NCBI GenBank assembly: GCA_001768515.1
Contig: MEOA01000020.1
Span: 5,873 to 69,872, forward strand
From: Bacteroidetes bacterium GWE2_42_24
GTDB taxonomy: Bacteria; Bacteroidota; Bacteroidia; Bacteroidales; TTA-H9
Direction of reading: 5' to 3'
DNA: 64,000 nucleotides
Of the stretch, positions 1 to 64,000 are shown piece after piece. The position numbers and the translations under genes were made by a program. Under the pieces are notes generated by a model. That model was not told where the DNA came from. It searched no databases and saw only the letters and a list, made by a program, of their open reading frames with translations. Positions within the stretch are counted from its first letter, which is position 1, and each line of letters opens with the position of its first letter.

Positions 1-7
1 TGCTTTG

Positions 8-540
8 CCGGAAATACAAATATCATGTACATGTTTTTAAAGGACGCCCCTTTCTAATTCTGTTTAAATCTATGTTTTCAGTTAGATCGTTTTGTAGTCG
101 CTGATGACCGGCAGGAGGGCGGTACTGGTCATTCATATGTCAAAAAATATCTATAAATGGCCACTCCTAAAATTGTACCAAAAATGGCACATAGTTATGT
201 TTTTTCATATATTAAGATACTTAAACCTTGCTACAGTCATAAGCAATACATAAGAAAAAGATATCTTTGATATAACTTTGGTGTATCTTTATTATGACTT
301 TAGTATAGAATCTAAACATAATAAACATAATGTCAATTGATTAAAAAATAGAATTTTGTGATAATAAGTTACTGGAATTTTTTTAAAAAGATGAAAATTT
401 TTTAAAATTGGTGTTTTTGCTATGATAAAAATCAATCTCAAAATTGGAAAACTATTTAATTGCTGGAGGGTGAAATAGTGGGAGCCTGCCGAAAAATTGC
501 TGGAGTTAAGTTGGCTATGGTTTGGTTGAACTAACCAATT
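8..540 (+). repeat. Non-coding paralogous segment 'element B', copy 1 (may extend left of the window)
   Basis: Collinear with 63473-64000 at a constant offset of about 63460. Shared strings include ccggaaata (8-16 vs 63473-63481), tacataagaaaa (247-258 vs 63707-63718) and tatctttg (262-269 vs 63722-63729), plus matching blocks around 325-410 and 437-520. There is no start-to-stop ORF of 60 aa or more on either strand. Confidence 0.7.
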
Positions 541-733
541 GAGTTCAACTGTTAAGGTTTCTTCACCAGTAAGTATGTAGAATTAATCTGACATAGAACA
601 TTCCTTGAGAAGAATCAAGTACGCTTGATTTATTTCCTACCGGGGTTAATGAAAAGATGCAGGTACCCGGCATTCTACCAACTTAAAATTATCCTTTAAG
701 GATGCAGTGATTACCCGGTTTTACCTCTGCCGG

Positions 734-1942
734 TTAATCGTGATAGATGTTCTTCTGTACCGGGGGCGGGGAGGGGTTAATGGTTACAGTCACAGCATCG
801 GTAAATACACAGCCGTTTCTAAGTGTTGCTGTAACCTGATACACTCCGTTGGCAGTTGTTGTTACGTTGGCGATAGTAGGGGACTGCTTGGTAGACGAAA
901 AGCCATTTGGACCACTCCAAAGGTAAGCACCTGATTGATATGAGGTGGCAGTTAACTGAAGGGTAGTTCCCAGACAAGGGCTGTTGGCTAAGGCTACCAG
1001 TGTAGGGGGATGGCTGTCGACGATGGAAAATCCTATGATTCCGGGTGCCGATGTATTCGCGCACAAGTCTTTTACTTCGCCGGTTAAAGCCAACTCATAA
1101 TATCCATCTACAAATATACTGTCGGTATCGAAAGTGAAATCGCGGTCATGATGCCCTCCTCCTATACATCCTGGTGCTGAAACCGAATTGAGGTGATAGA
1201 CTCCACCGGGGCCCGTTAGCTGGAAATCGGAAAGGTCTACCGATGAGCAAAGCAGAAATTCGCTGAACCTGACGGTCAGTATTGAATCGAAGCAGGTAGT
1301 GGGAAGGACTTCAATCATGGACGGTTTCTGATTATCAAGAATAACAGCAGTGCTTGCCGTGAAACTGAGCCTGTAGCCCGACTGTGAAGTGCTGAAGTTA
1401 CTTACATTGAGAACAAATGTTTCGCCGGCAAGGACTGGCACAACCGGTTCATTAAGGCCTCCCGGCCGTCCGTTGGCACCTGTTGGTCCCCTTTCTCCCG
1501 AATAGTTGCAGCTTACTTCAAGTTCATCGATTACTGAGATATCACTGCAAACATTGTGGGTCAGATTGAACAGGGCCCAATCGTAATCGTCGCCATTAGC
1601 CGGAATGCTTCCGGGGGTGTAGTTGTTTGGGGTGATGGTAAAACTCAGATTCCCCGAAGACTGAACGGTTATAACGTACCAGACATCGTTCTTTTCACCC
1701 GAACCCAGGCAGGAAAGGGTCGGGTCGATTTCCTGCGCATAATTTCCAACACCGCTGAAAGCTGTGCCCTGATCATAGATGCCCTGACAGACCGCAATTG
1801 CCCCAAGGCAATCCTGAACTGTAGGAATTTGCGCATAGGCCACTTGTAAGCTGTTAACGACAATAAATAATACAAGTAATCTGGTTCTCCAGACTAATGT
1901 TTTGGTCTTACTTCGCCACAGTTTTTGAATGCATGTACACAT
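734..1942 (-). CDS. Secreted Ig-like-repeat protein resembling T9SS type-B cargo, with no recognisable C-terminal sorting domain
   Basis: 402-aa ORF with an N-terminal signal-like hydrophobic segment (LLVLFIVVNSLQVAYAQ). It has a Cys-rich N-domain (DCLGAIAVC). The C-terminal Ig-like unit (YLWSGPNGFSSTKQSPTIANV...GVYQVTA...GC) is typical of Bacteroidota surface proteins. The ORF stops right after an inter-domain-like linker (TINPSPPP). Confidence 0.6.
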   Translation of the reverse strand: MCTCIQKLWRSKTKTLVWRTRLLVLFIVVNSLQVAYAQIPTVQDCLGAIAVCQGIYDQGTAFSGVGNYAQEIDPTLSCLGSGEKNDVWYVITVQSSGNLSFTITPNNYTPGSIPANGDDYDWALFNLTHNVCSDISVIDELEVSCNYSGERGPTGANGRPGGLNEPVVPVLAGETFVLNVSNFSTSQSGYRLSFTASTAVILDNQKPSMIEVLPTTCFDSILTVRFSEFLLCSSVDLSDFQLTGPGGVYHLNSVSAPGCIGGGHHDRDFTFDTDSIFVDGYYELALTGEVKDLCANTSAPGIIGFSIVDSHPPTLVALANSPCLGTTLQLTATSYQSGAYLWSGPNGFSSTKQSPTIANVTTTANGVYQVTATLRNGCVFTDAVTVTINPSPPPVQKNIYHD

Positions 1943-2326
1943 TTTACTGATTTATTTCAAATCATCTATCTGACAATTCTTCGTGATGAATGGTTGCTTG
2001 TATCCGCTAATATGTCTCATTCTATAAAAAATGTACTCATGGCCTTGTTGTGTTAAATAGATTGGAGTTGATGGATAATCTTTTACAACATTAGTATTAG
2101 TACGTTGGGCAGCCTTGTGTCCGAAATAGTTTTATTGACTAACTTCTGTCCATTGATCCTTTATTTCTATGCGGTTATGATGAACCTGGCGTGCCTTAAA
2201 TGAGGATGTTGTTCTTTGATAGGACCACTATTATAAAACACCTGATAGTTTGCAGGTTTCAGATTGACTGAGGTGTACTTGTAAAGACAGTATTTCAGAT
2301 TAGAGAAGGTAACTGGGAACATGATT

Positions 2327-3841
2327 TTAGAATATCGCATCTGCAAGGCTCGATTCAAGCATTTCAATCAGGTCAGGATAATGGTTCCATACCTGCATAC
2401 AGTTGTTGAAATAGTCAATTGCTTCCTGTTTGTCTGGTGTATCATACTCTTCTTCTGTATCGGTGGTCAGGTATAGTGCAATTTTTGGATTTGTCTTAAT
2501 CGCTTTTTCTATTGAAGCTTCGATTGACTTTTCATCAGCTCCGGTAAGTCTTTCGTAAATGATCCAATGGTAGGAAGCGGCATCCCTGTTGAGTTGTTTT
2601 AGTTTGTCGAATTCAGGCTGAAATCGTTTAAAGTCGTGTGTGTGCAAGTATAATAGCGGAAGCAATAGTTGGTGGTCGGGTTCGCATTTTTCATCGGTCC
2701 ATTTCAACAAGTATTCAGTGCATATAATAGCTTTATTATACAGCCCGAGTTCGTACAGAATAACCGATAGATCGCGCCAGACATCCAGCAGGTCGTAAAT
2801 CAGGGGCTCGTCATAAATACTATTATCGACTGTTCCATCAGGATCGAGGCTGATTTTCTGGCAGATGAGCTTTTCAACCCGACGCAGCATCCTTACCTTT
2901 TCGGCAGATTCGGCAAATAGCGACATGAGCAGAATATTGGCAATATTATCGGGTGAAATTCTGGAAATCTGGTCGGCTAATTCCTTCATCGACAGGTAAT
3001 GGCTCAGGTATGCTTTGCCAAGAAGAAGGTCGGCTTTGTCGTTAGTTGTCAATTTACTAAAACTAGCTGATTTAATGTCAATTGGTCCGTTTGTCCAGTT
3101 ATTGATAATTAATTGGGCCCGTTCATTATGCTTCGCATTATTAATGTTCTCAAGCAGGCGATCCCGAAGGCTGAAATACAAATCAACAAGATTCGTCAAC
3201 GCGAAGTCTTTTCCCAGCCGTTCAACCAGACTGTTTTCTTCATCCAAAAATCTATTTTGTTGGTCTATGGCTTCGATCAGAATTGATGTAAACAATTTGG
3301 AAATCTCATCGTGATGAACATCGGTAAACCATTTATCAACCTCAGCGCTTGCATCACTCAAATCTGCTTTTTCGGCTTTGGAAACCCGTGGTATCTCTTC
3401 TTCGAAATCAGGATACTGTATCGGGTTGTCATATTGACTTGTAAGTATCCGGGGGTATTTGCCTACCGGCATTTCATCACTTATTTCTATAAGCCTGATT
3501 TCAAACCACCAGCGGTCTTCATAATCATACAGCATGAACCATGTATCTCCGGTACTTCTGAACAAGCGATCGATCAGGTTTCTTTTTACATCCTTCAGTT
3601 TTGGAATGGCTAATTTTGTTGCTGACTTTTCAAATTTAGGCTTGGCCTGATCGTCTTTTTCGTTGTAAAATGAAAAAGAATTTTCATTGTCAAAATCAAA
3701 TGAGTTTAAAATGGCCAGGGTCATTTGATATATGCTTAAATGTGTCGGAACGAGCAAGGTGCGGTAAGGAAGTTGTTCAGGGGTGGCAATGTCAGAACCC
3801 AGACAGGTAGCTTTAAGGTGAAGAAGCTTGGAGGTATTCAT
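2327..3841 (-). CDS. pRiA4b ORF-3-like (PF07929-like) N-terminal domain protein with a long helical C-terminal region
   Basis: 504-aa ORF. The N-terminus (LHLKATCLG...YRTLLVPTHLSIYQMTLAILNSFDFDNENSFSFY ... GDTWFMLYDYEDRWWFEIRLIEI) matches my recollection of the family pattern (YDfGD-W-h-I block). The remainder is helix-rich and TPR-like. Confidence 0.5.
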   Translation of the reverse strand: MNTSKLLHLKATCLGSDIATPEQLPYRTLLVPTHLSIYQMTLAILNSFDFDNENSFSFYNEKDDQAKPKFEKSATKLAIPKLKDVKRNLIDRLFRSTGDTWFMLYDYEDRWWFEIRLIEISDEMPVGKYPRILTSQYDNPIQYPDFEEEIPRVSKAEKADLSDASAEVDKWFTDVHHDEISKLFTSILIEAIDQQNRFLDEENSLVERLGKDFALTNLVDLYFSLRDRLLENINNAKHNERAQLIINNWTNGPIDIKSASFSKLTTNDKADLLLGKAYLSHYLSMKELADQISRISPDNIANILLMSLFAESAEKVRMLRRVEKLICQKISLDPDGTVDNSIYDEPLIYDLLDVWRDLSVILYELGLYNKAIICTEYLLKWTDEKCEPDHQLLLPLLYLHTHDFKRFQPEFDKLKQLNRDAASYHWIIYERLTGADEKSIEASIEKAIKTNPKIALYLTTDTEEEYDTPDKQEAIDYFNNCMQVWNHYPDLIEMLESSLADAIF

Positions 3842-4442
3842 AGATTTGATTATCTACTCTGTTATGTTTTGGCAAATATAACAATTTAAGTTTTGATAAC
3901 CAAAAGCTCTTATTGCTTTTTCTTAAGGTTGGGGGAATAATTGTTTGTTGAATGCTGTGCTTAGAATTTCGATCTGATACGTTTGTGCCAGAAGTAAAAA
4001 TCCAGTGAAAATAGCTGGAGAATCCTCTGATTAATGGGTGAACTCCTTGTTCAGGTCAATACCAGCACAAATGTGTAACTGAATACTTCGCCACTAATTC
4101 TATGGCAAACACCTCAGATAGTTAGTTTCCCTTTATATCTATGATGTTTACGCGTTACGACAATTATGAGTATTTAATTGAAAAAACACGAAACAGATAT
4201 GTGCTTTTACAAATTCATAATAAGTCGATATATTTGTGTGTGTTAAAAAAAACCACGATTTTATGGGAATAATTCATGGAGAGGTATTATTAATGCAATT
4301 ACCGTTATAGACCGACTTGTCAATTTGATCTGGAAAATAAAAAGGGAAGAGTTTTGTTTATGACTATCAGATCGACATATTGATTATTAACAAAAACTGA
4401 TCTTCAATCCTTAAGAATAATCATGATGTCCCATCCTTATCT

Positions 4443-5243
4443 TTATAGACAGCAATCTTGTTTCAATGTCATGCGTTGTAAGTCTGCAAAGTTGCCCTTA
4501 AAGTAATTCAGGTCCACCGTGCCATGGATTCCGGAGAGCCTGAAGCGGTCGGTTCTTTGCCAAATTTTCCAGTTTACATCAGGCTGCTGATAATAATCAC
4601 AAAGCCATAATTGGTAATTTTTATGAAGGTTTCCTTTCAGGTACTTCATGTAAAAGTTTTCATCGGTATAAAGGATGGGTTCAACGCCGTAATGTTTCCC
4701 GACAATTTTCATCCAGTTGTTAACCTCTTTAATTATTTCCCGTTTTGCAGGCATTCGGCGGGCTCTTTCTACATCAAGCACGGGAGCGAGGTCTCCTTTG
4801 TGAAGTTTTGTGTTAGCGATGAAATGGCGAGCCTGGGCTTCTCCTGAAACACGATAGGAGAAAAAATGGTATGCTCCGCATAAAATCTTTTTTTCTCGTG
4901 CTTTCGCGTAATATTTCTTAAACCGGGTATCAGTATGGCTCCCTCCTTCGGTTGATTTCAGAAAGATAAAATAGGGTTTATCGGTTAGGTGGTTCCAGTT
5001 GATGATCCGCTGATGATGTGAAATATCTATTCCCCAGATTGTTTTTTTTGGAATACCGGCAACAGTCAGTGGGGCGGATAGCCGGCGTTTCGCAACAGGT
5101 GTTACCGTCTTCGACCTGAACAGACAGAACGGAATCGCTATCAGGGAAGCAAGAAGCAACAGCAGAAGCGTGAAAAACAATATTTTTCTTCTGTTATAAC
5201 CCAATTCGGACTTCATGTGTGATTGACATGCAAAAGTAGCCAA
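4443..5243 (-). CDS. Glycoside hydrolase family 25 lysozyme (muramidase), membrane-anchored
   Basis: 266-aa ORF with an N-terminal TM segment (ILFFTLLLLLLASLIAIPFCLF). GH25-like motifs are present: GIDISHHQ..INW, FIFLKSTEG, GAYHFF, APVLDVE. Confidence 0.8.
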   Translation of the reverse strand: MATFACQSHMKSELGYNRRKILFFTLLLLLLASLIAIPFCLFRSKTVTPVAKRRLSAPLTVAGIPKKTIWGIDISHHQRIINWNHLTDKPYFIFLKSTEGGSHTDTRFKKYYAKAREKKILCGAYHFFSYRVSGEAQARHFIANTKLHKGDLAPVLDVERARRMPAKREIIKEVNNWMKIVGKHYGVEPILYTDENFYMKYLKGNLHKNYQLWLCDYYQQPDVNWKIWQRTDRFRLSGIHGTVDLNYFKGNFADLQRMTLKQDCCL

Positions 5244-5302
5244 AAGAATCGTTCATCACTGAGCCTAATCAGCCTTTTGGGGAATTAGATCCGGAATTCA
5301 AT

Positions 5303-5821
5303 TTATTTTGAAATTCCGGCGAAGTCACTCCACCCTGATATGTAATAATTCCCGGTTGTTTCTTGTTTCCATACGGTGGTCGAGACTGTACGGTCATCAC
5401 CGCCCCAGTGTGTAATAGGTGCATAATATTCAACATAGTTTGGCTGTTCATGGAGCAATATCTCTGTCCCATCTCCAGGATCTACACCCAGTCGGTATTC
5501 TGCATAATGAAGATTTGGTATGCTCAGGGTGAAAAATGTGTGTTCACCCGGGTTAAGCTTTTTGCCACCAGTCAGCAAATTTTCGCTCCATGTGTTATCG
5601 CTGTTTGACAGCTCCGATCTGGTTGTTTGGACGGCTCCCATTTGTCTGATGGAGATATATGAGATGGAAGCTACAGATCGTGTGTCGTTTACGAATTTTA
5701 CATACAGTGTGCTATGTGGCTCAGGTATCGGTTCGGTATTTTTGTCTTTTTGGCATCCTGTTGTTACAACAAGAGCGGCAAGCAGAAACAGACTGAGATT
5801 TGTGAAAAGGTATGTTTTCAT
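5303..5821 (-). CDS. Hypothetical lipoprotein
   Basis: 172-aa ORF. The signal peptide has a lipobox-like end (LLAALVVTTGCQKD). I recognised no family. Confidence 0.55.
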   Translation of the reverse strand: MKTYLFTNLSLFLLAALVVTTGCQKDKNTEPIPEPHSTLYVKFVNDTRSVASISYISIRQMGAVQTTRSELSNSDNTWSENLLTGGKKLNPGEHTFFTLSIPNLHYAEYRLGVDPGDGTEILLHEQPNYVEYYAPITHWGGDDRTVSTTVWKQETTGNYYISGWSDFAGISK

Positions 5822-5999
5822 GGCATATCGATTTGTATGATGTTAATGGAATAAAGTTAATCAGATGCTGACTGGTGCTAACCTTTAATTGATTATCCGG
5901 GTGTCTGGTATGATTATTTGCCGGGTAATAATATTTAATGGCTATCCGGTCATTACCCGTTCGTTAGATGTGTTATCCATGATCTTTAGAAAAGAACAA

Positions 6000-6200
6000 T
6001 TCTTACACCCGTGTAATACCAAAGACAGGGTTCATCCGATACTACTTCGTTTTGGTTTCGTGATAGCACGAACGCGTTACGAAGCGACTTCGAAGCGACT
6101 TCGAAGCGATGATATGTTTGATCACTGTCTGTCAATGGTTTGGCAATTTCATGTATTGTTTTAGAATAATGTGGGTTTTTGGAAGCATTTGAGCTCATGC
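6000..6200 (-). repeat. Non-coding repeat 'element A', copy 1 (inverted relative to copy 2 at 63197-63412)
   Basis: The reverse complement aligns with 63197-63412. Shared blocks are cattattcta, atatcatcg, gcttcgaag repeats, tcacgaaacca.aacgaag and accctg....t.t.acac.gg. It contains 11-nt tandem units cgaagcgactt at 6080-6110. Confidence 0.75.
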
Positions 6201-6996
6201 TAACGTTTGTTTTCGAGCAATTATTCCCCAATTAGTTTAGAACTATGCCCAGAGAATTTGTGTTGATTTATGAATTGTAGTCTTCTTTATGTGATAACCA
6301 ATACCCTCAAATTTCCCTTATCTTTCCTCCCATAATAGGATTGAGTCACATGCCTGATATTTAAAATCATCCAGCAATTTTAAATCAACTTTATAATTAA
6401 AGCATTTCTTTCCTGATGGAAATATTTTTTTCAAATTCTATTTTGTGCATTCTGAAATTTCAGTCAACAAAATGTAGAATTATTCCAGGCCAAAGTCAGA
6501 TGCCCTATTTGCTATTTAATCGATGAAGGAAATAATATTTTGATTTCTGACTTTCGGTGGATGGAACAAGGTCTTTATCGGTAGATGATAATTAGTTTGA
6601 TTATTAGATTATTGGTGATTTGTGATTTTGTTGTTAAGCCCTAAATCCACTAATTGTTTTTGGATAATGCTCAATTCTGATTCTTAACCTATTCATTACC
6701 AACAGTCAGCTCCTTTTGTCTCGAGGTAGATCATCAGGAAGGCAGGTATGGCAAAAATATAAGGATTAGGGGATTTCTACGATTCAGAAGCTAAGTGAAA
6801 AGGGAGCGGTGTTACTCACTGGTAACATTCTTTATTCTGTGTGCAAAATTGAGCACCATACTCCCGATGACTATCATGAAATACCAATACCAAAGCTGAT
6901 ACCAATTCCGATAGCTATTGTGAAAAGCCAACGTTTGTGTAATGATTTGTTGAGCCGGTACGACAGGTATGGCTTTCTTTTGCGGCAGAGCTCAGC

Positions 6997-7719
6997 CTAT
7001 TGATTTTTATCAATCAGGGTGAAGATCATTGGCAGATCACTGGCAGTGATGATATTGAGGATGGGCAGTTCGGGGCGACCGGTTTTAGTGACAATGACGG
7101 CTTGCAGACTTCCTCCGTCACGAAGTTGTGCTTTGAAGAGTTCGTAGACATCGTGTAGTCGTGATCTGGAATTGACGATAGCGTATTTTTCTTTAATGGC
7201 CCAGGGGAGAACTTGTTCAATATTGGCAGTTTTCAGTTCGTCGAGTTGGGAAATGGATGATGAAAGCCATCGGGCAATCGACCGTGCAGTCAGTAGCCCA
7301 ATAATCCTGTTACCGTCAACAATTGGGCAGCGGGTGAAGTCGTTTTTACCGAAGGTGATGAGGGTTTCCTTTACCGAAGCCTGCTTTGTGATTCTAAAAA
7401 TATCTCGATGAGGCAGGTTGGCGATTGAAGGGGGATTGAGGATAAGGTCTCTGATCCGGCAGATTTCTTCAACAATGTCGGGGTGAGGCTCTGCAATCAC
7501 GAAGTTTTCCCTTCGGTTATGAACAATGGCATTGCGAAGTTCAGCATATTCCCGTAAGTCGGCACCAAAACGTTTTATCACACTGTCAGTTGACTGCATA
7601 CGACGGATCAGTTCAGCAAAACCGACATGAAAGCCGGGTCTGAAGCGTTCATTCAGTACCTGTTCAATCTGATTAAAGGCATCCAGAAATTTATCCGAAT
7701 TTATAGTGTTTGTATACAT
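6997..7719 (-). CDS. HEPN-like (R-x4-H) N-terminal domain fused to a CBS pair
   Basis: The ORF is open to 7923, but the first plausible ATG before the conserved part is at 7719 (MYTNTINSDKF...). The helical N-domain carries AELRNAIVHN, with R at 7534-7536 and H at 7519-7521. Two CBS-like units follow: IFRITKQASVKETL...CPIVDGNRIIGLLTARSI and AIVNSRSRLHDVYELF...AVIVTKTG...ILNIITASDL. Confidence 0.6.
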   Translation of the reverse strand: MYTNTINSDKFLDAFNQIEQVLNERFRPGFHVGFAELIRRMQSTDSVIKRFGADLREYAELRNAIVHNRRENFVIAEPHPDIVEEICRIRDLILNPPSIANLPHRDIFRITKQASVKETLITFGKNDFTRCPIVDGNRIIGLLTARSIARWLSSSISQLDELKTANIEQVLPWAIKEKYAIVNSRSRLHDVYELFKAQLRDGGSLQAVIVTKTGRPELPILNIITASDLPMIFTLIDKNQ

Positions 7720-8016
7720 GCGGAGGTTCAGGTTGGAAATACAGTTAGGATTAATAAAATCAGTGCGTTGTGCTATTTTGACTTCGGTGGCAGAAGGTAG
7801 AAAAAGATAAATAGACAGGTGTTCATGTTTATTTACCGGTAAGTGACAAAAATACTTGTTTTTTGCTGCATCTGCTATTAATTTCACCACATCATCAGTC
7901 GATGTTGAAAGATATCGGCACACAACAGATAGTAAGGTTGCATTATTGTCGGAGAAAACATTTATGTGGAGAGAACAGCCCGATGGGTTTTGTTCATCTG
8001 GCCGCCGACAATTCGA

Positions 8017-8055
8017 AAAAGTCCCCGGGGTTTACCTCCGGGGACTTTTAGTTTT
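8017..8055. terminator. Bidirectional rho-independent terminator-like hairpin
   Basis: The stem aaaagtccccgg / ccggggactttt (8017-8028 and 8038-8049) is followed by a T-run on the plus strand (8051-8056). On the minus strand it is followed by ttttt. Confidence 0.6.
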
Positions 8056-8071
8056 TTATAATAAAGTGGAT

Positions 8072-8107
8072 TTCAAGAAAAAACCAGACAAGCACGCTTG
8101 TCTGGTT
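8072..8107 (-). terminator. Rho-independent terminator (minus strand)
   Basis: An 11-bp stem aaccagacaag / cttgtctggtt (8082-8092 and 8097-8107) has a 4-nt loop. On the minus strand it is followed by ttttttctt. Confidence 0.65.
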
Positions 8108-8151
8108 TCAGGGTTAAAGTTCGGAATTAATATTTTTTATCGGTATCTGAT

Positions 8152-8286
8152 TTAGCTCTCATGACCGTCGATAAAACGGTAGGAACCGTCTTCCTGTTCC
8201 TCAGCCAGTGGTGCATTCCTCAGCTCATAAATTATGCTTCCGGCAAAAGCCCCTATCAAAAAAATGGCAATCACTAAATTAATCAT
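8152..8286 (-). CDS. Possible small membrane peptide (44 aa), below the ORF-track cutoff
   Basis: My own translation gives MINLVIAIFLIGAFAGSIIYELRNAPLAEEQEDGSYRFIDGHES. It has one hydrophobic helix followed by an acidic tail. A GGAGG lies 8 nt upstream of the ATG, and two terminators follow. Confidence 0.3.
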   Translation of the reverse strand: MINLVIAIFLIGAFAGSIIYELRNAPLAEEQEDGSYRFIDGHES

Positions 8287-8310
8287 ACTTGCCTCCACAA
8301 AAGGTAGTTT

Positions 8311-8490
8311 TTAACGATTTCCCGATCGCACTCCAAGGTTAATAATCTTCCTTAAGCCTTCAGTTTGTTTTCGGTCAAATTCCTGTTCAGAGTTCTTTTT
8401 TACATTGGATGTTTGATTTTCAGTTTTATCTGCTTCGCAACATCTCTTCTGAAAGACAAAAAGGAGTTCGTTAACCGAATGAATAGACAT
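8311..8490 (-). CDS. Possible small hydrophilic protein (59 aa), below the ORF-track cutoff
   Basis: My own translation gives MSIHSVNELLFVFQKRCCEADKTENQTSNVKKNSEQEFDRKQTEGLRKIINLGVRSGNR. Its stop lies 24 nt upstream of the 44-aa ORF. Confidence 0.25.
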   Translation of the reverse strand: MSIHSVNELLFVFQKRCCEADKTENQTSNVKKNSEQEFDRKQTEGLRKIINLGVRSGNR

Positions 8491-8720
8491 AATTAAATTG
8501 GTATTAAATCAGGTTGCTGTCATATCGCAATTTTTATTCCAAAGTAATAATTTCATTGACTATTAGGTGTTTATACCTTCTTCGTTTGGTTGAAAGGTGA
8601 GGTGTTGGTTGTACACTATTAATGATCGAAAAGTGATGGTTTTTGTAATATGTTCTATATGAGAGGTTGATGGCGATATTTTTGTTAATTCATTTCTGAT
8701 GTCATTATCCGATATTGGAT

Positions 8721-8757
8721 AATGAAAAGTGGCGGCCTCTATGAAAAGGCCGCCACT
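8721..8757 (-). terminator. metK terminator
   Basis: A 10-bp GC-rich stem agtggcggcc / ggccgccact (8728-8737 and 8748-8757) sits just downstream of the metK stop. On the minus strand it is followed by tttcatt. Confidence 0.6.
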
Positions 8758-8779
8758 AAGTAAATTATTTGTTAATCAA

Positions 8780-10081
8780 TCAGATATTGAAAGCTTGTTT
8801 GAGCTTATCAATATAATCTGTTTTTTCCCAGGCAAAGAAGTTTACTTTTTTGAAATAACGATCAACGCCATCGAGTGACTTGCAAATTGTTTCATGGTTT
8901 TTGTACTTTACTTCCACCTCTGCTTCGTATGGAGTTCGTCCAAAATGGCCATATGCAGCCGAAGGCACAAAGATGGGGTTCCTCAATCCAAAGCGGCTGA
9001 TGATGGCAAAGGGACGGAGATCGAATATTGACAGCATTTTGTCGGCAAGTACTTCGTCGCTTATAACTTCACCTTTTTCATTTGTGGCCTTGCAGGTTCC
9101 ATAGGTGTCGATGAATAATCCAACCGGGCGAGCAATTCCAATGGCATAAGCCACCTGTACGAGAACCTCTTCGCATAAGCCTGCCGCGACCATGTTTTTG
9201 GCGATGTGGCGCATGGCATAAGCTGCAGAACGGTCGACCTTCGAAGAATCTTTTCCTGAGAAGGCTCCTCCGCCATGAGCACCACGTCCACCATAGGTGT
9301 CGACGATAATTTTTCTTCCGGTAAGCCCGGTGTCACCGTGAGGACCTCCAATTACAAATTTTCCGGTAGGGTTTACATAGAGTTTAAAGTTGTCGCCGAA
9401 AAGAACCTGAATTCGTAGAGGTAACAGTGCTTTCACACGTGGAATCAGAATGTGTCTGACATCAGCCTCGATTTTCGCGAGCATTTTTTCATCCTGATCA
9501 AATTCATCGTGCTGGGTTGAGAGCACGATGGTGTCGATGCGGGTCGCCTTCCACCTGTTTTCGTATTCTACGGTAACCTGTGATTTGGAGTCTGGACGCA
9601 GGTAAGTCATCAGTTTTCCTTCTCGTCTGATGGCAGCAAGTTCCTGAACCAACATATGGGCCAGTTCTACAGGCAAAGGCATCAGGTTGTCGGTTTCATT
9701 GCAGGCATAGCCGAACATCATTCCCTGGTCACCTGCACCCATCTCTTCTTCCGTTGCCCTGTCAACACCCTGATTGATGTCGCCTGATTGTTCATGGATG
9801 GTGCTAATTACACCACAAGATTCACTTTCAAAGCGATATTCTCCTTTTGTATAACCAATTTTTTTGATAGCAGAGCGGGCTATATCCTGAATGTCAACAT
9901 AACCATTGGTTCTAACTTCGCCACTGCAAACGGTAAGTCCTGTAGTGACCAGCGTTTCGCAGGCTACTTTAGAATTAGGGTCGTAACGAAGAAATTCGTC
10001 GAGTAAGGAATCTGATATTTGATCGGCCACTTTATCGGGATGGCCTTCCGAAACTGATTCTGATGTGAAAAAGAATCCCAT
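8780..10081 (-). CDS. metK: S-adenosylmethionine synthetase
   Basis: 433-aa ORF with [24 protein letters not shown] and GGGAFSGKD motifs. Collinear with MetK throughout. Confidence 0.95.
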
Positions 10082-10197
10082 GTCGAATTTATTTTAAATG
10101 AATAAATTGTGTGGGAAGATATGAATGAAAATGAACCAGTTTCTGGTTTAGCATTCTTTTTACGTGGTTGCAATCAATCAAATCTGTCCACAGGGTG

Positions 10198-10205
10198 CAA
10201 AGGTA
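10198..10205 (-). promoter_or_regulatory. Bacteroidota -7 box (TAccTTTG) for metK
   Basis: The minus strand reads tacctttgcaccc about 115 nt upstream of the metK ATG. The same tacctttgca box precedes rplM and mtaB. Confidence 0.55.
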
Positions 10206-10271
10206 CAAAATCCTTTCGAGATAAAAGGATTAATTGCGGCCAAAAAAAAGAGAAGCATGGCAGGGAATGAA

Positions 10272-11180
10272 TCAAATAAGGGTCAAAGACTGGAATACCT
10301 GCTCGAGGGATGCGTTTTCGCGATTCATAGACAGAATAGAAACTTTATTGTCAACTGCAAGTTTAAAAAGATCCTCCCTTAGGTCGGTTTCCATATCAGC
10401 ATGGATTTCCCAAAGATTGTTTTCGCGAAGCTTAACCTTTCTGGCTCCCTTCAGGTTTTTAATCTTTTCGCCACTGACAGGTCCACTGAATTCAACCAGA
10501 ATTATGTTGCTGCCTGTCAGTTTTGAACTTAGAGAAGCGGTAGTATCGTCGGCAACAATTTTCCCCTGATTGATGATGATGGCTCTGCTACAGATGGCCT
10601 CGACTTCCTGCATGATGTGCGTACTCAGCATGACTGTCTTTTCCTTTCCCAGAGTTCGGATTAATTGCCTGATGTCGAGCAGTTGATTAGGATCTAACCC
10701 ACTTGTAGGCTCATCGAGGATAAGGACGTCTGGATTGTGGATCATTGCTTGCGCTATTCCGACCCTTTGCCTGAATCCCTTCGAGAGCTGTCCGATCTTC
10801 TTATGTTGCTCCCGTGCCAGTCCGGTCATTTCGATCATTTCTGATGTCCTTTTCTTAATATTTTGAAGTTTGTGCATACCTGCCACAAATTCAAGATATT
10901 CGCGTACATACATCTCCGTGTAGAGTGGCGTGTTTTCAGGCAAATAGCCCACTCGGCGCCTCACTTCAATCGATTGGTCATGAATGGAGAAACCATCTAC
11001 AGTAACATTGCCCCCTGTGGGAGGGATGAAACATGTGATGATTTTCATAAGTGTTGATTTTCCGGCACCATTGGGGCCGAGAATTCCTACAACTTCCCCG
11101 GGATTGATGTTGAAACTGACCGCATCAAGGGCTCTTTGAGAGCCGTAAAGTTTTGAAATATTGCTAACTGTAATGGCCAT
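10272..11180 (-). CDS. gldA: ABC transporter ATP-binding protein, GldA-like (gliding-motility-associated)
   Basis: 302-aa ORF with Walker A GPNGAGKST, signature LSKGFRQRV and Walker B LILDEPTSGLD. Its length and sequence strongly resemble my recollection of Flavobacterium GldA (YLPENTPLY..MYVREYL, STHIMQEVEAIC..IIIN.GKIVADD). Confidence 0.7.
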   Translation of the reverse strand: MAITVSNISKLYGSQRALDAVSFNINPGEVVGILGPNGAGKSTLMKIITCFIPPTGGNVTVDGFSIHDQSIEVRRRVGYLPENTPLYTEMYVREYLEFVAGMHKLQNIKKRTSEMIEMTGLAREQHKKIGQLSKGFRQRVGIAQAMIHNPDVLILDEPTSGLDPNQLLDIRQLIRTLGKEKTVMLSTHIMQEVEAICSRAIIINQGKIVADDTTASLSSKLTGSNIILVEFSGPVSGEKIKNLKGARKVKLRENNLWEIHADMETDLREDLFKLAVDNKVSILSMNRENASLEQVFQSLTLI

Positions 11181-11216
11181 CGTGATTACTGATTGTCGGG
11201 CAAAATTACGTTAAAA

Positions 11217-11783
11217 TTAGAAGTCACGGACAAATTCGACAATTCTGGAGTTTTGCGAGCTATCATACCAGGGAAGGAAGAGGGACTGTCCGTCATATTC
11301 TTTTGGAGGGCTGCCATACTTCAAATGGCTTCGCCAGATATGGCGGATATACCAAGAAGGTTCGGCTCCCCAGCGGACGTCTTTGACCTTTCGTTGGTAG
11401 AATTCTCTAAAAGGGAGGCTGAGGTAGAGTACCTTATTATATATAGGAGCCAATCTGGGGTCAGAAAAGGGGAACAACCCTTCTATGATAGTAATGCCCG
11501 GGCGGGTTAGATGGGGTTTAACCTGATGGAAAAGCGCATCAAAATTTGTCGATTTCGGACATTCCCAATCGGTATGCCCATTAATTTTAGGAATTTGTTC
11601 TTCGGGGTATACAAAATTGTCAAGGTGAAAGATTCTGACGGGAATATCAGGCAGGGTTTGCTGAATAAACATGGCCAGGGAAGTTTTCCCTGCGCGGCTT
11701 ACACCGGCGATGGCAATCAGTTGTGAAGTAGAGCGCACGATCATGAAGGCAAAGGTATGGAAATGTGTTAAGGTGCCATGCAT
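11217..11783 (-). CDS. NRK1/uridine-kinase family nucleoside kinase (nicotinamide riboside kinase-like)
   Basis: It has the P-loop IAIAGVSRAGKTSLA. The blocks TIIEGLFPF, LYLSLPFREFYQRK and WYIRHIWRSHLKYG parallel eukaryotic-type NRK1. An alternative start is at 11744. Confidence 0.65.
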   Translation of the reverse strand: MHGTLTHFHTFAFMIVRSTSQLIAIAGVSRAGKTSLAMFIQQTLPDIPVRIFHLDNFVYPEEQIPKINGHTDWECPKSTNFDALFHQVKPHLTRPGITIIEGLFPFSDPRLAPIYNKVLYLSLPFREFYQRKVKDVRWGAEPSWYIRHIWRSHLKYGSPPKEYDGQSLFLPWYDSSQNSRIVEFVRDF

Positions 11784-11869
11784 AGGGAAAATTATTAAGC
11801 CAGTTAGTGCAAGTTGTCTTAGTTTGACAAATTATTGGCAGGGAAATTGTTATAAATCAAAAATAATCT

Positions 11870-11877
11870 TACCTTTG
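11870..11877 (+). promoter_or_regulatory. Bacteroidota -7 box (TAccTTTG) for rplM-rpsI
   Basis: tacctttgcaccc lies 50 nt upstream of the rplM ATG. Confidence 0.6.
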
Positions 11878-11927
11878 CACCCCTTTTTAGGTCGATAATT
11901 GGATTTAAAAGTAATTAGGATTCAAAA

Positions 11928-12383
11928 ATGAACACTCTGAGTTACAAGACGATTAGCGCAAACAAACAAACCGCTACTAAAGAATGGGTTGTTGTGAATG
12001 CGGAGAACGAAGTCGTTGGCCGTCTGGCAACTAAAGTTGCCAAGCTGCTGAGGGGCAAGTATAAAACTAATTATACTCCTCACGTAGATTGTGGCGACAA
12101 CGTTATCATCCTCAACGCCGATAAAATTATTTTTACCGGTAACAAGATGGAAGCAAAGGAATATGTGCGTTACACCGGTTATCCGGGTGGTCAGCGATTC
12201 GCTACCCCTGCTATGCTGATGAAACGCTTTCCGGAGCGCATCCTTGAAAATGCCGTGAGAGGCATGCTACCCAAAAACAGGTTGGGTCGTGCGATTTATC
12301 GCAACCTGTATGTTTATACCGGCGCTGAGCACCCGCACGTTGCCCAGCTTCCGAAAGAAATTGTTTTAAATAACCTGAAGTAA
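11928..12383 (+). CDS. rplM: 50S ribosomal protein L13
   Basis: 151-aa ORF (WVVVNAENEVVGRLAT..AKLLRGK, GYPGG). It is immediately followed by rpsI. Confidence 0.95.
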   Translation: MNTLSYKTISANKQTATKEWVVVNAENEVVGRLATKVAKLLRGKYKTNYTPHVDCGDNVIILNADKIIFTGNKMEAKEYVRYTGYPGGQRFATPAMLMKRFPERILENAVRGMLPKNRLGRAIYRNLYVYTGAEHPHVAQLPKEIVLNNLK

Positions 12384-12384
12384 A

Positions 12385-12771
12385 ATGGAAGTAATCAACA
12401 CAATCGGCAGGAGAAAAACCGCTGTTGCCCGTATCTACATGAAGAGCGGAAGTGGCAAAGTTCTGGTCAATGACAGGGATTACACCGAATACTTCCCCGT
12501 TGGGACATTGCAGTATGTTGTAATGCAGCCTTTCACCACGTTAGGTGTAGAAGGGCAGTACGATGTTAAAGCAAACCTTGATGGTGGCGGTATTACCGGT
12601 CAGGCCGAAGCCCTCAGGCTCGCCATTTCCCGCGCGCTCACCCAGGTAATTGAAGGTAGCCGCAAACCATTGAAGGACAAAGGACTGCTTCGTCGCGATC
12701 CGCGTATGGTTGAACGTAAAAAACCCGGTCAGAAGAAAGCCCGTAAGAGATTCCAATTCTCTAAACGTTAG
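12385..12771 (+). CDS. rpsI: 30S ribosomal protein S9
   Basis: 128-aa ORF with GRRKTAVARI at the N-terminus and the basic tail RKKPGQKKARKRFQFSKR. Confidence 0.95.
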   Translation: MEVINTIGRRKTAVARIYMKSGSGKVLVNDRDYTEYFPVGTLQYVVMQPFTTLGVEGQYDVKANLDGGGITGQAEALRLAISRALTQVIEGSRKPLKDKGLLRRDPRMVERKKPGQKKARKRFQFSKR

Positions 12772-12874
12772 ACACCTTCATGTATCGTGTTTAGTATCTA
12801 AATTACCACGACTACGAATCGCGTACTACCTGGTAATTGATTTTAAGGAAAGTAAACATCTATTAAATTAAAAA

Positions 12875-13762
12875 ATGGCACAAGTCACATTTGAGGAAAT
12901 GCTGGATGCCGGCGTACATTTCGGGCATCTGAAAAGAAAATGGAATCCAAATATGGCCCCATACATTTTTATGGAGCGCAACGGTATTCATATTATCGAC
13001 CTTTATAAGACTCAGGCAAAAATCGAAGAGGCTGCCAATGCAATGAAACAAATTGCAAAATCAGGCAAGAAAATCCTTTTTGTAGCTACCAAGAAACAAG
13101 CTAAGGAAATTGTTTCAGAACTGGTTACCCGCGTTAACATGCCCTATGTGGTAGAACGCTGGCCTGGTGGTATGTTGACCAATTTCGCTACTATTCGCAA
13201 GGCTGTTAAAAAGATGGCCTCCATTGATAAACTGATGGAAAACGAGGCATATCTTACAATGTCGAAACGCGAACGCTTGCAGGTAACCCGTGAAAGAGCC
13301 AAATTGGAGAAAAACCTGGGTAGTATTGCCGATCTGAATCGTTTACCTTCGGCACTGTTTATCGTTGACGTACTTAAAGAACACATTGCTGTTGCTGAAG
13401 CCCGTAAGCTCAACATCCCCACTTTCGCCATTGTTGATACCAACTCCAACCCCCTGCTGGTTGACTTCCCAATCCCTGCCAACGACGATGCCTCGAAATC
13501 AATCGCACTTATTACCCGCGCTATGGTTGAAGCTATCGAAGAAGGTCTGAACGAACGCAAAATTGATAAGGATCGCAAAGACGACCGTGATGACGTTGAA
13601 ATTGACGAAATCACCGGACTACCGATCACCACCGATGACGATGATGATGATTCGGATGCTCCTGTTAAGTTTAAAACTGACGAGGAAGAAGAAGCCGGTA
13701 AAACAAAACGTCCGCGTAAAGTTGTTGTCAAACCTACAAAAGCCGGACCTCCACGTCGTTAA
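12875..13762 (+). CDS. rpsB: 30S ribosomal protein S2 with a long acidic-then-basic C-terminal tail
   Basis: 295-aa ORF with LDAGVHFGH and RWPGGMLTN motifs. About 70 extra C-terminal residues are present (DDDDDDSD...KTKRPRKVVVKPTKAGPPRR). Confidence 0.95.
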   Translation: MAQVTFEEMLDAGVHFGHLKRKWNPNMAPYIFMERNGIHIIDLYKTQAKIEEAANAMKQIAKSGKKILFVATKKQAKEIVSELVTRVNMPYVVERWPGGMLTNFATIRKAVKKMASIDKLMENEAYLTMSKRERLQVTRERAKLEKNLGSIADLNRLPSALFIVDVLKEHIAVAEARKLNIPTFAIVDTNSNPLLVDFPIPANDDASKSIALITRAMVEAIEEGLNERKIDKDRKDDRDDVEIDEITGLPITTDDDDDDSDAPVKFKTDEEEEAGKTKRPRKVVVKPTKAGPPRR

Positions 13763-13872
13763 GCAGGATTGTCACATCCCCTTCAGATAATATTTATTTA
13801 ATGTTCAATATGCTGAAGATACGTGACAACACACGTATCTTCACTTTTTTTTCTAAAAGATTCAAATATACT

Positions 13873-14706
13873 ATGGCAAATATTACAGCAGCCGATGTTA
13901 ATAAACTGAGGCAGATGACCGGCGCAGGCATGATGGATTGCAAACATGCCCTTCAGGAGTCGGAAGGTGATTTTGAAAAGGCAGTTGATTACCTGCGCAA
14001 AAAAGGTCAGAAAGTGGCCAACAAACGTGCTGACAAAGAAGCCAACGAAGGAATTGTTCTGGCATCAACCAACGATGCCCATACCTTTGGCATCGTAGCC
14101 CGCATTAACTGCGAGACCGACTTTGTTGCCAAGAATGCCGAATTCATTGACCTGGCCAAAACTTTTCAGTCAAAAGCTCTGGCAGCCGGTATTAAAGATA
14201 AAGAAGCTGCTCTTAAGCTCGATATCAATGGTCGTACTCTCGAGGAAAATCTTACTGAACTCATCGGGAAAACTGGTGAAAAGATGGAACTCTCAGGTTA
14301 TGAGGCTATCGAAGGTCCTGTTGTGGCTTCTTATAACCACATGGGTAATCGTCTTGCAACCATTGTTGCATTCAGCAAGGAAGTCAGCAATGGTGTTGAA
14401 TTGGCACATGAAATTGCAATGCAGGTAGCTGCTATGAATCCCGTGGCAGTTGATGCTAACTCTGTAGATGCCAGTACCATTAAACGTGAAATTGAAATCG
14501 GAATGGAACAGGCACGTGCTGAAGGAAAACCGGAAAATATGCTCGAGAAGATCGCTCAGGGTAAACTGAACAAATTCTTCAAGGACAACACGCTCCTTAA
14601 CCAGGAGTTTATCCGCGATTCTAAGAAAACAGTAGCCCAGTACCTCACTGGCTTTGACAGTGAACTTACCGTTACAGCTTTCAAACGGCTGCAACTTGGT
14701 GAATAG
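13873..14706 (+). CDS. tsf: Elongation factor Ts
   Basis: The canonical N-terminus MANITAADVNKLRQMTGAGMMDCKHAL begins at the ATG at 13873. The track ORF from 13801 is an upstream in-frame extension. Confidence 0.93.
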   Translation: MANITAADVNKLRQMTGAGMMDCKHALQESEGDFEKAVDYLRKKGQKVANKRADKEANEGIVLASTNDAHTFGIVARINCETDFVAKNAEFIDLAKTFQSKALAAGIKDKEAALKLDINGRTLEENLTELIGKTGEKMELSGYEAIEGPVVASYNHMGNRLATIVAFSKEVSNGVELAHEIAMQVAAMNPVAVDANSVDASTIKREIEIGMEQARAEGKPENMLEKIAQGKLNKFFKDNTLLNQEFIRDSKKTVAQYLTGFDSELTVTAFKRLQLGE

Positions 14707-14733
14707 TCACCATTTTTCTCAAGATTCAGTAAA

Positions 14734-14763
14734 AACGTCTTTCCGCAAGGAAAGGCGTTTTTT
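14734..14763 (+). terminator. tsf rho-independent terminator
   Basis: The stem aacgtctttcc / ggaaaggcgtt has a GCAA loop. It is followed by tttttt. Confidence 0.8.
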
Positions 14764-14887
14764 GTTATAACAAATCACAGTTTTAAGCGTTAACTTTTTT
14801 GTAAATCTTGTCGGAAAGAATATTTTATATTTGCCGGATGTAAAAATTATCACAATAACTTTGGTGAATCTAATCAATTAAAGGAAA

Positions 14888-16147
14888 ATGAATAAACGTA
14901 ATCTGATTATCGGTGGTGTACTACTGGTGTTTATAGTAGCGGTCTATTGGCTATCGGCTGACCAGTCGAAGGAAGAGTCAATCATTACGGCTATGGTAAA
15001 ACGTGGGCCGTTTAAAATTTCAGTTACAACCACCGGAGAGCTTGAAGCAGAAAACGCTGAAAAAATTAACGGGCCACAAGGGCTTCAGCAGGTGGGTATC
15101 TGGCGGTTGACAATTGAGGATATTATTCCTGATGGCACCCTGGTAGATTCGGGTCAATATGTTGCGCGCATGGACATGACCGAAATCAGCAACAAGATTA
15201 AGGATAAGGAAACTGAACTCGAAAAACTTGAAGTTCAGGTCACGAAATCAAGGATTGATACCTCCATTGAAATGAGGGCTGCCCGCGATGAGTTGTTGAA
15301 TCTTAAATACAATGTTGAAGAAACACGGATTGTACTTGAACAGTCGAAGTTTGAGCCACCAGCGACTATCAGGCAGGCTGAGATTTCGCTTGATAAATCT
15401 GAGAGAGCCCTTGAACAAGCCAAAAAGAACTACAACCTGAAACTTCAGAAGAACATGGCTTCCATGCAGGACGTTTCTGCGTCTTATGAACAAGCCCGAA
15501 GACAGCTCGAAAGTTTGGTTGAAGTTCGTAACCAGTTTACTGTGACAGCTCCTAAAAAAGGGATGCTGATTTATCGGCGTAACTGGGATGGTAAGAAAAT
15601 GGGAGTGGGAGCACAAATCAGTGGATGGGATAATGTTGTTGCCACATTGCCAGATCTGTCAAAGATGATTACAAAGACCTATGTGAATGAAATTGACATC
15701 TCAAAAGTGAAAGTCGGGCAGCTCGTTGAAATTGGCATCGATGCCTTCCCCGATAAGAAACTTACCGGCAAAGTTCGTGAGGTGGCGAATATTGGGGAAC
15801 AATTATCGGGAGCGAATGCCAAGGTGTTTGAAGTTACAATCAACGTAAATGAATTTGATTCTATCCTGAGGCCTGCCATGACCACCAAGAATACTATCAT
15901 TACAAATACCTTTACAAGTGAACTCTTCATTCCGATTGAATCTGTTCATACCACCGACAGTATATCGTGGGTGGTGTCGGGCAAAAAGCGTAAGCAGGTA
16001 AAACTCGGTGATAGCAATGACAACGAGATTGTGGTCAAAGAGGGTTTGACCGAGGGAGAGGAAATTATGCTTACCTCGCCGGACAATGCAGAAGAATTGC
16101 CTTTGTTCGGACTGAACGGCGAGAAAATTATCCTTAAAAAGGAATAA
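14888..16147 (+). CDS. Efflux periplasmic adaptor (HlyD/MacA-type membrane fusion protein)
   Basis: 419-aa ORF with an N-terminal TM segment, a long coiled-coil and a C-terminal beta-barrel region (VGQLVEIGIDAFPDKKLTGKV). It is the first gene of a three-gene efflux operon. Confidence 0.85.
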   Translation: MNKRNLIIGGVLLVFIVAVYWLSADQSKEESIITAMVKRGPFKISVTTTGELEAENAEKINGPQGLQQVGIWRLTIEDIIPDGTLVDSGQYVARMDMTEISNKIKDKETELEKLEVQVTKSRIDTSIEMRAARDELLNLKYNVEETRIVLEQSKFEPPATIRQAEISLDKSERALEQAKKNYNLKLQKNMASMQDVSASYEQARRQLESLVEVRNQFTVTAPKKGMLIYRRNWDGKKMGVGAQISGWDNVVATLPDLSKMITKTYVNEIDISKVKVGQLVEIGIDAFPDKKLTGKVREVANIGEQLSGANAKVFEVTINVNEFDSILRPAMTTKNTIITNTFTSELFIPIESVHTTDSISWVVSGKKRKQVKLGDSNDNEIVVKEGLTEGEEIMLTSPDNAEELPLFGLNGEKIILKKE

Positions 16148-16149
16148 CT

Positions 16150-17499
16150 GTGGAAAGGTATTCTCAAATTTTTAATATGGCTTTAGAGGCTGTTTTTGCC
16201 AACAAAGTCAGGTCGATGCTTACGGCATTGGGTATCATTTTTGGTGTTGCCGCCGTGATATCTATGATGGCCATTGGAAAAGGTGCCCAGAAAGAAATTC
16301 TCGATCAGATGAAATTAGTGGGAGTGAATAACATCATCATCTCACCTATTTCTACGAAGGAAAAGAAATCAGAATCCAATACTGAATCGGCCGGCAAGCA
16401 ATTGAAAGAGAAATTCTCTCCGGGATTGTCGCTTAAAGATGCCGAAGCGCTGCTTAATGTGATTCCCACTGTTGCAAAAGTCAGCCCTGAGGTAAGTTAT
16501 GACGTTCAGGTAGTGAAGGATGGCAAGAGTATGAGTACTCGCCTTACAGGCGTAAGTAATCACTTTTTTAAGATCTTTAGTCTCACACTTGAAAAAGGTG
16601 CCTATTTCTCAAACCTTGAACAGGTGGATGGGAAACCAGTCTGTATTATTGGATCAGGGATTAAGGCACGGCTGTTTCCACAGATTGACCCTGTCGGGCG
16701 GAAAGTGAAATGTGGCAACATCTGGCTGACTGTGATTGGGGTGATTCAAAATGTGGCTGTCTCGGAGAAGAGTAGCGAAAGCCTGGGAATTAACGACTAT
16801 AATTCTGTTGTATTCACACCCTTGCGTACAGTCTTTGTCAGGTTCAAAGACAGATCGGTAGTAAATAAATCTAATCTTGGCGAAGGGGAAGCTTTTTACG
16901 GTGGTGATTATGTCGTTTTTAATTCGGAAGGCAATAAAGAAGCCGGTTTCAATCAGCTTGACAAAATCACAGTACAGGTGAAGGAAAGCACCCAATTGAA
17001 TGCTACTGCCGAGGTTATTCGTCGTATGTTAACCCGCAAGCATTCGGGTGTTGAAGACTTCGATGTGAAAGTACCTGAGCTATTGTTAAAACAGGAGCAA
17101 CGGACCAAAGACATCTTTAATATCGTACTGGGAGCCATTGCCAGCATAAGCCTTTTGGTTGGCGGAATTGGTATCATGAACATTATGCTGGCCTCAGTTA
17201 TGGAACGTATACGGGAAATAGGCGTAAGAATGGCCATCGGGGCCCGCAAGCGTGACATCGTACTTCAGTTTCTTACCGAGGCTACCCTGATCAGTGTTAC
17301 CGGTGGACTAATCGGAATACTTCTGGGAATCATACTGTCAAAAATGATTATGAGATTTGCCGATATCCTGACTATTATTTCGATGTTTTCGGTACTTGTT
17401 TCGTTTGGTGTTTCAGTTGCAGTGGGTGTCGTGTTTGGCTTTATGCCTGCCAAAAAGGCCTCACAACAGGATCCTGTTACTTCACTTCGTTATGAATAA
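16150..17499 (+). CDS. MacB-type ABC transporter permease (MacB periplasmic domain plus FtsX), with no fused ATPase
   Basis: 449-aa ORF with a GTG start 2 nt after the upstream stop codon. The N-terminal ANKVRSMLTALGIIFGVAAVI motif is present. The C-terminal FtsX-like TM bundle contains REIGVRMAIGARKRDI. Confidence 0.85.
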   Translation: MERYSQIFNMALEAVFANKVRSMLTALGIIFGVAAVISMMAIGKGAQKEILDQMKLVGVNNIIISPISTKEKKSESNTESAGKQLKEKFSPGLSLKDAEALLNVIPTVAKVSPEVSYDVQVVKDGKSMSTRLTGVSNHFFKIFSLTLEKGAYFSNLEQVDGKPVCIIGSGIKARLFPQIDPVGRKVKCGNIWLTVIGVIQNVAVSEKSSESLGINDYNSVVFTPLRTVFVRFKDRSVVNKSNLGEGEAFYGGDYVVFNSEGNKEAGFNQLDKITVQVKESTQLNATAEVIRRMLTRKHSGVEDFDVKVPELLLKQEQRTKDIFNIVLGAIASISLLVGGIGIMNIMLASVMERIREIGVRMAIGARKRDIVLQFLTEATLISVTGGLIGILLGIILSKMIMRFADILTIISMFSVLVSFGVSVAVGVVFGFMPAKKASQQDPVTSLRYE

Positions 17500-17510
17500 A
17501 AAAAGTTATT

Positions 17511-19001
17511 ATGCATTCTAATAAGCTATTTACAATAATACTTTTATCGATACTCTGCTGCCCGTTTCAATTACTAATAGCGCAGTCGGAGCTACCCGTC
17601 AGGCTTACCCTTGAAGATGCCATACGCGTTGCCCAGGAACAATCGCCCGATGCACTTATCGCTATACATCGCTTTAAAAGCAGCTATTGGGAATATCGGA
17701 ATTTTCAGGCCCAATTTATGCCTATGCTCAGTTTTGATGGTACCTTGCCTTCTTGGTCACGTTCAATTAATAAGTATACCAGAGAGGATGGGACTGAGGT
17801 CTACGTTAACCAGGAATATGCCCGTTATTTTGGTGCCATGTCGCTTACTAAAACTGTTGGCGTAACTGGTGGTGAAGTATTCATTCGCAGCCGACTGGAG
17901 CGGGTAGATAATTTTTCCGACAGCTCACGTACTTCGTGGCTTTCGAATCCAATTACTATTGGCTTTTCGCAGCCACTTTTTACTTATAACCAGTATCGGT
18001 GGCAGAAGAAAATAGACCCTGTTAAATATGAAGAGGCGAAGCGTAAATACCTGGAAGATAATGAGCAAATAGCAATCACCGCTTCCGGCTATTTCTTTAA
18101 TCTTCTGCTAAGTCAGATCAGCTTGCGAATTGCTCAAGTGAATGAAGGCAACTACGATACGCTTTATCGTATTGCAAAAGGACGGTATAACATGGGGACC
18201 ATCGGCGAAAATGAGTTATTGCAGCTTGAACTTAATTTGCTACGATCGAGAAATGATGTACAAAATAGCCGACTTGAGGTTGAAAATAATCAGTTTAAGC
18301 TTAAATCTTACTTGCGGTTAAAAGGGGAGGCAGCACTTACACTGGTGCCACCCAATAATACCTGGCATGGTGATGTGGAATCCCGTAAAGCTATAGATGA
18401 AGCACTTAAAAACAGGTCATCAGCAATCGCCTTCGACAGAAGATTGCTTGAGGCTCGTCGCGATGTGTACAAAGCTCGTTCTGAAAATAGGTTTTCTGCC
18501 AACCTTGATGTAGAATATGGCCTTTCTCAGACAACTGCATCATTTGAGAATGTTTACAAGAACCCCCAGGATCAACAACAGGTCACTGTGGGTGTACACG
18601 TTCCTATTCTCGACTGGGGGCTTGCCCGTGGACGGATTAAGCTGGCAGAGTCAAATGAAGAGCTTGTTAAAACAAGCATTGAGCAGGAGCGCATCGACTT
18701 TGAGCAGGAGGTTTTCCTGTCGGTGATGCAGTTCAATATGCAGTCGGTTCAGCTTCACATTGCAGCCAAAAGTGATACCATTGCCAGAAGAAGCTTTGAA
18801 GTGGCTAAAGCAAGATATATGATTGGGAAAATCAGTATCACCGACCTGAATATTGCCCAGTCAGAAAAAGACCAGGCACAAAAGGGTTTCATTAGTTCAT
18901 TGCAAAATTATTGGTATAATTATTACAGCATCAGAAAGCTCACTTTGTTTGACTTTAAGGCTAACGGAAAGCTACTATTTGACATTTCAAAGTTACTTTA
19001 G
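17511..19001 (+). CDS. TolC-family outer-membrane efflux protein
   Basis: 496-aa ORF with a signal peptide. It shows the two-fold repeat of the OEP pattern (LTLEDAIRVAQEQSPD...; ILDWGLARGRIKLAE). Confidence 0.85.
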   Translation: MHSNKLFTIILLSILCCPFQLLIAQSELPVRLTLEDAIRVAQEQSPDALIAIHRFKSSYWEYRNFQAQFMPMLSFDGTLPSWSRSINKYTREDGTEVYVNQEYARYFGAMSLTKTVGVTGGEVFIRSRLERVDNFSDSSRTSWLSNPITIGFSQPLFTYNQYRWQKKIDPVKYEEAKRKYLEDNEQIAITASGYFFNLLLSQISLRIAQVNEGNYDTLYRIAKGRYNMGTIGENELLQLELNLLRSRNDVQNSRLEVENNQFKLKSYLRLKGEAALTLVPPNNTWHGDVESRKAIDEALKNRSSAIAFDRRLLEARRDVYKARSENRFSANLDVEYGLSQTTASFENVYKNPQDQQQVTVGVHVPILDWGLARGRIKLAESNEELVKTSIEQERIDFEQEVFLSVMQFNMQSVQLHIAAKSDTIARRSFEVAKARYMIGKISITDLNIAQSEKDQAQKGFISSLQNYWYNYYSIRKLTLFDFKANGKLLFDISKLL

Positions 19002-19070
19002 CGAACCAAATACTTTCAATGTTGTTTATAGTATCCAAAGTATCAATACCCGAAAACTAAATAATAAACT

Positions 19071-19706
19071 ATGAGCGTTTTAGTTGGCCGAAAAGCCCCT
19101 TTATTTGAAGCAGATGCCGTTGTAAACGGTGGTGAATTCGTTGAGAAATTCTCACTTGAGCAGTATATTGGAAAGAAGCATGTCGTTTTCTTCTTTTATC
19201 CGCTTGATTTTACGTTTGTATGCCCTACTGAAATCCTGGCCTTTCAGGAGAAGTTAGCAGAGTTTGAAGCCAGAAATGTAGCAGTAATTGGTTGTAGTAT
19301 CGATTCCAAGTTCTCGCATTGGGCATGGCTTAATACCGAACTGAAAGATGGTGGTATTAAGGGTGTCAGGTTCCCGCTGGTTTCTGATCTGAGTAAGACC
19401 ATTTCAACCAATTTTGATGTTCTTGCTGGTTCTTATGAATACGATGACGAAGATGATGAAGTTTATTTCGATGGTGAAGCTGTTGCTTACCGTGGATTAT
19501 TCCTGATCGATAAACAAGGTATAGTACGGCATCAGCTGGTTAACGATCTGCCCTTGGGTCGTAATGTAGATGAAGCCCTTCGTATGGTTGATGCACTTCA
19601 GTATTTCGAAGAAAATGGCGAAGTTTGCCCGGCTAACTGGCATAAGGGTGAAAAGGCCATGAAACCTACCCATGATGGTGTCTCAGATTATCTGGGCTCG
19701 AAATAG
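19071..19706 (+). CDS. Typical 2-Cys peroxiredoxin (AhpC/Prx1 family)
   Basis: Peroxidatic motif FTFVCPTEI and resolving Cys in EVCPANW. An acidic insertion (YEYDDEDDEVYFDG) is present. Confidence 0.9.
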   Translation: MSVLVGRKAPLFEADAVVNGGEFVEKFSLEQYIGKKHVVFFFYPLDFTFVCPTEILAFQEKLAEFEARNVAVIGCSIDSKFSHWAWLNTELKDGGIKGVRFPLVSDLSKTISTNFDVLAGSYEYDDEDDEVYFDGEAVAYRGLFLIDKQGIVRHQLVNDLPLGRNVDEALRMVDALQYFEENGEVCPANWHKGEKAMKPTHDGVSDYLGSK

Positions 19707-19734
19707 CAATCTGATAATCTGACCTTATCAAGGT

Positions 19735-19808
19735 GTCGGTCAAAGTCTTTCTGTACCTGCCGGAATACCCCGGAGATGTGCCGAATGGTTTTTGACCGAC
19801 ATTTTTTC
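19735..19808 (+). terminator. Possible terminator structure after the peroxiredoxin gene
   Basis: A 10-bp long-range stem gtcggtcaaa / tttgaccgac (19735-19744 and 19791-19800) is followed by attttttc. The large internal loop lowers confidence. Confidence 0.4.
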
Positions 19809-19823
19809 TTATAATATATTCTA

Positions 19824-20654
19824 ATGAAACAAATAGCACTGGTTTTTGATTTCGATGATACACTGGCTCACGATAGTACTTCGGCCTTCCTTGAGAGCAT
19901 AGGCGTTGATGTAGTCAGATTCTGGAAAGAAGAAGTTCAGTTGCTTGACCAGTCTGATTGGGATCCAATCCCCGCTTATCAGTATGCACTGATACAACTC
20001 TCGAAGAAAAGGCAGGAAGGCCCCATTACTCAGGAGATGCTGTGTAAGTTTGGAAAGAAGCTGAAATTCCATCCCGGCGTTACCAGGGTGTTCGAAAATC
20101 TTAGGAGTTATGCTGCATCTAGGTATTCAGATATAGGACTTGAATTCTATATCATTTCCAGCGGAGTAGGAGAGATTGTCCGAAACACCAGGATTGCAAA
20201 AGAGTTTACCGAAATCTGGGCAAGCGAATTTCATTATGATGAAACCGGCGCAATCGACTTCCCACGTAAAGTTATTTCCTTCACGGATAAAACGCGTTAT
20301 CTATTCCAAATTTCCAAAGGCATCATTGGGGAAAGATCACGTAACAATCCCTTTGCTGTGAACCGCAGGGTTCCTTATAAAGATTTCAGGATTAAAATGG
20401 AACACATGATCTTCGTAGGTGATGGCTATACAGATGTTCCATGTTTCTCGCTTGTCAAACGATATAATGGCATCACTTTCGCTGTGTACGACAAGTATCG
20501 GCAGGATCGTTGGGGCAAGGCCTGGAATTTCATTACTGACGGACGTGTATCAGGGTTGTTATCTGCCGATTATACAGCCGACAGTGACCTTACCCGTTCG
20601 CTGATGATGGCCGTCGATGCTATCGCCACGAAACTATTAATAGAAGAGGAATAG
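19824..20654 (+). CDS. HAD-superfamily hydrolase (subfamily IB-like)
   Basis: Motif I is FDFDDTL and motif IV is FVGDGYTDVPCF. 276 aa; substrate unknown. Confidence 0.65.
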   Translation: MKQIALVFDFDDTLAHDSTSAFLESIGVDVVRFWKEEVQLLDQSDWDPIPAYQYALIQLSKKRQEGPITQEMLCKFGKKLKFHPGVTRVFENLRSYAASRYSDIGLEFYIISSGVGEIVRNTRIAKEFTEIWASEFHYDETGAIDFPRKVISFTDKTRYLFQISKGIIGERSRNNPFAVNRRVPYKDFRIKMEHMIFVGDGYTDVPCFSLVKRYNGITFAVYDKYRQDRWGKAWNFITDGRVSGLLSADYTADSDLTRSLMMAVDAIATKLLIEEE

Positions 20655-20712
20655 AAGGGGGTACCGTATCTGGAACGCTTTTCCATTTGAGAATTGCGAA
20701 GAGCACCCAATA

Positions 20713-21261
20713 CTATTTCTTTCCCGTCTCTATCGTAATTTCCATATGTCCCGACGTATTGATGTAATCTTCCTTCGCACGCCCTGTTAGCCCCTGCATT
20801 TGGGCTTCATGGTTTAGGGCAGCATAACGACGAGCTTCCCGCTTGATTTTTTCCAACATCTCGGGGGTCAGATCATAACTTCGCTTGTCATCACTTGATG
20901 GTTTATTTTTGATGACAATACTACCCGACTTGGTAGTGATGGAATCAGGTTGTCCCTGACTGGCATAATAGGCAGAAAGTTTTTCGATGTGCATCTTAAA
21001 TTCAGCCATTTCAACAGTGTCCATAACACTCGTAACTGTTTTTCCTTTTAAATATGCATGAAGGTTGAAGGTTCCGGCTTTTTCTTCTATCCAAGCATAT
21101 TGGAAGATTGAATCTGCAAATTGCGGGAACAGCAGGTAAGCCCTCTTTTCGGTCAAGTCGATGGTGTCCCCAACTACTGGATGAAGAATAACGGGTTGGG
21201 CCTGTAAACAGAATGAAAAGAGTAGGGAGGCCAATAAAAGTTTCAAATTCTTTGATTTCAT
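20713..21261 (-). CDS. Hypothetical secreted protein
   Basis: 182-aa ORF with a signal peptide (LLLASLLFSFCLQAQ). I recognised no family. Confidence 0.5.
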   Translation of the reverse strand: MKSKNLKLLLASLLFSFCLQAQPVILHPVVGDTIDLTEKRAYLLFPQFADSIFQYAWIEEKAGTFNLHAYLKGKTVTSVMDTVEMAEFKMHIEKLSAYYASQGQPDSITTKSGSIVIKNKPSSDDKRSYDLTPEMLEKIKREARRYAALNHEAQMQGLTGRAKEDYINTSGHMEITIETGKK

Positions 21262-21438
21262 GTGGGTGATTTTTTATACGGGTATTTTCTCTATCCCTGA
21301 ATTGACGTCTTCATGTTTGTACTATTGGGTAAGAGTGTATGACTGGTGACGGGATTTAGGGCAGAACCTAAGCCCAAAGGTAACGCATTTCTTGGAAGTT
21401 GTAGCAGGGAGGAAACTAGTTGTCAGTAAAGCTGTATG

Positions 21439-23016
21439 TTATTTCAGTACAATTATTGTTGAAAAAGTATGTTCTCCGCTGATTCTTATAAGGTATAAAC
21501 CTCTCCCCGATAGCCTACTGAAATCGACTGGTATGTTACCCTGAATACATATTTTTTGTTGGTTGAACAATCTCTTTCCACTCATATCGAACAGTTCAAC
21601 CTGAAATAGTCCATCATTTGCTTTGGGAAGTCGAATGACCACAGTTCCGTTGGAAGGATTAGGTGCTACACTGACTGATACGGTTGAAATTTGGGATACT
21701 CCTTCTCCCGATTGCCATTCAAAGGCTCCAATATCAATTCTGCCCTTTACAAGCCTTAGTTGGTTTGCAAAGTCGACAGGAGGAATTTGTAGTGCAGCGG
21801 TGTCTGGATTCCCGGCATCACGTAAGGGTGATGAATCGGATAATGCCCAGGGTAGTGGGCCTTTAATGTCGAAGTAATTGGCAGTGTCAAGATTATCCGC
21901 GAAGACTCCATGGTACCCTCCCAGAGCACCACTTCCTGCAAAATTATTGAGCCCGCCTTCAATGTTTGAATAGAAGAAGTTAGGGTGAGAGTATATATCC
22001 CAGATGTAAACCTGAGGACCATCGCCTCCAAAGGTGTAATTGTTTGTAATAATCGAGTTGATAACTGTAGGCGCTGCCGAATCGTTGCAATAAAAACCTC
22101 CGCCGTAGGCGGCGTAATTATCGACGATAGTATTGTTTGCGAAGACGGGATCACAAGCATTGTTGCAGGCCACGCCACCACCGAAGTAAGCAGGTCCGTT
22201 CTGATGAATCACGTTGTTACTGATGATCCTGGCAGGACGGCAGTGAACCAGAGATATTCCTCCGCCAATCAGTGCGCTGTTACCTTTAAACTCGTTAAAG
22301 CGTATTAACGGGTCGCTATAGTAGAAACAAAGGCCACCTCCAAGCCATCCACCCTTATTATTGTAAAAAGTGCAATGTTCAACAATCGGCGACGCCTCTC
22401 TGGCGTAAAGAGCACCACCAAATCCTGTCAGAGAGTCATAGACCCGGCAATTTTCAAAAGAGCAATGTTGAAATATAATATTTGCACCGGCTGTCATGGC
22501 AGCAGCGCCGCCGCCACTCCATGAATGTGTGGAGATGAAATTACAGAAAGAGAACCTGAGTTTGCTAAATCCAACGGCGGTAATGGCGCCTCCCCATGAG
22601 GTTTCGCCTGCATCGCGCTTGTCCTTCGTATATTCGAAAACTGTGTTTGTAAATATAGATGAGTCGGTATTTGCTACCATGTGACTGAAGACAATCCCCT
22701 GCCAGGCGCCTGTTAGCTGACTTGAATCAGCAAATCCTGTGGAGTCAGGTACAGTGAAGATTACCGGTTGTTCTGATGTCCCATTTGAATTCACCGATCC
22801 CCATACATTGAAAATGGCTGGCTCGATAAACACGACCCTTGTCCCAGGGTTAATAACCAGCGACTCTCCTTCATTTATCCAAATGTCGCCTGTTACATGG
22901 ATTAAATTGTCCCATGTTCCACTAACAGCGCCTGAAACAATAACCTGACTTTTGAGCGTACCCGCATGGATAAGAAGGGTAAGGAACGTTAACAGCAAAC
23001 AGTATATTTTCTTCAT
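21439..23016 (-). CDS. Right-handed beta-helix (pectin-lyase-fold) protein with a T9SS C-terminal sorting domain
   Basis: It has a signal peptide and repeated G/N-rich turns (GGGA..., NNxI). The C-terminus SVAPNPSNGTVVIRLP...VELFDMSGKRL...GLYLIRISGE...IIVLK is typical of a type-A CTD. Confidence 0.75.
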   Translation of the reverse strand: MKKIYCLLLTFLTLLIHAGTLKSQVIVSGAVSGTWDNLIHVTGDIWINEGESLVINPGTRVVFIEPAIFNVWGSVNSNGTSEQPVIFTVPDSTGFADSSQLTGAWQGIVFSHMVANTDSSIFTNTVFEYTKDKRDAGETSWGGAITAVGFSKLRFSFCNFISTHSWSGGGAAAMTAGANIIFQHCSFENCRVYDSLTGFGGALYAREASPIVEHCTFYNNKGGWLGGGLCFYYSDPLIRFNEFKGNSALIGGGISLVHCRPARIISNNVIHQNGPAYFGGGVACNNACDPVFANNTIVDNYAAYGGGFYCNDSAAPTVINSIITNNYTFGGDGPQVYIWDIYSHPNFFYSNIEGGLNNFAGSGALGGYHGVFADNLDTANYFDIKGPLPWALSDSSPLRDAGNPDTAALQIPPVDFANQLRLVKGRIDIGAFEWQSGEGVSQISTVSVSVAPNPSNGTVVIRLPKANDGLFQVELFDMSGKRLFNQQKICIQGNIPVDFSRLSGRGLYLIRISGEHTFSTIIVLK

Positions 23017-23038
23017 TTGGTGATTGTATTAGTTTAGG

Positions 23039-23710
23039 TTATTGGTAGTTCCTTTCTCCAAAAATGGCTGTGCCAACACGAATGATCGTGCTTCCTTCTT
23101 CAATGGCGATCTGATAATCGCCCGACATACCCATGCTGATTTCTTTGAATTCAGTCTGGTTCGCATAATATGTCTCCTTAATCCAAGAGAATATTTCTTT
23201 CAGATTTTTAAATTCCCGACGAACAAGATTTTGATCAGAGGAGAATGTTGCCATTCCCATGACACCTGTTATTGAAATGTTATGGAAGGTTTTAATCTCT
23301 GGCGATTCAATGAAGGTGATAGCTTCCTGCATATCGAGCCCGAACTTCGTTTCTTCTGAAGCAATATGGAATTGCAGCAGACATTTGATAATTCGGTTGT
23401 TTTTTTTTGCCTCTTTATCTATCTCATATAATAATTTGATGCTGTCAACACTATGAATGGTGTTAACAAAGGGGGCAATCAGTTTTACTTTGTTTGTCTG
23501 AAGGTGACCAATGAAGTGCCATTCAATATCAGCAGGTAATGCTGAAGCTTTAGTAGCAGCTTCCTGTGCTTTATTTTCTCCGAATATACGATGCCCTGAC
23601 TGGTAAGCCTGATGGGTTACTTCAATCGACTGGGTTTTTGAAACGGCAATCAATTTAATACCTTCTGGTAATCCAGCCTTGATGGTTTCAATATTTTTTC
23701 CAATGCTCAT
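23039..23710 (-). CDS. YggS-family pyridoxal-phosphate homeostasis protein
   Basis: 223 aa with LIAVSKTQ (PLP lysine), WHFIGHLQTNK and SMGMSGDY. Confidence 0.85.
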   Translation of the reverse strand: MSIGKNIETIKAGLPEGIKLIAVSKTQSIEVTHQAYQSGHRIFGENKAQEAATKASALPADIEWHFIGHLQTNKVKLIAPFVNTIHSVDSIKLLYEIDKEAKKNNRIIKCLLQFHIASEETKFGLDMQEAITFIESPEIKTFHNISITGVMGMATFSSDQNLVRREFKNLKEIFSWIKETYYANQTEFKEISMGMSGDYQIAIEEGSTIIRVGTAIFGERNYQ

Positions 23711-23736
23711 TTTTTCGAAACTTTTGGTAAGATTAA

Positions 23737-24279
23737 TTATACACAGTAGGTGCTTTCTGATAAAAACGCCTTGATGCTGTCCATTGCTAGTTTCAATCTC
23801 TTTTCCCCCTGTCCACTAATCACCTTGAAATTGACATTTCTGGATTCAAGGCTTTGTTTGTACAGGTCAAACAACAACTGGCGCATGTGTGGGTGTTCCC
23901 TCTGGGGGTCTTCCTGCCATTCAAGGTCTATGTCCATTAACAGGTAGAGAGGGTAGATGTGTTCGTTTACCTTCCGGGCGATCCATGGATGACAACGATT
24001 GTATTTAACCTCACTCCAGATTTTACAGACGGTGAGATCAGTATCGCAGAAGAGCATTCGGTTGGCTAATGTCGCCAGATGATCTTCATTGGCAAGTTGA
24101 TTTTGGGCAATTGTAAGAATATCGGCCTCGACATAGGGGCGGTTTAGCTGGTTGATAAATGTTCTGGCATATTCTTCTACGAAGAGCGTTTTATATTGTA
24201 TGGCCAATTGTGATGCTATCCATGACTTTCCTGTGCTTTCAGGGCCGGTGATAGCTATTCTGATGGCTTTCTGATTCAT
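23737..24279 (-). CDS. NadR-type ribosylnicotinamide kinase-like P-loop ATPase
   Basis: P-loop IAITGPESTGKSW. The start ATG at 24279 overlaps the pnuC stop (ATGA), indicating translational coupling. The track ORF extends to 24312. Confidence 0.7.
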   Translation of the reverse strand: MNQKAIRIAITGPESTGKSWIASQLAIQYKTLFVEEYARTFINQLNRPYVEADILTIAQNQLANEDHLATLANRMLFCDTDLTVCKIWSEVKYNRCHPWIARKVNEHIYPLYLLMDIDLEWQEDPQREHPHMRQLLFDLYKQSLESRNVNFKVISGQGEKRLKLAMDSIKAFLSESTYCV

Positions 24280-24884
24280 GCTTTCAGTGTGGTTTTGTAT
24301 GATTTGGTCCATTCGATGTAACCAGAGGTGGCCAGAAACAGAAATGCAAGATATTGAAGACCTGTGAATGCAAGTCCCATGAAAATGCTTAAAGGAATCA
24401 TGAGTATGTCTCCCACAATCCAGAGTATCCAGGTCTCACGCTTTTTGATGGCCTGAAGCCACATGGCTACAATGAAAAGAGCTGTGGTAAAACTGTCCAT
24501 CCATGGGATAGGACTATCGGTGTAGCGTTTCAGGATAAAATAGAGAACCAGACTGATTATTGCGATGACTATCACGAAAAGTGTTTTGTAGAAGGGCGAA
24601 AGTATGGTGACCCTCAATGGTGATCCCTCTGAGTTCCGGCTCCAATTGTACCAGCCATAAAGACTTGTGATAAAGAACACGGCATTGATGGCCATATTGG
24701 CATACATGCCTGTTTTAAAGAATAAATAGACATATATCAGAACATTTACCAATCCAAATGGGTAAACAAGGATGTTCTCTTTCCGGCAATACCATACACT
24801 TATAATTCCCGTGATCACGGCAATGTATTCCATGACCGGAGTATTGATGATCTCGGCTAGTAAGGTTCCCCAAATATCTGTCAT
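24276..24884 (-). CDS. pnuC: Nicotinamide riboside transporter PnuC
   Basis: 202-aa polytopic membrane protein of PnuC size and pattern. It is coupled to the NadR-like kinase gene. Confidence 0.8.
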   Translation of the reverse strand: MTDIWGTLLAEIINTPVMEYIAVITGIISVWYCRKENILVYPFGLVNVLIYVYLFFKTGMYANMAINAVFFITSLYGWYNWSRNSEGSPLRVTILSPFYKTLFVIVIAIISLVLYFILKRYTDSPIPWMDSFTTALFIVAMWLQAIKKRETWILWIVGDILMIPLSIFMGLAFTGLQYLAFLFLATSGYIEWTKSYKTTLKA

Positions 24885-24915
24885 TACAGTAGATTTACAG
24901 TGGTGAAATTTTAGT

Positions 24916-24923
24916 CAAAGGTA
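24916..24923 (-). promoter_or_regulatory. Bacteroidota -7 box (TAccTTTG) for pnuC
   Basis: The minus strand reads catacctttgac about 32 nt upstream of the pnuC ATG. Confidence 0.5.
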
Positions 24924-24955
24924 TGGCTTTACAGCAACCTCGCCAAAAAAGAGAT

Positions 24956-26869
24956 CTACTGTCGGGTATAAAAATAGATTTTCTGATTTAACTCATCAGG
25001 AATGAAAGGTTTGTTAAGGATGTCGGTCATTCCTGCCCGCATTACACCTTCTTTTACTTCGTTAAAAGCCGAGGCAGTCAGGGCTACAATTGGAATATTC
25101 CGATAGTAATCATCATCCATTTTCCTGATGCGAATACTTGTTTCGTAACCATCAAGATCGGGCATTTGCAGATCCATCAGAACGATGTTATATTTCTTTT
25201 TTACAATCATGCTGAGTGCCTGAAAGCCATTCGATGCAACATCTGTAGTGCATTTCCAGCGGTCCAGAAATTTGTTGGCAATCATCTGGTTTATTTTATT
25301 GTCCTCAACCAGCAAAACGTTGATACCGGCCAATGAAAAAAGTTTATTTCCGTCGGCCTTTACAATAGTATGTTCATGCTGCAGGTCGGTAGTGTCAAAG
25401 GGTAGTTCAAATGAAAAAACGCTACCTGTACCAACCTTACTTCTGACACGAAGATATCCACCCTGAAGTTCGACCAGTTTTCGTGTTATTGCAAGCCCCA
25501 GACCTGTCCCGCCATATTTACGGGTTGTGTTTGCATCAGCCTGACTGAAGAATTCAAAAATTGTCTCCAGCTTTTGTTCTTCAATGCCAATCCCTGTATC
25601 GGTAACAGAGAACTGTATAAAAGTTGGTGTGTCCTCTTTAGCCAGAGATACTTTTACTCTAATTTCTCCCTTCTCTGTAAACTTCAAGGCATTACCGATC
25701 AGGTTTGTTAGTATCTGGTTTAGCCTCATCGAGTCTCCCGCAACAACCTCCGGTAGTTCGCGACCGAAGTCAAGAGAAAGATCAATTCCTTTGTCGGCCG
25801 CTTTAAAGGTAAATATTTTAATCAACCCGTTGATTTGTTCCTTTAGATTGAATTCTATCTTCTCGAATTGGATTCCCGTGGCTTCTATCTTACTAAAATC
25901 GAGGATATCGTTAACGATAGACATGAGTTGATTGCCCGAAAACTCGAGGGTATTCAGGTAATCAAGCTGGTCGGCCCGAGGGTCTTCCTGCGCAAGCAGG
26001 TGAACAGTTCCCAGAATTCCATTCAGTGGCGTTCTGATCTCATGACTCATCACCGATAAAAATTGTTGTTTGGCCTTTGTGGCTGCTTCCGCATCCTCTT
26101 TTGCCCGCATTAGTTCTTCCTCCCGTTTTTTTCTTTCTGTAATATCTCGAATAATCAGCAGTATTCCTGGTTTTTCTAATAATTCAATGATCGAACAGGA
26201 GTTCTCGCAGATAAACGTTGTCGCGTCTTTACGTCTGGCTTCCAGTTCAATTGGCTTAGCACCAGAGAAGGTGGTGTTTCCTGTTTGTTGAAAGGAGTCA
26301 GGCAAACTGAAATCTGGAAATAGTATATGGATGGGGCGATTGATCAGAGCATCATTCGGATAACCAAAGATACTATCAGTGGCTTCATTGCTGAAGGTTA
26401 TCAACAATTCCTGATCCAGAATGATAATGGAATCATTAGCCGCTGATGTCAGTGTTTTAAATTTCAATTCACTAATGGCAGCCCGCTTTCGTTGGATGGT
26501 TTCTTCGCCAAGCCGTTCAATCGTTTTGAAGAGATTCTGTCGGTTAACCGGTTTGATTAGAAAGCTATCAACCCCCAGTTCAATGGCATCAATAAAGAAG
26601 TTTGCTTCATTGTGAGCCGATAGGATCATTGTCCGGATATTCGGAAGAAATTGCCTGATTGTGCGTATTAATTCCAGACCGCTGATCCCTTGCATTTTGA
26701 TGTCGGTCATTAACAATTCTGGCCTGAAAAGACGAGCAATCTCAATGGCTTCATCACCATTGGAGGCTGTCTCGAGTTGCTGTATGCGGCGCATAAGCAG
26801 TTCTGTCATTGGGATTCTGATGAAATCTTCATCCTCAACATATAGTACTTTTATAGGGATTTTTTCCAT
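24956..26869 (-). CDS. Hybrid sensor kinase: REC-PAS-HisKA-HATPase-REC
   Basis: 637 aa. It has an N-terminal receiver (VLYVEDED...LLMTDIKM), an H-box (SHEIRTPLNGI), N/G boxes (NLIGNALKFT, GTGLGLAI) and a C-terminal receiver (VLLVEDNKIN...VLMDLQMPDLDG). Confidence 0.85.
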   Translation of the reverse strand: MEKIPIKVLYVEDEDFIRIPMTELLMRRIQQLETASNGDEAIEIARLFRPELLMTDIKMQGISGLELIRTIRQFLPNIRTMILSAHNEANFFIDAIELGVDSFLIKPVNRQNLFKTIERLGEETIQRKRAAISELKFKTLTSAANDSIIILDQELLITFSNEATDSIFGYPNDALINRPIHILFPDFSLPDSFQQTGNTTFSGAKPIELEARRKDATTFICENSCSIIELLEKPGILLIIRDITERKKREEELMRAKEDAEAATKAKQQFLSVMSHEIRTPLNGILGTVHLLAQEDPRADQLDYLNTLEFSGNQLMSIVNDILDFSKIEATGIQFEKIEFNLKEQINGLIKIFTFKAADKGIDLSLDFGRELPEVVAGDSMRLNQILTNLIGNALKFTEKGEIRVKVSLAKEDTPTFIQFSVTDTGIGIEEQKLETIFEFFSQADANTTRKYGGTGLGLAITRKLVELQGGYLRVRSKVGTGSVFSFELPFDTTDLQHEHTIVKADGNKLFSLAGINVLLVEDNKINQMIANKFLDRWKCTTDVASNGFQALSMIVKKKYNIVLMDLQMPDLDGYETSIRIRKMDDDYYRNIPIVALTASAFNEVKEGVMRAGMTDILNKPFIPDELNQKIYFYTRQ

Positions 26870-26883
26870 GGTCTTGGCTGTAT

Positions 26884-27676
26884 TTAAAAGGTCAACGGTT
26901 GAAGAATGAGTGCAATTATAGGGTTTTGAGCGATTAGTTTGATGTTGAGGCTGAAATCTGACATTGTGGAGATTACCGACTTGTTTAGAATGCAGTTGCG
27001 TTCAACCTCATAAAACTGTTCAACTCCATTCATTTTCATGAATGAATCGATACAGTGGATATCCTTTGTTGAATTGTATCGAAAGGTTTTGTTGCCGTTT
27101 TTTATGGAAAATTCAAGAAACGTTTCATATGGACTATAAAAGTCCTTTTTTGATGAGAAGCCAAAAAAACCAAGGAAATCGCTGTTGATTTTCCTGACGG
27201 TCTTAATGGAAGCCAAAAGAAATATCTTCTTTTCAGTCCCATACAGTAGCTCTACAAACTCATGTCGTCTGGCTCTATTCTTTTTGAACATATCTATTCT
27301 GCCCATTTCTGTATGGGCAAGTATCAAAGATTTTTTTTGAATTGGTTTAATCGGGTATTGGTTGAAGCCTGCCCTGATAGCTTTATGCAGAAAATTTTTG
27401 AATTCGTAGGCTGCAGTTACCAGTATCGGAATAAAAGAAGTAATTTTTATTCCGGCTGTCATCTTAAGTCTTGCCATCACAGGCATATTGATAACGGCAA
27501 TAATCATATCTAAATAACGTGACCAGCACATGTTGAGTACTTCGAGTCGCTCAGAGACAGTCACTATTTTTTTCACGACACATAGGCATCATGGTAAATG
27601 GCGCCCAGTTAATCTCTTCGTCTTCTATAAAAAGAACTTCAATGTCAACTAAGTCATTCGATGTATTGTTCATCAT
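26884..27676 (-). pseudogene. Atypical receiver plus PAS-like protein split by a frameshift at an A7 tract
   Basis: The ATG at 27676 overlaps the upstream stop (ATGA). It opens a 41-codon frame ([24 protein letters not shown]...CREKNSDCL*) ending at 27551. The rest of the receiver continues in another frame from 27576 (KKIVTVSERLEVL...DMIIAVINMPVM...IPILVTAAYE...YPIKP). The frames meet at the homopolymer 27567-27573; a run of 6 or 9 A would fuse them. Confidence 0.6.
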
Positions 27677-30003
27677 TTGGTGTTTTTATTAAATGGGAGG
27701 TAGATTGTAAAAGTGGTCCCTGAACCGGTTAGGCTGTTGACTTCAATATACCCATTATAATTTTCTACAATTCCGTGCACGGTTGCCAATCCAAGCCCTG
27801 TGCCTTCGCCAACCGGTTTGGTTGTAAAAAAGGGCTCAAAGATACGGTCGAGGTATTTGGGCTCAATTCCGCAACCATTGTCTCTTACTGATATTCTGAG
27901 CCATTTATCAACTCCTTCCTGAATCTGATTCATTCTGGGAACATCACACAAAGGGGGAATATCAATGATAATGGTAATCTTTCCCTGACCTTGCATGGCA
28001 TAATTGGCATTGTTGAACAGATTGATCAGAATCTGCTGTAAGTGTGTGGGGTCCATAACTAATAACCCAACTTCCTCGATCTGTCGATCTATCTCTATCG
28101 ATGTCGGTAAAGTAGCACTTAGCATTTCAATGAATTCCAGAGCCGTTTTTTTGATTCGGATCTCCTGAACTACTTCTTCTTTCTGTCTGCTAAATAACAA
28201 GATTTTCTCAATGAGTGATATAGCTCTTTGTTGTTCATTTCTGATCTGAATCAGATAATCCCTTACAGGGTTAGTTTCGTCCAGATCATTAATGGCCAAC
28301 TCGGTGAATACCGACATTCCCATCAACAGGTTGTTGAAGCCATGAGCTATCCCTCCCGCCAATGTGCCGATAGCCTGCAATTTCTGAGTTTGCCTCATCT
28401 TCCTTTCGAGCATCAGGTCGTTGGTTATATCACGTTTCACGGCTACGAAATTTACGACCTTTCCAAATGAATCTGCAATCGGGCTTATTACGCAATGCTC
28501 GTGGTACAGCGAGCCGTCCTTCCTCTTGTTAATTATCACCCCTGACCACGTTTGCCCTGCGTTAATAGTTTGCCACAATAACTGGTAAAATTGCTGGGGT
28601 TGTTCCCCGCTTTTCAGGATATTAGTCTTTTTGCCAATAACCTCCAGATCATCGTATTGGGTGATTCGACAGAAAGAATTATTGACATATTCTATGATTC
28701 CATCGGTGTCAGTAATTACTATACCTTCGGCGATCTGACCAACTGCTATGGCCAGCTTGCTTCGCTCATGTTCGATGGCGTGCCTGTGCCTCAAATCGCG
28801 TATGATGACAATGTGGGAAGAACTGTCCGCCTGATTGACCCGGCTTACATTAAGCTCAACCGGAACTGTTGTTTCGTCAGCAGAAATCAACACTGTCTCG
28901 TATATCTCAGGCATTTCCTTTCCTTTCAGCCTGTCCTGATGAATTTTATTCACACTCGCTGACTCCTTTCGGCTGACAATGCTCAGTATCTCCTTGCCTG
29001 CCAGCGTATCAGAATCCACTCCAATCAGCTTACCCAGAGCGGGATTAGCATAAAGGATGTCATTCTCATGTATAATCATCAGCCCGTCGTTAAGCCTTTC
29101 GATCAGGTTTTTATACCTAAACTCGCTTTCCAATAATTCACCAGTTCTTTTCTTTACTAATTCTTCAAGATGATTTTGGTAATTTTCAAGCTGCTCCTGA
29201 TTCTTTTTTCGTTCCGTAATATCATTGATGATTACGGTTAAACCGGTGATGGTATGGCTATCCTGATTATGAACAGGCCAGATGCTTATATCATATTTCG
29301 TCTCTGTCTGTTGATCCCAGGGGGAATCTTCGAGTCCGATAACGGGTTGACCTTCAAGAGCCTTCTTTAGGTGGTTGGTGATGACCAGATGATCGTTATC
29401 ATTAAGCCACAAATCCAGGATTGAATCGTTTATGTTGACAGCATTCCTGTTTTTACAAAGAAGCCATGTATTGAGTGTCTGGTTGAAGTTCGTGATAGAG
29501 AAATGAAGGTCAGTCGAAATGATAGCAACATTGACAGAGCTATTGAGCATCGATTCAAGCTGTGCCTGCTTCTCGCTGATCAGTATGTTTTTCTCTTTCA
29601 ATTCTTTTTCGAGCCTGATTGAATCGGCTGTTTTTTTGATCAAATCTATCAGGCGATTCCATTGAAGTGGCTTCAGAACGAAACCATCGACACCAATTTC
29701 TATGGCTTTGATGAGTAGATCGGTTTCATTGTATGCGCTAATAATGATAATATGCTGCCCGGGATTGATGATACGAATCTGGTTCGCCATTTCCAGACCA
29801 TCCATCTTTGGCATCTTGATGTCGCTGATAACTACATCAAATTGGTTCGATTTGTACTGATTAAGTCCTTCAACCCCATTGGAAGCGATGACGACATGTT
29901 CAATTCGTCTTTTAAGTATCTCGAAGGTATTCTCTCTGATGTTGATGTTATCTTCAACCAGAAGGACGTTGAGCGGTATTTTCTTTAATTCTTGTCTTTC
30001 CAT
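27673..30003 (-). CDS. REC-PAS-PAS-histidine kinase
   Basis: 776 aa. It has a receiver ([10 protein letters not shown]...[13 protein letters not shown]), PAS-like repeats, an H-region ([11 protein letters not shown]) and an HATPase domain ([13 protein letters not shown]). Confidence 0.85.
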
Positions 30004-30010
30004 ATCAATG

Positions 30011-32119
30011 TTATACCTCTATACAGAATTCGGCACCGTCTTTTGTGTTGCGTACAGTAAGCGAGCCATTCATGTTTTTTTCTATAATCATTTTTGACAT
30101 ATACAAACCCAATCCTGCACCTACTTCTTTCGTGGTAAAGTATGGCTCAAATATCTTGTGAACGATATCAGGTGCGATACCACCTGCATTATCGCCGATG
30201 AGCACAACTGATTTATCCAATGATTTGTTTACCGTTATCTTAATAGTCGGTTCCCTGATGTTTCTGTCGATAATTATGTCACGCGTGTTGTTCAGTATGT
30301 TGAGCATCACCTGAGCATACTCATTAGGATATCCACAGATTTCTGTATCCTGATGCCAATTGAATTCTACTTTAATGTTGTTGTGAATAAAATTGGCTTC
30401 CATGAATCCGACAGCACTCTGTACGGCCTTGTATATACTGAAGTTCTGCTTTTCCTTGTCGGGTTTAAAGAAGTTTCTGAAATCATCAATAGTGTGCGAC
30501 ATGTAATTTAAAAGGTTCATCACATGACTCACCTTTTCACGCAAATACACCGCGTTGATTTCATTGTAAAGATAGGCATCTTCGATGTTCTGAACAATAA
30601 CACTAAGGCTATTAAGCGGCTGCCGCCACTGATGGGCAATATTGCCTATCATCTCTCCCATGGCTGCCTGTCGCGATTGTTTGATAATCAAGTGATCCTT
30701 GTCGCGCAATAGCTTGATGCCTTCGTTTATTTTTTCCTCCTGTCCGGCATACAGTATTTTCAATTTATCTGTCATTACATTGAAGTTATCCGACAGTTCA
30801 TCGATTTCTTCAATGCCTGCTCTTTCTATGTGTTTTAAATCCAGGTTCTTTGACATTTCTGTGGTGGCTTCTACAAGAAGATGAACCGGGGAAGTAATCT
30901 TGGAGGAGATCTTTTCGGCTCTTCTTTTCAAAAAGAGAAAAAAAGGAATGTAAAATAGTATTAGAAAAGCGATTGCCAGATATCCAAGGATATTGCTCTG
31001 CCTGGTTAACAATTTCACAGGCGCAAGTACAATGCTTTCGTCAACGAGGGTATAAAAACGCCAGCCGGTTTCTTCAATCTCATGTTGCGCAATGATGTAT
31101 GTCTTTTCTTTTATTTTTATTTCGCCTATCGTCTGGTTTTTTTGAACAAGTTCGCGCATTTTTCCCGGAATCGATTCATTCTTTAATAGATTGTACTCAT
31201 CAGGTTTATAGGTGTTTTTTTGTACCAACTGGGAATAGTCGTGCCGGGTGAGTTCTGCCAAACCCAGTATCTTTTCTACCGATGCCGGCATCGCTATTAC
31301 CACGCCCTGATTGTCGGCAAGAAATGATTTGCCATTCCAGGGGATTTTCATTCCTAAAATATTCTTTTTGAAATTTTCGATGGTGATATCAATGCCTACC
31401 ACCCCTTCAAGAAAATTTCCTTTGTAAACCGGTACAAAGCATGATGCCATCCATCCCATGCCCGCCGGATCGAGGTAGGCATCTGTCCAGACTACATCTC
31501 TTGAAGGATTGTGAATGCTGTCGGCTTCATAGTAAAAGTTGAAGGAAGTAATTTCCATATTGGGCATGTATTGCTCGTATGTCTTCTCAATATAAGGGTA
31601 GTAACGGTTCATGTTGTCATAGGTGTTCAGGTAGACCGCTACAATATTGGAATCTATATCTGCTACAATTTTAAAAAGGGGGTCAAGCGCTTCAGAATTA
31701 GATGCTTTAGAATATTCAAAGGGGCTAAATGGAGTGATCCCCGCGTAATAGATTGATCCCCCTCCATTGTTGTTCGCCTTATACATGGTACCGTTTTTGG
31801 CAACTTTAAGTACTGGCTGTACATCAGGTAGCCTGAACTTCTCAGGATTTCTGAAGAAACGTTGGTTTTCAGATTGAAGGATTCTTGCATATTGGCTCAC
31901 AGCCATCAGTTCAGCATTAATGTTTCTGGTTTCACGAAAGGCCATCTCCGAAACATTTTCTTTAACTTCCTCTAGTAGTGTGACCCTGGTTCGATGGGTC
32001 TTGTATGCATTGATGCTGAAATAAAGCACTAAAAGCATAATCTCAATGATGATGATTGGAATCAGGGCTGACCTGACAAATTCTCTTTTAATAAGCCTTT
32101 TAAAGGATTGCGTCTTCAT
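30011..32119 (-). CDS. Membrane sensor histidine kinase with an extracytoplasmic Cache-like domain
   Basis: 702 aa. Two TM segments flank a roughly 330-aa periplasmic domain, followed by a HAMP-like linker. The H-box is IAHQWRQPLN and the HATPase domain includes GAGLGLYMSK. Confidence 0.8.
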   Translation of the reverse strand: MKTQSFKRLIKREFVRSALIPIIIIEIMLLVLYFSINAYKTHRTRVTLLEEVKENVSEMAFRETRNINAELMAVSQYARILQSENQRFFRNPEKFRLPDVQPVLKVAKNGTMYKANNNGGGSIYYAGITPFSPFEYSKASNSEALDPLFKIVADIDSNIVAVYLNTYDNMNRYYPYIEKTYEQYMPNMEITSFNFYYEADSIHNPSRDVVWTDAYLDPAGMGWMASCFVPVYKGNFLEGVVGIDITIENFKKNILGMKIPWNGKSFLADNQGVVIAMPASVEKILGLAELTRHDYSQLVQKNTYKPDEYNLLKNESIPGKMRELVQKNQTIGEIKIKEKTYIIAQHEIEETGWRFYTLVDESIVLAPVKLLTRQSNILGYLAIAFLILFYIPFFLFLKRRAEKISSKITSPVHLLVEATTEMSKNLDLKHIERAGIEEIDELSDNFNVMTDKLKILYAGQEEKINEGIKLLRDKDHLIIKQSRQAAMGEMIGNIAHQWRQPLNSLSVIVQNIEDAYLYNEINAVYLREKVSHVMNLLNYMSHTIDDFRNFFKPDKEKQNFSIYKAVQSAVGFMEANFIHNNIKVEFNWHQDTEICGYPNEYAQVMLNILNNTRDIIIDRNIREPTIKITVNKSLDKSVVLIGDNAGGIAPDIVHKIFEPYFTTKEVGAGLGLYMSKMIIEKNMNGSLTVRNTKDGAEFCIEV

Positions 32120-32316
32120 CTGTTCACACTGAGTTTTTGGCTATAGCCTAATTTTCAGAATCCAGAGAGAAGTCTCCTGAACGGGTGCAAATATCCTTTG
32201 CATTGAACCTTGCTCTATTCATTTAATGGCCATGGCCGTCGAAAGTATTTTTTGACTGATGGTTTGTTTCCATCAGTTTTACTACTTTCGCCAGCATAAA
32301 ATTAACTATTTCTGTC

Positions 32317-34413
32317 ATGATTAAAAATAATCTTTTTATTCTTTCGGCTCTTTTGGTTCTGTCTTCTTGTGCTAATCAACCGAAGGATAAGTCAGTGTCT
32401 GATAACCAACAGATTATTGGATCTAAAACCCTTGATGTTACTGATGGTAGGCTGACCCCTGAAATTTTATGGGCTTTGGGCCGGGTAAGTGAACCTCGCT
32501 TGAGCCCTGATAAAAACACTGTTCTGTATGGTGTCACATGGTATGATGTCGTACAAAATAAGGGTAATCGTGAGCTCTATACCATTGGAATTGATGGGGC
32601 TGGATTCAAGCAACTGACAGCCACCGCTAAGGGAGAATATGATGCACAATGGCGCCCTGATGGAAAACGGATTGGTTTCATGACAGCGGAATCTGGTTCT
32701 ATGCAAATATGGGAGATGAACCCTGATGGGTCTGATCGTAAACAGGTTAGTCGTGTCGATGGGGGTATTACCGGTTTTCGTTATTCTCCTGATCAGACAA
32801 AACTGTTTTTTACGGCGGAAGTTGCTGCTCAGGAACCATTACGCAATTTGTTCGGGGGGCTCGATAAAACCTCAGGCCGCCTCATGGATGAAATGATGTA
32901 CCGTCACTGGGATACCTGGGTCGATTCTTACTCGCATATCTTCATTGGTGATTACCAGAATGAAGAGCTTTCAAACGTAAAGGATATCATGGAGGGGGAG
33001 CAATGGGATGCACCAGTCAAACCAAACGGGGGCACTGAACAGATTGCCTGGTCGCCCGATAATAAAACCCTGGTGTACGCATGCCGTAAACTTACCGGCA
33101 AAGCATATACGCTGAGCACTAATTCCGATTTATTTGCCTATGACCTCGCCTCAGGCCGGACAAGTAATCTCACCGAAGGAATGCCGGGCTACGACCTTAA
33201 TCCGGTGTTCTCACCTGATGGACGATACCTTGCCTGGGAAAGCATGGAACGCGATGGCTATGAAGCCGATCAGATTCGTCTGTTCCTGCTTGATATTGCT
33301 CAGGGTACAAAAACATACCTTACCGAGGGATGGGACAATGATGTTCACAACCTTACCTGGGACAACGAAAGCAATGGTTTGTGGTTCACAGCCCCGGTGG
33401 AAGCATGCGAACAAGTCTGTTTTATCTCTGTCAATGACAAAAAGGTTAGGGTTCTTACCAATGGGGTTAATGATTACGTTACCATTGCTCTTTCTGGGAA
33501 TGGACTCATCGCAGGGCGTATGAGCATGTCGGAGCCTGTTGAACTTTACCGTGTTAATACTGAAAACGGAGAAGCTGCGGCCATAACTGCCACGAACAAA
33601 GAACTGTTGTCAAAGCTGAATTTTGGCAAACCGGTGAAGCGTTGGGTTAAAACTTCGGATAATAAACAAATGTTTACCTGGGTTATCCTTCCTCCTGATT
33701 TCGACTCAACAAAAAAGTATCCGACTTTGCTATACTGTCAGGGTGGCCCCCAGAGTACTGTTAGTCAGTTTTGGTCATATCGGTGGAATTTCCAGATGAT
33801 GGTGGCCAATGGTTATGTGGTGGTAGCACCCAACAGACACGGGGTACCTGGTTTTGGGAAAGCATGGAATGAGCAAATCAGTGGTGATTATGGCGGACAA
33901 AACATGAAGGATTATTTAGCAGCCATCGACGATGTGTCGAAAGAAAGCTGGTCTGATGAAAGCAGGTTGGGTGCCGTGGGAGCCAGCTATGGCGGCTTCT
34001 CGGTGTATTGGCTGGCAGGAAATCACCAAAAACGGTTTAAGGCGTTTATAGCCCATGATGGTATGTTTAATCTGGAACAACAATACCTTGAGACCGAGGA
34101 AATGTGGTTCGTGAATTGGGATCTTGGCGGTCCTTATTGGGATAAATCAAATCAAACAGCCCAGAAGAGCTATGCCAATTCGCCCCACCGGTTTGTTGAT
34201 AAATGGGATACCCCTATTCTGGTGATCCATAGTGAACTGGACTACCGAATTGTAGCTTCTCAGGGGATGGCTGCGTTCAATGCTGCCCAGCTCAGGGGGA
34301 TTCCGTCTGAGTACCTTTACTTCCCCGATGAAAATCATTGGGTGTTGCAACCCCAGAATGGAATTCTGTGGCAACGCGTATTCTATAACTGGCTTGATCG
34401 CTGGCTGAAGTAA
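32317..34413 (+). CDS. S9-family serine peptidase (beta-propeller plus alpha/beta hydrolase), lipoprotein
   Basis: Lipobox LSSCANQ, TolB/WD40-like N-terminal half, nucleophile motif GASYGGF, and C-terminal D/H region (HSELDYRI...DENHW). Confidence 0.85.
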   Translation: MIKNNLFILSALLVLSSCANQPKDKSVSDNQQIIGSKTLDVTDGRLTPEILWALGRVSEPRLSPDKNTVLYGVTWYDVVQNKGNRELYTIGIDGAGFKQLTATAKGEYDAQWRPDGKRIGFMTAESGSMQIWEMNPDGSDRKQVSRVDGGITGFRYSPDQTKLFFTAEVAAQEPLRNLFGGLDKTSGRLMDEMMYRHWDTWVDSYSHIFIGDYQNEELSNVKDIMEGEQWDAPVKPNGGTEQIAWSPDNKTLVYACRKLTGKAYTLSTNSDLFAYDLASGRTSNLTEGMPGYDLNPVFSPDGRYLAWESMERDGYEADQIRLFLLDIAQGTKTYLTEGWDNDVHNLTWDNESNGLWFTAPVEACEQVCFISVNDKKVRVLTNGVNDYVTIALSGNGLIAGRMSMSEPVELYRVNTENGEAAAITATNKELLSKLNFGKPVKRWVKTSDNKQMFTWVILPPDFDSTKKYPTLLYCQGGPQSTVSQFWSYRWNFQMMVANGYVVVAPNRHGVPGFGKAWNEQISGDYGGQNMKDYLAAIDDVSKESWSDESRLGAVGASYGGFSVYWLAGNHQKRFKAFIAHDGMFNLEQQYLETEEMWFVNWDLGGPYWDKSNQTAQKSYANSPHRFVDKWDTPILVIHSELDYRIVASQGMAAFNAAQLRGIPSEYLYFPDENHWVLQPQNGILWQRVFYNWLDRWLK

Positions 34414-34440
34414 ATCCTAAAATTGCACTGAAAATAATTG

Positions 34441-34476
34441 ATATGACCTTGCATTTGGCAAGGTCATATCTTTTTG
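34441..34476 (+). terminator. Rho-independent terminator after the S9 peptidase gene
   Basis: A 12-bp perfect stem atatgaccttgc / gcaaggtcatat is followed by ctttttg. Confidence 0.8.
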
Positions 34477-34587
34477 TGACTTTTGCCTTTTCGATTTACG
34501 CTTCGGTTGAACTAACCATCTGTTAGTATAACAGGATGCTACTAATTTTAATGTATTGCCAATTACTATTTGGATAAAGATTCTATA

Positions 34588-35343
34588 ATGAAAAAATTTG
34601 CCTTAATCACCGGTGCCAGTAGTGGAATCGGTAAAGCCTGTGCACAACGGCTTGCATTTCGTGGACATAATCTTATTCTCGTCGCGCGCCGCCTCAGTCG
34701 TATGGAAGAGATGGCAGTTCAGTTTCGGCGTGATTTTAACGTCGAGGTGATTGTGAAGAAAGCTGATTTTATGGTATTAAATGAGATCGAAGGCCTTTTT
34801 GCTGAGTTGTCTGACTTACAGATTGATATTCTGATTAACAATGCAGGCTTTGCCCTTGGAAAATCTTCAATCGACGAATATGACTGGAATGATTTCGAAC
34901 AAATGATCGGAGTAAATATCAGGGCCTTTACCAGGATAGCTCAATTGGCTATTCCCAAACTCAGGCAAACCGCCGGGCATATTGTAAACATCAGCTCAAT
35001 CGCTGGAATTGAAGCCTATGAAGGTGGATCGGTCTATTGCGGAACAAAAGCCTATGTCAAGATGCTGAGTAAGTCAATGCGGATCGATCTGGCCGGCAGT
35101 GGCGTGAGGGTTACTGACATCGCTCCCGGTGCTGTTGAGACAGAATTTAGCACGGTTCGCTTTAAGGGCGATCAGATGAAGGCTGATGCAGTCTATGAAG
35201 GATTTATCCCTCTTTCATCGACCGACATCGCCGATGTAGTGGAATTTACCCTGAACCGTCCCCGACACGTTAATATCGAGTATCTGTTGATTACCCCTAC
35301 TGCTCAGGCTTCAGCTGCCCGGATTTTCAGAGAACCTAAATAA
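34588..35343 (+). CDS. Short-chain dehydrogenase/reductase (YdfG-like, NADP-dependent)
   Basis: TGASSGIG cofactor loop, NNAG, and catalytic S...YCGTK. The ATG at 34588 (MKKFALITG) is preferred over the TTG at 34570. Confidence 0.85.
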   Translation: MKKFALITGASSGIGKACAQRLAFRGHNLILVARRLSRMEEMAVQFRRDFNVEVIVKKADFMVLNEIEGLFAELSDLQIDILINNAGFALGKSSIDEYDWNDFEQMIGVNIRAFTRIAQLAIPKLRQTAGHIVNISSIAGIEAYEGGSVYCGTKAYVKMLSKSMRIDLAGSGVRVTDIAPGAVETEFSTVRFKGDQMKADAVYEGFIPLSSTDIADVVEFTLNRPRHVNIEYLLITPTAQASAARIFREPK

Positions 35344-35707
35344 GCGTGTTAATCGGTAACTGGAATAATGGATTGAAGATCAGTCCTATTATGTTCTTCC
35401 ATGGGTCGTACACTGAGCAAACGATAATCGGACCTCCTACACTATGTGGAGCCTCATGGACGATTGCACCAGCCTGTATCAGTTGCTGAAATGTTTCTTC
35501 GATATTGTCAACACCCCAATATGTAATTGAATTGTTTCCGTATATGGTCGATTCCTCTGGCATCAGCCCCAATTCATATCCCCCGATGTTGAAACCGATA
35601 TAAAAAGGTTCGTAAAAATAAGGTTTAACGCCAAATGCCTTTTCATACCATTCATGGGCATTTCCCATATCGGCTACGGTATAACAAACAGTTCTCAGAC
35701 CTTGCAT
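35336..35707 (-). CDS. VOC/glyoxalase-family protein
   Basis: About 123 aa from the ATG at 35707 (MQGLRTVCYTVADM...). The pattern fits a glyoxalase/bleomycin-resistance fold. The track ORF starts upstream at a TTG (35749). Confidence 0.65.
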   Translation of the reverse strand: MQGLRTVCYTVADMGNAHEWYEKAFGVKPYFYEPFYIGFNIGGYELGLMPEESTIYGNNSITYWGVDNIEETFQQLIQAGAIVHEAPHSVGGPIIVCSVYDPWKNIIGLIFNPLFQLPINTLI

Positions 35708-35856
35708 AAATTTAGTATATAGTTTTAACAAAGATATACATTTGGGCAACTATTCCGACTTGCGGGTTTTAGATTCCGGAGATGGTTAACTTTCAATCAC
35801 CCGGCTATTGAAAACTTTTTAATTGAAATTTTGTTCTTTCTAAAAATGAATATTTT

Positions 35857-37551
35857 ATGAAAAAATTCTTCTTTTTGGTTTTAATGATATTTGTCGGTGA
35901 ATGGTTGCCTGCACAGACTAACCCGGAACGGTTTGTTGCCTTCCTGAAAGATAAAAATAACAATCCTTACTCCATTTCTAATCCTTCAGCTTTCCTCTCG
36001 GAACGTGCTCTTGCGCGCAGAGCCAGGTATTCAATTGCCATTGATGCTTATGATTTGCCGGTGACCCCCGATTATATCACTCAGGTGAGAGGGACCGGTG
36101 CTGAAGTCATTAATACTTCCCGCTGGTTAAACACCATTACTTTTGCAACCTCCGATCCGATTGTTTTGGATGTCGTGAGGGCGCTCTCTTTTGTCGATAG
36201 CGTCAGCGCTGTATTTCCCAAAAAATCAGCTTCAATACAGCCCGGTTCAGGTGTTCAGGCTACTCCTGGAATTCCTCCCTACTCAATTCAACGAATAGAT
36301 GGTGCAGTCCCGGTCGCTCCCTTAAAATCGGGAAATGTGCTTGATTACGGATTGGCTGCCAACCAGACCACAATGGTCAACCTTCAGGAATTACACAATG
36401 CCGGATATACCGGCGACGGGATGTTGATAGCTGTTCTGGATGCTGGCTTTGCCAATGCGAATCAAATTAGCGTTTTCGATACACTCTGGTTGACAAATCG
36501 TATCATGGGCTGGCGTGATATAAGCGAACCCGGAAATGATATATTTGCCTCTACCATGCATTCACATGGAACCAGTGTGCTATCGTTAATGGGCGGCAAC
36601 ATGCCCGGTCAGCTTGTGGGAACGGCTCCTCATGCCACCTACTTTTTGATCCGTACCGAAGAAGGCCCTACCGAATCGCTGGTTGAAGAGTATAACTGGG
36701 CTGCAGGAGCTGAACTAGCCGACAGTATCGGTGCTGATGTCATTAATTCATCGCTGGGATATACTACCTTCGATAACCCGTTGTTTAATCATTCATACAG
36801 CGATCTGGATGGCAAAACAACACCTGTTTCCATCGCCGCAGGGCGGGCTGCTTCGAGAGGAATGCTGGTGGTTAACAGTGCCGGAAACGAAGGGGGCGGA
36901 AGTTGGCAATATGTCGGAGCGCCTGCTGACGGCCCTCAGGTTTTTACTATCGGAGCTGTTGACTTCTCGGGACAGTATGCTAACTTTAGTTCTACGGGTC
37001 CGACTTTTGATGGTAGAATCAAACCTGATATTACGGCTCAGGGTAGTGGCGCTGCTGTAGCATTTGCCACAGGCGATATTGGCTTTGGCTCTGGTACTTC
37101 TTTCTCATCACCGCTTATTGCCGGGGCAATGGCCTGCTTGTGGCAGACTTCTCCCTCGCATTCGCCCGGCGAAGTTAAGGATGCTGTTCGCTTCACTGCA
37201 TCAAAGGCCGATAATCCCGATAATTATTATGGTTACGGTATCCCTGATTTTCTGCAGGCACAGTTATCAATAGGTCTGGGTGAAACAACTGTTGAAAACC
37301 CATCATTACGTCTGGCTCCTAATCCTTTTGTTAGTTTTCCTTCAGTGCTGATTTCTGGCGCTCCTGACCAGCCTTTCTACATTTCTGTTTTCGATATGAA
37401 TGGATCGTGTGTTTTTCGCTCAGGTAAGGTTGTGCTGTTCGGAAACGGCGTCTTTTCCGTTCGGGAATTCAACCAGCTCCCTTCCGGCATCTACATGGTA
37501 CTCGTTGAAGGCAGTGGCACACGACAGTTTGTAAAAGCTGTTAAATTATAG
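35857..37551 (+). CDS. S8 subtilisin-family serine peptidase with a T9SS C-terminal domain
   Basis: Catalytic triad contexts are AVLDAGF, HGTSVLS and GTSFSSP. The C-terminus LRLAPNPF...ISVFDMNGSCVF...GIYMVLVEG...VKAVKL is CTD-like. Confidence 0.85.
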   Translation: MKKFFFLVLMIFVGEWLPAQTNPERFVAFLKDKNNNPYSISNPSAFLSERALARRARYSIAIDAYDLPVTPDYITQVRGTGAEVINTSRWLNTITFATSDPIVLDVVRALSFVDSVSAVFPKKSASIQPGSGVQATPGIPPYSIQRIDGAVPVAPLKSGNVLDYGLAANQTTMVNLQELHNAGYTGDGMLIAVLDAGFANANQISVFDTLWLTNRIMGWRDISEPGNDIFASTMHSHGTSVLSLMGGNMPGQLVGTAPHATYFLIRTEEGPTESLVEEYNWAAGAELADSIGADVINSSLGYTTFDNPLFNHSYSDLDGKTTPVSIAAGRAASRGMLVVNSAGNEGGGSWQYVGAPADGPQVFTIGAVDFSGQYANFSSTGPTFDGRIKPDITAQGSGAAVAFATGDIGFGSGTSFSSPLIAGAMACLWQTSPSHSPGEVKDAVRFTASKADNPDNYYGYGIPDFLQAQLSIGLGETTVENPSLRLAPNPFVSFPSVLISGAPDQPFYISVFDMNGSCVFRSGKVVLFGNGVFSVREFNQLPSGIYMVLVEGSGTRQFVKAVKL

Positions 37552-37935
37552 TTTTACTCGTCTCGGATTATTGATTTGCTGTTATGTTCTGGCAATACTA
37601 TGTCTCCTGTTTTTGTTTTTAACCTTGTTTCAGGCTACTGATACAGATGTTGACTGGTGCCGTGACAATTACTATTATCTAATAATCCGGGGAACTAATT
37701 TGTATTACTAAGATTCCGTAGCTCATCTAACCCGACTGCCCGACTTTTTAGCAAAGTTATCACTGGAGAACTCTTTTTTGCAGGAGATATTATTGTTGAC
37801 TAACAGCCAATAATGAGAGGATGTGTATTTTGGTATTGATAATTTATAAAAAGGATATGTTAGGTATGCTTGTATTCATTTTGCTAATGACAGTGAAATG
37901 CTTTGTTCGGATATAGTCTGGAGGAATCATGCCGA

Positions 37936-38349
37936 TCAGATCAGTTCAATCCGGTGGATGAGTTTAGCTGCTTTACCCAGCATGGCAGAAACGCCACAAT
38001 ACTTTTCCTGCGACAAAGCTACTGCCTTTTCCAGCTTATCCATCGGAAGGTTTTGGCCTTTGAACTGATAAACAATTGTGATCAGTGAATATACTTTGGG
38101 ATGTTCTTCTGTTTGTTCGGCTTCTATCTTCAGGTGGAAGGCATCGGGTGTTACCCGCATTTTATCAAGTATTGCAATCACATCCATGCCGGTACAACCA
38201 GCCAGTCCGGCCAACAGCAGGGCTTTGGGTCTGGGTCCCGAGTCATCGCCACCCGATTCTTTATCAGCATCCATCACAACAGGATGTCCCGTCACCAATG
38301 CTTCAAAAGCCATTTTGCCCATCCATTGGGTTTCAATATCAATTTTCAT
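37936..38349 (-). CDS. OsmC-family peroxiredoxin-like protein
   Basis: 137 aa with GPRPKALLLAGLAGCTGMDV and EKYCGVSAML (two conserved Cys). Confidence 0.85.
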   Translation of the reverse strand: MKIDIETQWMGKMAFEALVTGHPVVMDADKESGGDDSGPRPKALLLAGLAGCTGMDVIAILDKMRVTPDAFHLKIEAEQTEEHPKVYSLITIVYQFKGQNLPMDKLEKAVALSQEKYCGVSAMLGKAAKLIHRIELI

Positions 38350-38573
38350 TTTTTTCGAAATTTTAATGTTAACAGTGTCTTTTCAGGTCACTTGCAGTAT
38401 TATCAGTATTAAATCCAAAACCGGGAAAACGCGTTACTGTAGTCCTTGTTGCAAGAAAAACAGTGAAAGAGTACCTTTGTTCAGTAGTTGAGTTCAATAG
38501 TATGTGTTACAGTGTTGACTGTTAATGTTGTGTTTATATATTCCCTCTCAATACCGCGTATTTTTAAAAAACC

Positions 38574-39773
38574 ATGAAGATTTTTTTACGTATAAGGAAA
38601 TTGTTTAGTTCATCCGATGCCCTTACCCGGGGTAGCGGCATACTTTTCTTTTGTTTTGTTGTTGGAAGTATGTTGCTGGCCGGATGCGATACAGTGCGCA
38701 TCTTGTGGTGGAATAAGGCGGGAATCGACGATTATCGGAAATTTCCGGCAGGGAAGGTATATCCTTTGCCGGCTGAACATAACAGATTTGAATTCGTGAT
38801 GCCTGCTGATCGGCGACTACCGGATATAATTATTAATCAGCAAGGGTTCGACGTTCCACTGCATGAGCTTCTGGTGACAACAAAAACTGTAGCATGGCTC
38901 GCCATGAAGGATGATACCCTGCTGACAGAGTTTTATGAGGATGGCTTTGATCAGTCTTCCCTGCTCTCATCCTTCTCTGTTGCGAAATCTTTTGTGGGAT
39001 CACTTGTTGGAATAGCTGCCGGAAAAGGACAGATACGATCGGTTGATCAGCCGGTAACCGACTTTCTCCCTTATCTGAAAGACACCGCTTTTAAAAAGGT
39101 TACCTTACGCCATTTGTTGAATATGCGATCGGGAATTGATTTCGAGGAGGGGTATAGCTCGTTCTTCAGCCCAATGCCAAAACTATACTATGGCCGAAAT
39201 GTCCGTGAACAAGTGGGAAATCTGCAAATCGCGCTGCCACCTGATGTGAAATATCGGTATCAAAGCATGAATACTCAACTGCTTTCCATGGCTCTGGAAG
39301 CTGCCGTAGGAATGCCGATTAATCGTTACCTCCAGCAGATGATCTGGCAACCTTTGGGCATGGAGTCTGAAGCCCAATGGAGTAGCGCAAGCCGTTCTGA
39401 TACCACCATTAAGTCGTTTTGTTGTCTGAACGCTATAGGACGCGACTACCTTCGTTTTGGCAGGCTGTGGATGAATGGAGGGCTATGGGGCCAAAGCCGG
39501 ATTATTCCTGAATGGTACGTGAATGAAACCTACCAGGATACCCTGGATTCAAAGGACAGCCGAGGGTATGCTTATTCACACCACTGGCGCATCCTGCCCG
39601 ATGGTTCTCTATTCGCCAAAGGGGTTCTTGGTCAGTATATCTGGATTAATCCACATAAAAAAATTGTGATCGTACGGTTTGGAGAAACCGATGCTAACCT
39701 TGACTGGGTGAAGATATTTCGCCAGATGGAGGGTTACTACTTCTCAGCTTCTTCGTCGAAAAATCTTTTGTAA
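38574..39773 (+). CDS. Serine hydrolase (beta-lactamase/transpeptidase-like fold)
   Basis: 399 aa with an SxxK motif (SVAKSF) and the overall class-C-like pattern. Confidence 0.75.
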   Translation: MKIFLRIRKLFSSSDALTRGSGILFFCFVVGSMLLAGCDTVRILWWNKAGIDDYRKFPAGKVYPLPAEHNRFEFVMPADRRLPDIIINQQGFDVPLHELLVTTKTVAWLAMKDDTLLTEFYEDGFDQSSLLSSFSVAKSFVGSLVGIAAGKGQIRSVDQPVTDFLPYLKDTAFKKVTLRHLLNMRSGIDFEEGYSSFFSPMPKLYYGRNVREQVGNLQIALPPDVKYRYQSMNTQLLSMALEAAVGMPINRYLQQMIWQPLGMESEAQWSSASRSDTTIKSFCCLNAIGRDYLRFGRLWMNGGLWGQSRIIPEWYVNETYQDTLDSKDSRGYAYSHHWRILPDGSLFAKGVLGQYIWINPHKKIVIVRFGETDANLDWVKIFRQMEGYYFSASSSKNLL

Positions 39774-40228
39774 TCCGGGTAGTAAAGCCTGCGTCTGGCA
39801 ACCTCCTCAGAAAAGACGGCGTACGTGACCCTGGCTGTAGTACAGATCACCCCGTGCACATTGGTAATGGAAGCATCCACTATGACCTGGTTAAGCCGTT
39901 GTCCCTCAATTCTGGCGGTAATGGTGATGGGTGTATCCGTCATTTTTAATGGTTTCAAATATCGGGTGTCGAGCCGGGAAGTAACTCCCGCGGTTTTTAA
40001 TTTGACCATGATGACCCAGCTGGCTATTTCGTCAAGAAGCGTCGCTTGTATCCCTCCGTGAAGCGTGTTGGGAAAACCTTGAAATTCATCTCTTGGCGAC
40101 CAATGACATACAACAGCGTCACCTTCTTCTATGAAGTTCATTTGCAATCCAAGTGAATTTTTTGGAGAACATCCAAAACAACTATATCCGTCGAGCGTTG
40201 AATAAGGGTTCAATATTTTTTTCATCAC
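39737..40228 (-). CDS. PaaI-family hotdog thioesterase with an N-terminal CxxC knuckle
   Basis: 163 aa with CFGCSPKN and GFPNTLHGGIQATLLDE. Confidence 0.7.
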   Translation of the reverse strand: MMKKILNPYSTLDGYSCFGCSPKNSLGLQMNFIEEGDAVVCHWSPRDEFQGFPNTLHGGIQATLLDEIASWVIMVKLKTAGVTSRLDTRYLKPLKMTDTPITITARIEGQRLNQVIVDASITNVHGVICTTARVTYAVFSEEVARRRLYYPDYKRFFDEEAEK

Positions 40229-40323
40229 AGATGTTTACTACTTTTGGCAAAATTACAAATCCTTTCTTACATCTGCATAACTGAAGGTATTTCAACATCT
40301 TTATAATTCAAATCAGGATCTTT

Positions 40324-41055
40324 ATGAAACATCTTTTTCGCCCTCTGGTCGTCGCTTTTTTGGTCATCATTTCGCTTACAAGATGTGATAAGGTTGATGA
40401 TATAATATCCGGACTGACTGAACAGGATGTGGTTCAGGGACTCAAGTCGGCCCTCACTGTTGGAGCCGACACAGCCGTCGTTCAACTAAACAAGGTTAAT
40501 GGCTATTTCGGAAATCAAATCCTAAAGATTTTGCTTCCTGAGGAGGCTTCCGTCATTGTTGAGAACATCGCCCTGATTCCAGACGGAAGTGATTTGATAG
40601 ACGAATTGGTGCTGAGGATGAACAGGGCGGCAGAGGATGCTGCTGGCGGGGCTACACCTGTTTTTGTAAATGCCATTACCTCGATGTCGTTTTCTGATGC
40701 CTTTGGGATTTTAAACGGAGCTGATTCAGCCGCAACACATTATCTTAGAGAAAAGACCTATGGGGGGCTTTACGGTGTTTTCAAGCCTATTATTGGAGAA
40801 TCATTGTCAAAACCATTAATAGCCGGAATATCGGCAAATGATGCATGGGAGAACCTGACCACCCCTTATAATGAACTGGCAAATTCGTTGGCCGGACAAA
40901 TACTCAACCTGACGCCTGTGACAATTACCCTCGATGATCACGTGACACGTAAAGGTCTTAATGGCTTATTTATTAAAATTGCCGAAGAGGAGAAAGCTAT
41001 CCGGACAGATCCTCTGGCTCGCGTAAATGAGATACTGAAAAAGGTATTTGGCTGA
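40324..41055 (+). CDS. DUF4197-like lipoprotein
   Basis: 243 aa with a signal/lipobox (ISLTRCD). The motifs GLKSALTVGADTAV and ILKILLPEEA match my recollection of the DUF4197 pattern. Confidence 0.6.
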   Translation: MKHLFRPLVVAFLVIISLTRCDKVDDIISGLTEQDVVQGLKSALTVGADTAVVQLNKVNGYFGNQILKILLPEEASVIVENIALIPDGSDLIDELVLRMNRAAEDAAGGATPVFVNAITSMSFSDAFGILNGADSAATHYLREKTYGGLYGVFKPIIGESLSKPLIAGISANDAWENLTTPYNELANSLAGQILNLTPVTITLDDHVTRKGLNGLFIKIAEEEKAIRTDPLARVNEILKKVFG

Positions 41056-41604
41056 TCCTGATTATCTAAATTTAGGGGAAATTAGATTTCGGAAATTCGG
41101 ATTTTGAAAGTCAGCGCAAAAGAAAACAGCGCCCGTCACTGGTATGCTGTATTATCTGTGTTCTGATATCGTGTGTCAACATTCCATTTTAAATATTAAC
41201 CTTTACACCTTAGTATCCCTGATTTTCATTGGAGCTTACAGTTTTAAATTTTCCTTACAATTGATGTTGGCTGAATAAAGAAAAATCCCGATGCTCCGGC
41301 GACCTGTACGCTCCGGATTTTCTTTGCACTGTGTCCTCAGTCCGGTCAGCTAATCGCCCGTGGAATAGTATCTACGGGCGAAAATACTTCAGAAGCGAAA
41401 ATTGCACTGCTTAATTTGATCGTCCAGAAATTCAAACAGTGGCTTATATTGGCCGGTAAGTAACATTTTAACGAATCGAAATTTTTTTCATCCATCCCTG
41501 AATTTTACACAGGTTTGGTATGATATTGGCCTAACATAATGAAATATGAAAAGAACTTATGCCGCATTTCAGCCGAAAATCAAGCGAAGATCAACCTTAA
41601 CCGT

Positions 41605-41659
41605 ACGCTTCATCTGCGCTTCATCTACGCTTCATCTACGGTCCATCTACGGTCCATCT
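41605..41659 (+). repeat. Five tandem 11-nt units (acgcttcatct x3, acggtccatct x2)
   Basis: The units are directly visible and contiguous, with no spacers. They share the GCTTC core and 11-nt period with the arrays inside element A (6080-6110 and 63291-63334). Confidence 0.85.
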
Positions 41660-41890
41660 TAAAAAATGACACATTAATCAGCCTTACAAAAGCTGGAATG
41701 CACTACATCCGGATTTGTACTGTTCTCCGATTTAGATTGGGATTTAAGAGTCGGGCCTCAAGTAAACTTGCTATTATGATTCATTGCCAAAAAACCACTG
41801 ATAGCCATAGCCTCCGGAAAACTATCGGGAGCCAAAGCCAGAATAAGTGAAAGCAGATGTTGTTTTGTGTTCTGAAAGTCAGTTTTTTGC

Positions 41891-41950
41891 AAAATAAAAC
41901 TGCTGACTCGTTGTAGTGTATTATTAACCTACAACGGTTCAGCAGCTTTT
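41891..41950. terminator. Bidirectional terminator downstream of the HU gene
   Basis: A 17-bp stem ctgctgactcgttgtag / ctacaacggttcagcag (41900-41916 and 41929-41945) is flanked by an A-run on the left and ctttttg on the right. Confidence 0.75.
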
Positions 41951-41981
41951 TGTTAAAATGGGAAAATACCCAGACCTAATC

Positions 41982-42251
41982 TTAAAGGCCTTTACGAAGA
42001 TCAGCTCCTGGTTTGAATTTTACTACTTTACGGGCAGGAACTGAGATTTCCTTACCGGTCTGAGGATTCCTCCCCTTGCGGGCTGAACGTGTTACAACGT
42101 TGAATGAGCCAAAACCTACCAGAGAAATGGGTTCACCGGCTGCCAAAGCTTTTTTCATGGCTCCAACCATAACATTGATGACATCCTTTGCGTCATTCTG
42201 GGTCAATTCAGTGGCTAAAGCCACATCTTTCATGAGATCTGATTTGTTCAT
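41982..42251 (-). CDS. HU-family DNA-binding protein
   Basis: 89 aa: MNKSDLMKDVA...GFGSF...RKGRNPQTGKEI..PARKVVKFKPG. Confidence 0.9.
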   Translation of the reverse strand: MNKSDLMKDVALATELTQNDAKDVINVMVGAMKKALAAGEPISLVGFGSFNVVTRSARKGRNPQTGKEISVPARKVVKFKPGADLRKGL

Positions 42252-42519
42252 AACTGCAATCTAATTTGGTTTGGGTTAGTATTAAGTTAATTATCGGTTG
42301 ATATATACACTTGGATTGATATCCAAAAGTAATACCGACTTCAAATATCAACATTTTTATGATTCAGATACGACTCATGAATAAAAAAAATGAAACTTTT
42401 AACATTCAGGATGGCTTTTGTTCGAAATAAATAAATGGGCTGATGATCAAGTATGTATCGTATAACACTGAGAAACAAAGACGTATAGAATAGCAGAAAG
42501 TAATATCATCCAATTTCAA

Positions 42520-42527
42520 TACCTTTG
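42520..42527 (+). promoter_or_regulatory. Bacteroidota -7 box (TAccTTTG) abutting the mtaB start
   Basis: The tacctttg box ends 4 nt before the ATG at 42532. This implies a leaderless or near-leaderless transcript. Confidence 0.5.
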
Positions 42528-42531
42528 CATC

Positions 42532-43851
42532 ATGAAAGAAAAAACCGTTGCTTTTCATACGCTCGGCTGTAAGCTTAACTTCGCGGAAACAGGTACCATT
42601 GCCCGCGACTTCATAGAACGGGGCTACAAAATTGTCGACTTCTCAGCGTTAGCCGATGTGTATGTTGTTCATACATGTACGGTTACCTCTGTTGCGGAGA
42701 AGAAGTGCCGGACTGCTATCTCCCAGGCTGTCCGCAGGAATCCGGACGCTCAGGTAGCAGTCATCGGGTGTTACGCCCAGCTACGGGCCACCGATATTCA
42801 GAGAATTGAAGGAGTTAAAGTTGTTTTGGATAATCAGGAGAAATACCGTTTGGCTGAGATTATCGACAGCAATACGGAAATCATTACTACCTACCTGCCA
42901 TGCCATCACCCTGAAGCAGAGACCTCCGGAATTTCATCACCTGACAGTTTTCATCTTTCGTGGTCGGGTGATGATCGTACCAGGACATTTCTTAAGATTC
43001 AGGACGGATGCAATCACTTCTGTTCTTATTGTGCCATTCCTTTTGCCAGAGGAAGAAGCCGCAGTGCTGCAGCTTCAGAGATAGTGGAAACCATCGGAGC
43101 GATTTTCTCCGGAGGGATGAAAGAAATTGTGTTAACCGGTGTAAATATTGGGGATTTTGGGAAGCCTATGGGCGAATCACTCTATGATTTATTGTATCTT
43201 ATCGAAAAGCAAGGTTTTATCGGGCGGATCAGGATATCTTCCATCGAACCAGAGTTACTGACCGACGACATCATCGACCTTGTTGCAACTTCCCGCGTCT
43301 TCCTGCCACATTTCCATCTTCCTCTTCAGTCGGGAAGCGATGACGTCTTGAAAGCAATGCGCCGAAAATATGATACAACACTGTTTGCCGGCAGGGTAGA
43401 GGCCATAAGACGCCGTATGCCTGCTGCCTGCATTGCTGCCGATGTAATCGTTGGATTCCCGGGTGAAACAGATGAGCACTTTGCTTCTGCGTATCGCTTC
43501 ATTGAGTCGTTATCGATATCATACCTGCATGTATTCAGCTACAGCGAACGTCCGGGAACCTCGGCTATAAATATTGAAGGAAAAGTATCGCCCGCCATCA
43601 AACAGCATCGCAGTAAGGAACTGCATTTATTATCGGAAAACAGGCTTGAGTCTTTTTACAACGACAATATAGGGCGGCAGGAAGAGGTTCTGTTTGAGTC
43701 GGCTAACCAGAAAGGGTATATGGAGGGGTTTACCCGTAACTACCTTCGGGTAAAGACCATATTTAATGAAGCATTTATTAATCATGTGGTTAAAGTAGAC
43801 CTCAATGCCCGCCATCAGGATGGGGCTTTTCTGTTTAATACACAATTATGA
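42532..43851 (+). CDS. mtaB: MiaB/RimO-family radical-SAM methylthiotransferase, most like MtaB
   Basis: N-terminal MTTase domain (HTLGCKLN) and radical-SAM cluster CNHFCSYCAIP. At 439 aa its length fits MtaB. Confidence 0.75.
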   Translation: MKEKTVAFHTLGCKLNFAETGTIARDFIERGYKIVDFSALADVYVVHTCTVTSVAEKKCRTAISQAVRRNPDAQVAVIGCYAQLRATDIQRIEGVKVVLDNQEKYRLAEIIDSNTEIITTYLPCHHPEAETSGISSPDSFHLSWSGDDRTRTFLKIQDGCNHFCSYCAIPFARGRSRSAAASEIVETIGAIFSGGMKEIVLTGVNIGDFGKPMGESLYDLLYLIEKQGFIGRIRISSIEPELLTDDIIDLVATSRVFLPHFHLPLQSGSDDVLKAMRRKYDTTLFAGRVEAIRRRMPAACIAADVIVGFPGETDEHFASAYRFIESLSISYLHVFSYSERPGTSAINIEGKVSPAIKQHRSKELHLLSENRLESFYNDNIGRQEEVLFESANQKGYMEGFTRNYLRVKTIFNEAFINHVVKVDLNARHQDGAFLFNTQL

Positions 43852-43861
43852 ACTTTTTACC

Positions 43862-44671
43862 ATGAACCTTCAGGAAATTACATTTCAGGCGGAAACAGCG
43901 GCAAGAGCTGCCGGTGATTTTATTCTTTTGCATATAAATAAATTAAAAACCAATCAGATAGAAGTTAAAGGAGAGCACAACTATGTTACTTTTGTCGATA
44001 AAGGTGCCGAGGAAATCATCGTCAAAATGCTACAAATGGTTGTCCCTGAAGCTACATTTCTAACAGAAGAGGAAACTGTAAAGTCAGAAGTTGGAGAATG
44101 GCAATGGATCATTGACCCATTGGATGGAACCACCAATTTCATTCACGGTATACCGCTCTTCTCGGTAAGTATAGCCCTTGCTCATCATGGCATACCCGTT
44201 GCTGGCGTGGTTTATGAGATCAATAGCCGGGAGTGTTTTAGCGCCTGGAAGGGTGGCCACGCCCTGCTGAATGGGAACCCGATTCATGTGTCAGAATGCG
44301 ATGACATGAATGAGTCGTTGCTGGCAACCGGTTTTCCCTATTATGACTACGATCTGCTGAGCGAATACCTCGGTTTGTTCGGATCATTCATGAAGCATAC
44401 AAGGGGCTTACGGAGGTTCGGATCGGCTGCTGTCGATCTTGCCTGGGTAGCCTGTGGCCGTGTTGACGGGTTTTATGAATATGGACTCAATCCATGGGAT
44501 GTAGCCGCGGGAGCATTGATTGTTGAGCAGGCCGGCGGCCAGGTGACAGATTTTAAAGGGGGCAATGATTTTCTGGCTGGCAAACGGATCGTCGCTTCCA
44601 ATAGTTCTCTTCACGCAGCCTATTTAAAAACCATCGCGCAATATTTTCCGCTTGATAATGAAAAGTGCTAA
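43862..44671 (+). CDS. Inositol monophosphatase family protein (SuhB-like)
   Basis: Motifs EEE, WIIDPLDGTTNF and WDVAAG. The ATG at 43862 (MNLQEITFQ) is preferred over the upstream extension. Confidence 0.85.
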   Translation: MNLQEITFQAETAARAAGDFILLHINKLKTNQIEVKGEHNYVTFVDKGAEEIIVKMLQMVVPEATFLTEEETVKSEVGEWQWIIDPLDGTTNFIHGIPLFSVSIALAHHGIPVAGVVYEINSRECFSAWKGGHALLNGNPIHVSECDDMNESLLATGFPYYDYDLLSEYLGLFGSFMKHTRGLRRFGSAAVDLAWVACGRVDGFYEYGLNPWDVAAGALIVEQAGGQVTDFKGGNDFLAGKRIVASNSSLHAAYLKTIAQYFPLDNEKC

Positions 44672-44693
44672 TTTAGCCAACAAAAGAACTATC

Positions 44694-46079
44694 ATGAAAA
44701 CAGCTCGTGCCTTCCTGTCTCTGATCCTTACAATAGTTTTAATGGCTCAGACGATAAGTTTGACTGCCGGCGATACCATCGTTCAACAAAAAGAAAAGCC
44801 GGGAAATAAGCTGGTTTTTAAGATGGAAATCAGGGAAGAGATTGCACCTCCAATATGGCGTAAGGTACAGAAAGGGATAAAGAATGCCAAAGAGCAAAAT
44901 GCCGACATCATCCTGATTCATATGAATACTTATGGAGGAGAGGTGGGGATTGCTGATTCCATCAGGACCGCCATTCTTCAATGCCCTATTCCTGTTTGGG
45001 TGTTTATTGACAACAATGCTGCCTCTGCGGGTGCGCTGATCAGTATTGCATGCGATTCTATCTACATGAGAAAGGGTGCCAACATTGGTGCTGCAACTGT
45101 AGTTAACCAGACGGGGCAGGCCATGCCCGATAAATATCAGTCATATATGCGTGCCACTATGCGTTCAACCGCTGAAGCGCAAGGACGTGATCCTCAGATA
45201 GCACAGGCTATGGTCGACCCCCGGATTGTGATTCCGGGCCTGATTGACTCTACCATGGTATTGACTTTCACCGCTTTGGAAGCAGTAAAACACGGCTATT
45301 GTGAAGGGCTGGCTGAAAACATCCCCGAAGTAATGGCTGATGCCGGCATAGTAAGTTACACCCTGGTAGAACAGAAATTAACTGCTGTCGATCATTTTAT
45401 CAGTTTTCTTATTAGCCCGATCATTAGCGGCCTCTTGATTATGCTTATTATTGGAGGAATCTACTTCGAATTGCAGTCGCCTGGTTTGGGTTTCCCATCT
45501 GTTATCGCCATTGCAGGGGCGCTGTTGTATTTTGCCCCCTTGTATTTGGAAGGGATGGCTGCCAATTGGGAGATTATTATCTTTATCATCGGGGTGATTC
45601 TGGTGGCCGTCGAGATTTTTGCTATTCCGGGATTCGGGGTGGCGGGGATCACCGGAATAATATTAATTGTAGGCGGGTTGGCGCTCAGTATGGTTGACAA
45701 CATAGGGTTTGGATTCGATGATGCTTCACTGAGAAAGCTCATGGAGGCTGTTTTAATTGTCATTACGGCGACGTTCCTGTCTATTGTCGCTTCATTCTGG
45801 CTCACGAAGAAACTGTTCGGCAGCAGAACCTTTTTCGGACAACTGGCTCTTGATACAACAATGGATAAGGCTGAAGGGTTTTCATCGGTCGATAGCCATC
45901 AACAGACTATGTTGGGGGCCACGGGGATTGCAGCCAGCATACTCCGGCCAGCCGGCAAAATAGACCTTGATGGCGAGATATGTGATGCTGTAGCCGAAAC
46001 AGGTTATATTGACAAGGGGACACCTGTGGTGGTGATAGGAATGAGCAATACACAACTTGTAGTTAAAATCAAAGATTAA
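44694..46079 (+). CDS. NfeD-family membrane-bound ClpP-class serine protease
   Basis: Signal/TM segment, protease-like N-domain (IILIHMNTYGG...AASAGALISIACD), a multi-TM core and a C-terminal OB-like NfeD domain. The start is taken at MKTARAF. Confidence 0.8.
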   Translation: MKTARAFLSLILTIVLMAQTISLTAGDTIVQQKEKPGNKLVFKMEIREEIAPPIWRKVQKGIKNAKEQNADIILIHMNTYGGEVGIADSIRTAILQCPIPVWVFIDNNAASAGALISIACDSIYMRKGANIGAATVVNQTGQAMPDKYQSYMRATMRSTAEAQGRDPQIAQAMVDPRIVIPGLIDSTMVLTFTALEAVKHGYCEGLAENIPEVMADAGIVSYTLVEQKLTAVDHFISFLISPIISGLLIMLIIGGIYFELQSPGLGFPSVIAIAGALLYFAPLYLEGMAANWEIIIFIIGVILVAVEIFAIPGFGVAGITGIILIVGGLALSMVDNIGFGFDDASLRKLMEAVLIVITATFLSIVASFWLTKKLFGSRTFFGQLALDTTMDKAEGFSSVDSHQQTMLGATGIAASILRPAGKIDLDGEICDAVAETGYIDKGTPVVVIGMSNTQLVVKIKD

Positions 46080-46084
46080 CCGAC

Positions 46085-46597
46085 ATGTTCGACCGGATTG
46101 AGATAATCAGAGGGGATATCACCCAGATAAAGGTAGATGCCATTGTAAATGCCGCCAATACATCTCTCCTTGGCGGAGGTGGTGTTGATGGCGCCATCCA
46201 CAGGGTGGCGGGTAAAGAATTATACGAAGAATGTAAGGGGCTGAAAGGATGCCCGACCGGAAGCGCCAGGCTAACAAAAGGGTACCTGTTACCGGCTCCT
46301 TTTGTGATTCATGCCGTAGGTCCGGTGTGGCGTGGAGGTACTTCCAACGAGAAGGCTCTGCTTGCCAGTGCATATCAGTCGGTTTTAAACATTGCAGTTG
46401 AACACAAGTTGGCTTCTCTCTCTTTTCCCAATATCAGTACAGGGGTTTATGGCTTTCCCAAACAGGAGGCCGCAGGGATAGCAGTGATTACCGTTATCAA
46501 TCATCTTGATAATCATCAATGGCCACAGAAGGTGGTCTTTGTCTGTTATGATGAGGCTAACTACCTTATATATCAGGAGATGCTTTCGGGATTATAA
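46085..46597 (+). CDS. Macro-domain protein (O-acetyl-ADP-ribose deacetylase, YmdB-like)
   Basis: 170 aa with GDITQIKVDAIVNAAN, LLGGGGVDGAIH and ISTGVYGFP. Confidence 0.85.
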   Translation: MFDRIEIIRGDITQIKVDAIVNAANTSLLGGGGVDGAIHRVAGKELYEECKGLKGCPTGSARLTKGYLLPAPFVIHAVGPVWRGGTSNEKALLASAYQSVLNIAVEHKLASLSFPNISTGVYGFPKQEAAGIAVITVINHLDNHQWPQKVVFVCYDEANYLIYQEMLSGL

Positions 46598-47902
46598 TCC
46601 GAACTCCTTGGCTTTTTTGGATGATTTGGCAGGATTCCAGGCGTCGTTATAAGATGAGTACCAGAATATCTCCTTCACATAGGCCATGGAACGGATAATA
46701 CGCATGTAATATCCATTGTAAACCATCATCAGCGGGATATAGTACAGTAACCGCATCTCCTGTCTGCGCCGTTCAGACAGGGACAGAACGACAAAAAACT
46801 GGATATAGGAGGAGACAGAGTATATAATTAGCTTTAATGGAATAATAAACAGTAGAAATTCAAGATTATTTACAATCAGATCGACGAAATAGTAGAACCA
46901 GAGAACGTCGAGAATCAGGTTGTAGAATATATTATCAAAGAGTGCAAAGAAGTTAGAGAAGGTAAAAGCCTGCGACGGCATGAAAATATCATTGTGCTTT
47001 CTGAAACGGAAACGAATAAGCGATTTGCTCCACCTTAATCTTTGGTTCGAGAGTTTATTTAAGGTCACAGGAACCTGAGTTAGCCCGACTGCCCTGTGTT
47101 CGAAGGCTACCTTAAAACCCAGCTTTCTGATTTTAACAGTAATATCGCCATCCAGACCCGGGCCAATATCCCAACCGCCGAGCCGATCGAGAAGATCACG
47201 GCGGAATGCCCCGAAAGCGCCCGAAACAATCTTGTAGATTCCAAGGTAAGCAGTAACCATCCGGCCTACGCTTATCGTTTGCAGGTATTCGATGGCCTGC
47301 AGGCTTGAGAGGATGGAATCCTTTGAGTTTCTTACTTTGATGTTTCCGCCGACAGCTCCTACCCGTGAATCAAGGTAAAAGGGAATGATAATACTCTCGA
47401 TGGCATCTCTGTCGAACGATGTGTCGGCGTCAACGTGAACAATATATTTTCCGGTGGCATAACGTAGCGCAAGGTTTGCCGCACTTGCTTTTCCTCCGCG
47501 TTCTTCATTACGCAAATAGATATCGATCAGACCGTTCTGCTTCAGGTTGCGACAGATTGTGTAGGTGTCGTCAGTAGATCCGTCATCGACAATGATAAAT
47601 TCAATGTTTGAATAGGTCTGTTCCCTGAAGCCTGTTACAAGCGCAAAGATGTGCTCTCCCTCATTCTTTCCCGGGACAATAATACTGATCAGCGGATTTT
47701 CAGCAAAGAAGGCATTGCGTGCAGCTTCATATTTTAGTTTGCGCTTTTTGGAAGGCCAAACGATTACGGCCAAAACAATCAGATCCATGAGTATAAACCT
47801 GGGAGCCTCCAGGTAAAAGAAGTACCAGAAAAGATTTATTATACGCTCAAAACCTTCGTGCTGAATGTAGTAAAAGAAGTCTTCCCAGAAGCCAAATAGC
47901 AT
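46592..47902 (-). CDS. Processive family-2 glycosyltransferase (PgaC/NodC/cellulose-synthase-like polysaccharide synthase)
   Basis: 436 aa with N- and C-terminal TM segments. Motifs are IIVDDGSTDDT, HVDADT, GLDGDIT (equivalent of the TED position) and QRLRWSKS (QxxRW). It is the last gene of the four-gene operon. Confidence 0.85.
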   Translation of the reverse strand: MLFGFWEDFFYYIQHEGFERIINLFWYFFYLEAPRFILMDLIVLAVIVWPSKKRKLKYEAARNAFFAENPLISIIVPGKNEGEHIFALVTGFREQTYSNIEFIIVDDGSTDDTYTICRNLKQNGLIDIYLRNEERGGKASAANLALRYATGKYIVHVDADTSFDRDAIESIIIPFYLDSRVGAVGGNIKVRNSKDSILSSLQAIEYLQTISVGRMVTAYLGIYKIVSGAFGAFRRDLLDRLGGWDIGPGLDGDITVKIRKLGFKVAFEHRAVGLTQVPVTLNKLSNQRLRWSKSLIRFRFRKHNDIFMPSQAFTFSNFFALFDNIFYNLILDVLWFYYFVDLIVNNLEFLLFIIPLKLIIYSVSSYIQFFVVLSLSERRRQEMRLLYYIPLMMVYNGYYMRIIRSMAYVKEIFWYSSYNDAWNPAKSSKKAKEFGL

Positions 47903-47905
47903 AAG

Positions 47906-49297
47906 TTACCTCCCGCTTCCGATCAATTGAGTAAGTACATCATTCTGAGGTAAAGAACCATCAATGGTCACCGTCTGAACCGAAATCTCGATATCAATTC
48001 CAGGCAGACTGCTTTCGAGTAGCTTGATAACTGAGCCTTTAATCTGGTTAATGAGTCCGTCTAATCTTTCACGATTTGTTTCGGGAGATATAAATAAAAA
48101 GGTATTACTATTGACCAGCGACAGGATGTCGGTTGAAAGGGTAGCATTTTTTACAAAGTCGGCAATTTCAAGCATCATCCGGTTGTAATTGCTTCCCATG
48201 TTTTCACGGGTACGGGGAGAGAGCCTGATCACCAGGCTGCCGGCCGCACTCTCCTTAGAAGTCTTTGCCCGCTCAATTTCATATTTCAGGAAAATATTAA
48301 ACGTCGTAGCCGTGATAAAGCCAGGAATGCTAACGTCTTCGGCCACATCACGTGATGGACCATTCTGGGCAGTCTCTTCACCAATTGGCGTCAGCTCATA
48401 ACTATAAATCGGCACATCAATGAGGGAATCAATCGAGTTGTTCTTTTTACAGACAAAACAGAAAGCCTCCATAACCGGTTCCTGGAATACATGGCTGCAA
48501 TTTTTGCAATTGTAGATTAAGGATGGCTTGTCATAATCGACACCGATGTGTCGTAACATACGGTTGCATTTAGGACATACCAGATAATCGCCTGAAAGAA
48601 AATCATGTTCAGGTCCGACATAAGCGCAAACAAAGTGATGTATCAGGTTCTCGGTTACCAGGTCAGCCGATTCACATTTGGGACATGTTTCACGAAAGTT
48701 CAGGAATGAACTGTAGCATGAACTGCATACATGCAGCTTGTCGACGAACCTGCTCCTGAAATATTCCTTTTCGGTAGCGGTTTCAAATAGCTGGAACATC
48801 TCCTTCAGATTGGTCTGGTCATAATGATCTGAGATAACCGGGAAGTTATAACCTATATGGGACTTATGATCGACAACAGGGGTCAGGCGCGTTTCACGGG
48901 TAAACATGAAGCGCATGGCTTTTGTAAGGATCCGGATATCGGGTGAACTGCTGTCAACCGATACCAGTTGATCCTGACGCAATCGTATTCTGTCGATTCT
49001 GCTGATAATGGCCTCGATCTGAACAGAAGAAACAACACCATCGCTCATCGCCTCCATCACTTTATCAATTTCATGATTAATTGACAGAATAAAGATGGGC
49101 ATCAGGTAGATAGTACCTATCATCGAATTACGACATTGTCTGACGAATCTGGAACAACCATCACGATCGGTGTAGTCAAGAATCAGCGCATCATAAATGG
49201 CGAGTTTCCTGATGTCAACTGAGTTAAAATCGTTGATCAGTATAATCTCCAGATTTCTGTCGTTACTAATTTTCCTTCCAAAAATGGGATCAGACAT
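47906..49297 (-). CDS. Receiver-like domain, five-CxxC zinc-ribbon module (TackOD1-like) and degenerate GGDEF-like domain protein
   Basis: 463 aa. The N-terminus has a REC-like strand pattern (LEIILINDFN...YDALILDYTDRDG...MPIFILS). The centre has CSSC, CPKC, CPKC, CKNC and CFVC. The C-terminus is collinear with GGDEF domains, but NSNTF replaces GGDEF. Confidence 0.55.
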   Translation of the reverse strand: MSDPIFGRKISNDRNLEIILINDFNSVDIRKLAIYDALILDYTDRDGCSRFVRQCRNSMIGTIYLMPIFILSINHEIDKVMEAMSDGVVSSVQIEAIISRIDRIRLRQDQLVSVDSSSPDIRILTKAMRFMFTRETRLTPVVDHKSHIGYNFPVISDHYDQTNLKEMFQLFETATEKEYFRSRFVDKLHVCSSCYSSFLNFRETCPKCESADLVTENLIHHFVCAYVGPEHDFLSGDYLVCPKCNRMLRHIGVDYDKPSLIYNCKNCSHVFQEPVMEAFCFVCKKNNSIDSLIDVPIYSYELTPIGEETAQNGPSRDVAEDVSIPGFITATTFNIFLKYEIERAKTSKESAAGSLVIRLSPRTRENMGSNYNRMMLEIADFVKNATLSTDILSLVNSNTFLFISPETNRERLDGLINQIKGSVIKLLESSLPGIDIEISVQTVTIDGSLPQNDVLTQLIGSGR

Positions 49298-49349
49298 AGC
49301 TTTTTAAGAATTTGAATGATGCATATCGCGAACGAGCTTCAACACCTGA

Positions 49350-50420
49350 TTAAAAGAACCGCAGTTTAGAGACCTGAACTGTGAACTGATAATAGGATCT
49401 CCATATTCGCTTCTCGTCATCATTCACCGGATTAACAACGGCCACAACATTTCGTTGATCCTTACCGCGGATTTTACGAAAAGGTTCCGGGACTGACTCA
49501 GTATTTACATAAAATTCCTTTATACGCCCCTTGCTTCTCGTTCCGTCCAAAAACCTGAGATTAACAACATCTCCGGGTTCAAAATATTCCAGATCGTTTT
49601 GCTCGATGAATACCCGGATAAAGATCTCATCGAGATTTGAGATATACATAATGATATCCTGGCGGAATGATATTTCATTCTCAGGCTTAGGTATCTTGGT
49701 GATAATACCTGAGACCGGACTCACATAATATGACTTAATCGGAGCGTTACCATCACCAAATCCAACCGTAGATAACTGATATTTTTTGTAATCATCCTCG
49801 AACGAGTCCAATTGTCGAAGGTACTGCTGCAGATAGCCCAGTTCACTAACCTTACGCTGCCTTTCAACACGCAGGTTCTCGACCACCATCCGTTTCTCGC
49901 TTAATATTGCAGGACTTACCAGATCGAGATGCACCTCCATTTTCAATCGTTCGATCGCTGCATTGGTCTGTGCTATATTATTGTCAATATCGCGAATATC
50001 TATATATTTCAGGCTAATGGTCTTCTTTGTATTCATTCGTTCTTTGGTCACCCATTCATTCGGTTTATCAATAACGACATTATTGAAGACAAATGCACCA
50101 CCATTCCCATTGTCGTGATCTCTGAAATCAGATTTGTACGCGAAGAGTGTATCTCCCTGTTCCACCATATCACCTTCAGCAACAAAATATCTGGTTATTT
50201 CTACATCATTGGGCTGTGTTACTTCAAATCTTTCGGTGATGACCTCTCCAAGAGAATAAACATAAAGGTTTTTCTGAAGGATATAAACAGCAAGACTCAC
50301 GATCATGAAAATGAAAATCGACATATAGATAATACGATCCCAATTTCGTGACTTTTTAGGTTTTTCTTCCTTGATTCCGGTGATGATGCTTGCTTTATTC
50401 TGAAATTTGAATTGTTTCAT
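49350..50420 (-). CDS. HlyD-type membrane fusion protein
   Basis: 356 aa with a single N-terminal TM segment (IIYMSIFIFMIVSLAVYIL). It has a lipoyl-like hairpin (GDMVEQGDTLFAY ... SGIITKI), a coiled-coil and a beta-barrel region. Confidence 0.75.
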   Translation of the reverse strand: MKQFKFQNKASIITGIKEEKPKKSRNWDRIIYMSIFIFMIVSLAVYILQKNLYVYSLGEVITERFEVTQPNDVEITRYFVAEGDMVEQGDTLFAYKSDFRDHDNGNGGAFVFNNVVIDKPNEWVTKERMNTKKTISLKYIDIRDIDNNIAQTNAAIERLKMEVHLDLVSPAILSEKRMVVENLRVERQRKVSELGYLQQYLRQLDSFEDDYKKYQLSTVGFGDGNAPIKSYYVSPVSGIITKIPKPENEISFRQDIIMYISNLDEIFIRVFIEQNDLEYFEPGDVVNLRFLDGTRSKGRIKEFYVNTESVPEPFRKIRGKDQRNVVAVVNPVNDDEKRIWRSYYQFTVQVSKLRFF

Positions 50421-50458
50421 TTTTTGGAGACTTAGGTGGTAAGGGGTTGGGCAGTCAT

Positions 50459-52600
50459 TTATTTTGATACTGAACGGTTATCCAGTTCAATGAGTCTGCC
50501 TAAATCATGGATGGCCAATTGATCGGCCCCCAATTTATCAAGCAACTTGCGAACAAAGGCCTCGAAGAGCAATCGATCTTTAAAATCGGCAGCGCTCAGG
50601 GCAACTATTGTCTTAGAAGCGTTAATAGCGAATTCTTCGGACACTTTCTGGGTAATATACTCGACATCCGGATGCTCGTATGCCATAAGGTATACCTTAT
50701 CGCACAGGTTGTAGATACTGTCTAGAAGTACCCTGTTGTAGTAAACAGGGATCGATACTGACAGTTGAAAACCATTGGCATCACAGATATTTCTTGCTTT
50801 CCTGAGCATGTTGATATACTCGGCCTCATACATGCCAGAATTGGTTTTGAAGTCATCTATGGTATGTATTTCAACATCCAGATGAATTGATTTCATTCCA
50901 AAACGGCGGGCAAGCTCAACCTTCTGTGTGAGGTATGAAACTGCCGATGCCGAATCAACCCTTTGGTGTCCTGTCAGTAAATGGGTGTTGATGTTGATGG
51001 CTTTGGCCTGAAAAACGAAATCCTCAACTTTTTGATCGAATTCAGGTGTCCTGTCATTACCTACCGAGAGAAGCACCTCCTTGATTTCTGAATTTCTCAG
51101 GTAAGCAAGCATTGTATTGAGCGGCATTTCTTTAAAGTCAGACGACCAGATATACAATGAACGTTTGCCCTGATATTTTCTCGATAAATCTTCGGGAGAC
51201 ATTACGCTGACAAAACTATTTGGGTTCTTCTCCTCAAGCGAGGAATAAATTTTCAGGAATTTTAGATACAAATCCTTCTTTATATCAACCATTTCAATCT
51301 CGATACTGATTTTTTCATCAAGAACAGATATGGCTCTCAACGGACTAAACGACTCAAGACCAAGGTCACGCTTCACGATCTCCTTCCGTAAACGCTCTTC
51401 TACAAGAAGCAACTTAAAATAAAACGAGATGTATTGCATCTTTTTAAATTGGTATTCATAGTAGTTGTTGAGCAATTCGCTACCCGCACCAAAACGCTCG
51501 TTTTCCTGATAGTTCTCCATGATCTTCTGTCTTGCTGCCCTCGATTCCCCCTGATGTGATTTGAGCTTCAAGGGAACACTCAGGTTAACGCCTGCTGAAG
51601 TATAAGTCCGGTCATTTGTATTGTCCAGAGCCATGTAATTGAAGCGTACATAAGGCTTCAGACTCCAGTCGGAAAAACGGTTGTACTCCAGGTCAATTTT
51701 GTCAAGCTTCAGATTGGTCATCTGGTTAGCGGTGACAGATTTGTTGAAGATGTCTACCATCTTGTTGGCATCCAGATCAAGAATGGGCAAATAATTATAC
51801 AGGAAACTGTCGTCGAGAATCATATCAGGAAATGAGTTCTTCAGTCGCCGGTTGTAATAAACATCATTGTTGTTCATCATAACCTCTACTTCCGATAATT
51901 TGCTCTGCAGATCAAGAATATCCTCCCATTGGATATAGCGCAGAAAATAAAGTTGATGTGCGATCTGAAGCTGCTCCTTCAACACGTTGTAGCGCTGGTT
52001 CAACTTTTCGATTTTCTGCCGTTTGAACAGATAAGTCAGGTAGTTGTATATATACAGGTAATTGCTCTCCTTGTTGTCGAGCGAACTTTCCAATTGCTGA
52101 ATTTCAAGATCTTTATCCAGGATTTTTGCGCGCTTCAGATTACTAAGCAACCCTCCACTCAACAAATCCCACTCAATGCCAACATAGAACCTACGGTTGT
52201 AGGTCAGATCTTCATTATCGAGTACGCCAGGTTCAAAATTTTCAATGTAAGAACCTGTGAGTTTTAGTCCGGGATCACCTATTAATTTTGATTTTTCTTT
52301 CTCATAATAGGTAATGAAGGCTTCGTTTTGGTTGTTAACGCTGTAATTGGTGCTGAACAGCATCCTGACGAGTACGGTATCATCAATCTGTTTAGGGGGA
52401 ATGGATTTATTAAGTTGGTTGTTAAGAAAAACATCAACCCTTGCTGATATTGATTCAAGACTCAATGAATCATGATCGCCAATGCTTGGTTTTAATGTTG
52501 TTACCTTTTGGCTGTATCCCGGTTCAAGCGAACATGTCATCAATACGATGATGGTTCCAAAGCAGGCAAACATGGATAATTTTGATTTCACAAACAACAT
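50459..52600 (-). CDS. TolC-like outer-membrane channel fused to a C-terminal GH18-like TIM-barrel domain
   Basis: 713 aa with a signal peptide. The two OEP-like halves contain YVGIEWDLLSGGLLSNLKRAK and SAGVNLSVPLKL. The C-terminal roughly 270 aa alternate beta/alpha segments. FGMKSIHLDVE resembles the GH18 DxDxE block and VYLMAYE resembles the GH18 MxYD block. Confidence 0.6.
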   Translation of the reverse strand: MLFVKSKLSMFACFGTIIVLMTCSLEPGYSQKVTTLKPSIGDHDSLSLESISARVDVFLNNQLNKSIPPKQIDDTVLVRMLFSTNYSVNNQNEAFITYYEKEKSKLIGDPGLKLTGSYIENFEPGVLDNEDLTYNRRFYVGIEWDLLSGGLLSNLKRAKILDKDLEIQQLESSLDNKESNYLYIYNYLTYLFKRQKIEKLNQRYNVLKEQLQIAHQLYFLRYIQWEDILDLQSKLSEVEVMMNNNDVYYNRRLKNSFPDMILDDSFLYNYLPILDLDANKMVDIFNKSVTANQMTNLKLDKIDLEYNRFSDWSLKPYVRFNYMALDNTNDRTYTSAGVNLSVPLKLKSHQGESRAARQKIMENYQENERFGAGSELLNNYYEYQFKKMQYISFYFKLLLVEERLRKEIVKRDLGLESFSPLRAISVLDEKISIEIEMVDIKKDLYLKFLKIYSSLEEKNPNSFVSVMSPEDLSRKYQGKRSLYIWSSDFKEMPLNTMLAYLRNSEIKEVLLSVGNDRTPEFDQKVEDFVFQAKAININTHLLTGHQRVDSASAVSYLTQKVELARRFGMKSIHLDVEIHTIDDFKTNSGMYEAEYINMLRKARNICDANGFQLSVSIPVYYNRVLLDSIYNLCDKVYLMAYEHPDVEYITQKVSEEFAINASKTIVALSAADFKDRLLFEAFVRKLLDKLGADQLAIHDLGRLIELDNRSVSK

Positions 52601-52728
52601 CTTTAATAAATTTCATTTTCGAAGATCAAACATTATTCCAAAGAGTTATGTTCACTGATAACAAAATAAGCAATGAAGAATCGTCGAAAATTATTCATAG
52701 ATAAAAACATAATACACAAATACTTAGG

Positions 52729-52736
52729 CAAAGGTA
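52729..52736 (-). promoter_or_regulatory. Bacteroidota -7 box (TAccTTTG) for the polysaccharide operon
   Basis: The minus strand reads atttacctttgcc about 125 nt upstream of the ATG at 52600. Confidence 0.5.
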
Positions 52737-52880
52737 AATAAATCTGGTATTCAATAATCGAAATAAAAAAAACATCAACAAAAAGTCTGGTGTAAAAGCA
52801 GACCTCTGTAATTTTCCAAAAAATACACATCTTGTTCAATTTAAAACTCGCGGGAGTTTATTTATCCATGGGAACTATGT

Positions 52881-52888
52881 TATCTTTG
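52881..52888 (+). promoter_or_regulatory. Bacteroidota -7 box (TAtcTTTG) for the divergent REC-HK gene
   Basis: tatctttgcgg lies 18 nt upstream of the ATG at 52907. Confidence 0.5.
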
Positions 52889-52906
52889 CGGACTAAAAAT
52901 AGCAAG

Positions 52907-54502
52907 ATGGAACCCAGACTCCGCTTACTGATAATTGAAGACGACCCAACCAGTGCAAAATTGATGCAGATAACCCTTAACCGGCTGGGATATGAAGTTG
53001 TCGGGATTGCTCCTAATGGTCAGGCAGCCATCGAACTTACGAAAGAAACAAGTCCCGATCTATTGCTGATGGACATCAATCTTCCCGGCCAGTTCGACGG
53101 TATCGAGACCGCCAGAATCATTAACCAGAAATATGATATCCCCGTCATTTATGTTACAGCAAATACTGAGGATGAAACCATCAAACTGGCTATAGCTACC
53201 AATCCTATCGGTTATCTGGTGAAGCCATACAGCAGAGAGCACCTGAAGACCATGGTTGAAATGGGATTTTACAAGCACAAACTTGAAAATGAGTTAAAGA
53301 AAAATCAGGAAATGCTCTCAGTTACTCTTGAAAACATTGCTGATGGTGTACTAATGGTTCAAAGTAACGGAAATATCCTGTTTCACAATGATGCGACGAT
53401 TAAAATCCTGAATCTGGAAGAGGAAAATTTATCGGGAACTTCAATCTTTAGTTTGTTTCCCAACATCAGTATTGATGCTTTTGATAATACAAAAGGCAAA
53501 TCTTTTCAATCAGCCGGTGTAATAACCTACACCGATGTTCAATGGTCATCTGATAACGGCCTTTCGCTGATACTTGAACAGCAGATAACCAAGATACAAA
53601 ATGCCATCGATGACGCTTCAACTTATGTAATAACTTTCAGGGATATTACGGCACGCAGGATGGAATCAATCCGTTTGGTTAAAATCAAGGAGGAATTGGA
53701 AGAACGGGTTGAGGTGCGTACCCTCGAGATCAGAATGAAGAACCTGGAACTTGAACGTGAGAATAAAATAAGAGTTGAAGCCGAAAAGGAGCTTAAAGAA
53801 GCCTTGGTTAAACAGAAAGACCTGACTAATTTTCAGGCAAATATTGTTACTACTGTATCGCACGAATTCAGAACGCCGCTCACTACTATACAAAGCTCGG
53901 CAGAACTTATTGAACGAAATGTTAATAAGGGATCAGAACCGGATGGTATTCTGAAACATGTAGGGCAAATCAGAAATTCGGTAACCACCCTGACGGCCCT
54001 GCTCAATGATGTTTTACTGGTCGAAAAAATGAATGCCTCTAAACTTGAAGTTACTTTAGAATCTTTATCACCCGAAAGCTTCTTTCAATGCCTTGCCGAC
54101 GAATATAAAATTGGTACAGGTAGAAATCACGTACTCGAATACCAGCATAACGTTTTTCCTTCAGAAATTAATATTGACAGGAAACTCCTTGGACATATTG
54201 TCAACAATTTGATGAGTAATGCTTTTAAATACAGCCCTGTCGGCAGTACGGTCATGTTGGTTGTATTTATTGGTGATAATCTATTGAAAATTATTGTTAA
54301 AGACCAGGGTATTGGTATCTCTGAATCCAATGTTCAATATGTGTTCGATACATTTTACCGCGAGCCATCCGCCGTCAATATCGAAGGTACAGGTGTTGGT
54401 CTGGCCATTTTAAAAGAATCAGTTGATTTGATGGGTGGAACCATTCAGGTGGATAGCAAAAAGGGGCATGGTACAACCTTTACGGTTTCCATACCCCTTT
54501 GA
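52907..54502 (+). CDS. REC-PAS-coiled-coil-HisKA-HATPase sensor kinase
   Basis: The start is taken at MEPRLRLLIIEDDPTS. It has a receiver (LLLMDINLPGQFDG), an H-box (SHEFRTPLTTI), an N-box (NLMSNAFKYS) and a G-box (GTGVGLAIL). Confidence 0.85.
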   Translation: MEPRLRLLIIEDDPTSAKLMQITLNRLGYEVVGIAPNGQAAIELTKETSPDLLLMDINLPGQFDGIETARIINQKYDIPVIYVTANTEDETIKLAIATNPIGYLVKPYSREHLKTMVEMGFYKHKLENELKKNQEMLSVTLENIADGVLMVQSNGNILFHNDATIKILNLEEENLSGTSIFSLFPNISIDAFDNTKGKSFQSAGVITYTDVQWSSDNGLSLILEQQITKIQNAIDDASTYVITFRDITARRMESIRLVKIKEELEERVEVRTLEIRMKNLELERENKIRVEAEKELKEALVKQKDLTNFQANIVTTVSHEFRTPLTTIQSSAELIERNVNKGSEPDGILKHVGQIRNSVTTLTALLNDVLLVEKMNASKLEVTLESLSPESFFQCLADEYKIGTGRNHVLEYQHNVFPSEINIDRKLLGHIVNNLMSNAFKYSPVGSTVMLVVFIGDNLLKIIVKDQGIGISESNVQYVFDTFYREPSAVNIEGTGVGLAILKESVDLMGGTIQVDSKKGHGTTFTVSIPL

Positions 54503-54528
54503 ACAGGATTCTATTATCTTTCAATCGA

Positions 54529-55764
54529 TCACCGGTTGGCTACAGGTGCCATCTGTTTAAAGTTTACCACGCTGCTGAGTTTATACTGTTGTTGCTGATC
54601 ATCAGTAATTCTGCCCAGGATATATATAGCATAATTTCCTTTAGGATTTTTTCCTGATCTTATTTTTACATTCAATGTAAAATCAAAGGGTTCGGGAAGC
54701 TCGTTGAGTGTAATGGTCAGGTTTCTGTCGTCAGATGTAAAATCTATCTTTGGACCGATTTCCTGATCGGGAGCATAGAAGTTTTCGGGGAGTAAAACTT
54801 TTATTTCACCTTTTCCAACGATGGAGGCTTTATAAATCTGAATATTCAGCGTTATTTCTTCACCCTCTTCAATCTCATCGGGAACTACCCAGGCAATCAC
54901 ATCAACCGTTGAGGGATTGGACTGGCCAACTTTACCCTGAATAATTTCGGGTAATTCGTTGTTAAGGTTATTTGTTTTTAAGGAATTCCATGCAGATCCG
55001 GTAGCGGTTGGCTGAGCCTGCGGCTTATCTGACTTCTTCAGATCAAACATATAACCAACACCCACAGAGGTATAGGAGTACATATCCTGTTTAACGGCTG
55101 AACTTCCTTTTACAGTTCCGTCGATTTTATCGGTACTCGTACCATGTAATGAGGTTTCTATGCCCAGATACACATTATCTGAAACATTATAGTTTAATCC
55201 CAGTCCTACCGACATCGAACCATCGAGCTCGCTTTTGCTTGAAGGTGCTACTCCTGCAGGAATGGTAACCGGCACATCACCTGGTTTGGAGACCGAATTA
55301 TTTATTGCAACTGAATTCACTTTCCAGTTGATAAAGCCTAAACCAACCGTCGCATACGTCCGATAGCTGTTTAAATAGCTATCGTCCTGCCACAAACGGC
55401 TAAAGCTGAATGTTGTCTGAAGACTTGCGTTTAAAAGGTTTGATTCAAATTTATACCCAAGAGCCTCGCTTCTGCCCGCAACCTTTCCGTTCATCAGATG
55501 TGCACGAATGCCAAAGTATTTGCCCAACTGCTTTTCCAGTGCCAGGCCATAACCCAGTCGCCAGTCACGCATATATGGAACACCATCTTCACTCACATCA
55601 CCATGAAATAACACGGCACCAAAGTGAACCTCTGCACGCCAGTTTTTAAAGAATCCTCCAGTTTTAGCGACAGAATCTGTGGCCTGTGCTTTCAGGGGTT
55701 CCGCCGTTCCTAAAATTAATATTAAGGAAAGAAACAAACTGCATTTGAAAAATATCCTGTTCAT
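54529..55764 (-). CDS. Outer-membrane beta-barrel (OmpA-N/porin-like) protein with an extra C-terminal domain
   Basis: 411 aa with a signal peptide. It has alternating amphipathic strands with aromatic ends (WRAEVHFGAVLFHGD, YGLALE, VGVGYMF). The C-terminal roughly 130 aa form an Ig-like beta-rich region. Confidence 0.55.
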   Translation of the reverse strand: MNRIFFKCSLFLSLILILGTAEPLKAQATDSVAKTGGFFKNWRAEVHFGAVLFHGDVSEDGVPYMRDWRLGYGLALEKQLGKYFGIRAHLMNGKVAGRSEALGYKFESNLLNASLQTTFSFSRLWQDDSYLNSYRTYATVGLGFINWKVNSVAINNSVSKPGDVPVTIPAGVAPSSKSELDGSMSVGLGLNYNVSDNVYLGIETSLHGTSTDKIDGTVKGSSAVKQDMYSYTSVGVGYMFDLKKSDKPQAQPTATGSAWNSLKTNNLNNELPEIIQGKVGQSNPSTVDVIAWVVPDEIEEGEEITLNIQIYKASIVGKGEIKVLLPENFYAPDQEIGPKIDFTSDDRNLTITLNELPEPFDFTLNVKIRSGKNPKGNYAIYILGRITDDQQQQYKLSSVVNFKQMAPVANR

Positions 55765-55991
55765 AGCTTATATTTTTCCTGCTTTAACGTCGCAGATTAC
55801 AAATGGTTTCACTAAAAAATGAAATTATTTTGGCAATGCAGTGAATGTCAATTAAATAGACATAATTACAGCCCAAACTTTATATCTCAAAAAGCATTCC
55901 AATAAAATTATTAAGCTGTTAATCAATTAGATAGCTATATGAAAATTTTGTATAAAAAGTCCATAATCGGGAATATTTCCGCATTTGGAAC

Positions 55992-56017
55992 AAAAAAAAT
56001 CGCCCTTATGGGGCGAT
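55992..56017 (-). terminator. Terminator downstream of tRNA-His
   Basis: The stem atcgccc / gggcgat is followed on the minus strand by eight T. Confidence 0.7.
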
Positions 56018-56039
56018 TATAGAAAGAGAAGTAATTTTG

Positions 56040-56114
56040 GGTGGCTGATGGGATTCGAACCCACGACCCTCGGAACCACAATCCGATGCTCTAACCGACT
56101 GAACTACAGCCACC
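56040..56114 (-). tRNA. tRNA-His (anticodon GTG) with encoded G-1
   Basis: The reverse complement folds as a cloverleaf: G-1, acceptor GTGGCTG/CAGCCAC, anticodon arm TCGGA-TTGTGGT-TCCGA, and T-arm GTGGG-TTCGAAT-CCCAT. Confidence 0.9.
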
Positions 56115-56231
56115 GTTTTGAGACTGCAAAATTACACCATTTTTGGAATTCTGCAAACACTTTTTTTGAAATATATTCAAATCAATGCTGCCCTTTTTTA
56201 CCTTTGGCATCGAAATGTAATAAGAAAAACG

Positions 56232-57005
56232 ATGGCAGATATAATCGACTACAAGATCTTTGGTGACGACATGCAGGTCGTTGAAATTGAACTCGATCCA
56301 CAGGAAGGTGTACGAGCTGAAGTTGGCGCTATGATGTACATGGAGGCTGACATTCAAATGCAAACGAATACCGGTGGCGGACTGTTCAAAGGATTTAAAA
56401 GAATGCTTACGGGTGAAGGCTTCTTTATCAGTACTTTCATGAATAGTGGCTACGGAAAGTCAAAAGTAGCCTTTGGTGCTCCTTTCCCGGGGAAAATTCT
56501 GCCACTCCACCTCGGAGAATTGGGAGGTGAATTTCTCTGTCAGAAGGATTCATTCCTTTGTGCCGCCAATGGAATTGACATAGATATTGCCTTCACAAGA
56601 AAGATTGGTGCAGGATTGTTCGGCGGAGAGGGCTTTATTTTACAGCGTCTGTCGGGCAACGGACTCGCTTTTGTTCATGCCGGCGGCACAATCTTGAAGA
56701 AGATACTTAAACCCGGCGAAACATTACGCGTTGATACCGGCTGCCTGGTGGCCTTTGAACCAACAGTTGAATACGATATTCAATTTGTGGGTGGATTTAA
56801 AAATGCCCTTTTCGGTGGTGAAGGTCTTTTCCTGGCTCAACTGAGAGGCCCGGGACTCGTCTTCCTTCAAAGCCTTCCTTTCTCACGGCTCGCCGATCGT
56901 ATTATCGCGGCCTCAAGAAATGGGCACCGTGAACAGAGCGACGGAATTGCCGGAATCGGAGGCGGTATCCTGGGGAGTCTTCTTGGAGGGGATAAGAGGT
57001 TTTGA
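56232..57005 (+). CDS. AIM24/TIGR00266-family protein
   Basis: The start is taken at MADIIDYKIFGDDMQVVEIELDPQEGVRAEVGAMMYM. The glycine-rich C-terminal tail is typical of the family. Confidence 0.75.
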   Translation: MADIIDYKIFGDDMQVVEIELDPQEGVRAEVGAMMYMEADIQMQTNTGGGLFKGFKRMLTGEGFFISTFMNSGYGKSKVAFGAPFPGKILPLHLGELGGEFLCQKDSFLCAANGIDIDIAFTRKIGAGLFGGEGFILQRLSGNGLAFVHAGGTILKKILKPGETLRVDTGCLVAFEPTVEYDIQFVGGFKNALFGGEGLFLAQLRGPGLVFLQSLPFSRLADRIIAASRNGHREQSDGIAGIGGGILGSLLGGDKRF

Positions 57006-57166
57006 TGCTTTGGCGATAGCTATTGCTATGGCTGCTGATGCGAGATGTTGGTAGGACGATAATTATAAGGAGAACCACAGAATTAGGATTTTCTTCTCTG
57101 TGGATTTTTACATTAGCGATAGCTTTGGCTTTGGCTGCGGATAGCTATCGTCCCGAAGGCAATGGC

Positions 57167-57577
57167 TTATTCCAATTCGCCCTCTATCCTTAGAATGACT
57201 TTTTGAAGTTTTAATCTAACCTCATCTGCAATACATTTCAGGTCGGCGTTTTTTACCGTTGCCATCGTCATCATGGTATCAACTACGGCGATCTCGATGA
57301 CGCCATCCTCAGATTCCCGAATTACTGTATTGCAGGGCATCAACAACCCAATGAATGGTTCATGCTGCAGGGCTTTAAAGGCCGATTGTACCTGACATGC
57401 GCCCAGTATCTTATATGGCCTGATGGTTGCTCCCAGCTTTTCCTGCATCTTGCTCTTGAAATCAATTTCACTGACGATTCCAAACGATTCTGCCTGTAAG
57501 GCCTCTCTCAGGCGGGCTTCGCCTTCTTCAAATGTCCCGTTTATACGAGTCGAAAAATAGTAATTACCTGTATTCAT
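57167..57577 (-). CDS. DUF302 domain protein
   Basis: 136 aa with the blocks GFGIVSEIDF, YKILGAC and LLMPCNTVI. Confidence 0.75.
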   Translation of the reverse strand: MNTGNYYFSTRINGTFEEGEARLREALQAESFGIVSEIDFKSKMQEKLGATIRPYKILGACQVQSAFKALQHEPFIGLLMPCNTVIRESEDGVIEIAVVDTMMTMATVKNADLKCIADEVRLKLQKVILRIEGELE

Positions 57578-57783
57578 TCAATTTCTGATTTTCCTGACAG
57601 GTGCCAAAGCACCTATAGGGTTATACGATGAATCTTCCTTTCACGCGTAAATAACCAACAGAAGTTTATTTTATTTGTTCATTGCACGCCCGTCAGTTAT
57701 ATGCCTGCTCTTCACGTTTTGTCAGAAAAAAACCGGATGTTGAGCATGATGTCAACGTCCGGCTGATTAGAGGGGCCTGTCAT

Positions 57784-60129
57784 TTAATTTACCACCACCT
57801 CATCTATGAACAGCCACGCGGGCTCTCCCGGGTAGAGATGATTGGCGGGCAAAGGCCCTCCGTTCTTGATCTTTAGTTTGATGAAGCGACAGTTCTGCTT
57901 CTTGACCTGAATCACCAGATTGTTTCGAAGCACGGTATCAGCCGGGGTAACCATGCTTACTGAAAGTTCATTTGATTGCGCGTATTTTCCACTGAAGTCT
58001 GCTACCTCAAGTACGATTGATTTGGGTAACATAATCCAGGCTTTAAGGTTCTGGAGAAAAGCTACTTCAATGTTCCTTACCATCTGCTCCTTGCCCAGAT
58101 CGATCGTTATTTCAATGTCGTCGCCTTCAAAACCAAGCCAGCAGCCATCGTTATGGTTTACACTCCCAAGTGTGGCATCTGTCAGACTTTGTATTCCACG
58201 TGCCTGATATTTGAAGCTGGGGGCTGGCGAAACCTCACACTTTAACCCGGTTGCTGAATGAAGGGCAAAAGCGCGTTCTGATACCTTGCCCAATTGCTTA
58301 CCTTCTTTAAATATGGCGGCTTTGATGGTGCATGAAGCCGGAATTTCAAATGGAGCAGAATAGACTACACTTGTAGCCGTGGGATCGTTGCCATCGGTTG
58401 TGTACCTTATTTCGGGTTTGTAAAGCTCGGTCTCCATGCCCACCATCAGCTTCCCGGTGCTCTCGTTGCGCGAAAGGCTGATGTCAACACGGGTTGATTG
58501 TTTTCCGTAGTTTACTTTCAACTGATCAAGTATGGCAAATTGGTGATCCATCCGGCGGATGAAATCATTATAATCGCGGTTCTCTTTTTCCGTCCAGTTT
58601 ACTTCTGCCAGGGCAATCATCCTGGGGATAGCCATGTATTCGGCATGTTCGGGGGTAGCAATAAATTCTGTCCAGACATTTCCCTGCGCTCCAAGAATGT
58701 GCCTGGATTCCATTTCGTTGAGAACAGGTGGCACAGGTTCAAAACTGTACACCTTTTTCAATGTCACGAAACCACCTATTGCAAGCGGCTCACCTTCCGG
58801 TTCTGCCTGATAGTAATCGAAATAGCAATAGGAGGTGGGTGTCATGATCACATCATGTCCCATTTTGGCAGCTTCAATGCCTCCTTCCATACCACGCCAA
58901 CTCATCACCGTGGCCTCAGGGGCAAGTCCTCCTTCAAGGATTTCATCCCAGCCAATCATCTTTTTGCCTTTGGCTGTCACCATTTTCTCAACTCGTTTAA
59001 TAAACCAGCTTTGAAGTCCGGCTTCATCTTTCAAATGTTCGGCAGAGATCCGTCGTTGACACTTTTTGCAAGCTGACCATCGGGTTTTGTCGGCTTCATC
59101 GCCTCCGATATGAATATATGGTCCGGGGAAAAGATCAGCCACCTCGGTCAGAACGTCATCGATGAAAGTAAAGACATCGTCATTGCCTGCGCACAGGATG
59201 TCAACATTGGGCCAATAGGTGCCCGGCTGAACGGGCAGGGTGTCGCCTTTGCACGACAGGTTAGGGTAGGCGGCGAAGACTTCACATGAATGTCCCGGCA
59301 TTTCGATTTCAGGAATGATGGTGACGTAACGTGAGGCAGCATACCGAACCACTTCGCGGATTTCTTCCTGAGTGTAGAAGCCGCCAACAGTGGCTTTCTC
59401 TCCCGGTTGCGGAGGTGTTACCTCATTCCAGAGCTGGTTATTTCTATCTACATGCCATGCCGACTTTTCCGTCAGGCCGGGGTATTTTTTGATCTCGATA
59501 CGCCAGCCATTGTCGTCGGTCAGATGCCAATGGAAGGTGTTCATCTTATAAAATGATAAGAGGTCGATGTATCTTTTGATGAAACTCACCGGGAAGAAAT
59601 GGCGCGAGACATCGAGGTGCATGCCCCTGTAGCTGAATCTGGGTTTATCTGAGATGTAGGCCGACTTCACCTCAATGGATTCGGCTTTACCCGAAAATAT
59701 TTCTAAAGGAAGTAACTGTTTGAGACTTTGTATTCCGTAAAAAATACCGGCACCCGTGTTAGCATGAATAAGTATGCCGTTCGGCTCAACCTTTAGCTTA
59801 TAGCCTTCTTTGCCATATCCGGAGTCAGCCTGAAAAGTGCTCAGCAGAATGTAATTATCAAGCGATTCGCCGGTCGAAAATGCCATTGTTTCAACCTTAA
59901 ACCCCGATGCTTTCGAGATGAACGCCGACAATGAATCCGCCAGTTGTTGCAACTCCGGCGTCTCAGGTTGAATGATAATCCGGGTGTTTGCTGAAATTTT
60001 AAAGCTGCCTCCATCGTTTTGGTAAAAGGTGGAAGGTGCCGGTACGATGTTCCGCTTGTCTTCACGGTGACCCGAGCAGGCGTATGTCAGAGCCAGGATT
60101 GCAAACAGCCGGTAAATGTTTTTTTTCAT
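57784..60129 (-). CDS. GH20 beta-N-acetylhexosaminidase with a C-terminal F5/8-type-C-like carbohydrate-binding domain
   Basis: 781 aa with a lipoprotein-like signal (LTYACSG). Motifs include RGMHLDVSRHF, FHWHLTDDNGWR and the catalytic HIGGDE. Confidence 0.9.
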   Translation of the reverse strand: MKKNIYRLFAILALTYACSGHREDKRNIVPAPSTFYQNDGGSFKISANTRIIIQPETPELQQLADSLSAFISKASGFKVETMAFSTGESLDNYILLSTFQADSGYGKEGYKLKVEPNGILIHANTGAGIFYGIQSLKQLLPLEIFSGKAESIEVKSAYISDKPRFSYRGMHLDVSRHFFPVSFIKRYIDLLSFYKMNTFHWHLTDDNGWRIEIKKYPGLTEKSAWHVDRNNQLWNEVTPPQPGEKATVGGFYTQEEIREVVRYAASRYVTIIPEIEMPGHSCEVFAAYPNLSCKGDTLPVQPGTYWPNVDILCAGNDDVFTFIDDVLTEVADLFPGPYIHIGGDEADKTRWSACKKCQRRISAEHLKDEAGLQSWFIKRVEKMVTAKGKKMIGWDEILEGGLAPEATVMSWRGMEGGIEAAKMGHDVIMTPTSYCYFDYYQAEPEGEPLAIGGFVTLKKVYSFEPVPPVLNEMESRHILGAQGNVWTEFIATPEHAEYMAIPRMIALAEVNWTEKENRDYNDFIRRMDHQFAILDQLKVNYGKQSTRVDISLSRNESTGKLMVGMETELYKPEIRYTTDGNDPTATSVVYSAPFEIPASCTIKAAIFKEGKQLGKVSERAFALHSATGLKCEVSPAPSFKYQARGIQSLTDATLGSVNHNDGCWLGFEGDDIEITIDLGKEQMVRNIEVAFLQNLKAWIMLPKSIVLEVADFSGKYAQSNELSVSMVTPADTVLRNNLVIQVKKQNCRFIKLKIKNGGPLPANHLYPGEPAWLFIDEVVVN

Positions 60130-60155
60130 GGTAATCAGGTTTGTAGTTTAAGGCT

Positions 60156-61268
60156 TCAGGTACTCAAGGTAAGAACAATTCGTTGCATTTCGGGGAGTTT
60201 CACTGTTATTGCGGCCGCCTGGGCGTATTGGGCTTTTGCCCTCAGGAGGTTGTGGTCAGGATAGTTTATCTTGTAGTATGCATCACCTGCCAGATAATCG
60301 GTCAGGAAGCGAAGTCCGATGGTAAAGGTAAGGATTTGCGTTGATGCCGGAATGAGGGAAATTTCTTTTTCGGTTAAAATCGTCCTGGCTTTTTCAAGAT
60401 ACCCTTTCAGGTATGATTCGAATAAACCGATGTCTATACCGCACCGCGACAGATCTGTCTCATCTTCTTCGGCCAGACTGGCTGAGGTGCGAATGGCATC
60501 GCCGAAATCGTGGAGTATGCACCCCGGCATCACGGTGTCGAGGTCAATCATACAACAGGCTTTCCCGCTCGCGTCGAACAGGATGTTGTTTACCTTGGGA
60601 TCGTTATGGACAACTCTTACAGGTAATTGGTTGCTGTCGGTAAGCCGATCAATGGCCTGGACCTTTTCTGCAAACTCCTGCGTGTAGCTGATCAGATCCA
60701 ATGACTTCCTAAGGCGTGTTTCATCGGCCTTTTCAAGTATTGTGTGAAAAGCCGCCAGGCGCTTTCCCACGTGGTGAAAGTGGGGCAGGGTGGGAGTGAG
60801 CCTGTTGGCGTCGAAGTCGTTGAACATGGCATGAAACGCGCCCAACGCTTTCCCAGCTTCAAATGCCTGAGTCTGATTGATGAGTCTGTTGTGCGTAAAC
60901 GAATTTTCCACCAGCTCCATGGCCCGCCAATATCCCTGTTCCGGGTCGCCGGTAAGCAGTTTTCCGCTGGTGGTGGTGATAAACTTTAATATCCTGTAAC
61001 CATATACCTCTTTTTTATCCTCAAGGTGAGCGGTCACCAGCCGGATGTTCCGCATCAGGGCTTCCACATCCGGGAAGATATGATGGTTGATCCGCTGCAG
61101 AACGACAGGTCGTTTCAGTGCACCGGAAGTGATCAGGAAGGTGTCGTTGATGTGTCCTGACCCGAATGGACTGACTTCAAAATCAGCGTGATCCGGCAAA
61201 AAGGCAATCGCTGACTCTCTGGCACTTCGCGTTTTTTCGGGTACTATTTCCGGCAGGCAGTGGTTCAT
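60156..61268 (-). CDS. APH-fold sugar kinase resembling N-acetylhexosamine 1-kinase (NahK-like)
   Basis: Catalytic loop VVHNDPKVNNILFD and metal-binding IDLDTVMPG. The start at MNHCLPE (61268) overlaps the upstream stop (ATGA). The track ORF extends to 61364. Confidence 0.7.
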   Translation of the reverse strand: MNHCLPEIVPEKTRSARESAIAFLPDHADFEVSPFGSGHINDTFLITSGALKRPVVLQRINHHIFPDVEALMRNIRLVTAHLEDKKEVYGYRILKFITTTSGKLLTGDPEQGYWRAMELVENSFTHNRLINQTQAFEAGKALGAFHAMFNDFDANRLTPTLPHFHHVGKRLAAFHTILEKADETRLRKSLDLISYTQEFAEKVQAIDRLTDSNQLPVRVVHNDPKVNNILFDASGKACCMIDLDTVMPGCILHDFGDAIRTSASLAEEDETDLSRCGIDIGLFESYLKGYLEKARTILTEKEISLIPASTQILTFTIGLRFLTDYLAGDAYYKINYPDHNLLRAKAQYAQAAAITVKLPEMQRIVLTLST

Positions 61269-62176
61269 TTCCAGAGGTTTTCCGGATAAATTCCTTTGCT
61301 GGTCAGCCGACGGATGCTGTCGACGGCTGTCGGACGATCTTCGATATAAGTAACCCCAAACCATTGCTCATCGGTGGGGATAACCCTGAAACGAGCTTCT
61401 CCGCTTGCTATCAGTGCATCGGCGATGGTAGGGATGTAAAACTCCGATTTTTCCTCTTGCCCGCGTTTTTGAAGGAAGTCAACCAACAGGGCATCTATGT
61501 CGTTGAATATTTCGGGACCGAAAGCCCATGTATTCATCGAAACCAGGGTTTCAGCATCGAGGGTTACCCATGTGCCATCGGCGGCATCGGTTCCTATCGC
61601 CCCTGTTTCGTTACGCCTGATGTGGTGCGTCTCGGTGACGGTCTTCAGGTATCCCTCTTCATTCACTTCACATACGCCACGCGATACGCCGCCAAACTCC
61701 GACAGGGTGTTTTTAACCTTGTAGCCCGCGAGAGCATAGGTGCGCTCAGAACTACCTATGGCTGCTTTAAAGAAATTGGCCATCAGGCTGAAGGCACCTG
61801 CCCCGTAAAAGTCGTCGGCATTAATCACCACGAAGGGCTCGCTGATCACGTCGCGCGCCATGAGCATAGCATGGGCTGTTCCCCACGGCTTGGTACGCGA
61901 GGCCGGAGCCTTGAATCCTCCGGGAAGGTTTGATAGCTCCTGAAAAACATATTCAACCTTGATACGGTTTCCAAACCTTCCATCGAAGAAGGCACGGAAT
62001 TCCTTTTCGATCTCGTGCCTGATGATGAAGACAACCTTCCCGAATCCGGCTCTGATGGCATCATAGACCGAATAATCGAGGATGGTCTCCCCCGAGGGGC
62101 CTAAAGGGTCAAGTTGTTTTAGCCCGCCATAGCGACTGCCCATTCCCGCGGCTAGTATCAGAAGTGTAGGTTTCAT
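61265..62176 (-). CDS. Sugar-1-phosphate nucleotidyltransferase
   Basis: It has the N-terminal loop LILAAGMGSRYGGLKQ, the block PWGTAHA and INADDFYG. The start is taken at MKPTLLILAAG. Confidence 0.7.
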   Translation of the reverse strand: MKPTLLILAAGMGSRYGGLKQLDPLGPSGETILDYSVYDAIRAGFGKVVFIIRHEIEKEFRAFFDGRFGNRIKVEYVFQELSNLPGGFKAPASRTKPWGTAHAMLMARDVISEPFVVINADDFYGAGAFSLMANFFKAAIGSSERTYALAGYKVKNTLSEFGGVSRGVCEVNEEGYLKTVTETHHIRRNETGAIGTDAADGTWVTLDAETLVSMNTWAFGPEIFNDIDALLVDFLQKRGQEEKSEFYIPTIADALIASGEARFRVIPTDEQWFGVTYIEDRPTAVDSIRRLTSKGIYPENLWK

Positions 62177-62445
62177 GTATATTATTTCGTTAGTTCTGAA
62201 GTATTTGACCGCCATTTCTGAGAATACGGCTTACAACGTAAAAGTGTTGTAATTCAAAGAAGACGATCTTTTAATGAAGAGCAAATTTAAATGAAACCAT
62301 TGGAAAGGCAATATCAAGTGACGGGTAAGTCATGATTTCAAAAAATCTCATGCTGAAATTAAGATCGTTAGCCCTCTAATGATGCGTGAAGGCCTGTTTT
62401 TTTTGAAAATCGTTTTGAAATATTTGCAGAAATGAAAAGTCGCTG

Positions 62446-62453
62446 TATCTTTG
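62446..62453 (+). promoter_or_regulatory. Bacteroidota -7 box (TAtcTTTG) upstream of tRNA-Val
   Basis: gtatctttgcaccg lies about 53 nt upstream of the tRNA. A TTTG motif sits about 30 nt further upstream. Confidence 0.5.
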
Positions 62454-62506
62454 CACCGCGATTGACGCCTGCCGTGAAGGCTCACTTGCACAGTTCATCA
62501 GAGATT

Positions 62507-62581
62507 GGGAGCATAGCTCAGTTGGTTTAGAGCATCTGCCTTACAAGCAGAGGGTCACAGGTTCGACTCCTGTTGTTCCCA
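62507..62581 (+). tRNA. tRNA-Val (anticodon TAC)
   Basis: Cloverleaf: acceptor GGGAGCA/TGTTCCC, anticodon arm TCTGC-CTTACAA-GCAGA, T-arm ACAGG-TTCGACT-CCTGT. Confidence 0.9.
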
Positions 62582-63196
62582 CGAAAAATCAGGGTTTTTG
62601 TGTTTTGTATATCAAATGATTACAAAATATAAAAGCCCTTTTTATTTGTATGCTTATCCACCTGTTTTAACTCCCTTGATCAGCTTCAGCCACCTGCATT
62701 TTACGATGCCGGTTACAATACTGATGTCTTAGCCTGTGCCGGCCCGCATAAGTAACCACAAGAATCTGAATACCCGCCCACCGGCCATCCTGCACAACCC
62801 TGCTCTAAACAAAACTGCGCCTGCCCCGGATTGCCTTGTCATATCGCGATGCCCTTCTTTGAAGGTACCTCGCCATGACAAACCCGCATAAACTGTTCCG
62901 GCAGCCCGACTCTGACTCATGAGCGTAAGGATAGCCACCGGCATCTGGCCAATGAGAACAGGCAACCCAGATGCTCAATCCTGCTGAATTCTTAAGTCGG
63001 GTGGTTCTCCGTCGACGCTCATCCCCCTATCCCTCCAATGTATTTTTAAGGTTTACCGGTCACGGGATGCCACGTTGTGAAAAACAGAGGCTGATTTTGC
63101 CAGGCAATCAGTCAGGGAGTTCTGCCCGATGACCTGGTACTGTCAATGCTGTGGGAAGCTCCTTTGGGCGATCGTCTTTGCTGCGGAAAATCTGCC

Positions 63197-63412
63197 GGTA
63201 TGAACCCAAAAATACTTAGAAACCAACATTATTCTACAACAAAAAATAGAATTGCTAAAGTGTTGACAAACAGTGGCCAAATATATCATCGGTTCGTTCA
63301 AGCTTCGAAGTGGCTTCGAAGCGGGTTCGTTGCTTTTTCGTTTTTTCACGAAACCACAACGAAGCAGCACCGAATAGACCCTGACTTTTGTGTAACACAG
63401 GTATAAATACAT
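63197..63412 (+). repeat. Non-coding repeat 'element A', copy 2
   Basis: It aligns with the reverse complement of 6000-6200. It contains four to five 11-nt periodic units (ggttcgttcaa, gcttcgaagtg, gcttcgaagcg, ggttcgttgct) at 63291-63334. Confidence 0.75.
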
Positions 63413-63472
63413 CCTTTTTGATACTTATTGGAAAATCCTATTCAGAAAGGGAAATGATTGGATACGCCGTTA

Positions 63473-64000
63473 CCGGAAATAGCCTGACACAGAGGCAGAG
63501 ACAAGACATGCCTTGTCTCTGCCTCTAATTCTAAATTCACTGATGAATTGTTGGAGAAATCCCTGGTGGTCGGCGAGGGGATATCGCGACATTACCGTTG
63601 AGAAAATTGCTGTAAAATTGTCGCTACTAAAATCGTGCCAAATATTTTCTATAGTTATATTTTCTACATATAAAATATACTCCATAATTACTACAATCAT
63701 AGGCGATACATAAGAAAATCCTATCTTTGTCCTAACTCTGATCCATCTTTGTCCCCTCTCAGACGTATTTTTAATTCGTAAATAACATATAATCAATTAA
63801 ATAAAAAATTGTGCTTTGCGATATAAGTCACGAAAAAATTTTGAAAAAAAGTTGAAATATTTTTTCTGGAAGGATTAAACAGGCATAAAAATACGTTCAA
63901 AATTTGGAATTGCATTCAGGGGGTGGACGATAAAAAAGGTTGGCATCGTTTCCTCATACAATTTAATAAATGGTTTAGATGAAGGTTGGGTGATATGTAA
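63473..64000 (+). repeat. Non-coding paralogous segment 'element B', copy 2 (truncated by the window end)
   Basis: See 8-540. It contains the conserved candidate -7 box tatctttg at 63722-63729. Confidence 0.7.
63491..63526. other. Perfect 15-bp inverted repeat (hairpin or palindromic element)
   Basis: agaggcagagacaag, then the loop acatgc, then cttgtctctgcctct. It is inserted in copy 2 of element B; the equivalent place in copy 1 (about 17-55) has unrelated sequence. Confidence 0.85.

Follow-up and report, generated by a model that had tools for sequence, protein, structure and literature searches.

The window analysed here, 64,000 nucleotides of contig MEOA01000020.1 from the uncultured Bacteroidales bacterium GWE2_42_24, encodes a 240-residue protein in which an N-terminal HEPN-like domain, a predicted RNase, is joined to a C-terminal pair of CBS domains. 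Based on comparison with homologues, on structure models and on analogy with the anti-phage protein DS-11, we propose, with a probability of about one half, that this protein is an HEPN RNase gated by an adenosyl ligand, a one-gene switch resembling DS-11 that would operate without an antitoxin. The gene is intact and has a single-gene organisation. It sits in a stable context on the chromosome, as an ordinary gene of this bacterium and not as part of an island. The HEPN-CBS architecture is already known, from a survey in 2013 and from DS-11 in 2026; what differs here is the reversed order of the domains and the stable chromosomal setting.

The features discussed below are these, with positions counted along the window and residues along the 240-residue protein.

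6997 to 7719, minus strand: the HEPN-CBS gene, with 240 codons and a TAG stop at 6997-6999; its product aligns with homologues over the full length.
7426 to 7719, minus strand: HEPN-like four-helix domain, residues 1-98, predicted from an AlphaFold model and sub-threshold Pfam matches.
7519 to 7536, minus strand: R-N-A-I-V-H (R62-x4-H67), the predicted catalytic motif, from its invariance and its position at the end of helix 3.
7651 to 7668, minus strand: I-E-x-x-L-[RK] (E19-x3-R/K23), the putative second, acidic HEPN motif, with N at position 23 in this protein.
7000 to 7422, minus strand: CBS pair (Bateman module), residues 100-240, from Pfam, Foldseek and a PDB sequence match.
7720 to 7923, minus strand: upstream part of the 308-aa open reading frame, non-coding, with promoter and 5' leader, from the alignment of upstream DNA.
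7843 to 7866, minus strand: promoter-like block of 24 nt, including TATTTTTG at 7847-7854.
8017 to 8049, no strand assigned: GC-rich hairpin terminator from a terminator scan, parting the metK/small-ORF unit from the HEPN-CBS gene.

Where does the gene begin? A preliminary description of this DNA had taken the gene to be the whole minus-strand open reading frame at 6997-7923, which starts with GTG, encodes 308 aa and contains EYAELRNAIVHNRR. We reject this model. The closest homologues are 240 aa long and begin at a methionine equivalent to position 7719, and the 68 extra codons of the longer frame overlap a conserved promoter-like block. Therefore, judging from these comparisons, the ATG at 7719 is almost certainly the true start. 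The resulting length agrees with that of family members in general, which typically have 235-250 aa. It also follows that the residues previously numbered R130 and H135 are R62 and H67. The DNA upstream of the gene contains insertions and deletions when aligned with that of relatives, and conservation is confined to the promoter-like block, which is 96% identical to its counterparts in two related loci (L009 and L011), whereas the coding DNA is only ~66% identical. In a four-way alignment the block is invariant and its flanks diverge. The segment TATTTTTG within it fits TAnnTTTG, which we take to be the Bacteroidetes -7 promoter consensus.

The preliminary description had recognised the string AELRNAIVHN, followed by a CBS pair, and had proposed that its arginine and histidine mark an HEPN RNase. 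Both elements are borne out: the CBS match exceeds the Pfam cutoff, and the R/H pair is conserved throughout. Across 42 homologues, the most distant with 22% identity, L61, R62, N63, A64, I65 and H67 never vary. The L, R, N and H of the motif are also invariant in another 143 cluster representatives, where A and I are each kept in at least 90%. HEPN domains are defined by R-x4-6-H at the end of helix 3, with a polar residue (N, D or H) right after the arginine (PMC3710099). In the window protein the spacing is of this kind and the polar N63 directly follows R62. The AlphaFold models place the motif at the C-terminal end of helix 3 (residues 46-66/67), before a loop at 67-79 and a fourth helix at 80-94. 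Modelled alone, the N-terminal domain (pLDDT 86) forms helices at 6-26, 34-41, 46-66 and 80-94, an up-down helical bundle and not a winged helix. HEPN domains have also been described with an acidic motif, Ex3[KR], upstream of R-x4-H (PMC3710099). Position 19 is E in 38 of the 42 aligned sequences and D in 4, and 32 of the 42 have R or K at position 23. E19 falls in the first helix of our model, whereas the 2013 survey has that motif in helix 2 (PMC3710099), and the numbering of the helices is uncertain to this extent.

Profile searches point in the same direction. When 143 family representatives were scanned with Pfam and the top 25 families listed, HEPN_RiboL-PSP matched 43 of them below threshold (best E=5.6e-5). 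HepT-like (PF01934) was the second most frequent family, with sub-threshold matches in 31 (best E=2.4e-4 to 8.6e-4; two members scored individually reached 11.6-12.7 bits against a cutoff of 23.5). Further sub-threshold matches were to DUF3644 (6 representatives), HEPN_Cthe2314 (4) and HEPN_Apea (2). Apart from these five HEPN families, CBS, and DUF6548, a family of unknown function matched by 12 representatives, every listed Pfam family was a single match among the 143. The HepT-like profile aligns through the R-x4-H motif, up to its position 93 of 120, and one homologue is named 'Apea-like HEPN domain-containing protein' in UniRef. Since a full-length Foldseek search of the PDB returned only CBS proteins, the N-terminal 100 residues were modelled alone. 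Nothing significant was found for this model in the PDB or in the viral BFVD library; its highest TM-scores nevertheless belong to HEPN structures (5yep_C, 0.49; 3o10_C, 0.47; 7bxo_G, 0.47). A profile of the domain searched against PDB sequences gave noise only, including a match to the HepT chain 6m6w_B at E=0.84 that was lost with a shorter profile. Thus the motif, E-x3-[RK], the helix position and the recurrent HEPN matches in Pfam support an HEPN-like domain with predicted RNase activity, although no Pfam HEPN model attains its gathering score in this family and the Foldseek and profile results are weak.

The domain had also been likened to Swt1-like HEPN domains. This agrees with the 2013 survey, which described HEPN-CBS fusions, predicted that they sense nucleotides and regulate RNA stability, and filed CBS-fused HEPN proteins under the Swt1-like group, for example alr3009 and gi 118580987 of Pelobacter propionicus (PMC3710099). 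Those proteins carry both domain types in one bacterial protein, as here, and are listed as catalytically 'active' (Anantharaman et al. 2013). They occur with or without an HD domain; the window protein has none. The authors of the DS-11 study likewise obtained Swt1-like as the HHpred result for the HEPN domain of that protein (PMC13092281). HEPN_Swt1 (PF18731), however, is not among the families listed for the window protein or in the family scans (top 25 families), and the Swt1-like label stays tentative for this protein.

The C-terminal part of the protein is more readily recognised. The Pfam CBS model matches residues 168-221 of the 308-aa frame (100-153 of the 240-residue protein) with 32.5-33 bits against a cutoff of 24 (E=1.1e-7). 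The second CBS motif receives no Pfam call in the window protein and is called in several homologues that were scanned individually. The full-length AlphaFold model (pLDDT 91.6, pTM 0.83) matches the solved CBS pairs of TTHA0829, AcuB, DarB and YkuL over ~140 columns with Foldseek E-values of 1e-6 to 1e-7, and the CBS region matches the PDB sequence of MJ1225 with E=4.7e-13. TTHA0829, AcuB, DarB/CbpB, YkuL and MJ1225, the best structural or sequence matches to residues 100-240, all lack an HEPN domain, unlike the window protein. CBS-pair proteins of this kind, whether stand-alone or fused, bind AMP/ADP/ATP, Ap4A, c-di-AMP or SAM. Conserved residues of ligand-site type are F128, T144, T225 and D228; the last two belong to a conserved G-h-h-T-x-x-D motif, in which T225 is kept in 35 and D228 in 40 of the 42 sequences. 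From this pattern, the CBS pair is predicted to bind an adenosyl ligand.

How might such a protein work? We infer that the protein is small and cytoplasmic and combines a minimal HEPN endoribonuclease domain with a C-terminal CBS pair. Its predicted active site would consist of R62, N63 and H67, aided by E19. Like other HEPN RNases it would be a homodimer, with the two R-x4-H motifs forming one metal-independent active site, and cleavage would leave 2',3'-cyclic phosphate ends. The CBS pair could bind AMP, ADP, ATP, Ap4A, SAM or a cyclic dinucleotide, and the ligand would then shift the relative seating of the two HEPN domains and turn RNA cleavage on or off. CARF-HEPN proteins (Csm6/Csx1) and RNase L are built on the working principle proposed here, with a sensor domain for small nucleotides fused to an HEPN nuclease that works as a dimer. 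The sensor is a CARF domain or ankyrin repeats in those proteins, whereas here it would be the CBS pair. With regard to the biological role, we lean slightly, at somewhat less than even odds, towards a growth-arrest or abortive-infection switch that would respond to a disturbed nucleotide pool. Physiological RNA turnover is a role that we entertain more tentatively.

The closest precedent for a protein of this kind is DS-11, system 11 of DefensePredictor, an E. coli protein of 365 aa (WP_000257686.1; NCBIfam NF053863, 'CBS domain-containing anti-phage protein') (PMC13092281). DS-11 was validated as an anti-phage system in Science in 2026; defence is lost with R330A, H335A or Y157A, and the proposed logic is that an adenine derivative bound to the CBS domains regulates a dimeric HEPN nuclease (PMC13092281). 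The earlier suggestion that a ligand-gated RNase is plausible here gains from this analogy, as DS-11 combines these two domains and needs both its R/H pair and a CBS residue. Both proteins combine a CBS pair and an HEPN domain with R-N-x3-H in a single chain, with the motif reading RIIRNDVMH in DS-11 and AELRNAIVH in the window protein, and in both an I-E-x-x-I/L-R helix opens the HEPN domain. They differ in the order of the domains, which is HEPN then CBS in the window protein and CBS then HEPN (R330/H335) in DS-11. The window protein, at 240 aa, also lacks the ~110-residue N-terminal region of DS-11.

Sequence comparison relates the two proteins mainly through their CBS domains. The NF053863 model scores 12.9 bits on the window protein, below its cutoff of 260 (E=0.043), and the match is confined to residues 172-224 of the 308-aa frame, in the CBS region. 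When the family was compared with DS-11 by hhalign, the CBS pairs aligned with 94% probability (E=9e-8), and only the CBS parts were colinear; the conserved aromatic F128 is set opposite Y157 of DS-11. For the HEPN region of DS-11, one family alignment gave P=0.002 over 63 colinear columns. However, 1 of 60 block-shuffled controls equalled this score, and a larger family alignment gave P=0.09. For this reason we stop short of claiming specific homology to the HEPN domain of DS-11, and regard the HEPN similarity of the two at sequence level as marginal and unstable.

The preliminary description had placed the gene in an accessory patch, pointing to about 1.2 kb of non-coding DNA with a repeat on one side and a pair of tiny ORFs on the other. 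These landmarks exist, but an accessory context finds no support. In relatives with 60-65% protein identity the gene order is kept: metK, a 59-aa ORF, a 48-aa ORF, the HEPN-CBS gene, a lipoprotein gene, a GH25 gene and a gene for a PRiA4_ORF3 protein, followed in two loci (L009 and L010) by an SNF2-type helicase gene. The 48-aa ORF is 79-81% identical in the relatives and the 59-aa ORF 54%, and the two tiny ORFs are genuine, conserved small proteins. The spacer at 5822-6996 is non-coding, as described, and carries one copy of a ~200-nt repeat, with the second copy at 63210-63406; the spacer is absent from the relatives, and neither it nor its repeat has a match in Rfam. The GC content of the HEPN-CBS gene, 0.45-0.47, equals that of metK and of the ABC-transporter gene. 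Ribosomal-protein genes and an ABC transporter also lie near the HEPN-CBS gene, besides metK.

We also considered whether the gene is functionally tied to the neighbouring metK with its SAM-II riboswitch, and rejected this, because the terminator and a separate promoter-like box intervene and because metK is not nearby in the more distant homologues. The hairpin has a different sequence at the equivalent place in the relatives, with compensatory changes.

Beyond this lineage, the HEPN-CBS family comprises at least 1,700 clusters at 50% identity. The strict motif is present in at least 575 of 185,579 species scattered over many phyla. Plasmids and phages seldom carry a family member (4 of 72,556 plasmid records and 3 of 50,697 for phages). 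Pfam has no model for the N-terminal domain of the family, and the only annotation given to members is 'CBS domain-containing protein'. When the neighbours of 81 loci were clustered, no conserved neighbour or partner gene emerged. Among the 148 distinct neighbour families at these loci no defence family recurs; isolated matches were to Cas6, a type I specificity subunit, PDC-M54B, mad5 and one TIR protein (in Cytobacillus). A search of the window protein against PADLOC-DB v2, a release of 2023 and thus older than DS-11, returned 0 families at E<=10, and the neighbourhoods examined contain no CRISPR or signal-producing cyclase link. The neighbourhood analysis that had been suggested to reveal a defence island thus speaks against one, and we rejected that reading on the basis of the host-like GC, the lack of a PADLOC match and the merely isolated defence neighbours. 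Several lineage-specific neighbours recur instead: 7 loci of Bacteroidales have miaA beside the family gene, 7 of Bacillaceae have an RNase_T-family exonuclease gene there, and 4 loci have one for a tRNA_bind protein.

These observations bear on what a ligand-gated RNase of this family would do. A defence role fits poorly with the stable gene order, the host-like GC and the absence of defence neighbours. The same gene order, kept near metK, ribosomal-protein genes and an ABC transporter, together with the host-matching GC, the rarity on plasmids and phages and the lack of a recurrent defence family, favours an enzyme with a physiological role, which would respond to energy charge or a different nucleotide signal by trimming or degrading RNA of the cell, possibly tRNA. 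The frequent RNA-metabolism genes among the lineage-specific neighbours are in keeping with this, as is the RNA-regulating role that the 2013 survey proposed for CBS-fused HEPN domains (PMC3710099). However, those neighbours vary by lineage and could be coincidental, and the patchy spread over many phyla is more typical of accessory genes. Moreover, DS-11, the sole tested protein with both domains, is an anti-phage system, and its authors note that defence genes may sit outside defence islands (PMC13092281). On balance, we consider a physiological RNase somewhat unlikely as the explanation of the window protein.

Two other explanations would dispense with the ligand-gated nuclease altogether or regulate it differently. 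The helical domain could be non-catalytic, so that the protein would be a CBS-type small-molecule sensor in which this domain serves to bind DNA, RNA or some partner protein. Several sources, including a JGI label, call homologues 'predicted transcriptional regulator', the helical domain has no significant fold match, and the stand-alone CBS-pair proteins DarB/CbpB act through binding partner proteins. Some HEPN domains are indeed non-catalytic, but these usually lose the catalytic signature (PMC3710099), and here R, N and H are invariant and accompanied by E-x3-[RK]. A helix-turn-helix match was seen in only 1 of 143 members (HTH_5, E=0.007), and the modelled bundle has no winged helix. We regard this explanation as improbable. 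Still less probable, to a degree that we would call remote, is a HepT-like toxin whose MNT/MntA nucleotidyltransferase antitoxin lies elsewhere or was lost. The HepT/MntA toxins (SO_3166, PDB 5yep; 7bxo; 7ae2) do give the best superpositions on the N-terminal domain (TM 0.42-0.49), in line with the frequency of HepT-like among the Pfam matches and the weak PDB profile match. They are dimeric HEPN RNases with an MNT partner, regulated by AMPylation or complex formation; the window protein has no MNT partner, and its fused CBS pair would serve for regulation, which removes the need for a separate regulator. The HepT motif is R-x4-H-x-Y. The window motif lacks this H-x-Y extension and reads R-x4-H-N-R, and all HepT-like scores lie under the Pfam cutoff. 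No MNT gene or other conserved partner was found in the 81 loci, and in the window the gene is flanked by small ORFs and a lipoprotein gene; a toxin-antitoxin reading was rejected on these grounds.

What would the adenosyl-ligand-gated RNase mean for the family? As regards the window, this is a modest result. For annotation, a dedicated model of the N-terminal domain would better describe more than 1,700 protein clusters. DS-11 raises the questions of whether the same ligand gates this reversed, shorter architecture, and whether it serves immunity or ordinary RNA turnover. If the prediction holds, the CBS pair would be added to the small-molecule switches of HEPN nucleases, next to CARF domains and ankyrin repeats, in a very compact, single-gene form of 240 residues found in hundreds of species of many phyla. 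A bolder proposal, which we think unlikely and put forward only as a conjecture, is that the reversed-order family has no immune function. Its members would be widespread, vertically kept endoribonucleases under nucleotide control, which would cleave RNA of the cell, possibly tRNA, in the course of normal physiology. This proposal would account for the stable gene order and for the repeated adjacency to miaA, RNase_T-type exonuclease and tRNA-binding genes. If true, the family would represent a new class of metabolite-controlled RNA decay enzyme in bacteria.

The HEPN-CBS gene begins at a methionine codon well inside its open reading frame (ORF). The preliminary description had placed an RNAIVH motif followed by CBS motifs in a 308-aa ORF; motif and domains are present, and we correct the start codon to 7719. 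A homologue search found 74 homologous proteins, nearly all of 235-250 aa; the nearest two, at 85% and 83% identity, are both 240 aa long and start at the methionine matching 7719. Moreover, a 24-nt block (7843-7866) inside the upstream 68-codon extension is 96% identical to relatives and invariant in a four-way alignment, with insertions and deletions in its flanks; the coding DNA itself is about 66-71% identical to that of three related contigs (L009-L011). Within this block, TATTTTTG fits the Bacteroidetes -7 promoter consensus, TAnnTTTG. Homologue starts and a promoter-like block conserved amid diverging flanks speak against the 308-aa model, and therefore the gene almost certainly spans 6997-7719, with the upstream 68 codons being non-coding. 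The features of the locus are as follows.

Features at and around the HEPN-CBS gene (window coordinates)
5822-6996, downstream of the gene: non-coding spacer of 1,175 nt with no convincing ORFs
6003-6190, plus strand: first copy of a repeat of roughly 190-230 nt, non-coding
63210-63406, minus strand: second copy of the repeat, non-coding
6997-7923, minus strand: ORF of 308 aa from GTG, containing EYAELRNAIVHNRR
6997-7719, minus strand: corrected HEPN-CBS gene, 240 aa, Met encoded at 7719
7968-8010, minus strand: conserved element of ~40 nt, GGCGGCCAGA..AA..CCCATCGGG..TTCTCTCC
8152-8298, minus strand: 48-aa small protein with a single transmembrane helix and YELRNAPLAEEQEDGSYRF tail
8311-8490, minus strand: 59-aa small protein, MSIHSV...FQKRCC...
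10138-10197, minus strand: SAM-II long-loop riboswitch RF01726 (64.2 bits, gathering score 44, E=4e-11)

For the N-terminal half, a HEPN domain is the best reading, supported by computational evidence that is convergent rather than decisive. All 42 aligned homologues, down to 22% identity, share L61, R62, N63, A64, I65 and H67, and a further 143 representatives all keep L, R, N and H. The residues of the arginine/histidine pair, first numbered R130/H135, are R62/H67 in the 240-aa protein. R62 directly precedes N63, and E19-x3-[R/K]23 lies upstream; a polar N after R and an upstream E-x3-[R/K] are both given as HEPN features (Anantharaman et al. 2013, PMC3710099). Modelled alone, residues 1-100 form helices at 6-26, 34-41, 46-66 and 80-94 (pLDDT 86). 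No Pfam HEPN model reaches threshold for the family. Sub-threshold matches among 143 members scanned singly converge on HEPN_RiboL-PSP (43 members, best 5.6e-5), HepT-like (31), DUF3644, a HEPN family (6), HEPN_Cthe2314 (4) and HEPN_Apea (2); DUF6548, of unassigned function, was matched by 12, and every other listed family besides CBS by one. Another Pfam scan gave a like picture. The HepT-like alignments stop where the family has its R-x4-H, at position 93 of the 120 in the profile, and one homologue is named 'Apea-like HEPN domain-containing protein' in UniRef. In a Foldseek search, no PDB match of the modelled domain was significant; the highest TM-scores belong to HEPN structures (5yep_C 0.49, 3o10_C 0.47, 7bxo_G 0.47, 7ae2_A 0.42), with other helical bundles at about 0.35 or less. 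A BFVD search with this domain returned nothing, and N-terminal profile searches against PDB sequences gave only noise.

As first described, the C-terminal half consists of a CBS pair. The Pfam CBS domain is above threshold in the ORF (E=1.1e-7), and several homologues scanned individually show two such stretches. The best PDB matches of the full-length AlphaFold model (pLDDT 91.6, pTM 0.83) are CBS pairs over ~140 columns (TTHA0829, AcuB, DarB, YkuL, MJ1225 and the AMPK gamma subunit), and a PDB sequence search returned MJ1225 at E=4.7e-13. Conserved positions include F128, P132, T144, T225 and D228, the last two being part of the usual G-h-h-T-x-x-D ribose-contact motif. The P96-P97 linker is short and conserved, which, together with the high pTM, suggests that the two predicted domains have a fixed geometry relative to each other. 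We infer that the protein is most likely a homodimeric, metal-independent HEPN endoribonuclease. Binding of a putative adenosyl ligand by the fused CBS pair would open or close its composite active site.

How does this protein compare with known HEPN-CBS proteins? Among its Swt1-like HEPN fusions, the 2013 survey has the entry 'CBS and HD (alr3009), active' (PMC3710099). More recently, DS-11, a 365-aa E. coli protein with CBS before HEPN, was validated as a one-protein anti-phage system (Science 2026, PMC13092281); its defence is abolished by Y157A in the CBS part and by R330A or H335A in the HEPN part, and in the AlphaFold3 prediction it is an ATP-bound dimer. Against the DS-11 sequence given in the supplement of that paper, the family's CBS pair aligns at 94% probability, with F128 opposite Y157. 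The HEPN parts align only marginally in single-sequence comparison (E=0.013 near the motif). Comparing family with family yielded P=0.002 across 63 columns, I-E-x-x-x-R and R-N-x3-H both being in register; this result is unstable, in that 1 of 60 block-shuffled controls reached the score and P rose to 0.09 with a larger alignment. The domain order is the reverse of that in DS-11, whose first roughly 110 residues have no counterpart here, and the DS-11 model NF053863 scored only 12.9 bits against a cutoff of 260. Given this model failure, the marginal HEPN alignment and the reversed order, the protein is therefore not a DS-11 family member as judged from sequence, and it resembles DS-11 in its working only on paper. 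Its architecture is a reversed-order variant of the kind predicted in 2013 and validated in 2026.

The family is large. The N-terminal profile retrieved 1,701 cluster representatives (clustered at 50% identity) at E<=1e-3, and 1,105 when the threshold is tightened to E<=1e-10; nearly all are ~240 aa long. With one genome scanned per species, at least 575 species encode a confirmed relative; those listed include Bacteroidales, Bacillaceae (Oceanobacillus, Virgibacillus, Ornithinibacillus), Clostridia, Gemmatimonadota, Trueperaceae, Chloroflexota, Obscuribacteraceae, Gloeobacterales, Proteobacteria and Verrucomicrobiota. Shortened forms of 90-190 aa, with the HEPN-like domain alone or a truncated CBS part, also occur on long contigs of some genomes (proteins P0235, P0100, P0251 and P0279; locus L036). 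They may stand alone as proteins in their own right, or mark a gene that is decaying in certain lineages. For Oceanobacillus sp. FSL H7-0719, a 90-aa call falls where tblastn aligns residues 7-229, which suggests a frameshifted copy.

The gene order in the window is rpsI-rplM, ABC ATPase, metK, the 59-aa and 48-aa ORFs, the HEPN-CBS gene, a lipoprotein gene (172-aa product), a GH25 muramidase and a PRiA4_ORF3 protein. metK (8780-10081, minus strand) has the riboswitch immediately upstream. Both tiny ORFs noted earlier encode conserved small proteins, neither with a Pfam match: the 48-aa peptide, 79-81% identical in L009-L011 and 66% in locus L012, is better conserved than the HEPN-CBS protein, and the 59-aa protein is 54% identical in relatives. 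The ~40-nt element, single-copy in the window and 81-85% identical to relatives, is flanked by a terminator hairpin (8017-8049) on one side and the promoter-like box on the other. It is predicted to fold into a stem-loop, in which three pairs show compensatory changes across the four sequences compared; it has no significant Rfam match, and may serve the gene as a regulatory leader or as a site for protein binding. The sole unusual feature is the spacer, the repeat-bearing non-coding DNA of the preliminary description. L009-L011 have ~150-180 nt in its place, to which neither blastn nor tblastx found similarity, and it is a lineage-specific insertion. Its one repeat copy, probably the former 'repeat element A', contains an 11-nt tandem repeat (CGAAGCGACTT x2.7, 6080-6109); the two copies share 73% identity by blastn and 81% of aligned columns, with no Rfam match.

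Two distinct gene orders among Bacteroidales place a PRiA4_ORF3-domain protein within 1-2.5 kb of the HEPN-CBS gene: a 500-aa form beside an SNF2-type helicase gene (L009 and L010) and a 175-aa form beside miaA.

PRiA4_ORF3-domain proteins
Window 2327-3841, minus strand
Locus L007 3298-3825
Locus L009 7646-9148
Locus L010 7525-9027

Does the protein serve defence or physiology? The evidence points both ways. The DS-11 precedent and the patchy distribution over phyla favour defence. The locus itself, once read as an accessory patch, looks otherwise: the order from rpsI-rplM to PRiA4_ORF3 is kept in relatives at 60-65% protein identity, and in GC the gene (0.45-0.47) does not differ from metK or the ABC gene. 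PADLOC had no match to the ORF product, and no PADLOC family was matched by more than one of 148 distinct neighbour families (two genes per side); strong matches came singly (Cas6, a type I specificity subunit, PDC-M54B, mad5), and one Cytobacillus locus lies beside TIR and WYL proteins. Kept order, host-like GC and the lack of recurring defence neighbours therefore argue against a defence island or recently acquired patch.

A physiological role is favoured by this stable order and host-like composition, by rarity on mobile elements (only 4 plasmid and 3 phage records), and by neighbours in RNA metabolism. When ORFs were called in 81 loci and all neighbours clustered, no partner was conserved across lineages, gene order being lineage-specific only. 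An MBL-fold hydrolase gene adjoins in most of 11 Bacillaceae/Syntrophomonadaceae loci. The tRNA isopentenyltransferase gene miaA adjoins in 7 Bacteroidales loci (L007, L016-L021), an RNase_T-type (DEDD) exonuclease in 7 Bacillaceae loci (L037, L046, L047, L054, L063, L076, L085), and a tRNA_bind (CsaA-like tRNA-binding) protein gene in 4 loci (L040, L062, L083, L090). These RNA-metabolism neighbours, which occur in several lineages that are unrelated, could be coincidence, or could hint that the substrate of the family is RNA or tRNA.

Follow-up and report, generated by a model that had tools for sequence, protein, structure and literature searches.

Four genes packed on one strand of the genome of Bacteroidetes bacterium GWE2_42_24 raise the question of whether a family-2 glycosyltransferase (GT2), a membrane fusion protein (MFP), an outer-membrane (OM) protein and a regulator together form an exopolysaccharide secretion machine, what such a machine would make, and what would control it. 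A sequence-only reading had proposed a synthase-dependent system of this kind. We analyzed the 64,000-nucleotide stretch of DNA that carries the genes (the window), and describe here the gene content, motifs, folds, homologies and co-conservation of the cassette, which quite probably encodes a self-contained Mxd-type exopolysaccharide secretion system of the synthase-dependent class with its own OM channel.

Layout and co-conservation of the four genes

ORF calling in the window reproduces the packing that had been read from the sequence: four ORFs run from 52600 to 46592 on the minus strand with successive gaps of 38, 52 and 3 nt (Table 1), and no minus-strand terminator-like sites were found within the cassette. 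The reported upstream box was located as TACCTTTG, 129 nt 5' of the first ATG (52600). Since TAnnTTTG occurs in the window only moderately more often than expected (70 copies versus 54.5, 1.3-fold), one copy is weak evidence by itself, and the assignment of this single TACCTTTG as the promoter box of the cassette is suggestive. Pfam also matches the domains of the divergent REC-PAS-histidine kinase noticed earlier. Because the TATCTTTG box falls inside the called ORF, the true start of the kinase is probably Met26.

Table 1. Coordinates of genes, domains and motifs in the window
Feature	Coordinates	Strand	Basis or description
OM protein gene, 713 aa	50459..52600	-	Single ORF that joins a signal peptide, a half resembling OEP/TolC and a C-terminal TIM barrel
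Signal sequence, residues 1-26 of OM protein	52523..52600	-	Hydropathy scan; reads MLFVKSKLSMFACFGTIIVLMTCS
OEP (TolC-family-like) portion, residues ~32-455	51236..52507	-	Pfam OEP
Predicted compact (beta/alpha)8 TIM barrel, GH18-like, residues 478-713	50462..51169	-	AlphaFold2, Foldseek, profile alignment
H573-L-D575-V-E577, candidate catalytic motif, end of beta-4	50870..50884	-	GH18 DxDxE position
L-M-A-Y-E, residues 638-642, end of beta-6	50675..50689	-	Equivalent of GH18 MxYD
MFP gene, 356 aa	49350..50420	-	HlyD/EmrA type, one N-terminal TM helix
Regulator gene, 463 aa	47906..49297	-	REC-like, TackOD1 and degenerate GGDEF; cytoplasmic, without TM helix
REC-like N-terminal domain, residues ~1-110	48968..49297	-	Alternating beta/alpha pattern; Asp41 at phospho-acceptor position
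TackOD1 domain, residues 125-302	48392..48925	-	Pfam PF18551, E = 2.8e-56
Degenerate GGDEF-fold domain, residues ~325-463	47909..48325	-	Foldseek
GT2 gene, 436 aa	46592..47902	-	PgaC-like processive family-2 glycosyltransferase
TACCTTTG, candidate Bacteroidota-type -7 box for the four-gene unit	52729..52736	-	Pattern search
Hybrid sensor kinase gene, REC-PAS-HisKA-HATPase_c	52907..54502 (called ORF 52832..54502)	+	Pfam; cytoplasmic product; divergent from cassette
TATCTTTG, candidate -7 box for kinase gene	52881..52888	+	Pattern search; 19 nt 5' of ATG 52907

A survey of gene neighborhoods, which the sequence-only reading had called for, reveals strong co-conservation. Across 80 loci, a sample taken from at least 593 species genomes, the same four genes keep their order and strand; the MFP is present in 80/80, the GT2 in 79/80, the N-terminal half of the OM protein in 69/80 and the C-terminal block fused to it in 59/80. 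The fusion of OM protein and barrel is one ORF in most loci, and the regulator gene always lies directly 5' of the GT2 gene, whose start codon often overlaps the regulator stop codon. Carriers include Desulfuromonadales, Nitrospirota and Aquificota. Because the same order and strand recur throughout the sample, the arrangement is far from chance. MFP and OEP annotations, taken alone, usually denote efflux, but it is most improbable that these two genes encode an ordinary efflux pump lying by chance beside an unrelated glycosyltransferase and signaling protein, given the fixed order of all four genes across phyla and the recurrence of the GT2-MFP pairing in mxd-type, Bgs and Xcs systems. Moreover, no inner-membrane transporter besides the GT2 was found in the cassette, and no ABC, RND or MFS pump occurs there or as a recurrent neighbor.

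A PgaC-like synthase with Mxd-type relatives

The synthase matches Pfam GT2 (E = 4e-28), and among NCBIfam families it scores best against PgaC_IcaA, at 170.9 bits and under the 422-bit equivalog cutoff, with lower scores for NodC (70) and CelA (24.7). Its alignment to E. coli PgaC (29% identity over 400 aa, E = 1e-37) is full length and collinear and includes the C-terminal TM region; a hydropathy scan places TM segments at residues 28-51 and 336-376. The motifs DDG (106-108), DAD (158-160), GAFGAFRR (228-235), LDGDIT (250-255) and QRLRW (287-291) form a set conserved across 79 orthologues. All of the DDG, DxD, GxxxxFRR, D and QRxRW positions align to PgaC, with QRLRW falling on the PgaC QRLRW. 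These matches support the processive GT2 first proposed from DDG, DAD and QRLRW, and identify it as a putative PgaC-like enzyme. The GT2 sequence alone does not fix the donor or linkage, and no sequence feature sets chain length.

The parallel drawn earlier to Shewanella mxdABCD is real, and can be sharpened to homology by way of gammaproteobacterial mxdABC-type clusters such as those of Plesiomonas shigelloides p1 and Photobacterium sp. DA100. The regulator shares 29% identity with the Plesiomonas mxdA-type protein, which combines TackOD1 and GGDEF (E = 1e-36), and the GT2 shares 33% identity with the mxdB-type GT2 (E = 3e-55), to which it is closer than to E. coli PgaC. The cassette and these clusters also both encode a HlyD-type MFP, and in each a TackOD1 and degenerate-GGDEF regulator lies directly 5' of a PgaC-like GT2. 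Judged by these alignments, the cassette is specifically homologous in its regulator and GT2 to mxdA-mxdB-mxdC-type clusters, which leads us to read it as an Mxd-type system with its own OM channel. The link to the characterized S. oneidensis MxdA runs through the gammaproteobacterial look-alikes.

Three differences from the known systems had been proposed, of which gene order and the fusion of OM and hydrolase-like domains hold, whereas the TackOD1 regulator occurs in gammaproteobacterial mxdABC-type clusters as well. The order here is OM-MFP-regulator-GT2, compared with regulator-GT2-MFP(-MxdD) there, and the dedicated OM gene, fused to a TIM barrel, has no counterpart in the gammaproteobacterial clusters inspected. 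The I-site is lost in the window regulator, whereas the gammaproteobacterial proteins have an intact RDTD. In addition, the GT2 carries DGD where gammaproteobacterial mxd-type GT2s have AED and PgaC has TED.

The proposed export route and its product

Pfam matches of the MFP to HlyD_3 and HlyD_D23 are weak. Its family profile matches the T1SS MFP 8dck (E = 2e-9), EmrA (6e-8), HlyD (5e-5) and MacA, bearing out the HlyD-type assignment made earlier and supporting a putative HlyD/EmrA-type periplasmic adaptor, with a TM helix at residues 27-54 in a hydropathy scan.

Both OEP and TIM-barrel homology had been claimed for the OM protein, and both are recovered. The protein passes Pfam OEP over residues 98-239 (30.7 bits, cutoff 22). 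Of 24 orthologues, 13 match OEP in repeat 1 or repeat 2. An hhalign comparison with E. coli TolC is weak and recovers only the hallmark strand/turn motif ('GVNLSVPL' versus 'GLSFSLPIYQGG'), and the family profile found no TolC-family structure in the PDB; it is Pfam alone that suggests TolC-likeness. The C-terminal block is confidently predicted by AlphaFold2 to be a compact barrel of eight beta/alpha units (pLDDT 90.9, pTM 0.87). Its family comprises 379 clusters at 50% identity and is nearly always C-terminal in proteins of 650-720 aa. Among solved structures, the nearest relative in sequence is 10yv (E = 1.2e-3), a Cellulomonas fimi protein of 275 aa deposited as 'putative GH97'.

The earlier description of this tail as GH18-like holds for the motifs, which are in register, but the likeness is remote, below Pfam threshold, and accompanied by generic fold matches. 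As in GH18 chitinases and SleL, a (beta/alpha)8 barrel carries beta-3 'IG', beta-4 'D-x-E' and beta-6 'M-x-Y-[DE]' motifs that line up (chitinase profiles, E = 0.013-0.3). H573-L-D575-V-E577 aligns onto GIDVDWE of chitinase 3g6l, and L-M-A-Y-E onto LMAYD of chitinases. Among 35 orthologues spanning several phyla, D575 never varies, and H573 and E577 persist in at least 90%. In domain numbering, the conserved residues of the beta-6 motif are M180, Y182 and E183; the M and Y reach 90% conservation or more in A2, and all three are invariant in A3. All conserved residues of the barrel lie at C-terminal strand ends, which form the catalytic face. Conversely, the domain has only ~235 residues and lacks the GH18 insertion domain, and its motif reads KxxHxDxE, not the full DxxDxDxE, with Lys and His replacing the first two Asp. 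Pfam GH18 gave no match for the window's own barrel, and sub-threshold matches of 26.8 and 20.4 bits for two orthologues. Foldseek matches (TM 0.5-0.65) include GH18 chitinases, SleL, PgaB, GH20 and GH84 plus many generic barrels, and non-glycosidase barrels score equally well. The catalytic dyad is degenerate in Draconibacterium-type tails and lost in seven sampled lineages that keep the domain, and the barrel is missing from Flavobacteriaceae-type loci; thus, the core machine must be able to do without hydrolysis.

PgaABCD and IcaADBC resemble the cassette in their synthase, which is the most similar among curated families. PgaABCD also pairs a periplasmic TIM barrel with export, and the PgaB C-terminal domain (GH153) is among the fold matches. 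However, the cassette has no PgaD, no PgaA porin with a TPR domain and no CE4 deacetylase, and profile comparison found no similarity between the barrel and PgaB. The barrel keeps a D-x-E pair, whereas GH153 has the Asp only, with nothing that corresponds to the second catalytic residue (PMC5933820).

A further parallel in architecture is provided by BgsBA of Sinorhizobium, which requires TolC (PMC13438883), and by XcsAB-TolC, the model for the cyanobacterial tripartite system, which includes the endoglucanase XcsC (PMC12430437). These systems likewise combine a processive GT2, a HlyD-like adaptor and a TolC-type channel, and a glycoside hydrolase is also present in the cyanobacterial operons. 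Their synthases are BcsA-like and make glucans, whereas the window synthase is PgaC-like; for c-di-GMP sensing they rely on PilZ or their own C-terminus, whereas a separate TackOD1/GGDEF-like regulator is found here. Their TolC is encoded elsewhere and shared with other functions, whereas the cassette encodes a dedicated channel in one polypeptide with the hydrolase-like domain.

We infer that the four products form a complex that would operate as follows. At the inner membrane, the GT2 would polymerize a nucleotide-activated sugar, pushing the chain through its own TM pore, as do its family members BcsA, the hyaluronan synthases and PgaC. By analogy with XcsAB-TolC and BgsBA-TolC, the adaptor, anchored by one TM helix, would form a duct across the periplasm that links the synthase with the dedicated TolC-like OM channel. 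Because TolC-family termini lie in the periplasm, the barrel would be suspended next to the duct entrance; if the channel is a TolC-like trimer, each channel would presumably have three copies. In that position the barrel would bind the polymer and probably trim it or clear it, as BcsZ, the PgaB C-terminal domain, AlgL and XcsC do elsewhere. The regulator, homologous to mxdA-type proteins, would switch the synthase post-translationally.

The polymer is most likely HexNAc-based. A TviB-like UDP-HexNAc 6-dehydrogenase (410-428 bits) lies between the MFP and regulator genes in nine sampled loci, mostly from Flavobacteriaceae, and lends independent support to the HexNAc product proposed earlier. 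It is unlikely that the same machine makes another polymer, for example a beta-glucan, with the barrel as a non-catalytic binding, docking or gating module. Such a product would agree with the glucans made by the published tripartite systems (PMC13438883, PMC12430437) and with a GT2 sequence that leaves donor and linkage unfixed, but it fits poorly with a GT2 so much nearer to PgaC/IcaA than to CelA and with the dehydrogenase embedded in variant cassettes. Similarly, the generic fold matches, the missing Pfam GH18 match, the loss of the dyad from retained domains and the dispensability of the barrel in other lineages favor a non-catalytic module, against which stand the conservation of D575, H573 and E577 across phyla, the clustering of conserved residues on the catalytic face and the register of the beta-4 and beta-6 motifs.

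Less probable still is a short oligosaccharide or glycolipid, akin to NodC chito-oligomers or to DevBCA-HgdD-like export, that leaves via the MFP and OM protein in place of a high-molecular-weight matrix polymer. MFP/TolC systems do export small molecules and glycolipids, NodC is among the GT2 family matches, and chain length is left open by the sequence. Nonetheless, the alignment to PgaC extends through the C-terminal TM region, a periplasmic endo-acting GH-like domain fits a polymer better, and the homologous MxdB of Shewanella is needed for three-dimensional biofilm and aggregation (PMC3691769).

The regulator and its proposed signal input

A regulator with REC, zinc-ribbon and degenerate GGDEF parts had been proposed, and a REC-like region, a zinc-binding domain and a GGDEF fold are indeed seen; the 'Zn ribbon', however, is a named domain, TackOD1, common to mxd-type clusters. 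It contains five CxxC motifs and one HxxC (residues 191, 205, 221, 241, 264 and 280; 11 Cys), and its cysteines are invariant among orthologues. This pattern agrees with the published description of the domain, whose function is not known (PMC5847659). Foldseek matches the AlphaFold2 model (pLDDT 86.4) to the GGDEF fold (FimX, WspR, PleD and PelD, with 4euv and 3hva among the matches), and Pfam GGDEF is matched in distant relatives. The I-site position reads L387-S-T-D390 (LSTD), and N396-S-N-T-F400 stands in place of GGDEF. No Pfam REC match was found in the regulator, in which the conserved REC Lys is Ser. Together, these data support a REC-like/TackOD1/degenerate-GGDEF protein with a putative regulatory role. 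A degenerate GGDEF fold is shared with FimX and PelD, and in PelD it is likewise an exopolysaccharide regulatory module, not a cyclase. However, PelD has a membrane anchor, a GAF domain and an intact RxxD, whereas the window regulator is soluble, with TackOD1 and REC-like domains and without the I-site Arg.

Shewanella MxdA is a c-di-GMP-binding effector that also binds CheY3~P (PMC7666153), and in the ancestral form of the cassette the input would be c-di-GMP at the RxxD I-site. Throughout the window's clade, Leu, Phe or Thr takes the place of the I-site Arg. Where RxxD is intact, a kinase is nearby in 2 cases and absent from 31, compared with 32 and 16 where RxxD is lost (Fisher p = 1.7e-8, uncorrected for phylogeny; the anticorrelation may reflect just a few clades). 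Asp41, at the phospho-acceptor position, is kept in 43/48 RxxD-lost orthologues versus 13/33 that keep RxxD. The kinase is a conserved neighbor in loci L001-L019, mostly divergent but 3' of the GT2 gene in L012 and L013, and stays adjacent down to 41% regulator identity. The kinase association noticed in the window extends to the clade or clades that lost the RxxD I-site and is limited to those. The loss of RxxD and the adjacent kinase in the same clade suggest that regulatory input has been rewired there. With the Arg lost, Asp41 retained and a REC-PAS kinase adjoining, the input in the window's Bacteroidales clade would more likely be the kinase, acting by phosphotransfer or through a contact between a phospho-REC domain and the regulator like that of CheY3~P with MxdA.

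It is possible, if rather doubtful, that the regulator is still a cyclic-dinucleotide receptor with a non-canonical site, or a metal or redox sensor using its 11 Cys, and that the kinase either acts only on transcription, via a response regulator encoded elsewhere, or has no functional connection with the cassette. Asp390 is still present at the I-site, but the Arg is gone throughout the clade. The invariant cysteines of a domain without known function (PMC5847659) would suit a sensor, and the lack of the conserved Lys and of a Pfam REC match speaks against a phospho-receiver, whereas the selective retention of Asp41 where RxxD is lost, and the binding of a phosphorylated REC protein by Shewanella MxdA (PMC7666153), speak for one. 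Transcriptional control is indicated in Flavobacteriaceae-type loci, where the kinase is paired with a LytTR DNA-binding regulator, and the anticorrelation is uncorrected for phylogeny; the persistence of kinase adjacency in distant relatives nevertheless favors kinase input to the regulator.

The related Mxd biofilm system of Shewanella has itself been little studied, and the cassette described here, so far uncharacterized in this phylum, occurs in at least 593 bacterial species.

Organization and transcription of the cassette

The sequence-only reading had described four packed minus-strand genes with an ORF transcribed divergently on the plus strand, and the ORFs found (coordinates in the table) agree with it exactly, as do the gaps of 38, 52 and 3 nt between the four genes. 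The genes encode an outer-membrane (OM) protein, a membrane fusion protein (MFP), a regulator and a GT2 glycosyltransferase.

Coordinates of features in the cassette, its surroundings and compared loci. Positions are those of the window except where a locus handle is given (L033, L034 and L043, loci from sampled genomes; L082-L084, loci from plasmids).
Feature	Position	Strand	Basis or remark
OM protein gene, 713 aa	52600..50459	-	ORF call
Region of the OM protein gene related to PDB 10yv_A	50462-51223	-	
MFP gene, 356 aa	50420..49350	-	ORF call
Regulator gene, 463 aa	49297..47906	-	ORF call
GT2 gene, 436 aa	47902..46592	-	ORF call
Candidate -7-type box of cassette, TACCTTTG	52729-52736	-	Pattern search; 129 nt upstream of first ATG
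Divergent kinase ORF as called, 556 aa	52832..54502	+	ORF call
Candidate -7-type box, TATCTTTG	52881-52888	+	Inside called kinase ORF
Macro-domain protein gene	46085-46597	+	
411-aa outer-membrane beta-barrel protein	54529-55764	-	
tRNA-His (GTG)	56039-56113	-	
TviB-like dehydrogenase gene	L034 6577-7947		Equivalents in L039, L049, L051, L053, L055, L059, L060, L067
CotH-kinase protein	L033 8474-11551		
CotH-kinase protein	L043 10752-13391		
Plesiomonas shigelloides p1 cluster	L082 6638-10338		
Photobacterium sp. DA100 cluster	L083 6695-10391		
Aeromonas caviae pKAM345_3 TackOD1 gene	L084 6800-8182		

A candidate promoter element precedes the OM protein gene. Because TAnnTTTG is modestly over-represented in the window (70 occurrences found, 54.5 expected), the single copy of TACCTTTG is weak evidence by itself, and a sigma-70 promoter scan is uninformative for Bacteroidota. 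No terminator-like hairpin was found by a terminator scan of the minus strand within the cassette, and neither the leader nor the region as a whole gave a family match or a riboswitch in an Rfam search. The absence of an internal terminator and of an Rfam match in the leader fits a single transcription unit, and control of the cassette by c-di-GMP at the RNA level was rejected on the riboswitch result.

Several neighboring features were also recorded. The macro-domain and GT2 genes are convergent, and their 3′ ends overlap by 6 nt, which leaves no room for a separate terminator. Two listed ORFs (55985-56266 and 56091-56363) are spurious, as both cross the tRNA-His gene. The 411-aa protein matches Pfam OMP_b-brl and, weakly, DUF6089. 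An ORF of the same size lies beside the kinase at the equivalent position in the closest relatives (loci L001, L002, L003, L005 and L011), of which the one checked by profile, that of L001, gives an OMP_b-brl match below cutoff.

Synthase, adaptor and predicted outer-membrane channel

The GT2 protein matches Pfam Glycos_transf_2 (E = 4e-28), and its best NCBIfam model is PgaC_IcaA (TIGR03937), which matches over nearly the full length with 170.9 bits relative to an equivalog cutoff of 422.3. The protein aligns collinearly with E. coli PgaC along 400 residues (29% identity, E = 1e-37), and the alignment continues through the C-terminal transmembrane (TM) region of PgaC. The paired motifs, given as window GT2 and then PgaC, are VDDGSTD and VNDGSTD, VDADT and IDGDA, SGAFGAFRR and SGVIAAFRR, LDGDIT and TEDIDIS, and QRLRW in both. 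In the window protein, DDG occupies residues 106-108, DAD 158-160, LDGDIT 250-255 and QRLRW 287-291, with hydrophobic segments at residues 28-51 and 336-376 according to a hydropathy scan rather than a dedicated topology predictor. The protein therefore has both hallmarks of processive membrane-embedded GT2 synthases, namely GT-A motifs and flanking hydrophobic segments. Matches to solved structures of hyaluronan synthases extend over the QxxRW region (E = 5e-13). The processive GT2 proposed from the sequence is borne out by the alignment of the D, DxD, catalytic-base D and QxxRW motifs with PgaC and by their stability among 79 orthologues, with LDGDIT kept in 71 and QRxRW in all.

PNAG systems have PgaD/IcaD and PgaA/PgaB, whereas no ORF for PgaD/IcaD, PgaA or PgaB was found in the cassette or among the recurrent neighbors of the sampled loci. 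The enzyme is thus classified, by its motifs and alignments, as a PgaC-like processive synthase and not as PgaC itself.

Pfam matches to the MFP are weak. A profile built from 23 orthologues retrieves, among solved structures, a type-I-secretion MFP (8dck, 2e-9), EmrA (6e-8), HlyD (5e-5) and MacA, in agreement with the HlyD-type adaptor proposed earlier, and the protein carries a single N-terminal TM helix at residues 27-54.

The OM protein begins with a signal-like N-terminus, followed by a match to OEP (PF02321) at residues 98-239 (30.7 bits, threshold 22). Of the two tandem OEP repeats, repeat 1 alone is detected in the window protein; among 24 orthologues, 13 match OEP at E ≤ 0.01, some through repeat 1 and others through repeat 2. 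The earlier description of this half as TolC-like stands insofar as the OEP match is above threshold, but a search of PDB with the family profile found no TolC-family structure, and hhalign with E. coli TolC gave a weak alignment of 27 columns confined to the hallmark strand/turn motif. For these reasons we keep the term at the Pfam level alone.

The last ∼235 residues of the OM protein have no Pfam match. An AlphaFold2 model, made from a comparatively shallow alignment, predicts a barrel of eight beta/alpha units (pLDDT 90.9, pTM 0.87). In 35 orthologous tails we find the motif G-I-H-L-D-[IV]-E-P-H, in which D is invariant and H and E are at least 90% conserved, and M-A-Y-E, D-F and H-D motifs are conserved likewise. 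All of these conserved residues map to the C-terminal strand ends of the model, which is the catalytic face of TIM barrels. Foldseek returns generic matches (TM 0.5-0.65) that repeatedly include HexNAc-acting enzymes (GH18 chitinases, SleL, PgaB, GH20 and GH84) and also tryptophan synthase, MTHFR and similar barrels.

Profile alignment places the barrel in register with GH18 chitinases, GIHLDIE falling on GIDVDWE and LMAYE on LMAYD, at marginal E values of 0.013-0.3. At the position of the GH18 motif DxxDxDxE the barrel reads K-x-x-H-x-D-x-E, and at that of MxYD it reads M-A-Y-E; it therefore keeps the catalytic D-x-E and Y-[D/E] and lacks the two upstream Asp residues. Pfam GH18 (PF00704, threshold 29.6 bits) does not match the window OM protein, and two orthologues from outside Bacteroidota reach 26.8 and 20.4 bits. 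The suggestion of a GH18-like tail therefore survives with regard to the beta/alpha barrel and the D-x-E and Y-E residues in register, but the relationship falls below the PF00704 threshold and the fold matches are generic. Membership in GH153/PgaB was rejected, as hhalign with E. coli PgaB revealed no profile relationship.

Among solved structures, the nearest in sequence is that of a 275-aa protein from Cellulomonas fimi (PDB 10yv_A, E = 1.2e-3) that shares the motif HxxLDVEPWTLPxW (HVQLDVEPWTLPSW). This structure was deposited as a ‘putative GH97’, a name that seems at odds with the size of the protein, and a literature search on it found no paper. Searched exhaustively, 1.84 billion representative proteins yielded the barrel in just 379 clusters, almost always at residues ∼450-700 of proteins of 650-720 aa. 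By this distribution the domain is essentially specific to the OM-protein fusion, and we found no description of such a fusion in the literature and databases searched.

The regulator, its input and its relation to Mxd

The third gene had been read as encoding a REC/zinc-ribbon/degenerate-GGDEF protein, and the analysis recovers a REC-like N-terminus, a TackOD1 domain and a GGDEF fold. TackOD1 (PF18551) is matched with E = 2.8e-56 (190.5 bits, threshold 32) and contains 11 Cys residues in five CxxC motifs and one HxxC, at residues 191, 205, 221, 241, 264 and 280. The same Cys pattern has been described for TackOD1 as an archaeal ‘output domain’ of unknown function (PMC5847659). In Foldseek searches with an AlphaFold2 model (pLDDT 86.4), the C-terminus matches the GGDEF domains of FimX, WspR, PleD and PelD, and full-length matches to PleD and WspR, both of which are REC-GGDEF proteins, together with secondary structure, give the N-terminus a REC-like fold that Pfam REC (PF00072) does not detect. 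This domain keeps Asp41 at the phospho-acceptor position and Ser72, and has Ser at the conserved Lys position. Pfam GGDEF (PF00990) has no match in the window regulator, which reads NSNTF at the GG[DE]EF active-site position and LSTD in place of RxxD at the c-di-GMP I-site. A hydropathy scan found no TM helix, and an identical protein has been recorded in a metagenome-assembled genome of Bacteroidales.

Searching a plasmid collection by tblastn revealed proteins with TackOD1 and GGDEF in Gammaproteobacteria. On Plesiomonas shigelloides p1, a gene labeled ‘diguanylate cyclase’ is followed directly by a glycosyltransferase and then a HlyD-family adaptor, matching the published order of mxdA, mxdB and mxdC in Shewanella (PMC3691769). 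The Plesiomonas regulator (TackOD1 E = 1.7e-61, GGDEF E = 1.4e-10) is 29% identical to that of the window (E = 1e-36), and its GT2 partner is 33% identical to the window GT2 (E = 3e-55), making it closer than PgaC. Photobacterium sp. DA100 carries the same three genes. Both regulators have RDTD intact at the I-site and degenerate GGDEF motifs (RQDVL and KQDLL), such that the label ‘diguanylate cyclase’ is misleading and these proteins are probably c-di-GMP receptors.

Two further observations concern these plasmids. A 667-aa membrane protein adjoins the Photobacterium cluster and by appearance may be an EAL-type protein of c-di-GMP signaling. Aeromonas caviae pKAM345_3, a 29-kb mobilizable plasmid, has a stand-alone gene for TackOD1 and a degenerate GGDEF (RDTD; SEEIL) whose neighbors are genes for partition, toxin-antitoxin and a PAS chemoreceptor; neither a GT2 nor an MFP lies nearby.

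In Shewanella, both c-di-GMP and phosphorylated CheY3 are bound by MxdA, the probable activator of the Mxd machinery (PMC7666153). Our literature searches found no domain description of S. oneidensis MxdA, and the sequence hits included no entry from Shewanella. The sequence-only reading had drawn a parallel to Mxd, and the common parts (a degenerate-GGDEF regulator directly upstream of the GT2, plus an MFP) hold. Because the regulator and GT2 resemble those of the Plesiomonas cluster and the Photobacterium genes match, the relation is evidently homology rather than parallel alone, and the window cassette is classed as a homologue of mxdABC-type systems, with Plesiomonas and Photobacterium standing in for S. 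oneidensis itself. Gene order differs, as Mxd runs A-B-C-D and the window cassette OM-MFP-regulator-GT2, with the adjacency of regulator to GT2 alone in common.

The two also differ at the I-site, in that the gammaproteobacterial regulators keep RDTD whereas the window regulator has LSTD. RxxD is intact in 33 of 81 orthologues, including all members outside Bacteroidota, and is lost throughout the Bacteroidales clade of the window. A kinase homologue is present in the locus for 32 of the 48 orthologues that have lost RxxD (none for 16) but for only 2 of the 33 that retain it (none for 31), giving a Fisher p of 1.7e-8 with orthologues counted as independent of phylogeny. Of the RxxD-lost proteins, 43/48 retain Asp at the phospho-acceptor position, versus 13/33 of the RxxD-intact ones, in which the residue is often Glu. 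Loss of RxxD with a kinase nearby, combined with Asp retention where RxxD is lost, suggests that in Bacteroidales a two-component kinase might have taken over from c-di-GMP as the input to the same effector.

The divergent gene of the window does encode the REC-PAS-histidine kinase named earlier, with Pfam domains in the order REC-PAS-HisKA-HATPase_c and no TM helix. The ORF as called starts at a TTG. Since TATCTTTG lies inside it and MEPRLRLLIIEDD is a canonical REC start, the real start is more likely Met26, an ATG at 52907 (MEPRLRLLIIEDD...), which gives 531 aa.

Distribution, proposed mechanism and significance

Scanning one genome per species with a degenerate pattern, we find at least 593 genomes that encode a relative of the regulator. 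These carriers are mostly Bacteroidota (Bacteroidales, Flavobacteriales, Cytophagales, Chitinophagales and Saprospiraceae) from marine, sediment and engineered habitats, and extend to Desulfuromonadales, Nitrospirota and Hydrogenothermaceae. Among the best 80 loci of these genomes, tblastn detects the MFP in 80, the GT2 in 79, the N-terminal half of the OM protein in 69 and the fused barrel in 59. Order and strand are common to almost all of them and the OM/barrel fusion is a single ORF, so the four genes recur together as a co-conserved set. The regulator and GT2 genes always lie close together, a few nucleotides apart or with codons that overlap, and this holds for the rearranged locus L077 as well. 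When all ORFs flanking the cassette in the 80 loci were clustered, no further universal gene emerged; GT9, GT4, aromatic amino-acid genes and others were rejected as components because their recurrence reflects lineage-level synteny.

One contig binned as Arenicella sp. (locus L044) was rejected as independent proteobacterial evidence. Its GT9 neighbor and near-identical regulator motifs are shared with Crocinitomicaceae loci, and by this synteny the contig is probably mis-binned or very recently transferred.

In variant loci of the Flavobacteriaceae type the OM protein is unfused and lacks the TIM barrel, a TviB-like UDP-HexNAc 6-dehydrogenase (410-428 bits) is encoded between MFP and regulator, a conserved 650-700-aa DUF4114 protein with no solved relative found lies downstream, and a kinase and LytTR regulator lie upstream. 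Draconibacterium-type OM proteins (839-971 aa; loci among L008-L010 and L014-L017) keep a barrel-like domain with a degenerate H-x-D-x-E dyad (GLHYSLV, GLHYRLS), followed by an acidic linker and, at the C-terminus, a SPOR-like (peptidoglycan-binding) end. Prolixibacter OM proteins keep the dyad and also add the SPOR-like end. In loci L033 and L043, large proteins with CotH-kinase, lamin-tail and chitobiase C-terminal domains are encoded directly downstream of GT2 and bear a type IX secretion sorting tail.

Tripartite export of polysaccharide by synthase, MFP and TolC is already known from XcsAB-TolC in cyanobacteria, BgsBA-TolC in Sinorhizobium and Mxd. Xcs and Bgs likewise couple a GT2 genetically to a HlyD-type MFP and use a TolC-family channel, the counterpart of which in the window cassette is a co-conserved OEP-family gene recognized from its sequence. 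What appears to be new is a dedicated OM channel inside the operon fused to a GH18-like barrel, the recognition of TackOD1/degenerate-GGDEF proteins as predicted cognate regulators of a widespread PgaC-like/MFP module, and the apparent replacement of c-di-GMP input in Bacteroidales. Literature searches found no characterized Bacteroidota counterpart, as the earlier reading had held. To our knowledge, work on synthase-dependent exopolysaccharide systems has dealt almost exclusively with Proteobacteria and Firmicutes. A large operon survey from 2020 mentions neither Bacteroidetes nor MFP/TolC-type systems.

In the best-supported model, each step of which we infer, the GT2 would polymerize the chain and move it across the inner membrane, and the MFP would form the periplasmic link to a dedicated TolC-like channel. 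The C-terminus of this channel, on the periplasmic side, would carry the barrel, which would bind the polymer and probably trim it, and the TackOD1/GGDEF-like protein would switch the synthase on. A HexNAc-based polymer is favored on three hints independent of one another, the PgaC-like synthase, the GH18-type D-x-E/Y-E motifs and the UDP-HexNAc dehydrogenase in one variant. GH18-type substrate-assisted catalysis needs an N-acetyl group. The same polymer had been suggested before; the dehydrogenase adds a hint in its favor, and the proposal stays inferential. The core logic of such export is established elsewhere, whereas the functions we assign to the window cassette are putative throughout.

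Taken jointly, these features might describe a complete and portable trans-envelope machine for HexNAc/HexNAc-uronic acid polymers, with an active periplasmic GH18-like enzyme on its channel and a TackOD1/pseudo-GGDEF switch rewired from c-di-GMP to a two-component kinase in Bacteroidales. We regard this combination as a tentative and rather doubtful one. If true, TackOD1 would gain its first function, and there would be an instance in which phosphorelay input has replaced second-messenger input on the same effector. The orphan TackOD1 domain would in any event be tied to a concrete job, that of partner to a GT2 synthase. Differences among orthologues in RxxD and kinase adjacency offer a natural experiment on the re-use of a c-di-GMP effector, in lineages that may lack the messenger. 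Xcs and Bgs depend on a borrowed TolC, whereas a single operon appears to encode all three envelope layers in this case, so that the cassette would be a cleaner model for the still-unproven tripartite export of polysaccharide and an easily transplanted module. It is also a good candidate for the source of a major unrecognized matrix or capsule polymer in Bacteroidota.

Follow-up and report, generated by a model that had tools for sequence, protein, structure and literature searches.

A probable MxdA-type regulator with a TackOD1 domain, encoded in a four-gene GT2-HlyD-TolC-like cassette of Bacteroidales, has lost the usual c-di-GMP motif

The window, a stretch of 64,000 nucleotides from Bacteroidetes bacterium GWE2_42_24, holds on its minus strand a cassette of four genes encoding, in this order, an outer-membrane factor with a GH18-like domain, a HlyD-like adaptor, a regulator, and a GT2 synthase. 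The third of these, the regulator, is the subject of this study. The genes, together with the domains and motifs of the regulator, are the following.

46592..47902, minus strand: processive GT2 synthase (PgaC/NodC/HAS-like), from Pfam and PgaC-like matches, a QRLRW motif, and transmembrane (TM) segments
47906..49297, minus strand: regulator gene (pseudo-receiver, TackOD1, degenerate GGDEF), 463 aa, ATG start, soluble product, from the list of open reading frames
47909..48331, minus strand: degenerate GGDEF-fold domain of the regulator, aa 323-463, from the family profile against the PDB and Foldseek
48098..48112, minus strand: NSNTF in place of GG(D/E)EF, from the profile alignment to GGEEF
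48128..48139, minus strand: LSTD in place of the RxxD inhibitory (I-) site, Arg lost and Asp kept, aligned to RKSD
48392..48925, minus strand: TackOD1 domain (PF18551), aa 125-302, Pfam E=2.8e-56, 190.5 bits against a cut-off of 32
48449..48727, minus strand: three predicted zinc ribbons, aa 191-283 (CSSC+CPKC, HFVC+CPKC, CKNC+CFVC)
48944..49297, minus strand: pseudo-receiver N-domain, aa 1-118, domain model pLDDT 87, from Foldseek and hhalign
49350..50420, minus strand: HlyD-like membrane-fusion (periplasmic adaptor) protein with an N-terminal TM helix, HlyD_3 22.7 bits against a cut-off of 22.2
50459..52600, minus strand: outer-membrane factor (OMF; OEP/TolC-like, N-terminal) fused to a C-terminal GH18-like domain, OEP 30.7 bits against 22
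52832..54502, plus strand: divergent REC-PAS-HisKA-HATPase hybrid kinase, candidate signalling partner, from Pfam; likely start at 52907

The set of components that characterizes tripartite GT2-MFP-OMF polysaccharide exporters is thus present, namely a GT2 with QxxRW and TM segments, a HlyD-type adaptor, and a TolC/OEP-type OMF, the Pfam scores for HlyD_3 and OEP being weak yet over their cut-offs. Tripartite export by GT2, HlyD, and TolC has been described for BgsBA and cyanobacterial cellulose (PMC13438883); as in the window, BgsA-BgsB-TolC of Sinorhizobium and the cyanobacterial cellulose exporters combine a processive GT2 with a membrane-fusion protein and an OMF, under second-messenger control (PMC13438883, PMC5567048). 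In BgsA, however, the c-di-GMP site lies inside the synthase, whereas in the window control presumably lies with a separate TackOD1 protein, and the window OMF, unlike that of the Bgs and cellulose exporters, is dedicated and fused to a GH18-like domain. This C-terminal domain contains an HLDVE motif, 7 of 26 orthologues match PF00704 (best 7e-7), and its profile reaches the chitinase 3g6l at E 0.007; a single-sequence search of the PDB found nothing for it, the GH18 lead coming from the profile search only.

Regulator and synthase genes are coupled almost without exception. In the window, the spacer of 3 nt between them that had been read off the sequence is exact (TAA ctt ATG), and in 74 of 78 loci the regulator stop and the GT2 start are at most 10 nt apart or overlapping. 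Across 80 loci from several phyla, 76-79 retain the order OMF-HlyD-regulator-GT2, with the GT2 adjoining the regulator in 78 and the HlyD-like gene conserved in 78 of the 80, and the regulator-GT2-HlyD module was found in Bacteroidota, Alpha-, Gamma-, and Deltaproteobacteria, Nitrospirae, and Aquificota. A sigma-70 promoter scan was uninformative for this Bacteroidota locus. The preliminary description, made from the sequence alone, had suggested post-translational control of the synthase; the near-universal tight linkage adds to this suggestion, which we keep as a proposal, as synteny cannot separate a synthase subunit from an operon-encoded transcription factor.

The regulator, a protein identical to which is on record from a Bacteroidales MAG (P0001), begins with a receiver-like N-domain, continues with TackOD1 and its twelve conserved zinc ligands, and ends in a GGDEF fold unable to make c-di-GMP. 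No TM-like segment was found within its 463 residues, and its AlphaFold (AF2) model has a pLDDT of 87.8. The REC/TackOD1/GGDEF arrangement proposed earlier was right, with TackOD1 being certain (Pfam) and the GGDEF-like fold recovered by profile and structure, while the receiver-like identity of the N-domain, for which the matches are weak, is plausible and the weakest part of the architecture. The motifs on which that proposal drew, ALILDYTD (with D41), LSTD (387-390), and NSNTF (396-400), are all present.

The TackOD1 match spans positions 11-188 of the Pfam model (PF18551). Besides the five Cys knuckles noticed before (CSSC, CPKC, CPKC, CKNC, and CFVC), an HFVC is found, so that the ligand motifs C191SSC, C205PKC, H221FVC, C241PKC, C264KNC, and C280FVC lie within 93 residues (191-283), the ligand pairs being C191/194, C205/208, H221/C224, C241/244, C264/267, and C280/283. 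Eleven Cys arranged as five CxxC and one HxxC are the defining pattern of TackOD1 (PMC5847659). Five or more CxxC did not occur in any of 20,000 composition-preserving shuffles of the regulator, and each of the eleven Cys and the His is kept in 90-100% of 234 homologues. In the same region, the motifs LIHHFVCAYVGPE and LRHIGVDYDKPS show strong conservation in the family, and the polar residues H220, D254, D256, and K257 of TackOD1 are invariant besides the zinc ligands. The ligand count and the order of the beta-hairpins in the model suggest that the ligands are paired into three 4-ligand zinc sites.

Metal or redox sensing through the Cys clusters had been considered before, and nothing speaks for it beyond the Cys being there. 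We regard it as quite unlikely that the regulator is such a thiol/metal redox sensor or, alternatively, a constitutive structural or assembly subunit in which fossil domains act as a scaffold. Redox activity of the eleven Cys is possible in principle, both the receiver-like and the GGDEF domain have degenerated, and BcsE-type proteins illustrate that degenerate REC/GGDEF modules can serve as scaffolds. However, the invariant 4+4+4 ligand pattern looks like typical structural zinc. I-site or receiver-pocket residues are conserved in a clade-specific manner, and canonical REC domains or kinase neighbours have been recruited repeatedly (see below); both points indicate that selection acts on the input sites.

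Zinc ribbons often bind nucleic acids, and the regulator might accordingly be a transcription factor or nucleic-acid binder, in which the TackOD1 ribbons would bind DNA or RNA and control the operon while the other domains sense. TackOD1 was indeed defined as a response-regulator output domain, an eight-Cys relative of it in PriA positions the DNA-unwinding wedge (PMC5847659), and the regulator has weak Pfam matches to transcription-factor zinc ribbons (E 0.08-0.3). Several observations nevertheless make this explanation very unlikely. The zinc region of TackOD1 carries a net negative charge, with -3 in the window protein and a median of -2 across the family. No HTH was found in the regulator with Pfam, and the archaeal REC-wHTH-TackOD1 proteins have a separate DNA-binding domain (PMC5847659). 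Moreover, the gene has structural genes on both sides, and in most loci its end overlaps the start of the synthase gene, which suggests equimolar co-production, and the Tenacibaculum-type loci have a separate LytTR regulator, their neighbouring two-component genes including a REC-LytTR transcription factor. In archaea, TackOD1 serves as the output domain of REC fusions (PMC5847659, Galperin et al. 2018), and the domain of five CxxC and one HxxC directly follows a receiver-type domain, as it does in the window protein (PMC5847659); the archaeal proteins, however, have a canonical REC and no GGDEF and belong to type IV pilus loci, whereas the window protein has a degenerate receiver, an added GGDEF fold, and a GT2 partner.

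For the C-terminal domain, Pfam GGDEF (PF00990) gave no match in the window regulator at E<=1. The family profile, in turn, matches GGDEF domains of the PDB at E=6.7e-9, with NSNTF opposite GGEEF and LSTD opposite RKSD, and the AlphaFold model was aligned by Foldseek with isolated GGDEF domains at target-normalised TM scores of 0.55-0.69 (mostly about 0.6-0.7) and an rmsd of about 3 Å over about 138 columns. Some relatives reach the Pfam model itself (Plesiomonas 41.6 bits, Photobacterium 30.2 bits, cut-off 23.8). The columns that hold the Mg/GTP-binding DxD...N..D in DgcR lie opposite non-conserved residues of the family in the HMMER alignment, and neither GGDEF nor GGEEF occurs at any position in 424 proteins (family members and their homologues). 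Judged by profile and model, the domain is a catalytically dead GGDEF fold, which bears out its earlier reading as GGDEF-like with neither catalytic motif nor RxxD.

RxxD is found in 130 of 234 homologues and in none of the window's Bacteroidales clade, where Leu, Phe, or Thr replaces the I-site Arg throughout. I-site receptors of the PelD/PssE type carry RxxD five residues before the GGDEF position, the place taken by LSTD in the window protein. PssE of Listeria, encoded in an EPS operon, acts as an I-site receptor (PMC4125290), and both PssE and PelD of Pseudomonas, which like the window protein have an inactive GGDEF fold and belong to synthase-dependent EPS operons, must be present for the glycosyltransferase to become active (PMC4125290, PMC7112168). 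Both are membrane-anchored, carry RxxD, and lack TackOD1, whereas the window protein is soluble and combines LSTD with a zinc-ribbon domain.

It is conceivable, if unlikely, that the regulator is still a c-di-GMP receptor with a non-canonical site, made up, for example, of Asp390 with further Arg residues or of the invariant His/Asp-rich TackOD1 motifs, the kinase neighbour then being irrelevant. The Asp of RxxD is kept in LSTD, the relatives retain RxxD, the invariant polar residues of TackOD1 are available besides the zinc ligands, and MxdA, the probable prototype of the family, binds c-di-GMP (PMC7666153). Against this stand the replacement of the I-site Arg in the entire Bacteroidales clade and the fact that the loss of RxxD coincides with the gain of a kinase neighbour. 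In addition, c-di-GMP enzymes are scarce in many Bacteroidota, a point for which the literature search gave no usable source.

The N-domain gave no Pfam match to the receiver model (PF00072) at E<=1, and its family profile found nothing significant in the PDB, the only hit being the REC domain of RpfC at E=0.37. The best Foldseek matches of the isolated domain model are all CheY-like and weak (E 0.035-0.1, TM 0.45-0.5) and comprise the AdiA wing domain, the CikA pseudo-receiver, GlnR, WspR, and CheY, and hhalign against 79 receiver domains likewise gave a weak match (Prob 54%, P=1.2e-4), placing D41 on the phospho-Asp and S72 on T87, the Thr position of receivers. The domain carries D23, D36, D41, and S72, as well as the family-invariant R56, L65, P67, D86, and G87. 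Of the receiver active-site quintet, D41 and S72 align, while the Lys of the K109 position is absent, as had been noted before (positions 90-91 are Ser), and the acidic pair is not conserved; helix alpha-1 is apparently missing from the model. Given the absence of a Pfam receiver, of the Lys, and apparently of helix alpha-1 and the acidic pair, phosphorylation of D41 is doubtful. D41 was also tried as a mark of the kinase-linked clades and dropped: as it is present in RxxD-bearing proteobacterial members too, it is ancestral and does not track kinase neighbours. A canonical Pfam REC in one member (P0353) was rejected as proof of a receiver N-domain, the alignment showing it to be an extra inserted domain.

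Among characterized systems, the closest parallel is mxdABC of Shewanella, published in the order regulator, GT2, HlyD (PMC3691769). According to published work, MxdA is a c-di-GMP-binding protein that interacts with CheY3 and acts on the Mxd machinery (PMC7666153, PMC11395469), and it is required for three-dimensional biofilm (PMC3691769, PMC7666153, PMC11395469). Like the window regulator, MxdA (S. oneidensis mxdABCD) has a degenerate GGDEF and is encoded directly before a GT2 (MxdB) and the HlyD-like MxdC, and the window shows the same MxdA-type combination of a degenerate-GGDEF regulator beside a GT2 and a HlyD-like adaptor. The likeness, pointed out before from gene position, appears to be stronger than analogy. 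Modules in mxdABC order were found around gamma- and alphaproteobacterial homologues, in Plesiomonas, Photobacterium, and Phyllobacterium, the first two encoding TackOD1+GGDEF(RDTD)-GT2-HlyD with full-length homologues of the window protein; these gammaproteobacterial homologues match the window family at an hhalign Prob of 100% (E=4e-41), and the GT2 proteins are 33% identical (E=3e-55). MxdA itself (SO_4180) was compared by its published description, and with that scope the window regulator is probably an MxdA-type post-translational regulator. It differs from MxdA in lacking RxxD and in the order OMF-HlyD-regulator-GT2 instead of A-B-C-D, and its cassette differs from the mxd cluster in having its own OMF fused to a GH18-like domain and an adjacent REC-PAS kinase. 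Shewanella was absent among the matches listed in the homologue searches, including that with a deltaproteobacterial query (P0092), and no link between MxdA and TackOD1 was found in the literature searched. NVDEF, which we take to be the corresponding motif of MxdA, occurs in none of the 424 proteins. A contig assigned to 'Arenicella' (locus L050) is probably mis-binned, as its protein, used as a query, returned only Crocinitomicaceae-type proteins.

The clades without RxxD differ from the others in their gene neighbourhood, an orthologue of the window kinase adjoining the cassette in the non-RxxD clades. RxxD and kinase neighbours almost exclude each other (2/28 versus 40/11, p=1.8e-10, uncorrected), and at the level of clusters, where independent clades are few, the counts are 0/3 versus 5/0 (p=0.018). 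Other apparent links to two-component signalling were also seen. A canonical REC is inserted in some RxxD-less members (E=1.5e-19 in P0353), and in Palleronia the homologue is a genuine response regulator, with GT2 and HlyD coming next and RR, HK, and Hpt genes on its flanks. In one locus (L030), the TackOD1 regulator keeps two REC-kinases although the export genes are absent. For the Tenacibaculum-type loci, kinase adjacency may reflect only transcriptional control. Since RxxD clades lack kinase neighbours and RxxD-less clades lie beside REC-histidine kinases, we infer that the regulator in the window's clade has been rewired from c-di-GMP to two-component input. The divergent REC-HK, put forward earlier as a phosphorylation partner, thus gains as a candidate partner from its conserved neighbourhood and the exclusion of RxxD, while the missing Lys and acidic pair speak against phosphotransfer to D41.

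Taken together, the regulator is most likely an on/off subunit of a biofilm-polymer export machine and a Bacteroidales variant of the MxdA type in which the usual c-di-GMP motif is lost. We consider it probable, with moderate confidence, that it is the cytoplasmic regulatory subunit of a four-part synthase-dependent exopolysaccharide machine whose c-di-GMP input has been replaced by kinase input. The machine would consist of the inner-membrane GT2 synthase, the HlyD-like adaptor, the TolC-like OMF with its GH18-like domain, and the regulator. The latter would dock on the synthase, most likely via the very conserved TackOD1 surface, and gate polymerisation after translation, as the degenerate-GGDEF receptors MxdA, PssE, and PelD do for their synthases. 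For most family members, c-di-GMP bound at the RxxD I-site would be the input. In the Bacteroidales clade of the window, with the I-site Arg gone (LSTD), the input would most likely come from the neighbouring REC-PAS histidine kinase via the receiver-like N-domain, through contact of the kinase's receiver domain with the N-domain or, less likely, phosphorylation of D41.

A more general, tentative possibility is that TackOD1 acts as a clutch that couples a receiver, in cis or in trans, to surface-polymer machines, be they bacterial GT2 synthases or archaeal type IV pili, and that its input has been swapped repeatedly. Three inputs would then exist within the MxdA-like family, namely c-di-GMP at RxxD, a fused canonical REC, and neighbouring REC-kinases acting on the pseudo-receiver. 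The window version would be driven by phosphorelay, independently of c-di-GMP and in a phylum poor in c-di-GMP signalling, and the exopolysaccharide made would contain GlcNAc and possibly resemble hyaluronan or chitin.

While MxdA-type regulation as such is already known, the TackOD1-bearing Bacteroidales variant without the usual c-di-GMP motif is probably new. If the regulator is indeed the kinase-controlled subunit of the synthase machine, TackOD1, a domain of unknown function with more than 1000 clusters at 50% identity, would gain a specific job in the control of polysaccharide synthases. The Shewanella Mxd biofilm system would likewise be tied to a very widespread, unstudied Bacteroidota cassette, found among others in marine Flavobacteriia and in fish pathogens, for instance Tenacibaculum. 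The family also offers a natural experiment, with one regulator scaffold apparently using c-di-GMP in some lineages and two-component input in others, and such an input switch, if true, would help explain how the matrix is controlled in phyla with little c-di-GMP signalling.

The regulator, which joins a receiver-like N-terminal domain to TackOD1 and a GGDEF-like domain, is best interpreted as a regulatory subunit within an exopolysaccharide machine composed of a GT2 synthase, an adaptor and an outer-membrane factor (OMF). Its gene is the third in a minus-strand row of the window:

50459-52600, minus strand: OEP/TolC-like factor (OMF) with an extra C-terminal domain
50459-51235, minus strand: GH18-like C-terminal third of this 713-aa OMF (from orthologue Pfam matches and profile)
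49350-50420, minus strand: HlyD-like adaptor with one TM helix
47906-49297, minus strand: regulator, 463 aa, the sole ORF at the coordinates of the preliminary description
46592-47902, minus strand: GT2 with QRLRW and TM segments

The GT2 is nearest to the PgaC/NodC models and to chondroitin and hyaluronan synthases. The spacer between regulator and GT2 reads TAA ctt ATG, the 3 nt that had been described, and a protein identical to the regulator is recorded as 'hypothetical protein' from a Bacteroidales MAG (P0001). Scanning a single genome for each species gave at least 551 loci, and in the best 80, for which context was analysed, 76-79 carry the four cassette genes in identical order, with the regulator stop and the GT2 start at most 10 nt apart or overlapping in 74 of 78. 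These 80 loci belong to Bacteroidales, Flavobacteriales, Cytophagales, Chitinophagales, Desulfuromonadales, Nitrospirae and Hydrogenothermaceae, and a search with a profile against 1.84 billion representatives returned 1061 clusters at E<=1e-30. On the flanks, a macro-domain-like ORF (46085-46597, plus strand) runs convergently with the GT2 gene and overlaps its 3' end by 6 nt; synteny of the macro-domain-like, NfeD-like and inositol-monophosphatase-like neighbours is restricted to the closest relatives (loci L001-L007, L012). Downstream of the kinase, a predicted outer-membrane protein of 411 aa (54529-55764, minus strand) keeps its position in L001-L008 and L012 at 22-64% identity.

At the sequence level, the TackOD1 assignment is certain (PF18551, residues 125-302, E=2.8e-56). 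The domain is defined by five CxxC plus one HxxC (PMC5847659, which named it and is the only paper to mention it in the literature searched), and the regulator has the same motif count: CSSC, CPKC, CPKC, CKNC and CFVC, all previously listed, together with an additional HFVC, lie within residues 191-283. Of 20,000 shuffled versions of the protein, not one reached five CxxC, and conservation of the twelve putative ligands across 234 homologues is 90-100%; from the hairpin order in the model, three four-ligand zinc sites are predicted. Nucleic-acid binding by these ribbons is mildly disfavoured, because all domains are net acidic. No TM-like segment was found in the regulator.

The C-terminal domain is a dead cyclase fold. 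Pfam finds no GGDEF in the regulator; solved GGDEF domains are, however, matched by a profile built from 53 homologues (E=6.7e-9), and the AlphaFold model (pLDDT 87.8) gives target-normalised TM values of 0.55-0.69 against isolated GGDEF domains. As had been proposed, the catalytic motif and the RxxD I-site are lacking: NSNTF stands opposite GGEEF and LSTD opposite the RKSD I-site of DgcR, whose metal- and GTP-binding positions align with unconserved family residues. GGDEF or GGEEF occurs in none of 424 proteins (family members and their homologues).

The receiver part of the proposed REC-TackOD1-GGDEF-like architecture, which is otherwise right overall, is weak, and we call the N-terminal domain a pseudo-receiver. 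It has no match in Pfam and no significant one by PDB sequence profile. When residues 1-118 were modelled on their own (pLDDT 87), the top structural matches were all CheY-like (AdiA wing domain, CikA pseudo-receiver, GlnR, WspR and CheY) but weak, at E 0.035-0.1 and TM 0.45-0.5, and hhalign against 79 receiver domains from related loci (Prob 54%, P=1.2e-4) pairs D41 with the phospho-Asp and S72 with the conserved Thr. The beta5 position of the pocket is without Lys, in agreement with the preliminary description, and helix alpha-1 appears to be absent from the model. D41 is ancestral and is also found in RxxD-bearing members, and therefore is no marker of kinase-linked clades.

The suggested resemblance to MxdA extends, in proteobacterial homologues, to gene order and content. 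In Shewanella oneidensis, mxdA codes for a degenerate GGDEF protein, mxdB for a GT2 and mxdC for an adaptor resembling those of efflux pumps (PMC3691769, PMC3409153). MxdA reportedly binds c-di-GMP, has both a cyclase and the receiver protein CheY3 as interaction partners, and switches on the Mxd machinery (PMC7666153, PMC11395469). Proteobacterial homologues, found by tblastn against plasmids and chromids, show the same arrangement: in Plesiomonas shigelloides, a 'diguanylate cyclase' (TackOD1 E=1.7e-61, GGDEF 41.6 bits) is followed by a GT2 and an HlyD adaptor, an order shared by Photobacterium and Phyllobacterium. Columns 34-441 of the family profile align with the Plesiomonas protein (Prob 100%, E=4e-41); the GT2 proteins are 33% identical (E=3e-55), and the adaptors are barely alike (E 0.002). 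Judged by published gene order and content, the TackOD1-GGDEF family is probably that of MxdA (SO_4180), and the comparison probably reflects true homology. In Photobacterium (L083:4539-6542), the mxdABC-like module directly follows a LapD-like c-di-GMP receptor (LapD_MoxY_N-HAMP-GGDEF-EAL) and precedes a DHH/DHHA2 phosphoesterase. The regulator can evidently travel alone: the 29-kb mobilizable Aeromonas caviae plasmid pKAM345_3 carries a lone TackOD1+GGDEF(RDTD) gene (L082:6800-8182, annotated 'diguanylate cyclase') near a PAS-MCP gene, without GT2 or adaptor.

Inputs differ within the family. RxxD is present in 130 of the 234 homologues (Crocinitomicaceae type and non-Bacteroidota members), gammaproteobacterial proteins outside this set have RDTD, and [LFT]xxD takes its place in the Bacteroidales clade of the window. 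A histidine-kinase-like neighbour occurs in 2/30 RxxD loci versus 40/51 RxxD-less loci (Fisher p=1.8e-10, uncorrected for phylogeny; the window, itself with such a neighbour, is left out of the count); among eight sequence clusters, none of three RxxD clusters and all five RxxD-less ones have such a neighbour (p=0.018). The neighbours are particular proteins: an orthologue of the window's REC-PAS-HisKA-HATPase, often with a 365-aa REC-HATPase protein as second neighbour. Both adjoin a family member in a Bacteroides-like MAG, at a locus (L030:7918-12356) from which the OMF, adaptor and GT2 genes are all missing; upstream are a bactofilin and a 925-aa TPR protein, with a class-II cAMP phosphodiesterase nearby. 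Other RxxD-less members differ in their solution: P0353, P0411 and P0420 have an inserted canonical REC, and in Palleronia the homologue, with a REC of 42 bits, is a true response regulator, after which come GT2 and HlyD-like genes, with RR, HK, Hpt and GAF-HK genes on the flanks. Archaeal TackOD1 is likewise an output domain of REC (PMC5847659). Together with the RxxD/kinase opposition, these cases support receiver-type signalling and c-di-GMP as alternative inputs to one effector scaffold. In Tenacibaculum-type loci, where a REC-LytTR transcription factor is present, the kinases may act on transcription only. One contig labelled Arenicella sp. (L050, JBLFXO010000046.1), whose regulator is 95% identical to proteins of Crocinitomicaceae contigs, was probably mis-binned into a gammaproteobacterial MAG.

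The OMF C-terminal domain is GH18-like as judged from orthologue sequences: PF00704 matches 7 of 26 orthologues (best 7e-7), the window's own OMF gives no such Pfam hit, and the profile of the domain aligns with a chitinase (E 0.007), the HLDiE segment falling on the DxDxE catalytic motif; HLD-x-E is invariant. Tenacibaculum-type loci have a UDP-sugar dehydrogenase gene between adaptor and regulator. This insert (UDP-glucose/GDP-mannose family) was seen in Tenacibaculum/Flavobacteriaceae loci L036, L041 (for example at L041:6577-7947), L046, L055, L057, L060, L064-L066 and L073; such cassettes have a DUF4114 protein after the GT2 and, upstream, a single-domain REC, a PAS(-GAF) kinase and a REC-LytTR regulator. 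The GH18-like domain, the dehydrogenase and the synthase's relatives suggest, by inference, a GlcNAc-containing polymer, possibly with uronic acid too. The GH18-like/TolC-OEP fusion would place a glycosidase-like module inside an export channel protein.

Degenerate-GGDEF synthase regulators and Mxd are already known; TackOD1 in such regulators, their huge spread in Bacteroidota and the input switch appear to be undescribed so far. On this reading, the window's regulator is a variant form, linked to the REC-PAS kinase, in which the c-di-GMP I-site has been lost.
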